A stretch of 64,000 bases of DNA from Perkinsus chesapeaki ATCC PRA-425 (taxonomy: Eukaryota > Protista > Perkinsozoa): assembly GCA_013115145.1 (NCBI GenBank), contig JAAPAO010000010.1, positions 62,001 through 126,000 on the forward strand, read 5' to 3'. A model generated the notes under the pieces. It saw nothing but the letters and a program-made list of their open reading frames with translations, was not told the DNA's origin and made no database searches. The translations under genes and the position numbers were made by a program. Numbering within the stretch: position 1 is the stretch's first letter; each line of letters begins with the position of its first letter. Positions 1 to 64,000 of this stretch are shown here, piece by piece.

Positions 1-59
1 TACAGCTAGCGATGTAAACAGGCGGGGTTAAATACGGCGACTAAGTTACCATTTGTTCA

Positions 60-3000
60 ATGGTGGGGCGCAAGACCTCCTCGACTTCTCAAGGCCGAGG
101 GGTGAAACGACCGCGTGTATCTGTCTCTCGCAGTGGCTCAGGCGTGTCTAGGACACCACGATTCACGAAGCCACTGCGGCCGAGTGTCGGGAAAGGTGGA
201 GCATATGGAGTTTCGATTTTGATGTTTTTTCGTGTAGAACCTAGCTCAGCCGCCAGCCAGGAGTCAGTCGTTGACATTTGCAGTAGCAGCGAAGACGAAG
301 CCAAAACTGGCAAGCGCCCCGCTGGAGGTTTCTGGTCGGAACAATTCTTCCGAGATCTCACTTTGGCCCCGCGTATCGGTAACAAGGCAAGCCCTCCAGT
401 CACTCGGGCCCTAGCGTAAGAACTCATGTGGATTATTGCGCTTCCTATGTTTAATTTCATTCCCATCGTCCATCAAATGGACTCCAATTTACACGCTTAT
501 TTCGTACCTTAAAACCCGAAGGTTTTTGACATCTACAACAGCACCATTCTTCGTTCTCAGCATGAAAGCGCTTCAGGGTTCTGTTAACGTAGATGATATC
601 AAGCTGTGACTGCTTTCAATCCACGTCGTGTCAGGTCTGCCAAGCCCAAGGACGGAGCTGCGCGCAGAAGCCCGCCTGCAGTCTCGTCAACCCCTGTACT
701 CGTCGTTGCGAAGGAAAGGAAGTCCGAATTGGCCGTCGCACTACAAAGCCAAAATGCCGTCGTTCTCCTGTACGGTCCACCTGGATGCGGCAAGAGTTTC
801 CTCCTACATGCGGTATGCGAGGAATTGGGACTATCTGTAACAGAATACAGAAGTAGAGGATGGGTGAGAGGTAAGGATTGACAGGATGAGGTCTAAGGAT
901 AAGCCGTAACATGTTTATTCAACTCTCTAAGTCTATTCGAAGTCTCACTCGTTAGTATCTTTGAATTAGCACTTGGTGTCGCTGGCATAGGATTTGGACG
1001 GAGTGCTGCTGATTTCGACGAAAGGGTTCCCGGTATAATAGAGCGTTCACCTATAATACCGTTAGTGTAGGTTACTGCTAGTCGGTTAGTATTCCATTTA
1101 AGGCTAATATCCATTGGGTACACATTATCATTGTGCACATCTCTTCATTTGGTGGTTCAAAACCCAAGTGATATAACGAAATAAGGCTACTGGAAGTTTT
1201 ACTGTACACTGTTTAGGTTATGAGGACCGTAACTCTACATTGCGATTCATACGGACTCCACTTCGACAGGGAGTTAAGCTAATTCGAGATTCCGCAATTG
1301 ACCTCATATCTACAAGGCAAAGTTATGACGCCGGTGGGTCTCGAGTATTCCCGAAGGCCTGAATCACTTTGTCAAGTTGTTGCTTTCGAGAAGGACACAA
1401 TCGAGGCTCTCAGCTTGGTAACTGGCCGTGTCGTTATCAGTACAACAAATTACAGACTTCTCGATAAGTTAAGTGAGTTCGTGTCACTTATGCGGAAGTT
1501 CGCTCTAGCATTCATTTTGCAGGGCAATCCCTTTCAACACAACAGTTAAAAGTGGTCACCTTCCGCCCGCTTCCCGTAGCCGGTATTCGTAAGATACTCA
1601 GATCCAAGCTGTATGCGATGGGTTGCCCATTTGTGTCAACCAGTAATATCTTTCGGCTCCAACTTGGCTTGAAATTATTCCTATGTAGCGCTCACCGACA
1701 GCTTGGCGGCTGAAAGCCGAGGCGATGCAAGATTCGCCTTGAACCAACTGGAAGCTGCTACAGCGGGTAGTGTGAGCTCTGCAGGATACGGCGGATGTTT
1801 GAAGGATAATTCATTTGACTACTTTCATGCTCTAGGGAAGGTAATCCTCAAGCCGTATGTGACTTGATAGTAGCGGTATTAGGTACTGTACTGTAAACGC
1901 ATTGACCCAGACGCACCGGACAAACCTCCTTCACAGTTGCCACCAGTGAAATTAGTTTCGAAGATGGATCGTTTACCACCTTACTTTGACGTAGAGGAGC
2001 TATGCTGTATGCCTGAATGGGAGAATAACGACACGGTGTCCCTTTTGCCGCAGCATAACAGGCGAGCAACTCGATTACTCAGGTCGTTAATCTTCTCCAT
2101 GAAAACTACATTGACTTTTATGGAGACATTGGCGATCTTGCGGAATGCAGTTCCCGACTGTCGACGTTGGACGCCTATCGCAGTGGATCGTATAGGACAT
2201 GGTGAGCATATAAGCTTCGCGTTACGGCTATTTCACGACAAGACCTTCGCCAGGAGGTCGACAAGCTCAACTGACAGCAACGTCGGCATCAACTTCGTAT
2301 CATCCTGGGCATGTCGAGCAGTCATGGACAGCAACTGCCATCCGGTGTCTCCATCGAAGAATAGGTTGCATCAATTCCGACCCGAAAGGCGGACTGAAGA
2401 CCGTGCCAGGACATCGGTGAGCTTCGTAAATACTAATGGTTCGGTAGCGAGGTATTGGCGATAGTTTCTCATCCATTTGAGCTACCTAATAAGCCCGAGC
2501 TGCCGATCACCTATGTCGAGTGCTTCTATGATTTTGCCATTCACAGACTTATGTTTGCGGGCTACCTTTGGCAAATGGCCGCCATTACCTGGAAGAACCC
2601 TGGAAATGGTAAGAGCCTCTGAGATGTTTCGAGAGGACTGCGGCGCAGTCACTGTGCCATTTTGCTGGAGGCTAAATATGGCAGATTCGATGAACAGCTG
2701 TGAGCCCATCAACATCTGGACTGAAATGTTGTGCCCTTACCAGTTGACGATAGCTAGAGCAAATTTTAGGCTTAGCACTACCACAATGGCACGTATCAGA
2801 TACATAGTCTGGCTAATCAAAGCGCATGCACGCATCCATGGCGTTCTTATGAAGACGAGAAAATCGAGTCTCCCTCGGCTCCGGAGGACCTCCTCTTAGA
2901 TCCTATCAACGAGGTACCTGCTCTCGTTCGGCCATGTAGGAGAATGCGTTGCCAGAACTTCGATGATGATCCTGTTAACCCCCCCGGGGACTTCCTAGAC

Positions 3001-3084
3001 GAAAATGAATGGAATGATCTCACCGAAGAAGACCTGCAAGCAATTGAGGCTGCGGCAGTGGCAAGCAACCTGGCCACCGAATAA
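60..3084 (+). CDS. RAD17: Checkpoint clamp-loader subunit RAD17/Rad24-like AAA+ ATPase, multi-exon
   Basis: Walker A LLYGPPGCGKS followed by VCEELGLSVTEY (ORF 606-881), RFC-type SRGDARFALNQLE near 1720-1755, and FHALGKVI near 1824-1848, which resembles the Rad17 FHxLGK motif. The acidic tail ends ...VASNLATE* at 3084. The first exon is uncertain. Confidence 0.8.
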
Positions 3085-3176
3085 CTTGAGTTTCCTCCAG
3101 TTTTCTCTCGCGTTGTTCTTCAAGAAGTAGTACCTCTAATCGGGTTGCTACGCTAAATGAGCGCTGCTTATTTATA

Positions 3177-4217
3177 GGTCATAATTATGACCATTATACA
3201 TAATGTATAATGGGTTTCAGCCAGGAATTTTGACCCATACGCCTCGCGCCTTCCCGCTTTTGTCCCCGCGCGCCTGAAGTTCAGGCCCTGAACAAATTTC
3301 ATTGGACAAACTTTGTCCGATAAAGTTTTCCTAATAAAAAGTCCGTTTGGGTTGTCCATCTCGAATATCGATTGAAACGCTGTTATAGAAAAAAATACGT
3401 CCTGAGGACGCCCGTTCAGGAAACAGGTTACCTGGAAAATCAACGGTATTTAAGCATATCGGATACTAACACAATATTAGTAACACCTAACATTTGATGG
3501 ACAACAAATCAACAATCTGCTGATCAAGCTCTACCAGAGACTCTAGTTTAGAGCCATTCTCCCATAATCAATTATCAGTGATGTACGCCGGGAGCTATTG
3601 TACCACGTAACGGTAGGGCGCCGGCTACAGAAAAACATGCGTGTCACGAATGCTGGATGAATATTTACTGGTTAGTAGTTACTAAGCACGAATCACCACA
3701 GCGGTCTTCTAAAACGCAGTCTGTGCTGCACTGGGCACCCTGCACATGCATCCGACAACCGAGGTGCAATGGTGCACAGCTTGAAGCTGTTCGTGCTTTT
3801 GCAAAGCGAACTTCAATCATAACTCAAATAGAACTGGTTTGGGAGAACGGTTTCCGCTACGATAAATGCCGGTATCAACGGTAAACCACTATAACAACAA
3901 CTATCAAACAGATAGTTGTTGTTATAGTGGTTTACCTGACTGATAGTATCAGTACAGCTACCGCCCTGAGGGCGGTAGCTGAGAGCTACTAGTAGCTACT
4001 AGTAGTAGCTCTGTGAGGGCGGCGCCCTCACAGAGCTATACCTAATGAGATTAGGCTTGAACCCTAATGAGGAAATACAACGCGCCTGAGGCGCGCGCCT
4101 ATACGCCTAGGCCATGATTCTTCTGACGCGCCTAGCTTTTCTCATCCATCAAAAGACGCGCCTGGAGGCGCACCAGATACGCCTAGCTGAAACCCATAAA
4201 TGTATAATACATTTATG
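3177..4217. other. Noncoding hairpin/palindrome-dense element of unknown nature
   Basis: At least 10 perfect inverted repeats read directly, including a 26-bp stem (3880-3936), a 15-bp stem (4006-4038) and a 12-bp stem (3955-3981). The ends carry a 15/16 inverted match (3210-3225 vs 4182-4197), each next to a 10-bp AT-rich hairpin with a TAA loop. Confidence 0.8.
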
Positions 4218-4779
4218 AGTACGTGTTATTCAACAAATATCATTCAATAGGTATGTTTTGAACGCTCGGCGCTCTGAGAAACTATGTAGCATAAAGTTTA
4301 TGATATAAATGTGCTGTGATACGCTGAGATCCGAATGGAGGCGCTGGATAGTCGGTCATCGAGTCATCTTTCTCCGTCGGCCCAAGGGTCGGGGATTGAT
4401 AGAATAATGGCCAGCTGTGGGTGGAAGCCAGTCGGTCCAGTAGAGTGGCTCGGCCGTTCAGCCTGACGGTCAGGCCCTGAGCGGGTTAAGTTGCCAGTGC
4501 TCAGCAGTGCAGAGTGCTGCGCTGGCACTGGCGAAGCAGTTGGAGTCGAACTGTTCAGGATTTCCGATCAGCGAGTCAGTGTCACTGGCTCAGTTACAAT
4601 ATTGGGAACTCTCAACGCAGATAGTTCAGCCAACAACAACAATCAGTCTGCTCAGTCTCTGAGCTCGTGAACGCGCTCTGCACAGCAGGGCCTCTTGCTC
4701 CCTTAGGAAGCAATCATTCAAGAACCTGTCTCAGCTTCGTTCCCAGATCCCGTTCTCGGGACAGACCTCTTTAGTGAAC

Positions 4780-5586
4780 CTAAGATACGTTGAACAAGTA
4801 TAAATAGATTACTGCGCATGAAGAACCTACTGTACCTTCGCCTAGCTCCAGGTCCAGTAATGTTGACGATCTCGCGATAGACAGTAGTTTCACCATCAAA
4901 CATACTTGGACCGCCGCAAGCAAAACCCCCACTATGCCTACCACAAGGATAGCTATGAACCATCCTGTGTGGTAGGCTATAGGTGAGCTTGCATCGTCAC
5001 TGGGGCTCGAAGCCACCGGAACGATGCGCTATGCGGTTTGGTGGTCGTTGAGGATCTGAATAAACGATAAACACACGAAGAATGAATGTAGCGACACTTA
5101 CTCCTGTCCCGTCGGATAAGACGGATTCCGGACCATCGCTGAGGTTGTCGCTAGCCCGTGACTGTCGCTGCTAGCGTACACTCCAGACACTACTGTGGTG
5201 GTCGTCGGCTGCATCGTAGTGATGACAGGCTCATCAAATGGATCCAGCTCGATGCCACTAAAGTTGAACCATCCGACAGCCGTGGTTGTTCCCACTGGAA
5301 CACCACCGGTGCTAGCATCGAACAGTGGATCCAATTGGATGCCACTGAAGTCGAAGTCTGGGCTAGCCGTTTCGGTGGTGGCCAGTGGTGCCACAGCTGC
5401 CGTCAGGTCAAATGGTGGATCGAGAGTGATTCCACTGAAGAACCCTCCGACTGCCTCCACAGTAGTGTCCTTCGATGGCGCATCAGTCATTGGGCCGCCG
5501 AACGGGTCTAGCTGGATGCTGCTGAAATCCAGCTCGCCCAATACCCCAGCCGATAGGAAGAATATAATGCTGCCGAGGAAGTGCAT
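4780..5586 (-). CDS. Putative surface/secreted protein: signal peptide, four FS(G/S)IxLDP repeats, Thr-rich stalk, probable C-terminal TM helix beyond an apparent frameshift
   Basis: Hydrophobic N-terminus MHFLGSIIFFLSAGVLG, four repeat units about 29 aa apart, a GTAAGT donor at 5101 and an acceptor near 5056. A TM-like segment GWFIAILVVGIVGVLLAAV lies in ORF 4780-5016. Confidence 0.6.
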
Positions 5587-6793
5587 TTAATTGTTTAAAA
5601 TACTGCTTCAAAGTAAAATTACCATACATTATTGCTTGAGTGCTCTACACGGTAGAGTCAATCTGCACCTAGCTCTTGGTAGACCCAAATAAGATGGTAA
5701 TCAGCTAATTATCAGATCGGTTATGGACCAGGACTTCTGGTAAATGATCAAATTGTAAGAATTTGGTATGATGAACTATTGATTGTCAAATTATTACTTA
5801 TACTATAAGTAATACGTACTACTAGTGACTGTATAATCTATTTTGCCTGGGAGATAGGATCGAATGAACACCTTGGCTACAAGGGTTTCTACATGCTAGT
5901 TATTAGGTATTACTAACGAGTTATTAGTAGAAGCACGGTGCTAGGTTATCAGCCGTACACCTAGGACTGTGCTTCTACCACTACAGGTAGAGCTTTTTGG
6001 GTCAAAGTTTGGTGTTAACAAGGGACCCATGCTACATTCAAACTTTGGCCGACAACGAATGGCGGAATTCCAGAACGCAGTAGGCAAGTCTCAGAAGGAC
6101 GGATGCAAATTCTCATGCATATTTCACGCAAATGGAATCTTGCGCTGTACTCGATTTTGGAGACTCTGACTCACAAGATCTGATTTGTTCGGTTGTAATG
6201 GCGGCTTTGAATTTAATTACGATGGAAATAGTTTCGTATATAAAATTCTATGATCGCATTTTTCAAAGGGTCTCTTTGTGGTGTCGATTTTGGATGTAGA
6301 CGTATGGTCTATATCATAACTCTTATTAAAGCAGGGCTCTCACTGCATCGTGAGAAGGTTGCATCGAGTTACAATGCACCAGCATCCGAGTACTTATTGA
6401 AGTTCCCATTTGTCGGTTATATTGGGAGGGTTGTCAGAGTCTCGTGGGTGCATGTAAGAGTCTCAATTGGGGGCTCCCCAACACGCATTAAGGTCAAACC
6501 ATATATCCTATTATTCCTGCGTGATACTGTCTTTATCGATCTTCCTATAATTATAATGTCACACTGGATATTGTGTTCATAGTTTCTACAAAGGCTGGTA
6601 CTACTGCTCTTGATACAACGTTGAATTAGGGCAAATCATATTTTCTAAAGAAATCGCCACTAAATAGATTTCCGCGTAAAGTTCTTTTCTCCGTGAAGGT
6701 ACGTCCTCTACCGCTGTTTGCCTCTACCAGACTGGGACTTAAGGTTTTAGGTTGACCTGTATAACAGCTCAGCTTTTTGAACTAACGGAGATA

Positions 6794-9406
6794 ATGGATG
6801 TCTCAATAACTTCGACTCCGTCACTCACCAGAGACGAGCCAACCAGCCCAGACACAGGGACTAGTCGAAGGAGGAGGAGCATTTGGAAAACAGATTATGC
6901 ACTATATGAACATAGGAATACTTTTATGAAGGTATTATAAGGGTTACAACGGTTATATGGGACACGAGTTACATTGGGCTGGTTTACGCCGTTATTCTAC
7001 ATACTCAAGTTGGCTATAATATAACCTGCGCAGTCTAGCTAACTGAGTGAACGCGTAACCTGTCCAGGTTGCCCGGCGTAGGTTCAAAGGGCTCGAAAGC
7101 TGCATCGAAGTGATATACGGCCGGAGGATTGGGACCGAGAAGGATACGCGCTGACTAATATCTGTGAGCGATTGTCGGTGCCAAATAATTATTTATACAG
7201 GCTGACTTGGATAACAGCTATATCATTCTTAGGCGAGTGCTGAATCCAGGAAGCTCACGGATAGACATTGTAATAATGAACTTAGGGGATGCTTTGCGGC
7301 GCCTAGAACCTTGCGATTTCCGGTCCTGGTTACGTCTGTAAATTAGCGAAACTCTTGCTGCTAGCTTGCTCACAGAATCCTGAAGGAGACTATGAATGCA
7401 CTAGGTTGATGCCAAGACGTGCTCTCCTGAGGAGTTTCGCAGCAGCTACGTAGCGGCAGAGAAGCCTTGTATTATACGGGGAGCGATATGCCATTGGCCG
7501 GCTATTAGAGATAAGCGGTGGGGGATGGATGAACTGTGCAAACGGTTTAAGCACGTACTAGATGGGAACGTCGCTCGTTGTTGGCGCGAGCAAGCTTACA
7601 TATGGAATCTGGAAGTGATAGCGCAGGTTCCCTTCAAGGTGGGGTCCGATGACTACGGACGGAAGATACGAATGGACTTCAAGTACTTTGCCGATTATTG
7701 CCTAAATAACCATGATGATTCTCCATTGTAAGTCCCTGAACCACCGTTCTCTCTAGTGCGTATTGAAAGGTATCTTTTCGAATCTGGCATGATGTATCGA
7801 GGGGAGATGGCATCCCTATTGGAGGATTACGAAGTACTTTTGGTTGCCTAATTATGATACCTAGTAGTTGGCGAGCTCAGGTTCCACGTGCATGGTTCCC
7901 AGAAGATATCTTTGGCCTAGCAGGAAGGGACAATCGTCCACCTTACAGATGGTACCACTTTACTGGCTTGAATGCCGTAGGGGATAGGGGCTGCCTTTCG
8001 ATTAGCAAATCCAATCCTTGTTGAATATTATTGATCGATAACGTCCCCAGTGGCGATCATCAGCGGACAGGGCCCTGGGTGGCCTAGCCGCTATTATCCG
8101 GGAATTTGCAGGATTCCGTAATCACCTCAATACACGCTTAACCGGGGCGTTCCACAGTTTATTCTTGAGAGCGCCGGAAGGCCTATTATCCGTTATGAAC
8201 CCTGACGGATAACTCTGCACGCTTGCTAGTACTATTATCCACTGGCCTTCATGTCCGGGTACAAGTCGCTATATAGATTCTTCTGCCCCCGCTTAAGATA
8301 GATGCGAGGGTTCTGGTCGTGAGCTTTCCATTGGCCTAGATACTGTTTACTATGTGCTGGGGTCGTCGCAAGGATATTTCCAGGTTCAGTGTTGGACCAG
8401 CCCGAAGTGGCACTAGTGTACATAAGGATCCTCTCGGCACGCATGCATGGAACGCCTTAGTGAGCGGAACTAAGCGATGGGTGCAATCTGCTGCTGCTGC
8501 CGATGTGTGGTGTGATTGGAGGGCTCAGACTTCAGGTGTTGTTACCGCCAAGGCCCCCAGATGGTGTAGCAAAGGGGAGATATGTTAGGGATGAGGGTCG
8601 AGATGATGAGCCTGTGCAGTACTTTGATTATATCATACCAAGGATCATGTAGTGACAGGGGGAGGCGGGGGAGGGACTCGGACCCACTAATTGTCTCCAT
8701 CGAGTTGCTATGGCGAAACTTGGACTTCGAAAACTTGTTAAAGTTTTCAAATTTTTAAGTGTCCGATTTCCGACGGGGGATCCAGCAAACTCTCTGAGTA
8801 GTGAGGCTTATTTCGAGAGGCCTTCGATAAATCGGCTAGTGGCTCATCCTTTTGCAAACATTCCTGTCCCATCGAAAACTCCAACTTTGGGGTTTTGCTC
8901 CTTCCTACTCAGTGAGACTACACCAGTGTTAGCCGCTCTTAGAGGTGAATGTGTATGAGGCTGTCGTCCTCATCGTTACTTGTGGGCTGTTTTTGTAGTG
9001 CTGGCAACATGGATCACTGTGGGGAAGTATACGAGGCCATCCAAGAGTCCGGTGACGTAATAGTCGTCCCCGGCAACTGGTGGCACGGTGTGCTCAATTT
9101 GAACATGACTGTAGCGGTGACGCAGAACTTCGTATGTTCGGAGAATTTCGATGAAGTGTGGATGAGAACTCAGAAAGAGCGACCGAAGTTATCTCAACGT
9201 TGGAGAGAGAATATATTTCGATGGGTGAGATCCTCTGTTACAGGGGGACTACGGGAGACTCGGCGTGTTGATAGGCACCGGAGTTAGGGCGGAGGGTTGC
9301 CTATATAGATGACAACTTGGATCGTTTATGGAAGGAGTCGTTACGGAAATACACGCCAGAAGGAGATGAAAGTGACAGTAAGTGTGATGTTTGTCACGCG
9401 CCGTGA
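6794..9406 (+). CDS. JMJD6: JmjC-domain protein, JMJD6/PSR-like, multi-exon
   Basis: Exons encode [67 protein letters not shown] and [27 protein letters not shown], with the HxD...H iron ligands intact. Both termini are uncertain. Confidence 0.85.
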
Positions 9407-9599
9407 AATTCGTACTCGGTGTATTATACTAATACACCTTGACATTATTTGTCCTCATCACATCCGTGTATTACATTCGTTTAGTGGTATGCTGCTGTAA
9501 TGATAAATAGATGTAGTAAATGGAGTAATAATAGCTAATGTCACTGTATAATACTACCCTACTTCGCACCCATTGCTGCTATGTTGTTATTCTGACTTC

Positions 9600-10452
9600 G
9601 GGATAGCCCTTACTAGAAGGCTCGGTATGGCTCTTTCGATAGTAGATCTCGAACGTTACGTCACAATCGTGTGCTCCAGTATAACACGGAAGGGCTAGAA
9701 GAGAGAAATGGATGATATGTTGCCCTCCCCTTATGTCAGGCACTTCATCATCATCATCCTTTAGCTCGAGTGATACAAAAGGAGATATCGAATGGGATGG
9801 ATTGGAGGTACTGTATGGTTCACCTAGAAGAGCATCTAGGCTCTTCAGCGCCTACGGGGGCAGCGGCGGCCTGCTGACACAAAGAGCGGTGTCTCCCCGA
9901 GCACGATTGAGGATGTCTGCATGGAGCATACTGGCCATACTCCTAGCAAGCTGTTGGCCTCGTTGGCGATTTGACGATGTTTCTTGAAGTGATGGAGAGT
10001 TGAGTTAGTCTCAGCAGTATGCCGTTGATCAGCATAATATAGTTAATGCGGCCTGGGTCACCGACACTCGCCACGGACACTTCAGCATCATCAGGAAGAC
10101 ATCAACGAGAAGCCAGTGAGGGCCAGAAGGCAAGCGACTGGGAAGAATACATTTAATAAGGCAGCGGTGACAGGTTCGATCGAACGCCTTTGCAAGCATG
10201 AGTAAGGAGGTTAACCAAGCTAGGCTGGGGATGCTAGGGGAACTTATGGAGAATAGGAAACGAGCTGAAGTAAAGGGCACTATGGGAGTTTGTGAGGAAA
10301 GTTTGGTATGACGGTGGTTTAGGAATCGGAGCAGTTCTTCTTGACGAGGATGCAGCAGGAGGCAACGAGCTTCCAGCAACTTGTACAAATGTTCGAGGAT
10401 TCCCTCGGGAAGGTAGGGAAGGTGTTTGTATTTCTGTCTTACCCGCTTCCAC
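9600..10452 (-). CDS. Hypothetical multi-exon protein
   Basis: Protein-like reading segments (ORF 10234-10452, AFDRTCHRCLIKCILP, ELKDDDDEVPD) separated by intron-like sequence. No family recognised. Confidence 0.3.
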
Positions 10453-10784
10453 GTCTTATCTTCATCGAGAGGTGTTAGAATACCTGCGAGCCTTTCTCCG
10501 TTTAGTTGTATAATTTTCTCGCGGGATCACCTCTGAAAATGTATCTCTTAATACTGCGAGGTACCAGAATTGACCTCAGTTCCCCCTACAGTTATACTTC
10601 CTTCTGGACAACAGATGGAGTCGGCTGCCTTCACATATTTCAAATCATTTGCGGGCACTGCTTGAACTGGGGTGCCTCGCGCACGAACGCAACTGAGAAT
10701 TCGGGAATGTGTACAGGAGGTCGACAAAATTTTACGAAATCTTTCCCGGTCTACAGATTGGCATTTATCTCATCGATAGGTGAC

Positions 10785-13268
10785 TGCAGACCTAGATAGT
10801 AGACTTGCTGGCTTCATTCGTGCCGAGGATGCGGAGCGTTTGGTTACGGAAAACAACAAATCTCTTGAGGAGAAGTACGATGATGTCGCAGCTTCATGTG
10901 ACACTTCCCGGCCTACCCAGGATATCCAGTCTGGAAAAGAAGTTGGATATGAAAGCTCACGAAACAAGTGCACGGATAGCTTGTGTCGAAGCATCCCTTT
11001 CAGAAGTCGAGAAGCGGGTAGGTTGGTTAGGAAGCGATTTGGAAATCATTCTATTAGTAATATAGTACATAGGATTTAATGCTTGCATTTACTAGTATAA
11101 TATAGATAACTTATACTGTATTATTATAATATAGATAACCTTTGGTATGTTATACAGAACATTAGGATTCACATACATGTATAATTTCATAACAGTGAAC
11201 TGATTACATATACTACTCCCCATCTTACATTAGGTGTCTCAGTTGAAGGAGGAGAAAGAAGAGCAATTGGTCACATTGAATTCCAAGATTACTGTAAGTG
11301 GCTCGGCATCGGGGGGGACATGGCAGGCTTTTATCTCAGGACATCTCGACATCTTACAAGGCAGAAATTGCGACCTCTCAATCTGCCGTGAACTCCCGCA
11401 TCTCTGCGATGGAGGAGAAAATGCAAAGTAGTTTGTGTAACATAGAAGATGAAATGAAGCAAGGTAAACTGGGCGTTGCGCACTGTGAAGATTTCCCGCG
11501 GCGGTGATGGCCCTGTCAGGATTCTCTACCGTGAACAGCGAGAGGCTGGATGCTATGGAGGGAGGCTTGTCCGGTTTAAGCTCGAGACTAGACGCATTCG
11601 ACTCGAAAATCGATGCTGTTGATAACTGCATTATCAGCATACAAGCGAAGCACGAGAAGGATCGGGAAACAGGTTAGTCGGGTGGACGGCATAAGTTGCA
11701 GGGAGAGGAAGTGGTTCAGAATCGGGGCAACGTGAGCAGATGGAGAAGGCACGAAAGACGCTGGAGGACAATATCAAGGGCAAGCTGGAGGGCATTGAAC
11801 AGAAAATATCTGAGCTTGAAGCAAGTAAGATACGCTGACCTCGACGTGGACAGTCTTGAGGTGCCGTGCACTCGACGATTTCAAATTGATATCTAGTTGG
11901 CAGAATTCTTGTTCAGATGTTGCAATGAAGACCGATTCTGAAACAGTAGTGCAGAAGTGCGAGGAAATGGTCGCGGGAAGGCTATCAACTTGTGAGGGGA
12001 CTTCGATCGGGTCCGTTGTAGAGGGAGGCTCCGTTCAGTGTCATCCGAGCTGGATTCTCGATTTGAAACTATCGGCAAACAGATGTTGGATTTCCAGAAG
12101 ACCTGTGACGATCAAACTGAGGAGTTCGCTGCGGAACAGGAGCATCTCAAGGAGGAATTAGGTGGGCGACAAGCATCTTATGGCAAGCAGCTGTGAGTTT
12201 TTGTATTTGCAGGCAAAGTGCACGAAGTAGCGAAGGCTGCGTCAGTTGATGGAAGTGAGAAGAGCGCTAAATTAGAGTTGAAATTACAGCGGGATATTAA
12301 AGGTAAGGATCTTATAGATCACCAATTCGAAACTACGGACTTGATTCCCTTTGGGATTCAACGTGCGTTTTTGCTCGTAACGTCTGGAGCGCTAGTTTGG
12401 GTTCGCTGTGGAGGACTGTTTCAGATATCACCAAACAGATTGAAGTTGTGCAACCACGGATTGATGACATTCAGCGAGATATTCAAACTAAACTCGGGCT
12501 GTGAGCATTCGAGCATCGCCAAAGGCCGTTTGGGTGCATGCTGTATTTCAGGATTTCTCGGAAGCTGCGGCATCTTTCTCATTCCGGTTTGAACCACACT
12601 TGGAAGCTGACTGACGCTGTAGGATGGTTAATTCTCCAGTCTCCGACAGAATCTTCAGCTCAACAAAATTGGCGCATTGGGTGTCTCCGCTGGCCGCTTC
12701 CTTGATTCACCGCCATTTGCGCTCGGAGCTTACAAGAACATGCAGTTGAGGCTCTTCCCTAAGGGCTGCGGGCATGGTCCGCCGGGAGTAGTGCTCTTGC
12801 ACGGTCGGCATATTGGATGTTTTGCTCTGTCGTCAGGCAGCCTCTAATTTGGTTATGCAGAAGTCAGCGGCATGCAGTCTGTGGCTGGTCTGGAATCCTC
12901 AAGGATCGAATAGAGACAGTCGATTGCCGCCTATACGAGTAGAGTTGGCTGTTGGGAAGTAGCTGCACTGAACTCTCTTCTCAACAACCTTACCTTGTCT
13001 CTTAGATCACGGAAAGGCCCGCTTGAAATGGGTCATCACGAGTCCCTCTATGGTTGCTATGTATGGCAAGGCAACGATATCTGTGTAAGGATCGCTCTTG
13101 TTTCATTTAGTGCGTCGTTGTTAGTGAGTTGCCATTCGCGTTTGTTAGGTACTTGAGCATGAGCTCCTTGCCGATGGATCTCTGGAGGTCTCCGTGTCCA
13201 TACCGTAACTTCCGCAACGAAGTTTATAGTACATATAGACCACCAATCAGGTATCGTCAGTGGTATGA
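10785..13268 (+). CDS. Coiled-coil protein with C-terminal MATH-like domain, multi-exon
   Basis: Several heptad-rich exons (SLEEKYDDVAAS, SAMEEKMQSSLCNIEDEMKQ), then SPPFALGAYKNMQLRLFPKG and CSLWLVW, and a terminal ELLADGSLE/VSSVV*. This resembles the MATH SPxF...LxLxxYPxG pattern. Confidence 0.5.
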
Positions 13269-13320
13269 TGCTTTGGAGCTCACACCGGACGAAGCCGACT
13301 TTGAGAAGGGACAGTTGAGC

Positions 13321-14150
13321 TCAGAAATTGCACAAAATGTGTTCCATCCAAAACCCGAAGGTGCCTCGTCGCATACGGTTCATCCACTCTACAGTCTTTT
13401 CCTCAGCGTCAGATGAGCGGGAAGCATTGGGCAGTTCGAGGATGTCGATTGCTAGCAGCGCCTTTACCTTTGCACCAGACATGCCTGGCATCATGAGCAA
13501 CTCCGTTTCAGCACCTGTAGGGGTGGTATGCATGGAGGCTAGTAGGAAGTCTGTAACTAGTCGCATTTTAGTCGCCTCCAATGCCTCGGATCCCCGAATC
13601 ATCGAATCCTTTCGACCGAACGCTCCCATCACTCACCGAGCTGCAGCCAAGAGCTCTCATCAGGCCGAGCTCCGCCGCTCAAGTAGACTAATTATGGATC
13701 GAGGCGTGCTGTTGATACTTCCCTCAGTTGCGTTCTTTTTCGCCAACGCCAGCATTCAGCGACGGGGAAGCAACAGTCTCCAACAGGTAAGCACTGTTTA
13801 TGTTCCATAAGTGAAACAATACTTCAGTGGTGATAGAATCCGCCCACAAACGATGAATCTTAGCACTGCAACAAGGAACCCTTTTAGCACTAGCGGCAGT
13901 GACATAGATGTTCCTACCGCACCAAACAGGTAGAAAAGACGCTTTCCTGAACATCGCGTATCGGTTGCTAGTCCATCTGCTACTGCAAGACAAACACAAC
14001 CGATGCATCGGCAACGTAATTCAGTTCCCGCGAGTAAGTGTCGCTTCGCGTTGAGATTTGATCGCAGCTCTTCTGTAGGCTTTTCCCACCCCGCAGGGGC
14101 TCGCGGATCGGAAACGGTCTCTCCGAGACGATCAAATTGGACTCAATTCG
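13321..14150 (-). CDS. Hypothetical protein with a helix-hairpin-helix-like C-terminal motif
   Basis: ELLMMPGMSGAKVKALL in ORF 13321-13632 resembles HhH motifs. Upstream exons are unresolved. Confidence 0.3.
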
Positions 14151-15328
14151 CCGGTACGCCGTGAACAGTATTTATTAAATTTCCAACTCCACAGGTTGAG
14201 TAATTTAACTGCCACAATGATACTCGTTACATTTGCTAATGCCCATAGTTCGTAGCTCGAAGGGCTCGTCCGACGTGTAAAAATTGAGACAAACTATTCA
14301 AAGACACAGTTTTCTACTAAGCGATGCATTGAGTTAGTGGTGTAGCCAAGATGATGTGCGTTAGAAGCAACCTCCTACATGGAGTGGGGTGGTGATTATC
14401 AGTGCGACGGTGGATCGATCCAGTTGGTTAAAGCCACCAGAACACAGCGTAATTACTAGGCTCTAGTAGATACGCAAGTTCCGCGTGTCCTAGAAACACT
14501 TCAAACCGAACCTTGCTGAACAAGGTCTGAGAGCGTGTAGTTAATGAAAAGGCGAAAATTACTTTACCTGGTACAGTTAAGGAATTTAGATATCCTAATG
14601 CTGGCAGTAGGGAGTTTCTGGGTGACTAGAATTGGTAACCAGAGAGGAGCTCATTGACTTCTTTATTAAGGGTTCTAGGGATGCTTTGTGGTGGTATGGG
14701 ATTAGGTATAAGTGAGGATGGTTTAATGGAGGAGGCTCTTACAGAGATCTTAGAGCCGCGAAATGGCCCCAAATATTCGTCCAAAGGAAGATGGAAACTT
14801 CGAATGAAAAACGAATTCGAAGAAGCGTAAAATGAATAAGACGATTGCAGTAGTATGAGAAGTGGTTGGAGGACTCCACCGACCCAGTGGCAGGGGTAGG
14901 GTAGCTCACCGAGGGGGCGCGGGGCGAGGGGTGCGCATACCAAACGAATGGACCTTCAAATGAGCGATGTCGCTGAGACGGAAGAGTGTGCTCAACGATC
15001 CGCCCACCAGGTTTCCCTCCGAATGGCAACGCAAACCTTCCACTTGGTAGAAACGTTATTAGTACTAATAGTACAGCAAGGCGGCGCTGGCGTTAGACGC
15101 GGAGCATATTCACGCGAAGCACACTTTATGTCCCATGGTTCACAGAGGCCACCAAAAGGTCTCTGACACTACTCACTAATTGATCCTCCAATAATAAGGA
15201 GGGACGCAAGCCGTGAGAATACTACTCCGAGTAGTGTAGAAAGCACTACTCAAGAATAACATGATAACGAAGACGAGGAAGATAAGGAACAACAGTATAT
15301 AACGATTAGGATTCAGTGTGATAGAACA

Positions 15329-16621
15329 TCACATATAGGCAGTCTGCTGGATAATAGTAGCAATTACGGAACCAATCAGGATACCACAAATGAGACCAAA
15401 GGCCATCACGTAACCGGCAATCTCCAACTCATCCTGCTCGTTCTGGTCCACTTGAGTTGGACCATGAATCATACACCACGAGGCCACAATACCATTGGAA
15501 CCGGCGAATAAGGCCATGATAACGAATCGGAACCAATCTTGGCTGAACGGCGATATCGTCAATTCCGCACATAAGAAGAACAATGCAATGAAAATCAAAC
15601 GACCAAATGAGGCAAAGCGAGTTCCTCGTTTAGACAAGCGTAAATGATAACTAGGGGAGGAACGGCCAATGGTATCAAAGACTTGATAGCAATAGGTCAT
15701 GAGCTGACCGAAGAGGCCGACAGATAGATCAGATGGCTTCATCTGGAAGACGAGCCAAGGGAAGACAGTGAAAGTAATAGTGAAACTAAGCCACACGTTA
15801 AAGGCTTGTGGCATAGTATCCCACACGACGTGACCGAGAGGGCGCTTCATCTGTCTTTTCAGCTCGAACTTATGTCGACCTTCCTCAAGCTCAAGAACAC
15901 CAGACATTAAGGGATGACGCTGCATACCATACTTGTACATAGGAATGGTAAGGAAGTTAGCAATCATTCCCAGACCAAAGAATAACACCATACGAGGGTA
16001 AGCGTAGTCGGTGACACCGCAGCCTTGAAGTATGGCTTGGCAGAGCCTGTCAAGGGGCCAAGCAATGAGGCCGGATACACCCTCACCTATAAGAATGAAC
16101 TCGGTGCATACAGGGTCCACGAGTGCAGCCAAACCAAACATAGATGATTCCATGAGCGAGTTGGCAAAGCCGAAAATACCAATGAGAGCACAACCAGCTC
16201 CGAAGCCAGCCGCGTGGTCGTTCCTGGCGAATGTGATGGCACAAACAGCAATAAGAATCATGCTTATACCCATAACGATACAGCCAGTGTAGAAACGAGG
16301 ACCGAATTTGAATCGGTTACCGATCCATACAAGCATCAACTGACCAGCATTGATGCAAAGTGAGTAGCACAGAGAGCACCAAGTTCCATAGGCATCACCG
16401 AAGGCATCAATTAGTGTGCCCAGCTCGCCAAGAATGAAGTTCCAACCAAGAAGGGCTACACAGCCAATAACACAGAACATAGCCTTCAGTTTCCAGTCAA
16501 CATGTTTTCTCTCGTCTTTTGCTGGTTGGACAGGAACAGCCTCCTCCATAGACTCAACGGTAGTCGTATCATCTTCGTTAGGAGTATTCTTCTTTGGAGC
16601 GAAGCAAGTGAAGACGGTCAT
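15329..16621 (-). CDS. Equilibrative nucleoside transporter (SLC29/ENT family), copy 1, intronless, 430 aa from MTVFTCF
   Basis: Uninterrupted ORF with about 11 hydrophobic segments and ENT motifs IGCVALLGWNFIL, ESSMFGLA, GEGVSGL, TITFTVFP, FDTIGR, FAGSNG, EIAGYVMAFGLICGILIGS. Confidence 0.92.
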   Translation of the reverse strand: MTVFTCFAPKKNTPNEDDTTTVESMEEAVPVQPAKDERKHVDWKLKAMFCVIGCVALLGWNFILGELGTLIDAFGDAYGTWCSLCYSLCINAGQLMLVWIGNRFKFGPRFYTGCIVMGISMILIAVCAITFARNDHAAGFGAGCALIGIFGFANSLMESSMFGLAALVDPVCTEFILIGEGVSGLIAWPLDRLCQAILQGCGVTDYAYPRMVLFFGLGMIANFLTIPMYKYGMQRHPLMSGVLELEEGRHKFELKRQMKRPLGHVVWDTMPQAFNVWLSFTITFTVFPWLVFQMKPSDLSVGLFGQLMTYCYQVFDTIGRSSPSYHLRLSKRGTRFASFGRLIFIALFFLCAELTISPFSQDWFRFVIMALFAGSNGIVASWCMIHGPTQVDQNEQDELEIAGYVMAFGLICGILIGSVIATIIQQTAYM

Positions 16622-16879
16622 AGGAAGGTAGAGGGGGCTGGTAAAGGAACTGAAAAACACGATTAAAGGTGCTGGCGCGGAAAATGAAAAAAGCACAAAT
16701 CGAAGGGTAAGAAACAATGTTGATAACCAACTTGCATATAGCCTACAGTAGGAGCGAGTAATCGAACTGTACAGGTGGCTCAATAGCCACCTCGCTGTTG
16801 AACTGGTGAACCTCAAAAATAATAATATTGGACCAGTAATCTCTGTACAAACTAGAAACTTGATTGTTAGCCGTTATAG

Positions 16880-18133
16880 TTACATATACGCAACTTGTTG
16901 AATGATGGTTGCTATGACGGAACCGATAAGTATACCGAATATTAGAGCGAATGCCATAACATAGCCTGCGACTTCCATCTCCTCCTTCTCAGACTGATCA
17001 ACTTGGGAGGGCCCATGAATCATACACCATGTTGCTACCACACCATTAGAGCCCGCAAACAAAGCCATAATTACAAAGCGGAACCAGTCCTGATTGAAAG
17101 GGGAGAAAGTGAGATGTACACACAAGAAGAAGAGAGGAATGAAAATAATCCTCGCCAAACACGCATAACGCGTGACCTTCTTGCCGAGGCGAATACGGAG
17201 GTTCGGGGCAAAACGACCTAAAGTATCAAAAACTTGATAACAATAGGTCATTAGCTGACCGAAGGTTGTAGTAGCCATAGAGGATGGTACCATGTGGAAG
17301 ATAAGCCAAGGGAAGACAGTGAAGGTAATAGTGAAGTTCGCCCATACATTGAAGGCCATAGGCATAGTATCCCAGATAACCTTATTAATGGGACGCTTCA
17401 TGCTCTTGTTCAATTCGAACTTATCCCTGTTAGCTTCGATCTCGAATACACGGACCATATATGGATGAGTCTCTGTAGCATACTTGTACATTGGGATGAC
17501 TGCAAGATTAGCCAACAGAGCCAGCCCATAAAAGAATACCATCCTAGGGTACTGATAGTCAGTTACACCACATGCTTGAAGAATAGCCTGGCATAACATA
17601 TCAACCGGCCAGGCCAATAGACCAGCAACGCCCTCACCAATCATAATCCACTCGGTGCACTCGGAAGTAACAAGAGCGGCTAGACCGAACATAGACGATT
17701 CCATAAGGGCGTTGGCGAAACCGAAAGTACCGATGAAGACACAACCACATGCGAATCCTGCCCACTGATGCTCGCGGGCGAATGTTATGGCACAGATGGC
17801 AATGAGCATTTGCGAGATACCCATACCGAGGCAACCTATGTAGAACCTGGGACCGAACTTGAAACGGTTACCCATATAGACCAGCAGAAGCTGTCCAGCG
17901 TTAATGCACAGAGAATAGCACAGAGACACCCAGGTTCCATAGGATTCACCGAATGCATCAATCAGGGTACCCAACTCGCCGAGGATGAAGTTCCAACCGA
18001 GAAGGGCAACGCAACCGATGACGCAGAACTGAGCCTGAAGCTTCCAATCGCATCGAGGTTCAGTAACTTTCTTGACGTTGCTCGCACCGTCACTGTCCGT
18101 CTTGGGAGTTGCAAAGCACGAAAAAATATTCAT
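16880..18133 (-). CDS. Equilibrative nucleoside transporter, copy 2, intronless, 417 aa from MNIFSCF
   Basis: Same ENT motif set as copy 1. ATG at 18133. Confidence 0.92.
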   Translation of the reverse strand: MNIFSCFATPKTDSDGASNVKKVTEPRCDWKLQAQFCVIGCVALLGWNFILGELGTLIDAFGESYGTWVSLCYSLCINAGQLLLVYMGNRFKFGPRFYIGCLGMGISQMLIAICAITFAREHQWAGFACGCVFIGTFGFANALMESSMFGLAALVTSECTEWIMIGEGVAGLLAWPVDMLCQAILQACGVTDYQYPRMVFFYGLALLANLAVIPMYKYATETHPYMVRVFEIEANRDKFELNKSMKRPINKVIWDTMPMAFNVWANFTITFTVFPWLIFHMVPSSMATTTFGQLMTYCYQVFDTLGRFAPNLRIRLGKKVTRYACLARIIFIPLFFLCVHLTFSPFNQDWFRFVIMALFAGSNGVVATWCMIHGPSQVDQSEKEEMEVAGYVMAFALIFGILIGSVIATIIQQVAYM

Positions 18134-19281
18134 TAGAGGAACAAAGCTGCACAAAGGTCGTGAGAGTCATGACCACCCCCCTCCCTATGAGTTCTCCCTA
18201 GTAATCTAGGTATCTAAGCTAATCATAACTCTAGTATATACTACTTGAGAGGATAGCTCTCCAAGCATCTAAGTTCCCCATCAAGCAGCACCAACAGCTG
18301 TATTCAATCCCCCTGGGCTGTCTCCTCAACACAGTTCTTAGCGTGAGTTCCCCTTTGTGTGCTACTCTGTCCCCCTACCGCAAGAAAAGAGGATGGGCTC
18401 GCCCTATTCACTAAAAAGGCGGGAAACTGAGCGCAAAGGTTGATAGAACGCATCCGCCTAGTTGTAATTTGCGCCACGAAGTATGCGCGGGGGAGTGAAC
18501 CTACCAATTGCACGCACGCGCATAGCGCGAGGAACATGGCCAAATCAAAGCGAGCGCTCTGTGGACGAGGAATACTCGGTGAAGGAAAACGAGAGCATCC
18601 CTTATGATAAGTTCACAATGAGGTTACTTTGATGAATGCGGAATGAGGACACACAAACGCCAGGCGCACTTAGGAAGCCAAAAAATTAATAAGGAACATC
18701 CAGACTGAGACCCGACACGTGCTAAATACCCGGACAAACTCCTACCGATAACACCGTTTGATTATTAATTGACTGCAAGCGGACAAGTATGAGGACATAC
18801 TGTGCATTGTGATTGTAGTGTGCACTGGGAACTTCTGGATGATGATGGTGACCCACCGCACAGCGACTCAGCAGGGCCTCTGCCTTACATACTCCACCAT
18901 GGGGTTCTATAACCCGCTTTTCTAACAGCTTCGGTTTATACCCACAGCTTACAACTGAAGCTTTGCACGAATATGGAGACAGTTTCACTTCTCGTAACAC
19001 AAGTTTTGCTGAACAACGCGATGTACAACTACTCACCCATTAGAGGGTACCATTCGACCGAGGAGCGCAGCCACCCAAGTACCACGCTTTTCAGACAAAG
19101 GTCAACTCAACAAACAATATTTTCTTTTTCAAGCGTGATGTCTGTGGATTGGTATCCTCTTTGGAGATAAGTGTGAGTTTAAAACAGCTCATTAGCACTA
19201 GTAAGTTGAAGGTAAGGAGGGTACACGGCAGTGGTTCGAAGAAAATGCTAATCAAGCCTGGTTGAGACAAATAACTCACAA

Positions 19282-20649
19282 TTACATGTACGCAGTTTGC
19301 TTAATAATAGTAGCAAGAACGGAGCCTGTTAGGATACCGCAGATCAAACCGAATGACATAACATAACCGGCGATCTCCAGTTCTTCCTTCTCGTTTCGAT
19401 CGACCTGCGTAGGGCCATGAATCATACAAGAAGCTGCGAGGATTCCGTTGGTTATCCCCAAGAAAGCCATAATAACGAAGCGGAACCAATCCTCAGAAAA
19501 TGGTGCAAACGAGAGATGTATACACAGAAAGAACAAAGGAATAAAAACCAGACGGCATAAAGCAGCATACGGGGTTGCCTTTTTACCCAGACGAACGTGA
19601 TAGGATGGCGACGCACGTCCTACTGTATCACATACTTGATAACAATACGTCATCAGTTTGCCGAACTCTGTGGGGGATAAGGAAGATGGACTCATCTCGA
19701 AGATGGTCCATGGGAAAACAGTATAAGAGATAGTAAAGCTGAACCAGACGGTTAGAGCCTGTGGCGCTACATCGCGAAGGATACAAACCAACGGACGCTT
19801 TGTCTCTTTCTTTAAACAGAACTCCTGGCGGCCCTCTTCAATCTCAAGGGCCTTTATAATAACAGGATGATGCTGCATAGCATACTTATACATAGGAATA
19901 GTAGCAAAGTTGACGAGCATACCGATACCAAAGAATAGTACCATACGGGGATAAGCGTAGTCGGTGACACCAAAGGCTTCAATGATAACTTGGCAGAGCA
20001 TATCCAACGGCCAGGCTATGAGACCGGATACTCCTTCGCCGATCAGAATGAACTGCATTGATACTGGACCAACTAAAGCAGCCAAACCAAACATGGTGGA
20101 CTCCATAACCGCATTAGCAAAGCCATAGACACCCACGAACACACAGCCTGCAGCGAGCCCAGCCATCTGGTTGGTCCTGGCGAATGTGATGGCGCAAATA
20201 GCAATAAGAATCATGCTTACACCCATGACGAAACAACCAACGTAGAAACGAGGACCAAACTTGAATCGGTTACCGAACCAAATAAGGGTTAGCTGACCAG
20301 CATTAATACACAGAGAGAAGCACAGCGAGCACCAGGTGCCATAGACCCCGCCAAAGGCATCAATTAGTGTACCCAGCTCGCCAAGGATAAAGTTCCAACC
20401 AAGAAGGGCTACACAGCCAATAACACCGAACATAGCCTTCAGTTTCCAATCGATGTACATGTTCTTTGGTGTCTTCGCGCTTATACCCTCTATAGAGGAC
20501 GTATCAACTTCAATGGAAGGATACCGGCTCTCTGCGGACGCGAAAACCTTGGCCCTCGGCGAAGACTCGGCCAGTCGTGTCATTAGCGAAGGAGCAGCAC
20601 TGTCGAAACTAAACGAGAAATCCTTACTAAGAATCTCTCGGGAACTCAT
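19282..20649 (-). CDS. Equilibrative nucleoside transporter, copy 3, intronless, 455 aa
   Basis: Same ENT motif set, with a longer Ser-rich N-terminus. Confidence 0.92.
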   Translation of the reverse strand: MSSREILSKDFSFSFDSAAPSLMTRLAESSPRAKVFASAESRYPSIEVDTSSIEGISAKTPKNMYIDWKLKAMFGVIGCVALLGWNFILGELGTLIDAFGGVYGTWCSLCFSLCINAGQLTLIWFGNRFKFGPRFYVGCFVMGVSMILIAICAITFARTNQMAGLAAGCVFVGVYGFANAVMESTMFGLAALVGPVSMQFILIGEGVSGLIAWPLDMLCQVIIEAFGVTDYAYPRMVLFFGIGMLVNFATIPMYKYAMQHHPVIIKALEIEEGRQEFCLKKETKRPLVCILRDVAPQALTVWFSFTISYTVFPWTIFEMSPSSLSPTEFGKLMTYCYQVCDTVGRASPSYHVRLGKKATPYAALCRLVFIPLFFLCIHLSFAPFSEDWFRFVIMAFLGITNGILAASCMIHGPTQVDRNEKEELEIAGYVMSFGLICGILTGSVLATIIKQTAYM

Positions 20650-21132
20650 AAGTTAGAAATATGCCGAGCCCCGACGCTTCAATCCCTTCCGCTAATTCAA
20701 TAACCCGCTTGATCCAGCACGGCTTAATGAAACATATCGCTGTATTTAATGCAATTCCGCCGAAGTGTGCAGCACAGACCCACCCATTCTTGATTTAAAA
20801 TCTCACTTAGCGCCACATGAATGGTATGGTTGGTAGGAAACAAATGATCATCGATAGATGCTGCTGTTGTTGTTTTATTATTATTAAAGATATAGACAGT
20901 GGTAGAACAAACTGTTAATAGTAGATACATTTTGTGGTCTAGGGCCAATATGGCCAAAATGCATCCATACCGCCCCAACTAAAGTGCTACGAGTTCAACA
21001 GGTTTTCACCGTCCCCTAGAACGAGGCCGGTTCCCTGGTGAGTATAAAGCGAAACGCCGGAGACACCGGTCGACAGGCGGCAATAGCGGGTACCCGCGGT
21101 GGCTGATAAACTAGGATCATACAAGAACTATT

Positions 21133-22413
21133 TTACATATAAGCACACTGCTGTATAATGGTAGCGATAATAGAACCAAGGAAGATACCGAGAATAAGGG
21201 CAAATGCCATAACGTAACCAGCAATCTCTAATTCTTCCTTCTCATTTTGGTCTACTTGCTCGGGGCCGTAAATCATACACCAAGTGGCAACAGAACCATT
21301 GGTAAAGGCAAATAGGGCCATAATTACAAACCGCCACCAATCAGAGTGGAATGGAGGAACATCAACGCTGAAGTTGAGGAAGAATAATGCGATAAATATT
21401 ACTCGACCGAGAGCAACCCATCGAATTATCTTCTTACCAAGACGGAAGTGCAGATTGGGAGAGAATCTACCGATGGTATCAAAAACTTGGAAACAGTAAG
21501 TCATCAGTTGACCAAACTGATCTGTTGAGAGTGCCGAGGGGACCATTTGGAAGATAGTCCACGGGAAGACAACGAAACTGATCGTAAAGCTAGCACACAC
21601 ATTGAAGGCCATGGGGATAGTATCCTTAACAACCTTGCTGGTAGGTCGCTTCATAGTCTTCTTAAGTTGGAACTTCGCTCTATCTTCCTCAATTTTATAT
21701 ACAGGTTGCATGAAAGGATGCTTTTGCATACCAAACATATACATAGGAATAATAGCAAAGTTAGCAAGCATAGCCAAGCCATAGAAGAAAATCATACGAG
21801 GGTACATATAATCAGTCACACCACAGCCAACAAGGATAGCCTGACAGAGTCTATCCACAGGCCAGGCCAATAAACCAGCAATACCCTCACCGATCATAAT
21901 CCACTCTGTGCACTCAGCAGTGACAAGAGCGGCTAGACCGAACATAGACGATTCCATCAGAGCATTGGCGAAACCGAAGATACCCACAAAAACGCAACCA
22001 AACACGAATCCAAGAGTTCGGTTTTGTTGAGCCCAAGTAGCAGCGCAAATGGCTAACAATATCTGGGACAGACCCATACCAATGCAACCAATATAAAAAC
22101 GAGGGCCGAACTTGAACCTGTTACCCATATACACCAGCAGCAGTTGGCCGCAGTTAATAAAGAATGAGTAACATAGAGACACCCAGGTTCCGTACGCCTC
22201 ACCGAAGGCATCGATAAGAGCGCCCAGTTCACCAAGGATGAAGTTCCAACCAAGAAGGGCAACACAACCAATGATACAGAACATAGTCTTTAGTTTCCAA
22301 TCGCAGGTTGGCTCCTTGGTCACCTGGGTCGTTGCTTTAGAGGAGCCCGGAGAACCCGCCTCGGTCACCTCATCATCGTGTTTCTCCTTCTTCCCAAAGC
22401 ACGAAAATGCCAT
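21133..22413 (-). CDS. Equilibrative nucleoside transporter, copy 4, intronless, 426 aa from MAFSCF
   Basis: Same ENT motif set. ATG at 22413. Confidence 0.92.
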   Translation of the reverse strand: MAFSCFGKKEKHDDEVTEAGSPGSSKATTQVTKEPTCDWKLKTMFCIIGCVALLGWNFILGELGALIDAFGEAYGTWVSLCYSFFINCGQLLLVYMGNRFKFGPRFYIGCIGMGLSQILLAICAATWAQQNRTLGFVFGCVFVGIFGFANALMESSMFGLAALVTAECTEWIMIGEGIAGLLAWPVDRLCQAILVGCGVTDYMYPRMIFFYGLAMLANFAIIPMYMFGMQKHPFMQPVYKIEEDRAKFQLKKTMKRPTSKVVKDTIPMAFNVCASFTISFVVFPWTIFQMVPSALSTDQFGQLMTYCFQVFDTIGRFSPNLHFRLGKKIIRWVALGRVIFIALFFLNFSVDVPPFHSDWWRFVIMALFAFTNGSVATWCMIYGPEQVDQNEKEELEIAGYVMAFALILGIFLGSIIATIIQQCAYM

Positions 22414-22867
22414 AGTCAAAAAGTTTAAACTGAAAATAAACCTCGAATGATTCAAACCCACGTGCAATACTACAGGTGTGAAAAAGTACACCCTCGCCAA
22501 TTACACCCCTACCGGAAGGCACACTCAACCGACCTACAACACTAGCTACTGCTGGACACAGCATCGCTAGCGCAGCTCATATCATAGCGGCTTGGACACA
22601 AAAGGGGGACAATCAGAGATACCACCGTGGTCACTGAACACTGGTCAGCACGCATGCCCACCGCACGGTTGGTTCCCCTCGACAGCGGGGCAATCTCGGG
22701 GAGACTATTAAAAACTCAACAGGACATAGCAGGGCAACGGGGTAGGTGACACTGATGTGGAGGAGCATGCTTGAGTGGTACCAAGCCTACGGTCAGGAGA
22801 ATCTTCGAGCTCGCTAGCAGTTTGCTTGCTCATGCCTTTTCGAGTAAGGAGCGCCTCGGCTGGGCTC

Positions 22868-24445
22868 CTAGTCGGGACCTGAGGTTTTGGGAATATCACT
22901 ATGCTGCCGAGCTCGGTCCATATCCTCAGACCTCACTCTAGGGAGATTGACACACGTCATAATGCCGCCCGGGTTGCTTGGTGGCACAAAGCTTGGTATT
23001 TCACAATGCCAGTTGTCTCCTTGCTCTTCCTCTTCCACCGTTAAACCCGGGGCTAGCTGACGATTCGCTAACCTTGCTGATAGCACCGACAGGCTCACGA
23101 CTAGACAATTAGTAGCGCGGTCTATCGCACCGCCGTCAAGGAGAGGATAGAGGCCCTCCTTGTTGATGCGTAGGATAGGCAGATCATCACCATCCTTCAG
23201 CACTTGCACAAAGTGCTTCTTCTCGAGTGAGGCACTCAAAATCTTCTGCGGAGCCGTCCCAACTTTTATACCGACCTTCAATGAGATTACTCCTTTACAG
23301 CTCAGCTTTACCTAAACAGGATATTGATAGACCAGAAGTATCAGCGGCCAGCGTACGTTCAGCACCGGCTGCGACCACTCCTTTCCCTCAACTGCCGCAA
23401 GTTCTATTTCCAAGGTTTCTATGCCTGCAATGCTGAACGCTTGGGACTTCACCGCTGGCTGACCAGGTAGCAGAGCCTCTGATGAAGCCTAGAAGTGGTA
23501 TGACCCTCAACAGGAGCCTACCTCGAGCGTTGTGGATAGCCCACCGGGCCTTCCTCACCATTTTGTTACGAACCACTTCCAGGCAGCTCATAATCTTCTG
23601 GCCTTCTGCTGGTGAAATAGAAGTAGGCGTCACTTCTCTGACGCCTCCCGTTGTCCCGTCAACCTCGGCCCCTGGAACGCCTTTTAGTGTCCAGGGTGCT
23701 CGAAAAGACTCCAGCTCAAGCCTTACAGTGATTGAGTCCGTCCTTTGGTCGTATCTGCCAATCCACCTGGGAAAGAGAGTACTCCCAGTCCTACGCTTCT
23801 TTAAGAGAGCAGACTCCTCGGAGCTGGACGGGTGTTTCAGTACTCCCACCTTCTGGTGTGAAGTTGTGGCTGTCTACCCGCACACAATGCCTCTTCCCCA
23901 CAGTTACATACCCCGAGAAGTTGTGAACCTCTGGTGGGCCTTCGATGTCGACCTATCAGCTTCACCACATGTACTATACGACGACCAACTCTATACGTCT
24001 TACACCTATCATACCCGGTAGAGGATGTGACTTCCGGCTATCTCTTCTCATACTCCCGCCCTCAACAATAAGGATAAGCTTCCAACCAATGATGCCCGCA
24101 AGCACGCAGGTTTGTGATTGAAATACACCTGCACCAGTCATACGTAAGATCTTCCCATAGTGCCGTACTGCCTGCCGAGGCCAGCCTAGCGGCTAGATTG
24201 TCCACTTGAAAAGTTATTTCCCTTGACGTGCAGTTGGCGACTAGCTCCACAGCGTCTCCTAATGCTTTGCTCTGCTGGTCGAATCGTTCAGTCCTCGATT
24301 CAGCGTCGGCTTGCATTTCATCGAAGCGATTGGAGAAGTCATTCAGTTGATGTGTGGCGGTTGCCTGTTGGAAAGACTAATGAACGCGAGCACAACCGCG
24401 TGCGGATACCTCTTGTAGACGGACGTAGAGGTTAATAGATGTCAT
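22868..24445 (-). CDS. Hypothetical protein(s) with coiled-coil N-terminal exon
   Basis: Possible ATG at 24445 (MTSINLYVRLQE) spliced to ATATHQLNDFSNRFDEMQADAESRTERFDQQSK, plus open segments 23388-23849 and 22868-23281. May be more than one gene. Confidence 0.35.
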
Positions 24446-24474
24446 AGCCCGGCAATAACATAAAGAATTAGTAA

Positions 24475-24556
24475 GACAGCGTGTCCGAGTGGTTAAGGAG
24501 GTGGACTAGAAATCCACTGGGCTCTGCCCGCGCAGGTTCGAATCCTGCCGCTGTCG
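24475..24556 (+). tRNA. tRNA-Ser(AGA)
   Basis: Cloverleaf read directly: acceptor GACAGCG/CGCTGTC, anticodon stem GTGGA/TCCAC around CT-AGA-AA, long variable arm, T-arm GCAGG-TTCGAAT-CCTGC, followed by TTTT. Confidence 0.97.
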
Positions 24557-24570
24557 ATTTTCGAATACGC

Positions 24571-25329
24571 TCATTTGTTCTTGCTCCCCTACAGCGATCG
24601 GGCGTAACCTCTACCGTTTTGTTTTTCGAATAAGGAACAACACTACGTCATCATGTCGGGACTCACCGACACTTTTCTTATCAACCCATCGGCCTCTTCC
24701 ATTCGCATATCGAAGCGCTTTTCTGTCGACTCCAGCGCGCCACTTAATTCCTCGTGTACATAGGAAATCCTGTTGTTGACTTCCATTATTTTCATTTCTA
24801 ACGTTGCACTGATCTTCTCCATCGCTCGACTCAGTCTCGCAACTTCATTCCGCAGATCTGATGCTCTCTCTGATTGAGACTCTTCTTTCCAAGCACAGAA
24901 CGCCTCGTCCAGGCCACATCCCTCTATACCTGCGCAGCGGGTGGCGAGCTACTCATCCCTAAGCCACGTACCTCCGGCTTCATCCCTTACCCTGCGGAGA
25001 AGTGATATGGCCAAACGATGCCTGGTTTGTCGGAGCTGCTCCTTAACGCCAGTGAGCCGCTCGAGTTCTGCCTTACTCCGCGCGTTTTCGTTCTCCGCCT
25101 TTTTATATTTCAATTCCAACTCCCCTACCCGCGACTCCAACGACTTCTTCATCACATTGAAGCCGTCGAGAAATTCACGGAATGATTTTTGAGTCTGAAG
25201 CCCGAAGGCCGCCATGGATAGGCAATTTCGCACTGACACCATCAACGCGTCGTTCACCGTGTATGCTCTATGGGATGACCACCTCAAAGGCCTGTCCGGG
25301 ATGCCCAAACGGTAGTGGCTCGGAACCAT
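24571..25329 (-). CDS. Hypothetical coiled-coil protein, multi-exon
   Basis: ORF 24949-25329 (KKSLESRVGELELKYKKAENENARSKAELERL) plus a coiled-coil exon at about 24667-24929 ending at a GTGAGT donor. The 3' end is uncertain. Confidence 0.5.
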
Positions 25330-25497
25330 TGGCTCTTCATGGCTTCAGCAACCACATTCAGTGACTTCGCTAAACCCAAACAGTGATAATAATCAGAAAC
25401 CGAAATCACAATGAAAATGGCAATTGTTACGAGTTCGCACATGCTGCGTTGATGTGAGCCATAATAGTAGACCGATTGGATTATTCAATAAGCAAGT

Positions 25498-28400
25498 TTA
25501 AGCAGCAGCTTCGTTACGTTCCTCCTCCGACTTGGTATACTCCACAACTTCACAGGTTTTACCGCCTGAATCACAAGGGAGTAAATAAGGCCCACCAGAG
25601 AGCAACGTAAATTGAAGCTCACTTGGCTCAATACTTTCGCGAAGTTTGTTGGCCTCTTCATCCGATAGTGCAATGTACTCATCATCGCTGGTCACCGCCA
25701 GACACCTGAGCGAAATGCCATATCAACCGACCCACTATGATAAGTCTATCTTACCTTTGTTTACCTCCTTCAATATCGACAACTCGGTGATTACCAAATA
25801 CACTCGGTGGGACTAATGTCGGTACCTTCGAAGATCCGGCCAAAGTTTGGTATGAGCAATAGCACACGCACTCCTACCACCATAGTCTTGCCATCGTCTC
25901 TACCAAGGCACCCGGACGACTTCTTCCCCCAGCTGTAAACCAGACCGCTCTCCGTCAATATGAACGAATACTAACAAGAATCTTATCAGCCTTGTTGAAG
26001 CACGCTCCAACCTTCGTTCCTGCGGCCAACTTCTTGATGCCCTTAATGCCGTTCTCGTAACTGAATACGTGACCATTCCAAACGACAGTATTTCCAAGCA
26101 TACTACTCAGAGGGAACCGTCACCGAATGAGGCTCCAGCCAAGTCCGATCTCCCCAGTAGTATCTGATTGATGGGAATTTCATTGCGCCCATTATCGCCA
26201 ACACCTTCTTACACTGCACCCTTGTCGGTGACGGCGATTATGTGATGATCCCCACATACAGCGTCGGCTATCTTAGTGCCTTCCAACTGAAACCAACGTC
26301 CGTATTCATCAACATCAAAGTAAGCTCCACCGAGTGGGTAAAGGAAAATCCATGGAGAGCCAGAGTAGAGACGATCAAACAAGTAGATAGACGAGAAGGC
26401 AACATTCACAAATAACCCAAGGGCAGCAAGAAACGGAATACTCACCTTCAAGCAGGGAATCTCTCTCGGGTATCTTTCAGCAGAGTACCTGCAAGCTCAA
26501 CCTGTGCGCACTGTGAAGAATTTACTCAACATACATATCCCCCATAGATTCCTCTCCCAATCCTAACTGACCATAATCATTACGACCAAATACGAACAGT
26601 CGACCATTGTTGTCCAGAATCAAAGAGAAGTTGGAGCCGCAAGATACCTGAGGTGGCCGGATTACACAAATACATGGACCATGTCGGGGAGATGATGGCC
26701 CTCCTTATAGCACATACAGCATCAAGTGTGTGGTACTCGACCGATGACTAACTATAGGAGAGTTCCTCGAGAGCTACCAAGTCGATGAAATCCCAATTGA
26801 TTATGGACTTGCTAGGTAATACATTATTATGATAAATATAGAGTTATATATTAAATATGAATTAATACTGATGTATATAATAAAATGTATAAATAAATGA
26901 CATGCCAATGCACGATACAAGATACAAATAACCAAAAACACTTAAACTGGTATGTAAATGCTGGTATGTTCTCTGCAGCAGTATGATCTACCAGCACTAT
27001 CACAACCAGGTAGCGTTGCAGAGAGTTCACAGCCTTACCTTTTTAATATGAGCATCTCCAAGGATATCCTGGAAGTACTCCAACGGCTGTGGTTCAGCTT
27101 GATCCGATGAATCCCCCAAACCCAGGCTGACAAGAGGTTATCGATAACAATGGTGATACGAAGATACCGCAAGATATTTTCATCAGGTTACCCATCGACG
27201 AGCACGCCCTTCCAAACTAGATACCATTACCAGCCCTTTCCCCTCATTACATGCCAAACTCTCCCTTTCCGCAAGTATATACATGATCCGACTTGGTACG
27301 GAACATGGAGTGCTGGACTCCAGAGGATACTTCTTCAACTCGTTCACCCAACTCCAACAGCCTCTGGACAGCTTCAAATCTAACGTCAACAACACTTCCA
27401 CTAAAAAACCTTCACAGTGCGCAAGATACCTATCTCTGTTGTTCTTATCCCCCAGACCTAGCGCTCCTTGTCCAGAGAACCAACTGCCGCCCCAACCAGC
27501 TGAATGCACCTAATTGCCAACTACCACACCGACCACCAAACTACCTTACCGCCCCATCCTTTGTTCGAACCATAGTATGATATGATCCACATGAGACATC
27601 GGCAGCGAGCTCTGAAAAGCAGCAGCAGCAACGACGACGACGACGCTCAAACGGTTGATATGAAGGATTTAGAGATACATAGCTGGAATGGCGTGTATAA
27701 AGACATTATAATAGGCGATGGTTGACAGGTGTAACTGTGTGAAACATGCATCATACTGAGTATGTAAAGAGAGAGCACGCTGTTGGTTTACTTGCTATAT
27801 TAGGCATCTTTATATAGATTATTATCTTCACATAATCGATTACTTACTGCTGGCCTCAGATCCCGTTAAAGGCTCTATCTCAGCCACTGCTGGTACATCA
27901 TCAACATCACCCTTCTTCTACAATACACCAAATCATTTCCGACAGCACTGTCATTGTATTACTCCAGAAGAACTGTCTCTTGCCAGTTGACCATATTTAT
28001 TATTACCAAAGGTAAATACCTTACCCTCAGACACTACCGCGGAATGCTCACCACCACATGCCAAGCTCTCAACAGATGGCACTCCACTAAGCTGGGAGAT
28101 CTAACAGGAGACCAATATCACTTTAACTAGATATAATTCACACCTTCGTTGGTAGTTTGCTAACTTCACCCACAGTAGGGCCCCCAGTCACTCCCGAACT
28201 GGCAGGAGCTCCCCAGCGCCACACTGTGTAGGATGAACCTGAACACGAGGTATAGAACAGAACGCACGATGCTCAGTGCGAAGTCAAGCGAACGTAACCA
28301 GCAACAATACCGCTAGCCTATGGCGCATGATACCGACTTCGTTATATATAAAAATACACGAGATACACTTTAACTGTATGACACCCAAGTTATTGAGGCA

Positions 28401-28835
28401 GGTGAAGGGAGAGAAGGATATAGGAATTACTGGTGTGCGACATGGAGATTCATCGATGCGAAGGAATGATGGGGATTATGGTGATCTACCACCACCAGCA
28501 GCAACAACAAGGCACATAGTACTAATCCTATACATTTTAATACGCAGTATAATAACTACCATTGCGACCAGGGACAATAGTCGTCCGTCCTGACAAAAGC
28601 GACGATTACGCAACCTATATATATCACTAATAATGGAATCCAGCAGCGAGGTATCGTGAGAGTGTAAAGACTCCACCATAGAGCCCTCTCCTACACAGTA
28701 CCACAACAACGTTTAGATATTACTGAAGCATCTTAAATGTTGTTGTAGTATAACCGTCGTCGAGGTGCTGAATACCGCTCTTGTGTGCATCATCACAGCA
28801 GGAGGCAAGGCAGCACTGGTAGCAGATGATATCAT
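25498..28835 (-). CDS. RCC1-repeat protein, multi-exon, possibly with an N-terminal mitochondrial targeting-like peptide
   Basis: RCC1-type motifs VESLACGGEHSAVV, FGNNKYGQLA, GALGLGD, KIADAVCGDHHIIAVTDKGAV. The candidate first exon MISSATSAALPPAVMMHTRAVFSTSTT..LRCF is Ser/Thr/Arg-rich and lacks acidic residues. Confidence 0.7.
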
Positions 28836-28983
28836 ATTATAGGAGAAAAACGATAGTGAGATGGCTGATGATAATGTGACCATTGTAACACAAAAAGGGA
28901 CAGCTTATTAGAAAAAAGAGAACTATCTATTCCAGACTAGTACATACCCATACACTACCCCCTATCCCTATTATCATCATGCA

Positions 28984-29495
28984 TTAACCTATATTTAGGC
29001 GGAACATATCATTAAGACAATATATACCTCCTGATGGGTTCGGGGCAAGATGAAATACCTGCTAACACGGCTTCACGGATCGTAACGACACACGACTCAC
29101 TTGACCAAATTTAAGAGGATTCTGATTATCATCCACCAACAGATTGCCAGTCACAAACACCACGACACCGTTATTCGAAGGATTAGGCTGGCAGTCTGCC
29201 TTAATCACCTAACGCCGACAATATCACAGCTAGAGGTGTCAGAATAATATTACCTGATGCTGTACCTTTTGAAAGGGCAGGCTGACCAGTTTTTGTACGA
29301 TATTACCCGCTCCTTGGAACTGCTCTCCTTCGAATGTCAGCATTGAGGTATCTACCCGTTACCTAGTAGTCGCAATATTATTGCTTTACCTCCATAAAGT
29401 GAAGTAAGATTAGATCTGTTACTGTCGAATGTCCCATAGTAGTGCTGGACAAACTGCTCTCCAATAGACTGGAACTGTGGGTTTATTTGAGCCAT
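28984..29495 (-). CDS. NTF2: Nuclear transport factor 2
   Basis: Spliced translation [30 protein letters not shown]...[40 protein letters not shown]...[24 protein letters not shown]...[12 protein letters not shown]. Confidence 0.93.
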
Positions 29496-29813
29496 CAGGA
29501 GGAGGAAAACTGTGAGAACTGTAAAGATACAAAATAGCTCAGATCGCGCGTCTCCAGCACACAGGGGGTGGTTCAGTCCAATAATTTAATACTCAACACA
29601 ACCGCGTGATAAAGCAGGATAGTGACGGAGTACAGACGAAGTGTTGTCAGCAAAAATTGTTGTGTATGAAAGACGCAACTGAAAAGAGAAGCAGCCTCAT
29701 TAATGATGATTTAACCTGATCTCCCATAAAATCCCTACGTGTAATCATCTGGTGTTGGTCACTAGTGTTAAAAGGCAAGCTGCTGCTGACCATTATTGCT
29801 GACCACGATATCT

Positions 29814-30807
29814 TCAACAGCACTTCTTCTTTTCCGATCCTCCACCAGTTGACGACGAACCTCCGTTGCCAGCTGCTGCCCCACCAGTGCCTCGACGTTC
29901 TGTTAGTTTAACTGCGTTCGAATTGGCCGTTGAATTCGCGTTATTGGTTCGTGGAGGTATACCATTCAATAGACTAAATAGATAGGCGCTTTATTTATAT
30001 TATAAAGCTAATCTTTATTACTCATAACTGTCGCATACTCTTTCCGCAATTGCTCTAAAAGCCTGTTCCACATTCAAACCACTCTTAGCCGAAGTTTCGA
30101 AGAAGGGCATATCATATTTATCAGCTAGAGCTTGTCCTTCCTCCGTTGATACTTTCTAACATATTTTTCTTTACATTCAAATACCACTAGTCGGTACTAC
30201 CCGTTTGGCCTCCATATCGGCTTTATTACCTACCAATAGCTTCTGGACGGTCTTATCGGCATGCTCATCCAAGTTGCGAACCCAGTAGTCTACATCTGAT
30301 CAATGAATGGAATCTTTAGGTTGACCTTGCAAGATACACAATAGGTCAAGTTGTGGTACTACTTTTGAAACTCTTAGGGTCGGTCATGTCATAAATGAGT
30401 AAAACGCCCATAGCATTGCGATAATAAGCTGGAGTAATTGTTCGGAATCTTTCTTGGCCAGCTGTATCCTATAATAACATCCTACTAGACTGTTTAATAT
30501 ATGGTGTATTACCCATATTTGTAGGCGAACTTGCCTATCCTGCACATTAATAGTTTTCACCCTAAAGTCCACTCCAATGGTAATAACAAAATTAGAATCG
30601 AAGCGGTTTTCACAGAAACGCATCAACAGTGACGATTTACCAACAGCTGAAGAGAACAATCGATTTAAGGCGCCCTTGAAGAAGGGTGATAGTACCGCTA
30701 TCGCCCAAAACCAGAATTCGTGCAGTGGCATCATAGGTTTCATCAGACGCCCCTCCTCCTCCCCCAGCAGCGGCTCCTCCTGATGATGCCGAATCATAAT
30801 GTGGCAT
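29814..30807 (-). CDS. Rab GTPase, Rab8/Sec4/RabE-type
   Basis: [58 protein letters not shown] and a C-terminal KKKCC* prenylation motif. Confidence 0.92.
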
Positions 30808-31308
30808 TACTTATGGTTTATTATAACAACAGATATATAATAAATAGATAAACAACAACAACAACGACGACGATCATTACAAACACGACATCAAAAATGG
30901 TATAAGGTTGCATCGCTCCGCTAAGCGCAGTTATCTTAGCGTACGCCATTTAATCACCCACTCACCATTTCCGATTTGAGCTCGACCATATGTTAATTGA
31001 ATCTTGGTTAGATAGCTGCGTGAGGCTTCATTGTTCTAGCCGTTTTCTCGTAGCCTACTCGTTATAATGGACTCCTTGTGAGAGCAGTGATGATTGGTCT
31101 TTCGTTCGTAATGCCCCCCACCGTTAATATTCAACGGGAGAATCAGGCTTTTCGAATTCAAGTCAATTAGAGAAAGGTTTTCCAAACTATCTTCGTTGAG
31201 TATTGAAAGTTGGCTCAGGACCACAGACGACTGTCTACTACTTTACCTTTGTTCCCCTTTGCGATGTGTTAATATAACGTAGTGTCCATCATATACTTCT
31301 GCTCGATA

Positions 31309-32600
31309 ATGGCTCAACGCTTTCGTATCACTTCAATAATATTATCCATACTTCATTTACTACTTACTACAGTTTCCGGATCTAGAGCTCCTCTATCACC
31401 AAATGGAGGTCAACCGGCTGGCGGACAGGTGCGAATAGTAGAACACTTAGCATTTACTAAGACCAAAAATGTATCATCAACGTTTTTATTAGGTTAGATG
31501 CAGCAAGGCCGTTAAAGCGGACTATGATAACGGCGGACACGTAACATTATCGAGTTAGTCAGATGAACATGTCCGCAACAATATTCAGGAAATATTCCGT
31601 GTCGGTGCTGCTTGGCATGATACTGATCCCAATGATCGCCGATCTGTTGATGGTTATGCGATAGAATATGCTTATACCACTTCTTGGAAGTGAGTGGATA
31701 ATCTATTTCCTCGCACTGTATGTGCTCATTCAGGATTTATATAACGAACACCACCAGCTTGTTCCTTAACGTCGACCCTCTTAAAATGTGCTCTGAAACC
31801 CCTTCGGTAGTAAATCATGAGAGAGTCTCATGCGAAGACTATATCACGGCATGCGGCAAAGAACATTTCGAGCCACCACCACCACCTTTGCGGCTAATGG
31901 GAGCGAGATATGAGCCAAACCCGATGGAAGCTCTACGCTATATATACAAGGAACTCGAAAGTCGAGCTGATACAGAGTATATAACAAAATACAAAACTGA
32001 CTTTGAATGGATTACTGGCATCCACATGTATGGAACAAAGGTAAACAATATCTACTTCCTTCATGGTCCCCGGAAGACAAGTTGGTCTTGTTATAAACTA
32101 TTCTTGAGATGTTAATCTTATCGTGTGCTTCTCAGCAACTCAAGCAACCAGGGCCTTTACGATATGTTAAGCTTCGATGGGATTATGATAAGATGAAATG
32201 TGTTCCCTTCCAGTTGAGCGCAGGCGCCACCAGCGAAGCGTAAGAATAAAACGCGCAGTGTCTTATTAATTTATCCGCGGGGGCTTGTAATCGACTTAGT
32301 TATGTGGGATAAATGATTACTTTATGGTTTTGCAGACTTCCACTCTTGGAAAAAGACAAGCAATGGGAATACATTGATGAGCTTAAGAAATTAGTTGATG
32401 CCACCGAGGCCGTGGACTCAGCATTACCATTGGAAGAGAGATGCCGTTTACAACTTATCCGCTATGGGGATGAAATATATAAACAATATACCGAGAAGGC
32501 TAGAACGAAACGTGTCCGATGGGAAGGGCTCGATAACGATGAGGATAAGGCCGAGGCCGCTGCTGCTCTACTCCAGCTTTTAGCCTATGGTTGGCAATAA
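31309..32600 (+). CDS. Hypothetical secreted protein, multi-exon
   Basis: Signal-peptide-like MAQRFRITSIILSILHLLLTTVSG followed by protein-like exons (ORFs 31720-32115 and 32313-32600). No family recognised. Confidence 0.5.
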
Positions 32601-33152
32601 ATCTATTGTCATCTTTATTGCGGGAAATGGATATAAGCACTTGGTCAAGACGTCATTTATCTTTTCACTTGAATGACCATAAAGCAGAAAAACGATGTTG
32701 TATAACATGTCTATCTCTGGTGTTGTTGTAAGCAATGAAAAGGTATTTTGTTATTCAGTTTGATTCCTTGATAGCTTAAGCAAAAAACATCTACTAGAGT
32801 GGTCCAATTCGGAACATCCGTTGTGTCTTCTGATTACCAACTGTCATACCGTTCTTGCAGAGCGCGTGTGACATTGCTACAAACTCGTTTCGTAGGTTAA
32901 AGTAAATACTTGGACTTTCGCCTAAGGGCGTGCATGTCCCGCGACATACAGTCATACGATAACACTCGGACAAAGCTTATATGCAAAGTCATAGGAGCAA
33001 ACGAGCATACATTTGAGGAACTTAGGCCTAGTGAATCTTGCAACGATGAGGATAATAATAGAGTGGAGGCAAAATGCGATAATTTGTAAAGCACGTGAAC
33101 GGCTATAAAGTACGATGGTGTAATCCTATTTAGATCAAACACGCTACGGTCT

Positions 33153-35351
33153 GTGGAAACTACTAAACCCTCCCCATCGTATGGCGGCCGTTGGCCAGCA
33201 AGGCAGCTCGTTTCTGGGACAATGCCAAGCTTTCAAACTATAGCAGCGATGCGAAAACTGGACGGTCAATATCATTCAAGAACTCAGCACGCCGTGAAGT
33301 TTTATGAGCAACAAGACGGACAAAGCAAACAAAGTCCAGCAGCAAGTGATATAATTCAACAAAGGGACCACGAGGTGACTTGAGGCAAAATACCGTCCAT
33401 ACTGTAAATGTAGGAAGGACCCCCAATACCGGCCGCGCCGGAGGAATCGACGCCAACCGCAAAGCTCCTGCAGGATATGGATACTTGGATGAGCATTAAA
33501 AACAGGATCTTATACAGTCACAAAAGAGAAGCAACCAACCAGTTGCCTGCGGGCAGAGCGATGCAGAAAGTATCCGATACGAGTCCGGAGCACCTCGTGG
33601 ATCGGACTGGTAGGTCGATTTGTTAGCCATGCCGCCGAGCTTTACGAAAAGCCTGTGCCAAGATGATCCCGTTTCCTCGAAGTCATTCTCACACCTTGTC
33701 TACGCGATTGGCGAACAGATATCGCTAGACTCTTGGCAACTATATAGATTTTTTTGGGTGAGTGGAAGCGTGTCAGGCGTAGCACTTCGTGAAAGCGGTG
33801 GAAACGATGGCGAAGTCATTAGAGTCGGCGAGCAACATTATGGCGATCTCAAAGAGAAGAAGGAGGGATGGGCTTCAACATTACTGAACAGGTGGTGGCC
33901 AAGTTCCCATGGAGAGGTTCGGTAGCTGCGGGTCCTTGAAGTATTATCGTGCCGCTATAGGATACGATAAAGCCAGACGTATCATCAGTACATGATAAAG
34001 GACATGCTAACGAGACAGTTGGCTCTACAACTGATAACCAGGGCTTCTGGGAGTACTTCAACTCAGCAAAGGATATCATGTAAACAACCGGTTCGAGACG
34101 AGAGACAGTAGCTGACCACTTAGGACAACTGCGGCTAAGGCATTCACAGCGACCGTTGACAACACTCCATTACGGGCGGTTCTCTTAAGAGAGTTTGGTG
34201 GTGCTGTGGAGGAGCTCATCATAGCCGTTCATATAAAGAAGTAAACTGGTGTTACCGAGAAAGTCAAGCATCACTCAGGTGTACGAATGTCCCAAGCATG
34301 GACCTGATAGGTCATGCCGACTGTTACGTTACAGTGCAGGTTGATACGACTGGTATTGCCCGAGACGGCGACTCTTCCGGTCCAAGATCGAAGACCATGT
34401 ACCGTACACGCACCCGGCAGGTGAGAATATGTTGTCACAGTTACAACGATAGCGATCCGGTCTTCAATGACTGCGTCGAAACTAAACCCCTCCGGGCAGT
34501 GGAGCTACTCTCCCCCAATGCAATGCTGAGATTGACAGTCTTGGACTGGGATATTATCAGATCTGACGATCTCGTCGGTGAGTGATGCATCCACCAGCAC
34601 GATCTCAAGCACTTCTTACGACCAGGCACGTGTGTTTACCCACTTTACGAGACTTTACAGTGCAGTGGAGTAGCACCATATGTCTTGTCACCTCTGAACG
34701 GCTACGAGGCGCAATCAGCGACTAGCGGTCCCAGCGCCAAACTATTCGTAATCGAAAATCATCGATCGCCCTTGGTGTCCTGAGTTGCAATACAATTGTC
34801 ATATTCGAACCAACAGGTGAGGATCATGGTTCGAGCGACGGCAGGGGCTGTATGCGTCATGTTTACACCTGTCGCAATAACGGGTCTCGTGGGTTTCGCT
34901 TTCCGTAATGCGAGGCTTGGAGTTGAAGGCAAGCTCGTTAAAGATAAGAAGAACCCCATAGAACTGACAAAGTAAGTCTAGTGCCGAATGCATGCATGTA
35001 TGGTCTGTGCTAACGCAATTTCGATCTTTCACTTTATTTCGATCTTCTTGTGACAATGGGCATTTCAGCTCAGAGAATGTAAGACGCCCCAGACGCCTTC
35101 TCAGCTGGAGCCAAGGTTGGAGGGTCAGAGGAGCATTTTCCTCGCTCAGGTACCCTACACTTGGCGTGTCTGAAAGTAGCATCTATCCAACGGCGTCTTC
35201 TCCCGTGTCCAGCACTGGATGGGCTTTATGGGATGCAGGCCGGCAAGCGCCACCAATCCTGTGTCGGTCTGACAGGAACCTGTATTGCTCGGGATCCCTG
35301 TCGGATGCGTACCTGCGACTATTGATAGGTACTTTCATCTGGCGCTCGTAG
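33153..35351 (+). CDS. C2-domain membrane protein, multi-exon
   Basis: C2 features DLIGHADCYVTV, SDPVFND and LRLTVLDWDIIRSDDLVG (34298-34585), with a downstream hydrophobic segment AGAVCVMFTPVAITGLVGFAF. Termini uncertain. Confidence 0.55.
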
Positions 35352-35760
35352 CGTCGCCAGACAACCCGGTCCCTTTGATGCATTGCGGTATAAAACTGAG
35401 CGCCTTGGAAGAATCTTGTGGCATACGAGGGCGGAGGCTCTTCAACAGGTTAGTAATTGGTTAAGCTACGCGCTACCCAAAATGCGTTATCTTATCATTA
35501 ACGAGGATTATTCATAGTTACTCGGATCTGGATCTTCGCAAGACCAGACTTTACGCCTCAGCAGAGGTTCGATTGCTTGCGCCACCGCCAGTAGCAGACG
35601 CCTCTACATGAACTGTTTTATGCGGGCTGATACGAGGGGACCGTGTATTGTTTCGGCTGATACTTGAGTCATGATATCATACGATCGGAAGCGTGCAGCA
35701 TACATGTTCGTTATCGAATTCAACTCTTGTGTTACAAGAGTGGTACGCGCTCGCGTAATA

Positions 35761-35834
35761 TACCCGATGCAGGATTCGAACCTACGACCATCTGCTCCGT
35801 AGGCAGACATTCTATCCAGCTGAACTAATCGGGC
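35761..35834 (-). tRNA. tRNA-Arg(ACG)
   Basis: Minus-strand cloverleaf: acceptor GCCCGAT/ATCGGGT, anticodon stem TCTGC/GCAGA around CT-ACG-GA, T-arm GTAGG-TTCGAAT-CCTGC. Confidence 0.95.
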
Positions 35835-37421
35835 TATAGCTAGTTATAAGCCTAAGCCTGATCACCCCTACCACTGTATAACGAGACAAGAGTAGCAATC
35901 CAACGAAAGGCATTATTTATTCATGCTCTTCGGCGACCTACCCCGTGATTGGGGCCTCTGGTGTGACGAAGATGCCTTCTGCATTCCAGGAACGAAAACT
36001 CTGCTCTCTTTAACCTGGCATGCATATAAAGCTCGAGGCAGCTGCAACAACAAGCAGCGGCACTGAAGGTTTGACCCTAACCTTAGTCAGCCTCGCCCGT
36101 CTTCCTTTGTCTTCTTCATTTGACTGCATTGCGCCGTCAATTATATCAGACATAACGCGTTGCCGGCCTGAAGACAAGGAGCGGTCACCGTAATGTCCCC
36201 ACTAGCGTGCTCTTCCGCACTGCTGAATCCACAGCCAAGAGTCAGACAAAGACGTTCTTAGTAGACGGAATCCAAAAGTTCCAAGTCTTTACTTTCCTCT
36301 TGGCTGTAAAGCTTGATCGGTAGCAGCGGCCGTGTTCCACGCTCGATACAGGTTATTGTCAGAGAGGAAAAGTCCACGTCACATGAAGGATCTCCGGATG
36401 TGTTGAAGAAACCGACAGCTCCAGAGCCGATGCTCGCTTGGAAAGTAATACGAACCTTGAAGCGACTATTCAGTTCTCACCAACATGCACGAGGGATTCC
36501 TCCTCCTGCATCGGAGGAAATGGGGGCCTTACGTGCCTCACCTTCCTGTTATTGAGAAATGCCACTCCCTGATTTCCCTGCACAAGAATCTCCCATTGTT
36601 CGTCGATCCCTTTTGATGATGAAGGGTAGACAGCGGTAGCTGATGGAGAAACCAAGCGAGGGAAAGCATGTAAATGATTAAGCTTGTTCAGGCCCTCACT
36701 CAGCGGCTTGCACACAAGGTCCCGTCCACCAAGCCGGTAAACTTGGCCGGAGGAGGCTTTGCCTTCCACCCATACCGATAGTCCTTGGACCCCTTGCGAC
36801 TCTTTCGACGAGTGGATCAGTATGCCAGTGTCTGAGGCAGTTGCAAGACTCTACTGTTAAGCCGCGGCCATCGTTAGCAAAGTCCTGCCGTAGTAATGGT
36901 TCCGCAAAGACGACTAACAGGGGAGGACCTTCCCGGGAGGTTCATGGTGGTTGCCGAGCTATGAAGGGGTACAAACTGCTACGCGTGATGTGTCCCACGT
37001 GAACATCTATTTGAGGAGCTCTGCTCATCGTGCGCTAGTGAATAACTGGAAAGGCCCTATTGTTTGTAGCAATGCCTTACTGATTCCTTTCTGAACCTCG
37101 TCAGTTGCGTGCACCCTAAACTTGATAAGATAATGCTTCAACTCTGGACACTTGAGCCAGTAGACTGGTGTGTCGGGCTGTAGCGTGAGGCACCATGGCC
37201 CGAGAACGCACACCTGAAGATTTGCCTTCAAGAAGCATTACCCAGCTTGTGGGTCTCAGCGTATCTACTTCGTTGCCAGCCTTTGTAGTAGGAGCTAGAT
37301 CTTCCTCATGCGATGGACGCTTCATTCGCTGTACGGATGAAAGGCTGATAAAGATACATGGACAGACCTGGATAACAACCAAATATTGAAGTGCCACAGG
37401 ATCAGGAACTCTAGCTTCAGA

Positions 37422-37503
37422 GACAGCGTGTCCGAGTGGTTAAGGAGGTGGACTAGAAATCCACTGGGCTCTGCCCGCGCAGGTTCGAATCCTGCCGCTG
37501 TCG
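37422..37503 (+). tRNA. tRNA-Ser(AGA), identical to 24475-24556
   Basis: 82/82 nt identical to the first copy by direct reading. Confidence 0.97.
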
Positions 37504-38026
37504 AATTATCTGTACGATAAAAAGCTTCTACTAGAAACCTGACGAGCCGTCAGTGACGAGTTACTACGCACCGAGAATACAATGACAACCTAGCATAGTA
37601 ACTTTAAAAAACTACGCCGCAACAGTATGATCGAAACCTCGTATAACTGATAAGCTGGAACGACCGCCATTCCTCTGACGACTTCCGAAGTAGTCATCGA
37701 AGAATCAAAACTCTTCATTCCCGACCGTAAGTTATAATTTTCCAAATCCTTATATTACTAAACTCCCGAAAGCGACTAAGGTAGTAGGACAACAGCAATT
37801 TCGGTAATCCTGTTGTGGCTGCATAAATATATTAGATATCGTTGTTCACTAACAACACAAATCCCTTCTAGTAAAAATACGACTACCAGAATAACGCCTT
37901 ATAACCGTGATTATGTAAAATGATATCAACTTTGATAAACGATAGCACGGTAAGCGCTCATAAGGACACCGATGGTAACAATAAGCAGTTTATTCATCCG
38001 CGAGATTACGTAAGAGTCCCATCTAC

Positions 38027-39151
38027 TCAGCAGGTCACATCCTGCCAGCCGCCACCAGATGGTAGTGGTCTCGGCTGCCAGAGCGGCTTAGTGGGAGTTA
38101 TAATATCATTATCTAATAGTTCTTCTGACTCTGATGATTCGGATTCACCAAGCAACAATGCAACAGACCATTTGCCGCTTCCTTTAAAAATGAGCCTCCC
38201 TGAGCGTTTAGCCTCAAGTGTCACCGGGCAAGGTTTGCCGTTCACAATGAACTCGACAATCTTGAACATTGACCCTGAGTCATCCACACCAAGTACTAGG
38301 GAAATGACGTCACCAACATTCATATCACAGACTCCATCCTGGCACAGTCGCCCTCGATCCCACTTCTTCCCCGTTGTGCTGAAGCCCACAGAATCAGCGC
38401 ACTTCCTGCGAGTGGCTTCCTGCTGAACTCCGGGATACTTCACACGACATAGGCAATCCTCTGCGTTGCACTCAGTGAGCCCAAAACTCAGAATTCTCTC
38501 CAGCTCCGTGATGCGCAAAGTCACCCTACGGGTCTTCAAGTCCTTCTTATCGCCGTTAAGGACCATTTCAATCCCTCGCCATGGAGGTATCTCTCCGCGG
38601 TAGTAAAATGGGTTCGATGATATCCTCCAAAGCCTATCATGCCGAAGCACCTCAACTGCCGCGTCTGTTCTGTAGATTGTGAGCTCGTCTGATGTCACGC
38701 TGTCGATCTCGTTAACATCCGCCGGCTGCCTTGTAGGAGAAACTTGGGGCTCACTCGGCGACCAGACCGCCGAGGGCTTTGCATCGTACCGAGTCTCGGC
38801 TTCCTGCACAGTGTACCGCCTGGCCTTGAAACCCCGGCAGAAGTCGTCAGCAGGACCCAGCAGGGGTCCAGCGCTATAGGGAGCGTCACTAATACGAAGA
38901 TACCCTTGTTGAGTGGAAGTGCTGACTCGAAGGAAGAATGCACCAGAATCACAGAAAAGCATACCGACAGGATTAGCAAGGGAGAGGGACAGCATTGTGT
39001 GAGGAGGCAACTCCACCGCTTCCCTTGTGTGTTGTAAGGCGGGGGCTGGGTAAAGCAAAGCGAGCCTGCGGGTCTGAGAGCAACTAAATAAAATCCAAAG
39101 GAGAATAATGCCTCCAAAAAGGCAGAGTGGAGATTGCCGTGACCAGAACAC
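38027..39151 (-). CDS. Hypothetical protein with C-terminal SPRY-like domain
   Basis: 374-aa ORF. The pattern SFGL...DSVGFSTTGKKW..G...VGDVISLVL...VEFIVNG resembles SPRY/B30.2. It may be the last exon of a longer gene starting at 40356. Confidence 0.5.
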   Translation of the reverse strand: MFWSRQSPLCLFGGIILLWILFSCSQTRRLALLYPAPALQHTREAVELPPHTMLSLSLANPVGMLFCDSGAFFLRVSTSTQQGYLRISDAPYSAGPLLGPADDFCRGFKARRYTVQEAETRYDAKPSAVWSPSEPQVSPTRQPADVNEIDSVTSDELTIYRTDAAVEVLRHDRLWRISSNPFYYRGEIPPWRGIEMVLNGDKKDLKTRRVTLRITELERILSFGLTECNAEDCLCRVKYPGVQQEATRRKCADSVGFSTTGKKWDRGRLCQDGVCDMNVGDVISLVLGVDDSGSMFKIVEFIVNGKPCPVTLEAKRSGRLIFKGSGKWSVALLLGESESSESEELLDNDIITPTKPLWQPRPLPSGGGWQDVTC

Positions 39152-39603
39152 ACAATAGGAAGCGCTTCAAAGATCAATAATCCACTTATAAACCAAAATT
39201 GCACCAGCGAAGAACGCTCTGGTTTTCCTAACCAGATGTAACGCATCTTACCTTTAACGGTATAGCCGAGCAGGCATGCGATGGACTTCTAGATGTCGAG
39301 CTTCCCAGCGACATCGCCTTCAACCGGCACAGGTTCTTAGTGCCGTAGTCTGACAGCTTGAGTATCACGAAGTGCTCTTGTACGTATTCAACCCATCTTG
39401 CCCGGAGATCCTGAAAGGTAACAGCAGCTCTGATAAAGTACCGGAGGCATTGAATTGCATACATGTCAAGAGCCTCCCTCAGGACTGGTATGGCTCTCAA
39501 ACTAATGTATCAGTTAGGAGTAAAGTGAAGCTCGTGTCTCGAGGACCCTCTGTTTTTGTAGTAAAAACCGTAGCATCTACGTTGTGAACCACACCGCGTC
39601 ACA

Positions 39604-40356
39604 TCACACTCTGTGATGTGACGCCCTCTCGAGCCTCGGGAATTCATGGAAGGCCAAAGAGTTACAGATAAAGCAAGGATGGAGAAGTGCTCCTAGCCTC
39701 GTTGAATCTAAGCCACTCACGTAGTCATCAAGGACTGTCATCATTCTCGGATCTTCTCTAACCTTGATAACCTCAGGATTTTCCAGGACCCTAGTCCAAT
39801 GTGGAGTCGCTGGATCCCCCAGGGCTACACCAAAGATAGCTTCACTGAAGAACTCTCCGACCATATCTCTGATAGATGCATTAAAGTTGCCATTTTGCCA
39901 GCCTCCTTCCCTAAGGTCCCATCCATTCTCTCTAAGGGCGCACAATGCCTCGTCGAAGCCCTTCAGAACGGCTCTTTCGCTTTGTTTCATCCAATGCTTC
40001 TCACCAGTAGTATCGAATCGTCTCAAGGTGCTATTTGTCACCAAAAGCCTCTGACCATCACCACAATGGAGAAACAGGTGGTAATGCTGGTTAGCCTCGT
40101 GCCTCGTGGCTGTTGCTTGGACGATGCCCTCGAAGCTTAGAAGCTCATCAACCCAGCGATGATTTGCGACAAACACCTTCCAATCGAAGGAGCGCCCATC
40201 GCCTAGGCTCACTTCGTTATCGAAGGGTATATCAGATGCTTTCGAACCGTTTGTTAGGATGCGCACTGCTTTACAGCACTGCTCCCAGCTGGGCACCATG
40301 TAGGGGTCCGTGATGAACTGACGATAGTTGTCCTTACTTACAACGCTCACTGGCAT
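39604..40356 (-). CDS. Hypothetical protein (250-aa ORF, possibly first exon of a gene continuing to 38027)
   Basis: Long uninterrupted ATG-initiated ORF with protein-like composition. No family recognised. Confidence 0.5.
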   Translation of the reverse strand: MPVSVVSKDNYRQFITDPYMVPSWEQCCKAVRILTNGSKASDIPFDNEVSLGDGRSFDWKVFVANHRWVDELLSFEGIVQATATRHEANQHYHLFLHCGDGQRLLVTNSTLRRFDTTGEKHWMKQSERAVLKGFDEALCALRENGWDLREGGWQNGNFNASIRDMVGEFFSEAIFGVALGDPATPHWTRVLENPEVIKVREDPRMMTVLDDYVSGLDSTRLGALLHPCFICNSLAFHEFPRLERASHHRV

Positions 40357-41062
40357 TATTTGAATAATAAAACTAACGATTAGTTGTAGTATAATTGCCT
40401 TCTTCAGCAGATTTCGATAAAGTTCCCTCAGCGATCACAAACGGTGTGCTTAAAAACAAGTCTGCCGAAAGTCAACCACAATATCTTAAAATTCCGAGGG
40501 GGACTTTACGGGAATTTCCCCAAAAAGCAAATCCAAATTATTGCACGAACTCCTTCACTTTAATGTCGGATTTACGCTTGCAATCACCATCAACATCGCC
40601 ATCTCAATATCACTTCACATTAATAATATCGTAGAGCTTTGCAGCGACATTCCTGATGCTAAATACGAAGTCCTCGTCCTTCTACGGCGGCGGCCGATGG
40701 CTTAGAACTACTCCAATGGAGACACTAGACTAATATGTTGCGATGTGTGAAACAAGCAGCCCTCGAATGGTAGTGGAGATTCCACACTGTGGAACTGTAA
40801 CAAACAACAAATGTAAAGTAAGAAAATATGAGACACGTCTAGTGATGAGAATTCATGAGCAGGCGGTCATGCTTCAAGATATCTTTTCCTCTTTCTTCTG
40901 CTTACGACTTGAAGAGGTATATAAAAGAGTGCCGGACAACACCAATGTGACACCTGTGAGCTTTCCAGGAGTTAGAGCTTCGTCGAACAAATACGCACAT
41001 AGGACCATCTGTACCTACGACAACTACTAGGCGAAAGAAGATCAAATATAGCAGTGACATAC

Positions 41063-41273
41063 CACAGGTGGCCGGAGACGGGGCTGGAATGGGATTTATT
41101 GCACTAAAATTTTTACGACGGATTTGAGTTCTCCAATGTTCTAGGATCTTAAAACTGTATAGCTTAACGTCTGGGGTGACTGCGAAGAAAAAATACAGCA
41201 CGTCTAAAATTTGCGCACTTTTTGCGCGCAAAATGGGGGTCGCAGGCACGAATCCCACCCAGGACATTTTTAA
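41063..41273 (+). repeat. Left terminal inverted repeat (211 bp)
   Basis: Begins CACAGGTGGCCGGAGACGGGG and is the reverse complement of 43478-43688 with 5 substitutions counted by eye. Confidence 0.95.
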
Positions 41274-41529
41274 AAACTCACAATCTCAGTAGCCAAAAGA
41301 CTCCATGGCTGACATATATGATATTATAGAGCCATATCAAGTACCCAGAAAAATCACCAGAGCAGGACCGAGAAAAAAACTCGACCTGTCGGCTGTAGCA
41401 TGAATCGTGTAATAAATAGGTGAGCACCGCCTATGTAATCCGTGCTAGCTCCAACTTGGGAGTGGTGCAACCTCCAAACAGTCTCTCTTTCCTCGCGCTC
41501 AACACCCTCGTTTCCTATTACATCCAATA

Positions 41530-43388
41530 ATGTTTCTGAAGATCCCGGAAAAAATTGTGAAGACGGCTGATCCTCACCATATTGACAACCTTTACCGTGT
41601 TTGCCGCTTCTGCCATAAGCGAGTGACGTCATCGAGGGGTAAACCTGTCGGCTCCCCAGGCAAGAAGACCTGCGACAGGGCTAGCCGTTTTTATAATATC
41701 GACTTTAAGCGCGAGATCACAACCACACTACTACCCAAGATCCTATGCAAGGGTTGCACCCGACGCCTTACCCGGTTTGATTCGCAACCTGATACATACG
41801 AAGCATGGAACAGGGACGAAAGATGCTTCGTTGATGCTCTGGCTTTCGATGCTGACGGAGTGGCTACTCGTAGTAAAGCATGTACACAAGGAACTCCTTG
41901 TAAGGTTTGTCAGATTGTCTCCAATCGTGAGTCGAACCAGTTGCAGGCAAAGCGCTCGGATGCTCGAAAGCCAGGCAGGCCACTGGAGCAGTCTCCACCA
42001 AAACCTATATGCAAGAAGTGTGGTCTAGATTGGTTCGACCACGATAGTGTGACCTGCAGGCGAGTTATGAAGAGACCTGCTCATGCTGCTTTGGCGGGAC
42101 GCCTATTCGGTGAACGAGTGGCGGCTAGAGGCTTTACTAAGCAGCTTGTGCAGGAGCACTTGCGTGACCAGTTCACTTCCGAAGCCGGTGGATTGAGCTG
42201 TTCTACAACGCCTCAGCGCTCTGGTGTGAAGCTCAACAGTCATGAGTATCTAGGTATCACTCCGGCTCGCTACGACAATTCCTCTCCTGGCTTGTACATT
42301 TCTACCGACTCTGCTAGAGACCTGCTAAGGCTAGGTCATCTCGGTCTCGGCAAGAACAGTGCCCGCCGGTTGTGCACTATTCTTGCCCGCGAGGGCATCT
42401 ACTTTCCAAATGGAGGTCTCGAGGCATGCAGAAGCGAGCAATGGGTGGTGTTTGGTCGTATATTCCGCACCGAGGACCTTATCCTCGAAACTGACCGGCA
42501 AGCGGCTTCTTGCAAGGCTTGCAATGCAAGCACCCCTGTCCTTTCTGCTTGTGGTCTAAGGGCACTCGGTGTACTGGGCAGCCTCCGAATGGCAGAACGT
42601 GGGCCCTCCATCAACATCACCTTGCGGACCGTAAGTACAGTGTGGTGAACGAGCCAAGTGTACAGTGGGATGGTTCTCCCATGGAGGTCCTTTCATTGGC
42701 ACCCTTGCATCTGCTTTTGGGTATCACTAATAAGGTGTTCAAGGAGGTGTGTGATCTTGAGTCGGACAGCTCGCTTGCTAAAAAGCAGAAAGCTGCCTTG
42801 CTCAAATATGGTATTAAGCGTTCGGCTTACTTCCAGGGTGATCTTCAAGGCAACGAATGTGCACGCCTTCTAGACGCCGTTGCTAATAATAAGGTCCCTT
42901 TCCTGCGTGGGAAACAGCTGAGGTTGAAGGTGAAATGCTTGCAAAGCTTGAAGGTTGTCAAGGACAAGTGCTTGGGTCTGGTGAGAGTCGATGGTTGGGA
43001 TCGGGCTATTCATGACTTCCGGGAAGCATGGGAAGCGAGCGACTTATCCTGGACACTGAAGGTTCACATACTGTGCGACCATGGCATTGAGTACCTACGG
43101 GATTTCGAGAGCGACAATGCTGCTGGCTTGGGGCTATCTTCCGAGCAGTCCGGCGAGTCATTGCATGCCAGGCTCCAGCGGATCTGGGATATGAGATTTC
43201 GAGTAAACCCCGAGAACCCCCTCTTCGGCTCTCGCCTGACCGACTGCATGGTCGCCTACAACTGGAGCCTGCAGTGGGATGAAGGTGGACGACTGCGACG
43301 CTCAGGCCAGCAAACGTCCAGCAGCGACTGCAACACTACAAGCTGCAGCGGAGTTTCGGGTATGGAGCATCTTTCCGAGCTGTCCTAG
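41530..43388 (+). pseudogene. Chapaev-type DDE transposase split by a frameshift near 42500-42530
   Basis: ORF1 has H-x7-CRxC...ID...P..LCxxC...CxxC and a GRP motif. ORF2 has KHPCPFC, APLHLLLG, GDLQGNEC, TLKVHILCDH and LGLSSEQSGESLH, matching my recollection of Chapaev transposase C-terminal motifs. Confidence 0.8.
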
Positions 43389-43477
43389 CTCCTGTAATTT
43401 TTTTATAACATCTCACAGTTGCTTCGTGATATGTAGTAGCCTCTGAGTTGTCAATAGACCCGGTTTTGGAGGACTTC

Positions 43478-43688
43478 TTAAAAATGTCCTGGGTGGGATT
43501 CGTGCCTGCGACCCCCACTTTGCGCGCAAAAAGTGCGCAAATTTTAGACGTGCTGTATTTTTTCTTCGCAGTCACCCCAGACGTTAAGCTATACAGTTTT
43601 AAGATCCTAGAACATTAGAGAACTCAAATTGGTTGTAAAAATTTTAGTGCAATAAATCCCATTCCAGCCCCGTCTCCGGCCACCTGTG
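43478..43688 (-). repeat. Right terminal inverted repeat (211 bp)
   Basis: Ends CCCCGTCTCCGGCCACCTGTG and is followed by ATAC. Confidence 0.95.
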
Positions 43689-43732
43689 ATACGGGACAAC
43701 TGATTGGTAGGAAAAATATACAACTTCAGTTT

Positions 43733-46200
43733 TCAATGAAAACGCCTGCAACAAAGTTTATATAGGAATGTATACAACATTGCCAGTTCGCTCGAAATGC
43801 ATCTATGCCACACCACATGGAGTAGCATTAATGAGCAGAATGAAAGGAGGCATTGCTTCGGGTTTAGGATACTTACCCCTCCTCTAAGTGCTGACACAAT
43901 GCTATAGGTAACAGTTGATGTAAATGTTACTTGTAGTACAACAGCTAAGTTGAATAGAACAGCCAGTAGAGCTGAAAGAAGGCATTGAGAGACTGACAGC
44001 AGCAGCAGTAGCAGCATTGCTAGTTACTGATTAGAAAGACTCTTATCATATATGAAATGTCAAAGGCGAGGTTTACAAGGGACGATTCGGCGTCAATGTA
44101 GATGAACGGCAGGCCCAAGAGTGTATACCTGATAACACAGAAATCAGTTGAAAGCCACTTCACACTGTACAGGTCATCAGTGTAGTAGGGTTTACAAAAT
44201 GATAGGACTGAAGAGTGATGTTAAGGTAGCTTTCGGGTTCCTTAAGTGGCTCAAACAACGTACCGAATCCCTCACCGAAGGGTCACAACTGCTAACAACG
44301 GCGAGCCGGCCTCAAAAAAGCCACCAACACTCCGTCGAAGCTGCTTTACTTACTGCCAACATCAACATTCTATGTACTCATATGCTACTGAAAGTATAAT
44401 GTGCGATAGTGTAATAACAACCACCACCAGCATCTTGTCTATATAACTAATCTCGATCTATAACGTATCTCTACGATACAGTAGCGCGGTGGAAGAAGTA
44501 CACAATGGCTCTACGATGCATTTCACAGTGCAGTAGATCATCATCCCGCAACTGAAGTGCGCGCCAACGATAACCTCGCCAAATTTCAGGCTAGCAGCTG
44601 TTGCAGCCACCGTTTAACTCACGCAGCATTAGTAATAAACACTGTATCAAGAGGACTCAGGGGCTTTATATTGTCTTTTCCATCATTTCCTTTATTGACA
44701 TCGGCTAACTTAATAACCAATGTGTGCACGGCAGTGACTAGCGAGGCCAGAAAACCCTGAAAATTGAGATAGGCCGATCTTGCAGCATAGATAGTGCCCG
44801 CCGCGGATGGAGCCCAGATGGACGTATGACTCATATAGGGGCAAAGAAAGTCGAAAAAAAGTAGTAAGAGGTTATATTTACATATCGCAACTCAAGCAAC
44901 AATGGCTACTTCCGCGCGAAGATGACAACATAAAAGCCTTCCTGAAACTCCACGGGGAAGATGCATTCAGGGAGAGCTGATAATGCTGTATGAAAGGTGA
45001 TGGCTCCCCGGAGGCTTACAAATAGCGCACCAGTCGCGGACACGCTGATCTTGTCGAACACAACAGTAGACATGAAGCCGGCTGTGACAAGTAGGCATCC
45101 TAGAATCTGATAAAGGATGCGACACGGGCTGTTGGCCACGACATGACCGACTGGCAATCCTGCAGTTGTCTGGGAATGTTTTGGTAGAAAGAGCCAGGAC
45201 AGGACCACCGACATAGGAGTGTTCAGCGCACGCGCCACAACCTGACAGAAGTGCCAGCCGAGAGACAGGCGCTGCGCCTACTTGGAAGCTACTAGCATCA
45301 ACCCGCATCAAGCATAACGAAGCGAAGACCAAGCTCATAGAGTTAACAATACAGAGGTCAAACGACTGATAGAGCAGCTGCTAAAGGCAGCCTCGAAGGG
45401 GATAGTATGGTACTTTAAACAGAGCCTTAACGAACACACTCGGCGATTGGGATACTGTGAGTCCCATTGGAATAGCTTTATCTGAGGAGGATACATTAAC
45501 TGCTGTAACTGTGGTTAGAGCGTACTAGCTGTCAACAGGCAAATAACTGCCAATACTGATTGGAGCCATAAGGACAGGAATGGTACGGCCTGAAAGCTGC
45601 GAGCTGATACACCAAAGATGCCTTCTGCTGCTGGAGCAGTAAATGTAGAGCATGCGAGGAAATACCGTGAACGCATTACCAGAATTGACGTTATAACAGT
45701 GCGTGTTCAACCAGGGAACGCATTAAATCACTGTTATTCATTGTGCGCCGCTCGTTCCCTTGTACATGCGTGCACAGCTAAATCCCCCTGCGAATGTAAG
45801 CTGAATAAGAAGAAGCCTTTGTAGACTCCCTTCTCGCCTTGTGTTCGTCTATATGAACGAGGAACAAGCAACAGCCACTAAATGTCCCCCCTGGAATCTA
45901 TCTTCGGGTTCAAGGAACGTATTATCCATAATATCCACACCGCTACTAGGTGGATCTAAGTGGATCAGGACCAGACTTACATATAGGTCAAGGGTAAGCT
46001 TATTAGCAACAACCATAAGGATGGCACAGGAGGCATAAAAGGAACTAACTCCGACCACTTTAACTTCTTCACCAAGTATACCAGCATTAGATGAACAAGC
46101 TAAACAACTTATAACCATTCTGATCAAAGGGCATTTACTTACCGACTCCCGAAGGCTTTCGGAGCTCTTCTAATGTATTATCCGGATGTGATACTGTCAT
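43733..46200 (-). CDS. Nucleotide-sugar transporter, GDP-fucose transporter (SLC35C1)-like, multi-exon
   Basis: VKVVGVSSFYASCAILMVVANKLTL, ARALNTPMSVVLSWLFL, LGCLLVTAGF, GFLASLVTAVHTLVIK and LQVTFTSTVTYSIVSALRG parallel SLC35C1 motifs (VxxNKxxL, ARSLTT, LQIKxTSPLTH). Confidence 0.6.
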
Positions 46201-46299
46201 TAAAATGGACTGCAGTTAAGAGTTCTACAACACTATGCGGCTTCCAAGGCCTCCTAGGATATTAAACTGTAGAAGATGTAAGAGTGTCCCATTACACAT

Positions 46300-49200
46300 C
46301 TACTTCCCTTATCAGTTAACAACCAGCACTAACGGTGGTACTGACTGGCAGTGTTGAGGGGTATTTTACAGTGTACTGTGGAGTATACGCTAAATCTCTG
46401 TAACTAATTTCGCTATCTTTTTAACTATGATATCCGGCAGGAACATTAGTCTCATTTTCACCTGGTATTGATGAATGTACTTTGTTGGATACGAGCCGGC
46501 ATGTCTGCTCATATGGTATCTCATAATAAACCATCCCTTCTTATTCAACCCTTATCTTTGACATAACTAACTCAACTCCTCTAACCACTTCGAAAGCTCT
46601 GAAATATCCTGCCGTAGTAGTAGCATCATCACCTTCTTGTAGCTGGTATACCCAATGGCTCCATCATACCGGCCTTCCTTAAAGCCCAGGGGATGAAACG
46701 GACAGATACTAGAAACACTGATGCCACTCTAAAAAGAATAACAACATATACACATCTTCTACGAGCCAGTGACATCGTGGCGACCACAGAGATACACAAT
46801 CGGCAACAGCAGGAGAAGGCAAACATACATAAAAAGACGAAAGCCGATGAATGGAGACTAAGTAGGTGAGTAACAAACAACAATATAATACTATATGGTT
46901 CTATATATCATACACTACTATTATCAAATGTAGAGGTTGATATTCACAATATTATATTCAATAACAAACTGCCAATTCATTTATGTAATACACGTCCTAT
47001 ATAAAATAAATAGTATAAACGTGTGAGAGAAGTCTAATAAGCACTATTATGGATAACAGGCATCCCAACATAAGTTACACCGTATTAGCTGCTGCCTACT
47101 GAACCCTACGTAGCTTTACCAACTATCTTACTGTATTTTGTAAATAAATTCCTTCTTGGCATAATCCTCAGGTTTGGCTACTCCACCACCACCACCTGTA
47201 CCAGCTGCTGCACCGCTTCGCTTAAGATTCCACATAGTATGAGGGACAATACGATAACAAACTGAGGGACAACAACAGACATTTCGAAAGAAGTCAACAC
47301 AAAGCGAACCACCGAGGAAACCCCTCACAATAAGCCATGCGTCTTCAGCTGCTGGTTACAATGATGATGATGCTGCAATAGGATGGCCACCCACCTCCAC
47401 CTCTACCAATGACCACTAGCAATAATACCATTTATTAATTATTCAGTAGTAGTAAAGCTATGTACAAAATATGTAACTATGATGCTGCGAACTCTTCCCC
47501 TGAAAAAGAGCATTCCAGCCGATACACTTTATCTAACCGACCAAGGCCCTCTGCCACGGGTGGCAGCATCTCCTTAGTCCGACGAGATTCCATCTTCTTC
47601 CTATTTCGAACCTCCTCCAGTTCCTCCTGTAAGTTACCTATCTTCTGCTCTATCAACATAACCTAAGTACACTATAGTGACAGCTTAGGATAAATACATT
47701 GATTAAGGCTTTAACATTATCCGGAATAACGAAGCCTCGAATAGCAAATGCTATCCAAATGCCCACCTATTCCACCCCTCAAACATATCGGTGGCCAGCG
47801 AGTAGATCCACTCCACAGCGGCACAAGATTTATGTTCAAATGACAAAGGCGACCATAAATTTACATTAGTGTAAGAGTGGACTACCAGAATAGTAGCCTC
47901 GAAGAGAATAAACAGACCGTATATATAAACTGCATTCAACACTACTCTATGCCACCTACTACTATCAACCACCACACCGCCTATATCTATTACACCACCA
48001 CGAGCAGCCCCTAGCTCCTCCTCCTCTTTACTACTACTACCTGATGCTTGAGCTCAAACAATGCTGTTATCATAGTATCCCTCTTCTTAGGGTCCCATCC
48101 AATAGATCCCTTCTCTTGTGTTTTGGTCGAATCTATGGAAACCATTCAACCCACCAGCATCAGCAGTGCTACCACTGCCACTGTTCTCCGCCTGCTGTAG
48201 GATATCCTCGTACTTCGATTTCATGTCCACAAAAGCCTCCTCGTCCCCGCCTAACCAACCAATATCTTCTAAAATACCACAACCTCCCTCTAACCTTTAT
48301 CAGGATGCAGCTCCCTTGACTTCTCCTTATATGCCTTTTTCAGCTCAGCAATGTCACAGTTCTCATCCAGCCCAAAGAAAGCAAAGGCGCTCAAGCCTAT
48401 CAAATCTCCTCTACCATCTCCTTGATAGACTCGCCATCACCTTTAGCTTCTTTGATTTCCCTTTCAACATCCTCTAAATGCCTTCCTTTCTGCCTCACAT
48501 GAGATGCTACCACTTCCAATACATTCCTTAACCCAACATCTGTAAGGTCCGTCGTCCACCTATATCCACTTATACCTTATGAATAACAAGCAGCCTCTTC
48601 TTCAAGTACCTCTCAACCTCATCCTTCCCACTGCTTAACAGCCACTTCAACGCTATACTAATAGGCACTTCCATGTTACTACTATTCTTAGGGGCATCCT
48701 TCACAGGTGATATAACTAGGCTACCGCCGCTACCCTCATCATCCTTGTCACCATCATCAGTGACATCACCGTCCATCACTACCTGACCAACGGTTATATG
48801 ACTATTGATATTTGAAACGAATGTCAACATATCACAACAAATCTACTAGGAAATACCACCACTAAGGTACCTTATATACGCTAATACATATCAAAATCCA
48901 TTTCATCGTACCCCTTACTTCATCATCATCCTCCTCATCCTCCAAAGGTTCCCCATCCACGCCCTCCTCCTCCTCTTTAATAGGATCACCACTACTTACA
49001 CCTTCACACCTCGTACCATTACTACTATAATCAGATACTCCCTCAATACGGGTAGGTGAACTGCTACTACCGTTACCCCTACTATCATCCTTAACAGGAA
49101 GAGGAGGAGGAGGAGGTGAGCAGCACCCAGCGCCAACACCCGGGACAACCTGGCCCACACTGCTCATGACCCTGACCGACGCAGACGTGTTAAGGCCACC

Positions 49201-49979
49201 ACCGCTCAAGCCAGCGGCGGGGGCTTCAGTCGGTCTAGGCAAGCTGTAGGCTGGCAGGCCGCTGTAGAGGGTCTTGCTATCATAATAACTCTTACTCGTA
49301 GGGGATGGTCGTGATGCCTAATAAAAATTACCTTTCATACCGACTTTCCCACAAGCACTACAAGATTGACACTAGAGGCGCTGCTGCCGAGCCCCACTGG
49401 ACGGGTCTGTACACCAGTGCTGGCTATGTAACCCAGACAATCACGGCCAGGCAATACTGGTGATACTGGAGGGAAGTTACTAAGTCATCCCATCAGCATC
49501 AACCACCAAGTGAGACCTACCTAATAGAGCTGCCCATCACAGTGAAAGCTGTACTAGCAGCCCCAGGCATTTGGGGCCAATTGGTGCCTCGTGTAGGCGA
49601 CTGGGATCTATAAGTACCCGAAGAAGCCATCGTATGTAATACTGCTGTTGCTGCTTTTGGGGTATAAACGTTACTATACAATAGGCTATATCACTAAAGC
49701 TCTCCCTACCTACTTCGGTGCTCCACTAGAAGGGCTTGGCGAACTCTTAACAACAGTTCTAATAACTCTCCGAACGACAGGAGGAGCAGGATTCCCGACA
49801 CTGCCCGATGCTCTACAATGGACGCCGCCAACATACAGCCCTTAACCGCGGCTTACCTGCTCGCTGTGGTGTCGCTAGTGGCACGAACAGTACTAGTCCT
49901 CAATGGCGACACCGATCGACCACCAAATACTGTGGCCGCTGGGATACCAGCCTCACCGGTGAAGCTTCTGGCCTACCAT
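46300..49979 (-). CDS. One or more hypothetical intron-rich genes (low-complexity Ser/Pro/Gly/acidic, coiled-coil and hydrophobic exons)
   Basis: Protein-like ORFs 48862-49242, 48570-48830, 47751-47975, 47477-47659, 47128-47328 and 46629-46883 flanked by GT/AG signals. Gene boundaries unresolved. Confidence 0.35.
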
Positions 49980-50401
49980 GAATGATAGAAGAGTAGATGA
50001 GAGAGCGGTATGGCACTTGTTGGGTGCTCCAGCTCGTCAAGTCTTGAACCATTAACAATCAGAATAAAAAAAATCGATTACTAGGGCGGGCGCTAATTTA
50101 AAAAGTTATACACCAGTGCATTTGGTAAAGAGGATTGGTTCCTTAATGGAGAGAATGCTAGTCCTAACAGAATAGATATAGGCTGGAACAGAACAGGTAG
50201 AAAACCAAAGCCAAAGACCCAGCGAAGCCGAAAGGTCCCTGGTTCGAACCCCACACCCTCCATTTTTAAACTCCACGCTGTGTCTATTGTATATCATGTT
50301 GACGTGTGGACAGTAGTAGTAGTTGCTGATGATGATGCTGCTGCTTCACTTGACGTTAATTTTACACAGTGATGGTATGGGAATGAATAATGTTAGAGAT
50401 G

Positions 50402-52370
50402 TCATGCTTTTCTTCGACGATAAAATAATAAATAGCTATTGCTGGTCACTATGCTTGATGGTGCAGAGCTCGGCAACTCCGACACGTGAGCTGATAACAA
50501 ATAGGACAACAGCAAGGAGGTGTGCAACTTACAGTCATCATATCTCCACCATCGACCATCTCCTCCGCAAACATGCGCAGTGTAGTGGCCGAAATCTATC
50601 GAACTGGACCCCGAATGCTCTATGGTAGCGTACCTGTCACACCGACATTTCCCCCAAAATACTAATGGTGCGGTACAAATCATAAACATCTTGTCCGACT
50701 ACGAAGCCCTCAATAGGAGCATCCACTCTAAAGGTAATCTTCCTTGCCATACCCGACATGGACCATGTAAACCGCATCAAGCACATCACCTACGCCGGTA
50801 ATATCTCAGCGCCGGGGGCACTTTGTTACCAAAACAGTGGGGAGCTCCTCGAGGTCCATACGCTTCTGAGCGTCCACTTTACGTTTGCATTTATCACACG
50901 TCCACTGCTCGTCCCCTAAACAGGCTTTATTCCTCCCTAGTAGCATCATAACATCACCTTTTAACAGTTCTTCCCTCTTGAATTGCTCCAGACACTCCCC
51001 CAGTGTAGGTGCCATGCCAACTGATCGGCTCAATGGCAGCGGGAGGACATAGAACAGCTCCCTAAAACCGTCGATTCCAAGCAGCCCGCCCGTACAGTAC
51101 CATATATAGCTACTTTGTTCGGCTCTCATAGTCACATGCACTACAGTGGACAGTCGAGAGATAGACTCCTCTAAATGCATTGGAAATCGCGCTCTGCACA
51201 GAAGGGGTAGAGGATGTCGCCGTAGAGGGAGGAGGAGGAGGCCTGAGATCTGCCATATTTTCCACGTCTTGAGCAGAGCCCCGAAGGTCCAATTAATCTT
51301 TGCAAATTTCACGGGTTTTCTACTGAGTTATACAAGCCATAATAAGCCCATATCCCAGTACCGACTTATCCTTTTTCAACAGCCTCAAGAGTGAGCTCTT
51401 AGATGCTGCCCTCGAGTCGCTCTTATCCACACCAGACGCCCCGCCCATCTCCGTATTGAGGGCGTCCAGTATGTCACTCAGAAGCTCCTGAGCATCCTGC
51501 TGGTTGTAGCCAGCCCACTGCTTGTTCCTCCTGAAAGAATCTTTCTCCACCACGAAAGATACTCCGAAGGTTGATAGCCGTGCCTTTTCTACCTGCCCAT
51601 AACCCTCTTAAATGCCTTTGGTTCCTGGACATCCTTGCTACTTCCTATACGTAACCATTCGCCATCAGCGCTCATTGTTCCTACTACCATAAACGTCCCT
51701 GATGAGATCTCCGAAAGCCGCGCAAACAGCTCCATTTCCGTAACCATCACTCCCAGCCGCCACAAAGCTGTCATACCTTCCGAAGTGAGTGACAGCTAGA
51801 GGTGTCAGAAAGTACCCTACAGCTCGGTAGTGTGCAATAAGCACTGCAACACCGCGTTCATGTAACAGGTATTTCCTAGGTTCCTTAAACCCACCAGGCC
51901 CCCTTCAGGAACGAACGGTGAAGACGAAGGTGAACAGTCATTGCTGCACTTAGCAGCTACTATGGCATCTGTGCCCATCATATCAATGTCCCAAATCACT
52001 ATAGTACCTTTACTTAGAGATGCATCATCATCATCATCAGCTACAACTGGTGCCTGATTAAAGCCAAGTCCATTCCACCAGCCGCCCTACTACCTTATCA
52101 GAGCTTTTAGGTGTCGGCAATGCCTGCTTCATTAGTGGACTTGGCTCTGATGGCTCTGATGGTCACCCTACTGTATATTCCCATACAGTACTACTACTAC
52201 CTGGCACCCCTGTTATCTTCTGACTAAAGTAGCTGCCATCAGCAGTAGAATAGCTTCCCGCAGAGCTACTAGCCAACGAGGACAGTCTGATGGTATCTTA
52301 GCTCCCACCTTACCAATCCCACCTACCCTCGACCGTATCGTCGATCAAGACTGAAGCTGCTCCCCGACGA
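50402..52370 (-). CDS. Ubiquitin-specific protease (peptidase C19), multi-exon
   Basis: Cys box [26 protein letters not shown], CxxC pairs (CSAC, CDKC), His box FGHYTAHV and WWRYDD, terminal YLLFY. The 5' end may extend to about 52700. Confidence 0.9.
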
Positions 52371-53116
52371 TGGCAGGCCTGCAGCGGGTCGTCTGTCCGC
52401 TCCTATGGAACAATTATAACCTTTCCAATTTCGAGCCTACCTATCATCCCCGAGGCAGCGCTTGAAGAAGTCCGCATATGCATCGGTCGAAAAGCGGCCG
52501 ATGTGCCCCTAGACTGCGGTATGGTGGAGCTCAGACCTGTTCAGTATGACAATGATGATATTGAAGTGAGATACCAGTTGGTGTGCCATAGGCTTTGCTC
52601 TGGAAGAATGATTCACTCCGAATGGGCACTGATCCCGTTCGAGCATGGCCGCCGTTCATTGCCGGATTTTCTGATAGAATTTCAGTAAAAACCAGAGCGG
52701 ACGGTTGCTAATACCTCTGGAATAACGATCTATAGATGAATTAGACGTCACTGGCATTCAAAGGAAGTGCGCAGCAAAAGGGGATTATGAAAAATGTAGA
52801 ACATGTCAGTCGCGGACGACGGAGCGATGCACAAGGATGCGCTTTATTAAACTGGCACGATTTATAGTGGTAGATTACGTCACTGGGTTGAATAAACAGA
52901 CTTAGGCAGGTCTCAATACTCCAACTACTACACGCGTGTCGGCCCTTTCCTAGGACCAACGACGACGACCTTTTCAAAGTTCAAAAAGGATTTAGCAAAC
53001 ATTGCCAGCCGACTTCATTAATCCATGGTGTGAACTAGTATCAGTCTGAACTAGTAGTCGCTTTGATTAACGTCTCATCCTCTCCTCACCTCAGTGATGT
53101 TGCCTGGCTGTATTTA

Positions 53117-54753
53117 ATGGACACCGTGACCCCCCACACTTCCTCTACAACTCAGAGCTCCACTACTGCCTACACCCCCAAGCCTGGTCATCATCATCAT
53201 CAGATCTCATCGATGATCCCTATAAGCCCGGAACGTAACTCTATCCTCAACGGCGGCAACACCAGCAGCCGTTCCAGTGGCTACACTCCTGATTCCGAAC
53301 AGCGACTAATGCCTCCCAGCAGCGAGGATCTTTCAAGAGGTCGACAACGACCACCATATACACCGCACTATGAAGATTTTGGATACCCTCCTCGACAGGG
53401 GTATCCTGCCCGGCATTACATGGATCAAGCAACAACATATGGCTATCCCCCTCCTCCCCCTCGAATCCGGTCTCCTCAATACCCTGGATACGGTGGTGTG
53501 CCGTATGACCAAGGCCGCTATGTATCACCGCCTGCCAGGCAGTATCCTACTTACGACAGGGTAGATCGGAGGCCTCCTCCTCCAACCGCCACAGGGCCCT
53601 ACCCATCCTATGGCTACCACAGAGGAGGCCATGATGGAATAGCTGAGATTCGAAGAGCGGCAGAAGACCGTATGATGGCGAGAGACGTGACCAATCGTCG
53701 GGAGTATCGTCTTCCTGGCAACGGGCCTTTGTTGAAGAAGTTCAGGGTCTACCTCGAAAAGCAAGGCCAGGATAACAAGCTCGGCGCAGTGCTTAGTGAA
53801 ATAACGCTGCCCGCTGTCAAGGTTGATGAATACGGTGCTGGGTTGAAGGTGAAAAGCGTTATGGAAGGGGAGGACACTGAGAACGTCGGACTGGTAGGTC
53901 GTCGATTGGATCTTCGAAGGCCTATCTTAACCTTTATACCGGCCTTATACTTTATAACAGCTAGTTTTGCTTAGTTGGCGCGATGGAATAGCAAGGCTCG
54001 AGGCCACGATCGAGATGTTAGAGTCGGTGACGTTATTGTGGCAGTTGTCGACGGTATGCCACCGGAGTCCATAGGACCCGACGCATCAGCACGGAAATTA
54101 ATGGACAAATTAAAAGTGAGATGTCCCAGATGATGCCAACGCCAACCTGCCCCATAGGATTGCCTCGCATGCTACCCCACCATTATAATGGACGTTATTA
54201 GGGAAGTGCCTCCACTACAGGTAAGCAGCAGCAGCAGCTCATCCTCCACCACACGGGCGTACTATCACTTATGCACTTAGCCCTCTGATTGGCCTCAAAC
54301 TCAACAGCTAATGTTAAAGTCATTGGAGGGTTTACGGAGGAATTTGGAAGGAGGAAAGGACCAAGCCGTCACTTGGTTTGTTGGCAGCTGCGCCCCGATA
54401 ATCCTATCGCCGATGAGTCAGCTCTGGTAAAGTGGTCTGGTCTTATGTTATTATAGCCAACCTCTGCCAGGTGCCCTCTTTGCGAATGTAAGCAGCAAAC
54501 CTTAGGAGACTATCTCGATCATTTCGCTTCGCCGGAGCACCACGATAACCGCGTTTCAACTGCGTCAAAGTTCGATAGCCGCTGGGCAAGGTATGGCATG
54601 TTCCCTCCTGTCGAGTTATCCCATCTCCTCAGGTTGCCAGTTGGTAACGTTGACCACTATTGGTTTGAGTACTGTTACGGTTTCACTTCCATCGTCGATC
54701 CTGCCGAGCTAGACCCCTATGCTGAGTTCTGCAGCTACTCCCCTGACCTCTAG
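53117..54753 (+). CDS. Pro/Tyr-rich protein with PDZ-like domain and C-terminal C2H2 (U1/matrin-like) zinc finger
   Basis: Low-complexity PY-rich N-terminus, FRVYLEKQGQDNKLG...GLKVKSV...VRVGDVIVAVVDG (PDZ-like), and CPLCECKQQTLGDYLDHFASPEHH. Confidence 0.5.
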
Positions 54754-54926
54754 TTTTCTGTTGTGATTGTTTTCCCACGTAAGTTGATGATTCCTGCCGA
54801 CAATGAGAATTGATTTATTTTGTACATTTCGTTTCTGCGGCTTGTTATTTCCAGCCGGAAAAAGTGCTGTTTTTCGTTTGAGTTGCTGCCGGTTGAAGTA
54901 GAAAGCACACTGATAATTTCTCCACC

Positions 54927-55477
54927 ATGTCATCGTCGACCACCTCAACATCGGCACAAAACCAGCCGCCCAAACCGATGCCCAAGCTGACACTAGAGCA
55001 AGCAAGGGAGGCCATCGACCTTTGTATTTCTAAAGTCAAGGAGCCCGAAAACCGCCAGAGATTCGAAGGTGGAGATGGGCAACTCTGCGAACCCATTTTT
55101 ACGCATCAGATATCGTTACCGAGTTGGAGAAGGAACAGGACCCGATGATCAAGATGCAGAAAAGGATGACAACTCTACTGCCGGCTGTTCAGGAAGTTCT
55201 CGGCGATTCAATTAAACACTTTGGTGAGTACTGCTTTCGTTACATATCCGTCTTGAGTGTTTTGTGTAGGGTTTGATACCGATTCCCAATCAATAATGAA
55301 TGGTATTATGCAAATACAAAGCTACTCTCTTACCGACCCGATAGTAGCGAATGGCATGACCAAGGTAAGAAGCCGCCCCGGCGCTATTATGAGGTGTTGC
55401 AGATCATGAGAGCAATGGGCGGAGATTTCTCGGCTATTCTGGAAGAAGATGATGACGAGTGTGAAGAAGTGGAATAA
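54927..55477 (+). CDS. Protein C10 (C12orf57/Grcc10)-like
   Basis: LTLEQAREAIDLCISKVKEPENRQRFE...MTTLLPAVQEVLGDSIKHFGF...DPIVA resembles the C10 family layout. Confidence 0.6.
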
Positions 55478-55664
55478 ATCCCCTTTAACCGATATTTAAC
55501 AAATACCTATGGCGTAGCCATTATGCTGCAAGTTCTCCAATTTGCTATTGTCTTGCGTTATCTGTTATTCAGTCGGGAAACTTACAAACACAACGCCAAT
55601 AGAAACGAAAGAAAGAGTGCTAATCTCTCCGAAAAACATTAAAAAAAATCAAATAATTGAGCTC

Positions 55665-57367
55665 TCACATTTTCTCCGCCAGAATAAAATATCTGAAAGC
55701 AACTTCGATGGCTTGGTCGTATTCACTCAATTGCTTCGAGCAACGTATCCTTACGTGGGCGTAAAAATTCCACTCTCACCGCCTGAAACAAGTCCTTCCG
55801 CTCCATGAGCCAACATCTTGGATGTGGCCAAACCTCCTTGGGGAGCTATATGGACAGTCTCGAGGAGACCCACCAATAGACTGAAGGACGAAGAATTACA
55901 TACAACACACAGGGGAGAGGAAAACAACCTACCTGTTGAATGCTCTACCCATCACTGACATTTGCATGCCTTGCAAGGACCATGGATCTGATCACAATCC
56001 CGTCAAATTTCCGCCAAGCCGGCGACTCGAGAGAAGCTGCATTTCATAGGGCGAGAAGCAGGCGTAGAAGAGACCTTACTTGCTAGTGGTTCGTACCACG
56101 GGACGTCGTTGTCGCCATTAACCGTTTTAGCTTCCTCACACATATCAAAATCTTCAATCACTTTAAATCCAACGCTCTTCAACTGCTTCACGACATCGGA
56201 TGCAGGAATGACGTTCGAGATGCCTACACTATAAGCTGAGGGAGGGGTTAGCCCACATGTTCCACCTACCGTTCCCGCGCTCGATAGCTCTCTTAATTTT
56301 TTGATGGGATGGGTCCTTAGGGTTGTATCTGTTGGGGAATAGCGCTAACTTCTCTTAGGGTTCTGAGTGAGTTTTACTTATCAGTCATAGCCCATTCGTA
56401 AGTTAAAAGTTTTCCTCCTTTCTTTAAAGCTTTAAAAGCCTCAGTAAAAGTTGGTACACGATCTTGAGTATGTACGGATGATTCACAATAATATCTGATA
56501 TAATATTCCTCTCAGTGATCCTCCAACATCTCCTATTTACACCGCGTCGAGGCTCTCAGGCTCGAATACTTTCGGTACGATATTAGTAAAATCTCCTTGA
56601 ACATAATTGCATCGATCCTTCATCCATTTAGATAAATCCCTAGTATGACGTTTAGCTCGATTAACCTGTTTAAGAAATAATAAAGTGTAAATGAGGATAC
56701 TAACCTGATATTGATTAATGGTAACACCAGTAACTGTCGCACCAGAGAATCTGATAATAATAATAATGATCATCGAGATAAATCAGATATGTTATTATTA
56801 TTCTTACCCAACAACAGTTCTAAGTGGTCCTCCAACACCCATACCCAAATCTGCTACTTTCATACCATCTTTGAGGCCCAGCTTCAGAGCTATCAAATGC
56901 CTGGCAAGTAGCATGGCATTTTACGATGAAAGTACAGCTTCAACTTACTCAAGCCTGGAAATGGACGCTTCTCTGCTTTCGCCTTTCCTCCGGGGAGCGA
57001 AATGAAAGCTCTGGCCCCAGCCGTACTCATAGAAGTCAGTCGCTATATTATAATATCTGACACACACCAGCATCGACGGAAGCACTGGCTGAAGCCTTGA
57101 CACTCACTCATCGGTGCAGACTTTATCGTCATGAGATAGAGTAGCCGACTCTGCCTTTCCTTCGAACTTAGAATCATACGATTTGAAAATCTTATCACGG
57201 TCGTTACCTATACCAACAACAATAAGCATGCGCCGAGGTAGGATGCGCGTACTTATGATGGCCATGATGCTGTCGCTACTGCGAACAACGGGACCAAGGA
57301 AAATAACGGCCGAGAGAACGAGAATCGCACCCGCGCCGAGGTGTGGTGCGTAGTCGAAAATAAACAT
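55665..57367 (-). CDS. Sterol C24-methyltransferase (ERG6/SMT-like), copy A, N-terminal hydrophobic segment
   Basis: [18 protein letters not shown] motif [48 protein letters not shown]. Confidence 0.9.
56374..56903. repeat. 530-bp segment 527/530 identical to 58686-59215
   Basis: Direct base-by-base comparison found three substitutions and no indels, introns included. Confidence 0.93.
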
Positions 57368-57751
57368 TTAAGCAATGGCACTGCGAAGCTAAAGATGATA
57401 ATACAGTGGGATAAGAGGCAGTAACAACTGAACAGCTACAAGAGAGCAGCAGCGTTCCAGGCGAAGCTGAAGATGGCCGAGGAGGCGCGCCCACCCCTCG
57501 AATCCTAATGAACATGAAACGAATCTTCACAGTGCGCAACCTCAGCGCGCACCGTAAAAAGAAATGAAAGTCAAAATGCTTCTATCGAGCAACGCTAAAT
57601 GGTTCAATAGGGAGAGCTTTTTAACCGAGAGAAGCTAAAGGCAGACACAGCTGGCAACTAAACACAGGGAGCCAGTAGAATAATCGGGCCAAAGCCCGTA
57701 GTGTATGAACCACGAAAAGGAATAAGCCCCTGCCAATCGAATAGAAGGCCA

Positions 57752-59684
57752 TCATGGCTTCTCGGCGAGGATTGTGTAACTGAGATAAAAGAATATAGAC
57801 TACGACAACATATTAAAGAGTCTAAATCAACGTGAGCATCTAATCGATACTCTATTCGACCCTCACGAATACAACACCAAGCACGCGTGCACGCGTGCAA
57901 GCAAGCAAGCAGCCAAGAGCGTTGTTTCGATAAGAAGAGGCGACTTTTATCGATAGAGCCCACAAAGCGGCGAGTTATGTCGCTCGAGAAATAGACCGGA
58001 TGAAGGGCCGAAGATAACGCTCCTCCTGGGAACTTGAGAACCTTGATATCGGGCTATAGGCCATCACACGCGTTGCTAGAAGAAAACAGAAGGCAGCCGC
58101 CGTCTACGTGGTTGTGAAGATGCCTGTGCGGCCGCCAGCCACTAAAGCCTTAGCGGTATCGCCGAGCATCTTGGCAGTATCAGCTGCATTCTTAGGGGCT
58201 ATACCGATCACTTCCAACATCTTGGTGAAAGCCCTAATCAATAGACAATTAGTAACGGTCGGAAAGTAGTCAAACTCACAGGTTGAAAATCCTGCCAATT
58301 CTGGATACTTGCATGCCCTGTAAAGACCATGGACCTGACAACAGTGCTTAGTTAATGGGGAAGATGTCGATGCTGCTGCTGCTGCTGCTCACTGGAGAGG
58401 GGGTGATACCACGGTACATCGTTATCTCCGTTAATGATCTTGGCCTCTTCGATCATATCATAATTCTCGATTATTTTAAAGCCAACGCTTTCCATTTGTT
58501 TAACAATATCAGCGGCAAGTATAATATTAGCTATACCTGAATACGGTTGCTCCAGCAGCAGCAGTACTGGCGCGAGATGGCATACTTACCATTGCCGCGT
58601 TCGATACCTCTTTTGATTTCGGCATGCTCGGTGTTCGTAGGGTCGTACCTGAGACATGAAGAGACAGTGTCAATGAGATCTGTGGTTACTTATCAGTCAT
58701 AGCCCATTCGTAAGTTAAAAGTTTTCCTCCTTTCTTTAAAGCTTTAAAAGCCTCAGTAAAAGTTGGTACACGATCTTGAGTATGTACGGATGATTCACAA
58801 TAATATCTGATATAATATTCCTCTCAGTGATCCTCCAACATCTCCTATTTACACCGCGTCGAGGCTTTCAGGCTCAAATACTTTCGGTACGATATTAGTA
58901 AAATCTCCTTGAACATAATTGCATCGATCCTTCATCCATTTAGATAAATCCCTAGTATGACGTTTAGCTCGATTAACCTATTTAAGAAATAATAAAGTGT
59001 AAATGAGGATACTAACCTGATATTGATTAATGGTAACACCAGTAACTGTCGCACCAGAGAATCTGATAATAATAATAATGATCATCGAGATAAATCAGAT
59101 ATGTTATTATTATTCTTACCCAACAACAGTTCTAAGTGGTCCTCCAACACCCATACCCAAATCTGCTACTTTCATACCATCTTTGAGGCCCAGCTTCAGA
59201 GCTATCAAATGCCTGTGATCCACAACAGTTATCTCCACAAGTCACCCCAAAACCTACTCCAGTCTGGCCAGAGAAGCCTCGAAGCTCTCGCCCTTCCTGC
59301 GAGGGGCAAAATGAAAGCTTTGTCCCCAACCATACTCGTAAAAATCAGTGACAATATCGTAATATCTGAACAGAGCCATTCGTCCCGATGACCGGGTAAG
59401 ATACCCTCACTCATTAGTGCAGGTCTGATCGTGGTGATCCAGAGTTTCATGAACGGACTTGCCCTCAAACTTGGAGTCGTAAGATTCGAACGTCTTCTCA
59501 TGGTTGTTGGCTGAAAGGTAGCTAGCTGCATTCAACTGTCGCCACCGTTGCCCTTCCCTAATGTACATATCAAGGCCTTAACACTGTCACTGCGCCGAAT
59601 AATTGGGCCGATGAATAAGGCTAAGAATGCAGCCACGACAAAGGAGCTGACAGCGATGAGGGAAGTGGTATCGATTGAGAGCAT
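57752..59684 (-). CDS. Sterol C24-methyltransferase (ERG6/SMT-like), copy B, N-terminal hydrophobic segment
   Basis: [28 protein letters not shown], the same SAM motif, [32 protein letters not shown]. Confidence 0.9.
58686..59215. repeat. Second copy of the 530-bp segment
   Basis: See 56374-56903. Confidence 0.93.
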
Positions 59685-60260
59685 CTCAACAAGGTTGGGA
59701 ATATATAAAGGGGTGGAGGTAACTGCGAATAAGTCCTCCACTGCTGGCACTAAACTCGAGCACACTCGAGCCAAGCAAAAGGGATAGAAGATGATAAAGT
59801 TGTGGGATTCTTCTGTGTCATAATTTCAGCCCAAAAATCGTCCAGGTTAAGGACTTCTGGCGCCAAAGCTAGCTCTGTGTGGGTACTCGGTGGAGCGTAC
59901 TATACACTTAACCAATCGCCTCCCTATGGAGCAGCATTCTATATACGCTGCGCTCCTAAGCTCGCTGCCAACAGCTCAAAATCTAAACTCTGCCTTTTCG
60001 TTGGCCATTCGTTTATGATTCTTCAGCCAGAGATTGTTCTACAATTTTCAACTTTGCCCTACACGCATGCGCATGCGCCACTAGGAATGGCATTCCTATT
60101 ATGGAAAGCGCCGTCAAAGCAGGCGCTTGTGATACCAACGATCGTGTGCTTACTAACACTTGTTACGCCACGCGCCTAGACAATGTTATACAACGAATGG
60201 AAGTTCGCTCCCTCGTATTGAACAACAACACAAGCATACTCGACATACAAGATAACAGTA

Positions 60261-61785
60261 TCACAGTCTTGGACCATTAGCGAAGCGTCGGACCTTCGGC
60301 TGGGCCAGGAACGCTTCAATGTCACGCCAGAAGGCAGCCTGAAATGATACTCGCAATTTCAGGTTATACGAGCCATCACACCTGCACTGCCGCGTCGGTA
60401 TGCCGCTGGTTCTTCTTGAGCTTCAACGTCTTCACATTCCAAGTGCCACCAACAGTTTGAGGGTCAGCAACATCATCCTCGTATCTGAGTCGCACGTCGT
60501 TTCGTCATCACCACACAGCTGCAATCTCCCACCGAATGCTGACGCCAAGAACACTATGGAAAAGGTCCGCCTCGGACTTGAATGGCCAGTGCTTCAGTTG
60601 CCATCGCTTCCCGTCGAGTACAATGGCCACACAGGACTTCCAATCGTTTCTAACAGGCGAAATGGAGCAGCAGCCATCACCTGAGTTGCCCTACTTCCTG
60701 AATGCTGTCACACTATCCACTATTCTGAACTCCCAATTGAAACCACCGACCTTCTTATTGAACGTAACCGGGCCGTCCGGTCGGGCCATTCGCCCTAAAG
60801 CACTAGCCATCACAAGCACACTGTATGGGTCGTAGTCTACTGGGATCGGGCTCTTGGTAAACTCCATCCTCCAGAAACTTCTTAGCGTTGAGTATGTTAA
60901 TACGGGAAGCACTACTACTAATAGAGGGGACCACCTGAAATCAACTCCGCTGGAGCAAAGACCACGAACCCCTATAGAAAACTATATTATTTATTATATT
61001 TATTTGTCCTAATAAATCCTAGAATCCTATTTGTTCTGCCACATCTTGGCATTCCTGTCAGTATTCCCGAGGAACCCGCCGCCGGCCTCCTCTCAGCCTT
61101 TACAGAAATACTGCTGTCTTACAATAGTTGGTTTGAACTTTTTCTGCGCGATATCGTTGATCTCTTCAATCAGTGGACGGGCTTTAGGTGCCGAGGTGTG
61201 CGGCGCCGTCGAGATATGCGTTCGAGCGCGTTTCTTGGGCTGCGCGTCATCGTCTTGCATCGCCCCTCGGGTGCCCTTTCGAGCCAAGCCTACAGCGCAT
61301 TCAGGCACCCCTGATCGGCATCTCACCTGATGATTGTTGTTGTTGCTTTCCTTTGAGTTTCTCTGGTGAGAGCCTAGCCTTATGGCCCAGGAAAACCTCA
61401 ACCGGCGGCAGATCCTCGGTCGGCAGGCCTAGCTCTTCACGACCATAACGAACAGCCAAATCTTGCTTTACGTCCTAATAAAAGCAGTCTACAACAGGAG
61501 AGTCAAGGGACCAGATGAAGTGAGGAATTTATTTCAAATCCAAGGAGCCCTGAAGTCTGTATTCTTATAGCAAGTCGATGATCCTATAATCACTCAATAT
61601 ACATCATAGGTGGTCCGATAAGACTCTGTAACCCGTTCGCCTACAGCACCCTCTGGCAATCGCGAGCTCACCTTATTGGTGAGGATCCTCCGACCGTTGC
61701 TCTGCAACTCGGCCTCGTACTTCCGTAGGGCCGTAAGCTTCACTGGGGCTTGCATCCATTCGGGTGTGTGCGTTACCCGAGCCAT
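60261..61785 (-). CDS. CDC73: PAF1-complex subunit CDC73/parafibromin-like, multi-exon
   Basis: EFRIVDSV...DWKSCVAIVLDGKRWQLKHWPF...DLFHSVLG...QRHTD...FWRDIEAFL matches the CDC73 C-terminal pattern (YRVVD, DWxRVVAVFxxGxxWQFKxWP, KRHxD, FWxxL). Confidence 0.75.
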
Positions 61786-62065
61786 ATGCAGCCACAGAGG
61801 GACGAAGGAGCTACAGGACAAGGAATGAAAACTAGAACGCAACAACTACCAGAATGATCGGTGTCAAGTATAACGGTTTTTACTGCTTCAGTGAGGCAGC
61901 GATGGTACAATAAGAGCAATGCCCACACAATTTCCAAAAACAATACACAAGGCCAGCAGCAGCAGCAGCACACGCACTGCCGATACTATGTTGTCGAATA
62001 GTACAGTAACGAAGACTGTGGTGAAGTAGCACCTCAAGTCGTTCACAAGAGCGCTCAATCAGACA

Positions 62066-62545
62066 CTAAAAACCAAGCATGAAGCGCTCCAATTCGGCCT
62101 CCCCACGAGCAGCAGCTCGCTTTTCTCTGTCAGACTTCTGCTCTCCCCGATCAACATGTCGATGATGATACCTTATTCTCTTGTCGACCCCTTTACATGG
62201 GCTAGCTGAAGTGACGAAACCGAAGCAACCAAGACTCGACGGTGAGGGGCTTTTTCGCCCTGCCACGCTGCTCGTGGATGTGCTCGACGGAGGCGGAGGC
62301 GACAGCGGAGGCGTAGACTTCGCACGGTTCTCCGATCGATCTTCTGGTCTTTGTTCGTCGAGCAGATGTTTCTCGAATTCCGCGTTCTTTGTCTGTTCAT
62401 CACCAACACTGCTACTTGGCTTCATCGAACGCACCTTAGGTTGAGGCCAGAGCCTTCGACACACTTTTAAAATGATAAGAGTGATAATGGTACTTAGTAT
62501 CGGCCGAAGCCAGTCGTTCTCTAGCAGTAGGAAGGTGAAAGGCAT
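62066..62545 (-). CDS. Hypothetical 159-aa protein with N-terminal hydrophobic anchor
   Basis: ATG-initiated single ORF with ILSTIITLIILKV followed by a charged Ser/Pro-rich region. Confidence 0.5.
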   Translation of the reverse strand: MPFTFLLLENDWLRPILSTIITLIILKVCRRLWPQPKVRSMKPSSSVGDEQTKNAEFEKHLLDEQRPEDRSENRAKSTPPLSPPPPSSTSTSSVAGRKSPSPSSLGCFGFVTSASPCKGVDKRIRYHHRHVDRGEQKSDREKRAAARGEAELERFMLGF

Positions 62546-64000
62546 TTAGACAGAATATCCATAACCTAACCAGCACTATTTAACTACCATATCTTACAGG
62601 AACATTCTTATACCCATCATTGGTGGGTTGATGAGCCATCAAATGAGTACCAACGGACGACTTATAGCGGAGGAGCAGGTAAATCCACACCAACAGCAGC
62701 GGCGCTAGTTAATCATTCGCCTCTGAGAGGGGATGCTTATATAGGTCCTTATTACTGCATTAACCATTCAAGAGAGTATTCGTATCGATCAACTCCGACA
62801 AGACCCTCCTAACAGTGGGCACCCAGTGGGTTCGTACAACAAACGTGGATGGCAGCAATTATTGTGTTGGAGGCTGCTCTACGAAATGGATGCAGTAAAA
62901 TAACGACCACTGCCTTGCCATTCCCCTCGCAACCCAACATGTATAATAGCAATAACAACTAAAGAAGACATAATGGTCAACGACCATAACAAAGAGTGGT
63001 ACTAAACACTCGAGGGGCTATCACTCGAGAATGCTCCTGGGCCTTATAGCACATATTACTGCGATTCACCCAATCTGAACGAGAACGATTCCGCAGTTCC
63101 CAATCCTGCGTTCCCTCATTACTGGGCTTCAGCTTGCCAGAGTCGTATACACCAGCTAGATGAGCTACCCTTTGCGGGGGCTCAGCTCCATTATTCACTG
63201 GCATGCAACCATCGGACGATTTGGGCAAGGAGTGGTATGAAAAACTGCCGTACCTACAGAAACCTGCTTCCCGATATCCAAAAGAAACTATGCTATTTCA
63301 ACTATGCTATTTCAGTGTTAAATCTAATGCATGCCCAGTAACAGATCTAACAAGCGTCACAATGTAAGTTGCCGAAAGGACAACACGAGCGCCCAGTGCG
63401 GCAAAACCTTATAGTGCAGAGACGAAATGACCGTAAGAATTTATGAGGATGAGGACCCACGGCTTCCGGGCCGTCAGCTCAGTCCTGGGAGATAGTTAAC
63501 TCGAATAGGGTAGCACAGCAGACCTTCCCCTCCTTAGCTGCTGACCTGAAGTTGCTGGTAGTATATTGTTGCATTTGGTGATGATATCCTGCCGAGTCTC
63601 CAGGGCATTCTACCAAAGTAGGGCCACAAGGCTTACTGTAGACGCCTCCTCGAGCAAGCGAGCAGTGACCTAATAACTGTATGGAGTCTCCCCAACAACA
63701 CTCTTCGTTACTCGAGGGATTATGCATTTCGTGATGATGCCCAAATTGCTTCGCTCCGCTTATTGTCCTTCGCAATCGAGCTAGATGCCCAACGTCTACT
63801 GTCAAATGACGAGCATCGTTTTGAGCGTGCTGCAAAAACGTACGATAAATGCAGCGGAGCGAAGCACAGTGCTCACTCTTGTGAAGGTTAAAGTAGGCCT
63901 CTCATGCTTGACCACCTCCTTGTTAACAGTCCTTCTAGCTTTCCCTGCTCGACAGTGGATACTATAGCATTATGGTCCGAACAGCGCTACTGGATGCGCT

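What the first reader, a model, noticed from the sequence alone, without database searches (positions are those of the whole stretch)
41059..43692. Recently inserted Chapaev-type DNA transposon in a probable alveolate parasite: horizontal-transfer candidate
Seen: intact 211-bp TIRs (206/211), CAC...GTG ends, an intact 4-bp TSD (ATAC) and transposase motifs. Known: CAC/GTG termini, 4-bp TSDs and an N-terminal zinc-finger-like domain define Chapaev within the CMC superfamily, which I know mainly from animals, including marine invertebrates. Inference: the insertion is young, and if the host is a mollusc parasite the family may have come from an animal host. I cannot tell whether this family is already catalogued for this genus.
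Basis: partly seen in the sequence, partly recalled or inferred. Interest (0 to 1): 0.75.

Follow-up and report, generated by a model that had tools for sequence, protein, structure and literature searches.

The report
Broken Chapaev-like transposon in Perkinsus
This is a real cut-and-paste DNA transposon in the clam parasite Perkinsus chesapeaki, but the copy has lost the middle of its enzyme gene and belongs to an old Perkinsus-wide family, so nothing suggests it recently jumped in from an animal host.

Summary
Window 41063-43688 is a 2626-bp element with 206/211-identical terminal inverted repeats, CAC...GTG ends and a 4-bp ATAC duplication.

The genome is Perkinsus chesapeaki. A named P. 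chesapeaki protein matches another contig of this assembly at 100%.

The element is not intact. Compared with full-length relatives (747-751 aa, single ORF), it lacks about 115-129 codons that hold the first two catalytic aspartates. It also carries 14 extra bases that shift the frame. The two ORFs are therefore pieces of a broken gene, not exons.

The family fits Chapaev (CMC group):
- C(2)C, LH and H(4)H motifs;
- a RAG1/Transib-like predicted fold;
- a ZAD/RAG1-NZD-like N-terminal zinc pattern;
- recurrent near-threshold Pfam DUF1280 (Chapaev) matches in distant relatives.

Horizontal transfer from an animal is not supported. All close relatives come from P. marinus, P. olseni, P. chesapeaki or one unnamed ENA organism. 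Together they form a fully supported clade, on a long branch away from about 1500 distant relatives (19-27% identity). Several sublineages are shared between Perkinsus species, and copies in this genome range from 70 to 100% identity.

The scan had already met this family on other contigs of this genome (s1-235017). The result is an ordinary, defective new member of a known kind. I could not check whether it is catalogued in Repbase or Dfam.

The parts
41059..41062 (.). Left copy of the 4-bp target-site duplication (ATAC)
   Evidence: Read directly from the sequence.
41063..41279 (+). Left terminal inverted repeat, starting CACAGGTGGCC
   Evidence: Homology to 12 other genomic copies starts exactly at 41063.
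41530..42516 (+). First piece of the transposase gene (frame 1, 329 codons): N-terminal zinc domain, a second zinc module, and a linker with the invariant LRLGHLGLGK
   Evidence: 58-69% identical to P. olseni and P. chesapeaki proteins. tblastn with P0197 residues 1-315 covers 41536-42465.
41575..41910 (+). ZAD / RAG1-NZD-like (Chapa-like) zinc pattern: H15/H16, C25xxC28, C73xxC76, C118, C124xxC127
   Evidence: These positions are conserved across 40 near and distant relatives. Weak Pfam zf-AD match, E 0.13 here and E 0.00068-0.001 in relatives. The ligand order is the same as for RAG1 NZD in bioRxiv 10.64898/2026.01.24.700457.
42010..42057 (+). Second zinc module: CxxC...H.D...C
   Evidence: C163, C166, H176 and C178 (P0029 numbering) are nearly invariant in A7.
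42496..42516 (+). Deletion junction (RQAASCK). The 115-129 codons that relatives carry between ...ET(D/E)RQ and ...GIQ(A/S)ASCK are absent here
   Evidence: P0011 residues 256-370, P0001 residues 94-198 and P0197 residues 316-444 have no counterpart. Alignments A2, A4 and A5 show the gap.
42517..42530 (+). 14 extra bases that partly repeat the preceding bases and shift the frame from 1 to 0
   Evidence: Frame 1 reads ...QAASCK up to 42516 and frame 0 reads HPCPFC... from 42531. Relatives read ...ASCK(Y/H)PCPFC without a break.
42531..43388 (+). Second piece of the transposase gene (frame 0): C(2)C, LH, H(4)H, the catalytic-E region and the C-terminal tail
   Evidence: 44-55% identical to Perkinsus proteins. 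P0197 residues 445-718 align to 42510-43337.
43472..43688 (-). Right terminal inverted repeat, ending ...CCTGTG
43689..43692 (.). Right copy of the 4-bp target-site duplication (ATAC)

Best explanation
Window 41063-43688 is a non-autonomous, internally deleted copy of a Chapaev-like (CMC group, RAG1/Transib-fold) cut-and-paste DNA transposon. The family is resident and diversified in the genus Perkinsus; this genome is P. chesapeaki. Shown: the element has 217-bp TIRs with CAC...GTG ends and a 4-bp TSD. Its single transposase gene is split by a deletion of about 345-390 bp that removes the first two catalytic aspartates, and by a 14-bp insertion at the junction that shifts the frame. Full-length relatives are single ORFs of 747-751 aa carrying D...D...C(2)C...LH...H(4)H...E. 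Inferred: the intact enzyme binds the TIRs with its N-terminal zinc domain and cuts at the CAC ends with a DDE RNase-H-like site buttressed by a Cys2/His2 zinc site, as in RAG1 and Transib. It then reinserts with a 4-bp stagger. This copy can move only if a transposase is supplied in trans. A deletion with a small partly repeated insert at the junction is the kind of scar left by interrupted gap repair after excision, as in Ds derivatives of Ac. The family was inherited and diversified within Perkinsus rather than recently acquired from an animal.
For: Anatomy.
Host: P0011 (P. chesapeaki FOL47_003077) matches G000:C1008 at 100%.
Deletion and frameshift. The closest relative, P0017 (P. olseni, 69%), carries the missing segment.
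Full-length single-ORF relatives: P0196 and P0197.
Conserved D365, D435, C454xxC457, L510-H511, H631x4H636 and E657/E661 in 95 relatives. These motifs are named as Chapaev hallmarks in PMC4079192 and as shared by EnSpm, Mirage, Chapaev, Transib and RAG1 in PMC12730594.
Fold: the AlphaFold2 model of P0197 has pLDDT 83.6. It matches the RAG1 core at Foldseek E 2.6e-11, then BbRAGL and HzTransib.
Pfam: DUF1280 is the only recurrent transposase family in distant relatives, 8/40 and 5/52 with best E 6.4e-7. DUF1280 is equated with Chapaev in PMC3985635.
Clade: all close hits are Perkinsus or one unnamed ENA source. The exhaustive profile search finds about 1500 distant relatives. The tree gives the Perkinsus+ENA clade 100% SH-aLRT support on a branch of about 1.3 changes per site.
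Shared sublineages: P. marinus-P. olseni 90%, P. chesapeaki-P. olseni 72%, P. marinus-P. chesapeaki 68%.
Copies in this genome range from 70 to 100% identity.
Against: No Perkinsus protein matches Pfam DUF1280 directly, and the matches in distant relatives are near or below the curated cut-off, so the link to named Chapaev transposases is indirect. Repbase and Dfam could not be consulted. The 4-bp TSD rests on one copy, because every other copy found is a solo TIR or a fragment. The organism behind the ENA proteins is unknown; its clade is nested among Perkinsus paralogs, so transfer between that organism and Perkinsus is not excluded. The N-terminal domain model of the window protein is poor (pLDDT 56), and its ZAD matches are not significant, E 1.4 or more. 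No autonomous copy of this exact family was found in the assembly, so trans-mobilisation is an inference.
Confidence: 0.8

Rival explanations
1. The family recently entered Perkinsus by horizontal transfer from an animal, for example its mollusc host.
For: Chapaev elements are described mainly from animals and have a documented record of horizontal transfer among animals (PMC4079192). The ESM Atlas clusters nearest to a full-length relative are mostly cnidarian and poriferan. The ENA source organism is unidentified and has Mb-scale contigs.
Against: Nothing outside the Perkinsus+ENA clade exceeds 27% identity, in a search that read 1.84 billion representative proteins. The nearest named outsider is a protist, Pompholyxophrys punicea. 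The clade has many deep paralogous lineages shared by three Perkinsus species. Copies in this genome span 70-100% identity. No relative was found in viral contigs or JGI metagenomes.
Confidence: 0.05
2. The element is an intact autonomous copy, and its two ORFs are exons joined by a short intron.
For: Many GT...AG pairs of the right phase exist between 42416 and 42686, for example GTAAGT at 42631. Both ORFs are free of stops.
Against: No splice can supply the 115-129 conserved codons (FQLDGG... through ...ACDLKV...GIQ) that every full-length relative has, and the 2626-bp element has no room for them. Full-length relatives are single uninterrupted ORFs. The frame change sits exactly inside the conserved ASCK-HPCPFC string and is explained by 14 extra bases.
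Confidence: 0.04
3. The family belongs to Transib, the direct kin of RAG1, rather than to Chapaev.
For: The best structural matches are RAG1, BbRAGL and HzTransib. The CACAGG termini resemble the RSS/Transib heptamer. Atlas rows with RAG1_RNase_H score 0.86-0.89.
Against: The TSD is 4 bp, not the 5 bp of Transib (my knowledge of the family). No RAG1 Pfam family appears among the 25 most frequent families for 40 relatives at E <= 1, or among the only 4 families found for 52 relatives at E <= 0.01, whereas DUF1280 (Chapaev) recurs. The N-terminal NZD/ZAD-like domain is reported for Chapaev and not detected in Transib. No CMC transposase structure came up in the PDB search, so RAG1 and Transib are the expected nearest solved folds for a Chapaev enzyme; PMC3985635 places RAG1 and DUF1280 in one clade.
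Confidence: 0.1
4. The element is contamination or a misassembly and does not belong at this locus.
For: No empty site or second haplotype was found to confirm the junctions.
Against: The element lies inside a contig of at least 126 kb, with unique flanks on both sides. The same TIR occurs on more than 15 other contigs of this genome. Related proteins are annotated in three Perkinsus species.
Confidence: 0.02

Closest known systems
Chapaev DNA transposons (CMC: Chapaev-Mirage-CACTA; Pfam DUF1280/PF06918)
   Same: CAC...GTG termini and a 3-4 bp TSD (4 bp here). The motif order D...D...C(2)C...LH...H(4)H...E. An N-terminal zinc domain with the ligand order of the Chapa / RAG1-NZD module. Distant relatives give DUF1280 matches.
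   Different: The host is an alveolate protist rather than an animal. The Perkinsus clade is 19-27% identical to all other relatives and does not itself reach DUF1280. The TIRs are long, about 217 bp. This copy has lost the DD part of the catalytic core.
RAG1 / RAG1-like / Transib transposases
   Same: The predicted fold of the full-length relative matches the RAG1 core over about 570-670 aligned columns (E 2.6e-11). The second D to C(2)C spacing is 19 residues and H(4)H to E is 21; from memory these are close to mouse RAG1 (D708 to C727, H942 to E962). The termini are heptamer-like (CACAG).
   Different: The TSD is 4 bp rather than 5. There are no Pfam RAG1 family matches, no RAG2-like partner gene in the element, and only about 10-14% sequence identity in the structural alignments.
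Internally deleted non-autonomous derivatives of DNA transposons (for example Ds from Ac, or KP from the P element)
   Same: Both ends are intact, an internal segment of the transposase gene is missing, and a small partly repeated insert sits at the junction.
   Different: No matching autonomous parent was found in this assembly, so the origin of the deletion is inferred from protein-level comparison only.

Membership tests
Chapaev (CMC) | Termini 5'-CAC...GTG-3' (PMC4079192) | tested here: met
   The ends read CACAGG...CCTGTG. The terminus is fixed by 12 other copies whose homology starts at CAC.
Chapaev (CMC) | 3-4 bp target-site duplication | tested here: met
   ATAC lies on both sides. This is a single instance; the other copies are solo TIRs or fragments.
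Chapaev (CMC) | [quoted passage not shown] | tested here: met
   CPFC, PLH and HILCDH are followed by SSEQSGE. They are invariant or nearly so in 95 relatives.
Chapaev (CMC) | Complete DDE catalytic triad | tested here: not met
   Not met in this copy: the segment with D365 and D435 (P0197 numbering) is deleted. It is met in full-length family members. This makes the copy defective without taking it out of the family.
Chapaev (CMC) | N-terminal Chapa (RAG1-NZD-like) two-zinc domain | tested here: inconclusive
   The ligand pattern H, CxxC, CxxC, C, CxxC is conserved. Pfam zf-AD matches are weak: E 0.13 here and 0.00068-0.001 in relatives. The domain model has pLDDT 56 and only non-significant ZAD hits. 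In the P0197 model the domain is confident (pLDDT 77-95), but it could not be searched on its own.
Chapaev (CMC) | Sequence homology to named Chapaev transposases (Pfam DUF1280, Repbase) | tested here: inconclusive
   There is no direct DUF1280 match in the window, in Perkinsus proteins or in the genome. Of 92 distant relatives found at E 1e-26 to 1e-55, 13 match DUF1280, with best E 6.4e-7 and one at 23.7 bits against a cut-off of 25. Repbase was not available.
Transib | 5-bp TSD | tested here: not met
   The TSD is 4 bp; the fifth bases differ, C on the left and G on the right.
Transib | Sequence match to RAG1/Transib core families (Pfam PF26100 and others) | tested here: not met
   No RAG1 family appears among the families listed for the 92 relatives or for the Perkinsus proteins.
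Transib / RAG1 fold | RNase-H-like core with a Cys2/His2 zinc site, structurally like RAG1 | tested here: met
   Foldseek against the PDB gives RAG1 at E 2.6e-11, BbRAGL at 9e-9 and HzTransib at 9e-9. The model is of the relative P0197, not of the window copy.

The most novel reading that the evidence does not exclude
The unnamed ENA organism carries many near-identical intact 747-751-aa copies on contigs of up to 2 Mb, and its clade is nested among Perkinsus paralogs. If it is not a perkinsid but a host animal such as a bivalve, that would mean transfer of this transposon family between parasite and host. A milder reading: the Perkinsus and Pompholyxophrys members show that the Chapaev transposase with its RAG1-NZD-like zinc domain predates animals, giving a protist outgroup for the origin of the RAG1 N-terminus.
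Probability: 0.1. Interest if true: 0.65.

Novelty: new member of a known kind. Interest (0 to 1): 0.3.

Why it matters
As posed, as a host-to-parasite transfer candidate, the finding does not hold. What remains is modest. A Perkinsus-wide, deeply diversified clade of RAG1-fold, Chapaev-like transposons extends a group described mainly from animals to an alveolate. It also supplies protist sequences carrying the NZD/Chapa-like zinc domain, which recent work treats as specific to RAG1 and Chapaev. That could help root the history of the RAG1 N-terminus. For annotating the Perkinsus genome, the element should be masked as a defective DNA transposon and not called as two genes.

Tried and rejected
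- **Intron model.** I listed GT...AG pairs of the right phase and printed short junction peptides. I rejected the model once relatives showed a 115-129-codon gap.
- **Pfam on the window ORFs and on Perkinsus proteins.** No transposase family matched.
- **Pfam DUF1280 against the whole genome.** Nothing matched, and the control genomes were silent too, so this is uninformative.
- **PDB by sequence profile.** Nothing matched.
- **Empty site or second haplotype.** The flanks are unique.
- **TIR pairs around other transposase-bearing loci.** None lay within the DNA held.
- **The listing of cluster members.** It gave no names for ENA or Logan proteins, apart from the EukProt name of P0043 and the NCBI name of P0033.
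- **Third word search, with a mixed alignment.** It returned only Perkinsus-type proteins, because only the 8000 candidates sharing most words were scored.
- **The search for related loci.** JGI metagenomes with P0131 and P0197, and viral contigs with P0001, gave nothing.
- **Nucleotide-sugar transporter.** Pfam on the flanking minus-strand ORFs did not confirm the transporter proposed by another reader.
Full report
**1. The observation**

- The repeat finder reports inverted arms at 41060-41279 and 43472-43691.
- A direct comparison of the two ends gives 206/211 identical bases, or 210/217 if extended.
- The element proper is 41063-43688 (2626 bp). It begins CACAGGTGG and ends CCACCTGTG.
- The tetranucleotide ATAC sits directly outside both ends, and the next bases outward differ.
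- The 25-base terminus occurs only at these two places in the window, against none expected by chance.
- At 12 other places in the same genome the similarity starts exactly at CAC, which fixes the terminus.

**2. The host**

The window is G000:C2:62001-126000, in an assembly of 41.7 Mb and 3544 contigs. The protein P0011, named by NCBI as Perkinsus chesapeaki FOL47_003077, matches contig C1008 of this assembly at 100% over all 467 residues. The genome is therefore P. chesapeaki, a clam parasite.

**3. The gene is broken, not spliced**

Two ORFs in different frames overlap: 41530-42648 and 42510-43388. Relatives show why.
- In alignments with Perkinsus and ENA proteins, every sequence that spans the region carries a conserved block between ...ET(D/E)RQ and ...GIQ(A/S)ASCK. 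The block runs from ...STPFGLC... through FQLDGGQQFLK to ...ACDLKVAA...VGIQ. The window lacks it.
- In numbers, these residues have no counterpart in the element: P0011 256-370, P0001 94-198 and P0197 316-444.
- The closest relative, P0017 from P. olseni at 69% identity, has the block.
- At the junction, frame 1 reads ...RQAASCK up to 42516, and frame 0 resumes with HPCPFC at 42531. The 14 bases between them (42517-42530) partly repeat the bases before them and cause the frameshift.
- Full-length relatives are single ORFs of 747 and 751 aa (P0196 and P0197). The family gene therefore has no intron here.

I did enumerate possible GT...AG introns early on. None can supply the missing block.

**4. 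What the enzyme is**

Pfam finds no transposase family in the window ORFs or in Perkinsus proteins. An exhaustive profile search with the Perkinsus core alignment (A4) found 1539 proteins at E <= 0.001 and 616 at E <= 1e-10. Past the Perkinsus-type hits come proteins of about 650-710 aa.

Alignments of 40 and 95 of these with the Perkinsus-type proteins show the following conserved positions, in P0197 numbering:
- D365 (GxDGG);
- D435 (DxK);
- C454xxC457;
- L510-H511;
- H631x4H636;
- E657/E661.

Two papers bear on this layout.
- PMC4079192 names C(2)C, LH and H(4)H as characteristic of Chapaev, together with CAC/GTG termini and a 3-4 bp TSD.

The window keeps C(2)C, LH, H(4)H and the E region. 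It has lost both aspartates.

**5. Fold**

An AlphaFold2 model of P0197 built on the 95-sequence alignment has mean pLDDT 83.6, with the core above 90. Foldseek against the PDB gives:
- the RAG1 core first (4wwx_B, E 2.6e-11, about 570-670 aligned columns);
- then amphioxus RAG-like (6b40);
- then Helicoverpa Transib (6pqx);
- with the P element far behind.

This agrees with PMC3985635, which puts RAG1 and DUF1280 in one clade of RNase-H-like enzymes and equates DUF1280 with Chapaev transposases.

Among 92 distant relatives, DUF1280 is the only transposase family that recurs. It matches 8 of 40 and 5 of 52, with best E 6.4e-7; one match scores 23.7 bits against a cut-off of 25. No RAG1 family appears. 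The link to named Chapaev elements is therefore indirect but consistent. The 4-bp TSD argues against Transib.

**6. The N-terminus**

The first ORF piece is intact. It carries H15/H16, C25xxC28, C73xxC76, C118 and C124xxC127, then C161xxC164, H171 and C177. The corresponding positions are nearly invariant across near and distant relatives.

The order matches the ligands described for the RAG1 N-terminal zinc domain: one N-terminal His, two CxxC pairs forming ZFa, then three C-terminal ligands. It also matches the 'Chapa' domain of Chapaev transposases in bioRxiv 10.64898/2026.01.24.700457. That preprint notes a local likeness of ZFa to ZAD.

Supporting evidence here is weak:
- Pfam zf-AD matches at E 0.13 in the window and at E 0.00068-0.001 in relatives.
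- The domain model of the window protein is poor (pLDDT 56). Its top Foldseek hits are ZAD domains at non-significant E values of 1.4 or more.

I rate this feature likely but not shown.

**7. History**

Both word-based searches with the two pieces found only proteins of P. marinus, P. olseni and P. chesapeaki, plus unnamed ENA proteins, at 39-69% identity.

Pairwise comparison shows sublineages shared between species:
- P. marinus and P. olseni, 90%;
- P. chesapeaki and P. olseni, 72%;
- P. marinus and P. chesapeaki, 68%.

A maximum-likelihood tree (quick search, SH-aLRT support) puts all Perkinsus and ENA sequences in one clade with 100% support. About 1.3 changes per site separate it from 20 distant relatives. 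The ENA sequences form one fully supported clade nested among Perkinsus paralogs. The window copy sits next to another P. chesapeaki fragment.

The nearest named outsider is a protist transcript from Pompholyxophrys punicea. The nearest Atlas clusters are cnidarian and poriferan.

Within this genome there is one near-complete copy, which is this one. Deletion derivatives, solo TIRs and fragments at 70-100% identity lie on more than 15 contigs. At least six more divergent transposase remnants are also present, several with stops.

**8. Age of this insertion**

Four points suggest the insertion is not ancient.
- The TSD is intact.
- Both ORF pieces (329 and 285 codons) are free of stops.
- A derivative on C151 is 97-99% identical.
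- Two contigs end inside 100%-identical termini.

TIR identity is not a clock for DNA transposons, and no empty site exists in the assembly. 'Young' is therefore plausible but not measured.

**9. Mechanism**

Shown: the ends, the TSD, the motif layout and the fold of a relative.

Inferred by analogy with RAG1 and Transib:
- The N-terminal zinc domain and the linker bind the TIRs.
- The DDE site, held by the Cys2/His2 zinc site, nicks at the CAC end and releases the element.
- Integration is staggered by 4 bp.

This copy lacks two of the three catalytic residues and can only be moved in trans. No intact partner of the same family was found in this fragmented assembly.

**10. Limits**
- Repbase and Dfam are not available here.
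- The ENA organism stays unidentified.
- The scan had already met this family on other contigs of this genome. A follow-up there (s1-235017) reached the same classification.

Noticed in passing
Proteins P0196, P0197, P0198, P0028, P0029 and their clusters (not in the window): An unnamed ENA source holds many near-identical copies (clusters of 10-29 members at 90% identity or more) of intact 682-751-aa transposases of this clade, on contigs of up to 2 Mb. This looks like a currently active family in an unidentified organism. Its clade is nested among Perkinsus paralogs.
   Followed up: partly
G000 contigs C151, C3122, C941, C2906, C981, C3004, C2823, C3407, C2810, C1080, C1165, C2847 (loci L043-L055): Nearly all other copies of this TIR are solitary, with no partner TIR within the 6-10 kb of DNA held for each locus. 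It is unclear why single ends outnumber complete elements. C151 has a TIR joined directly to an internal 102-bp piece.
   Followed up: partly
G000:C3421:9792-9864 and G000:C680:2336-2406: Two contigs end inside termini that are 100% identical to this element. Further copies, perhaps the autonomous one, may be collapsed or unassembled.
   Followed up: no
Protein P0200 (P. chesapeaki FOL47_011307, partial): An annotated protein joins phosphoribosyl-pyrophosphate synthetase domains (PF14572, PF00156) to the transposase core of this family. This is either a chimeric gene model or a real fusion.
   Followed up: no
window 43733-46127, minus strand: Hydrophobic ORFs lie to the right of the element. 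Pfam gave no supporting match for these ORFs, so the intron placement is unconfirmed.
   Followed up: partly
Protein P0043 (EukProt, Pompholyxophrys punicea): The closest relative outside the Perkinsus clade (E 2e-55) is a complete 679-aa transcript from a rotosphaerid protist. Chapaev-like transposases are therefore not confined to animals and Perkinsus.
   Followed up: no
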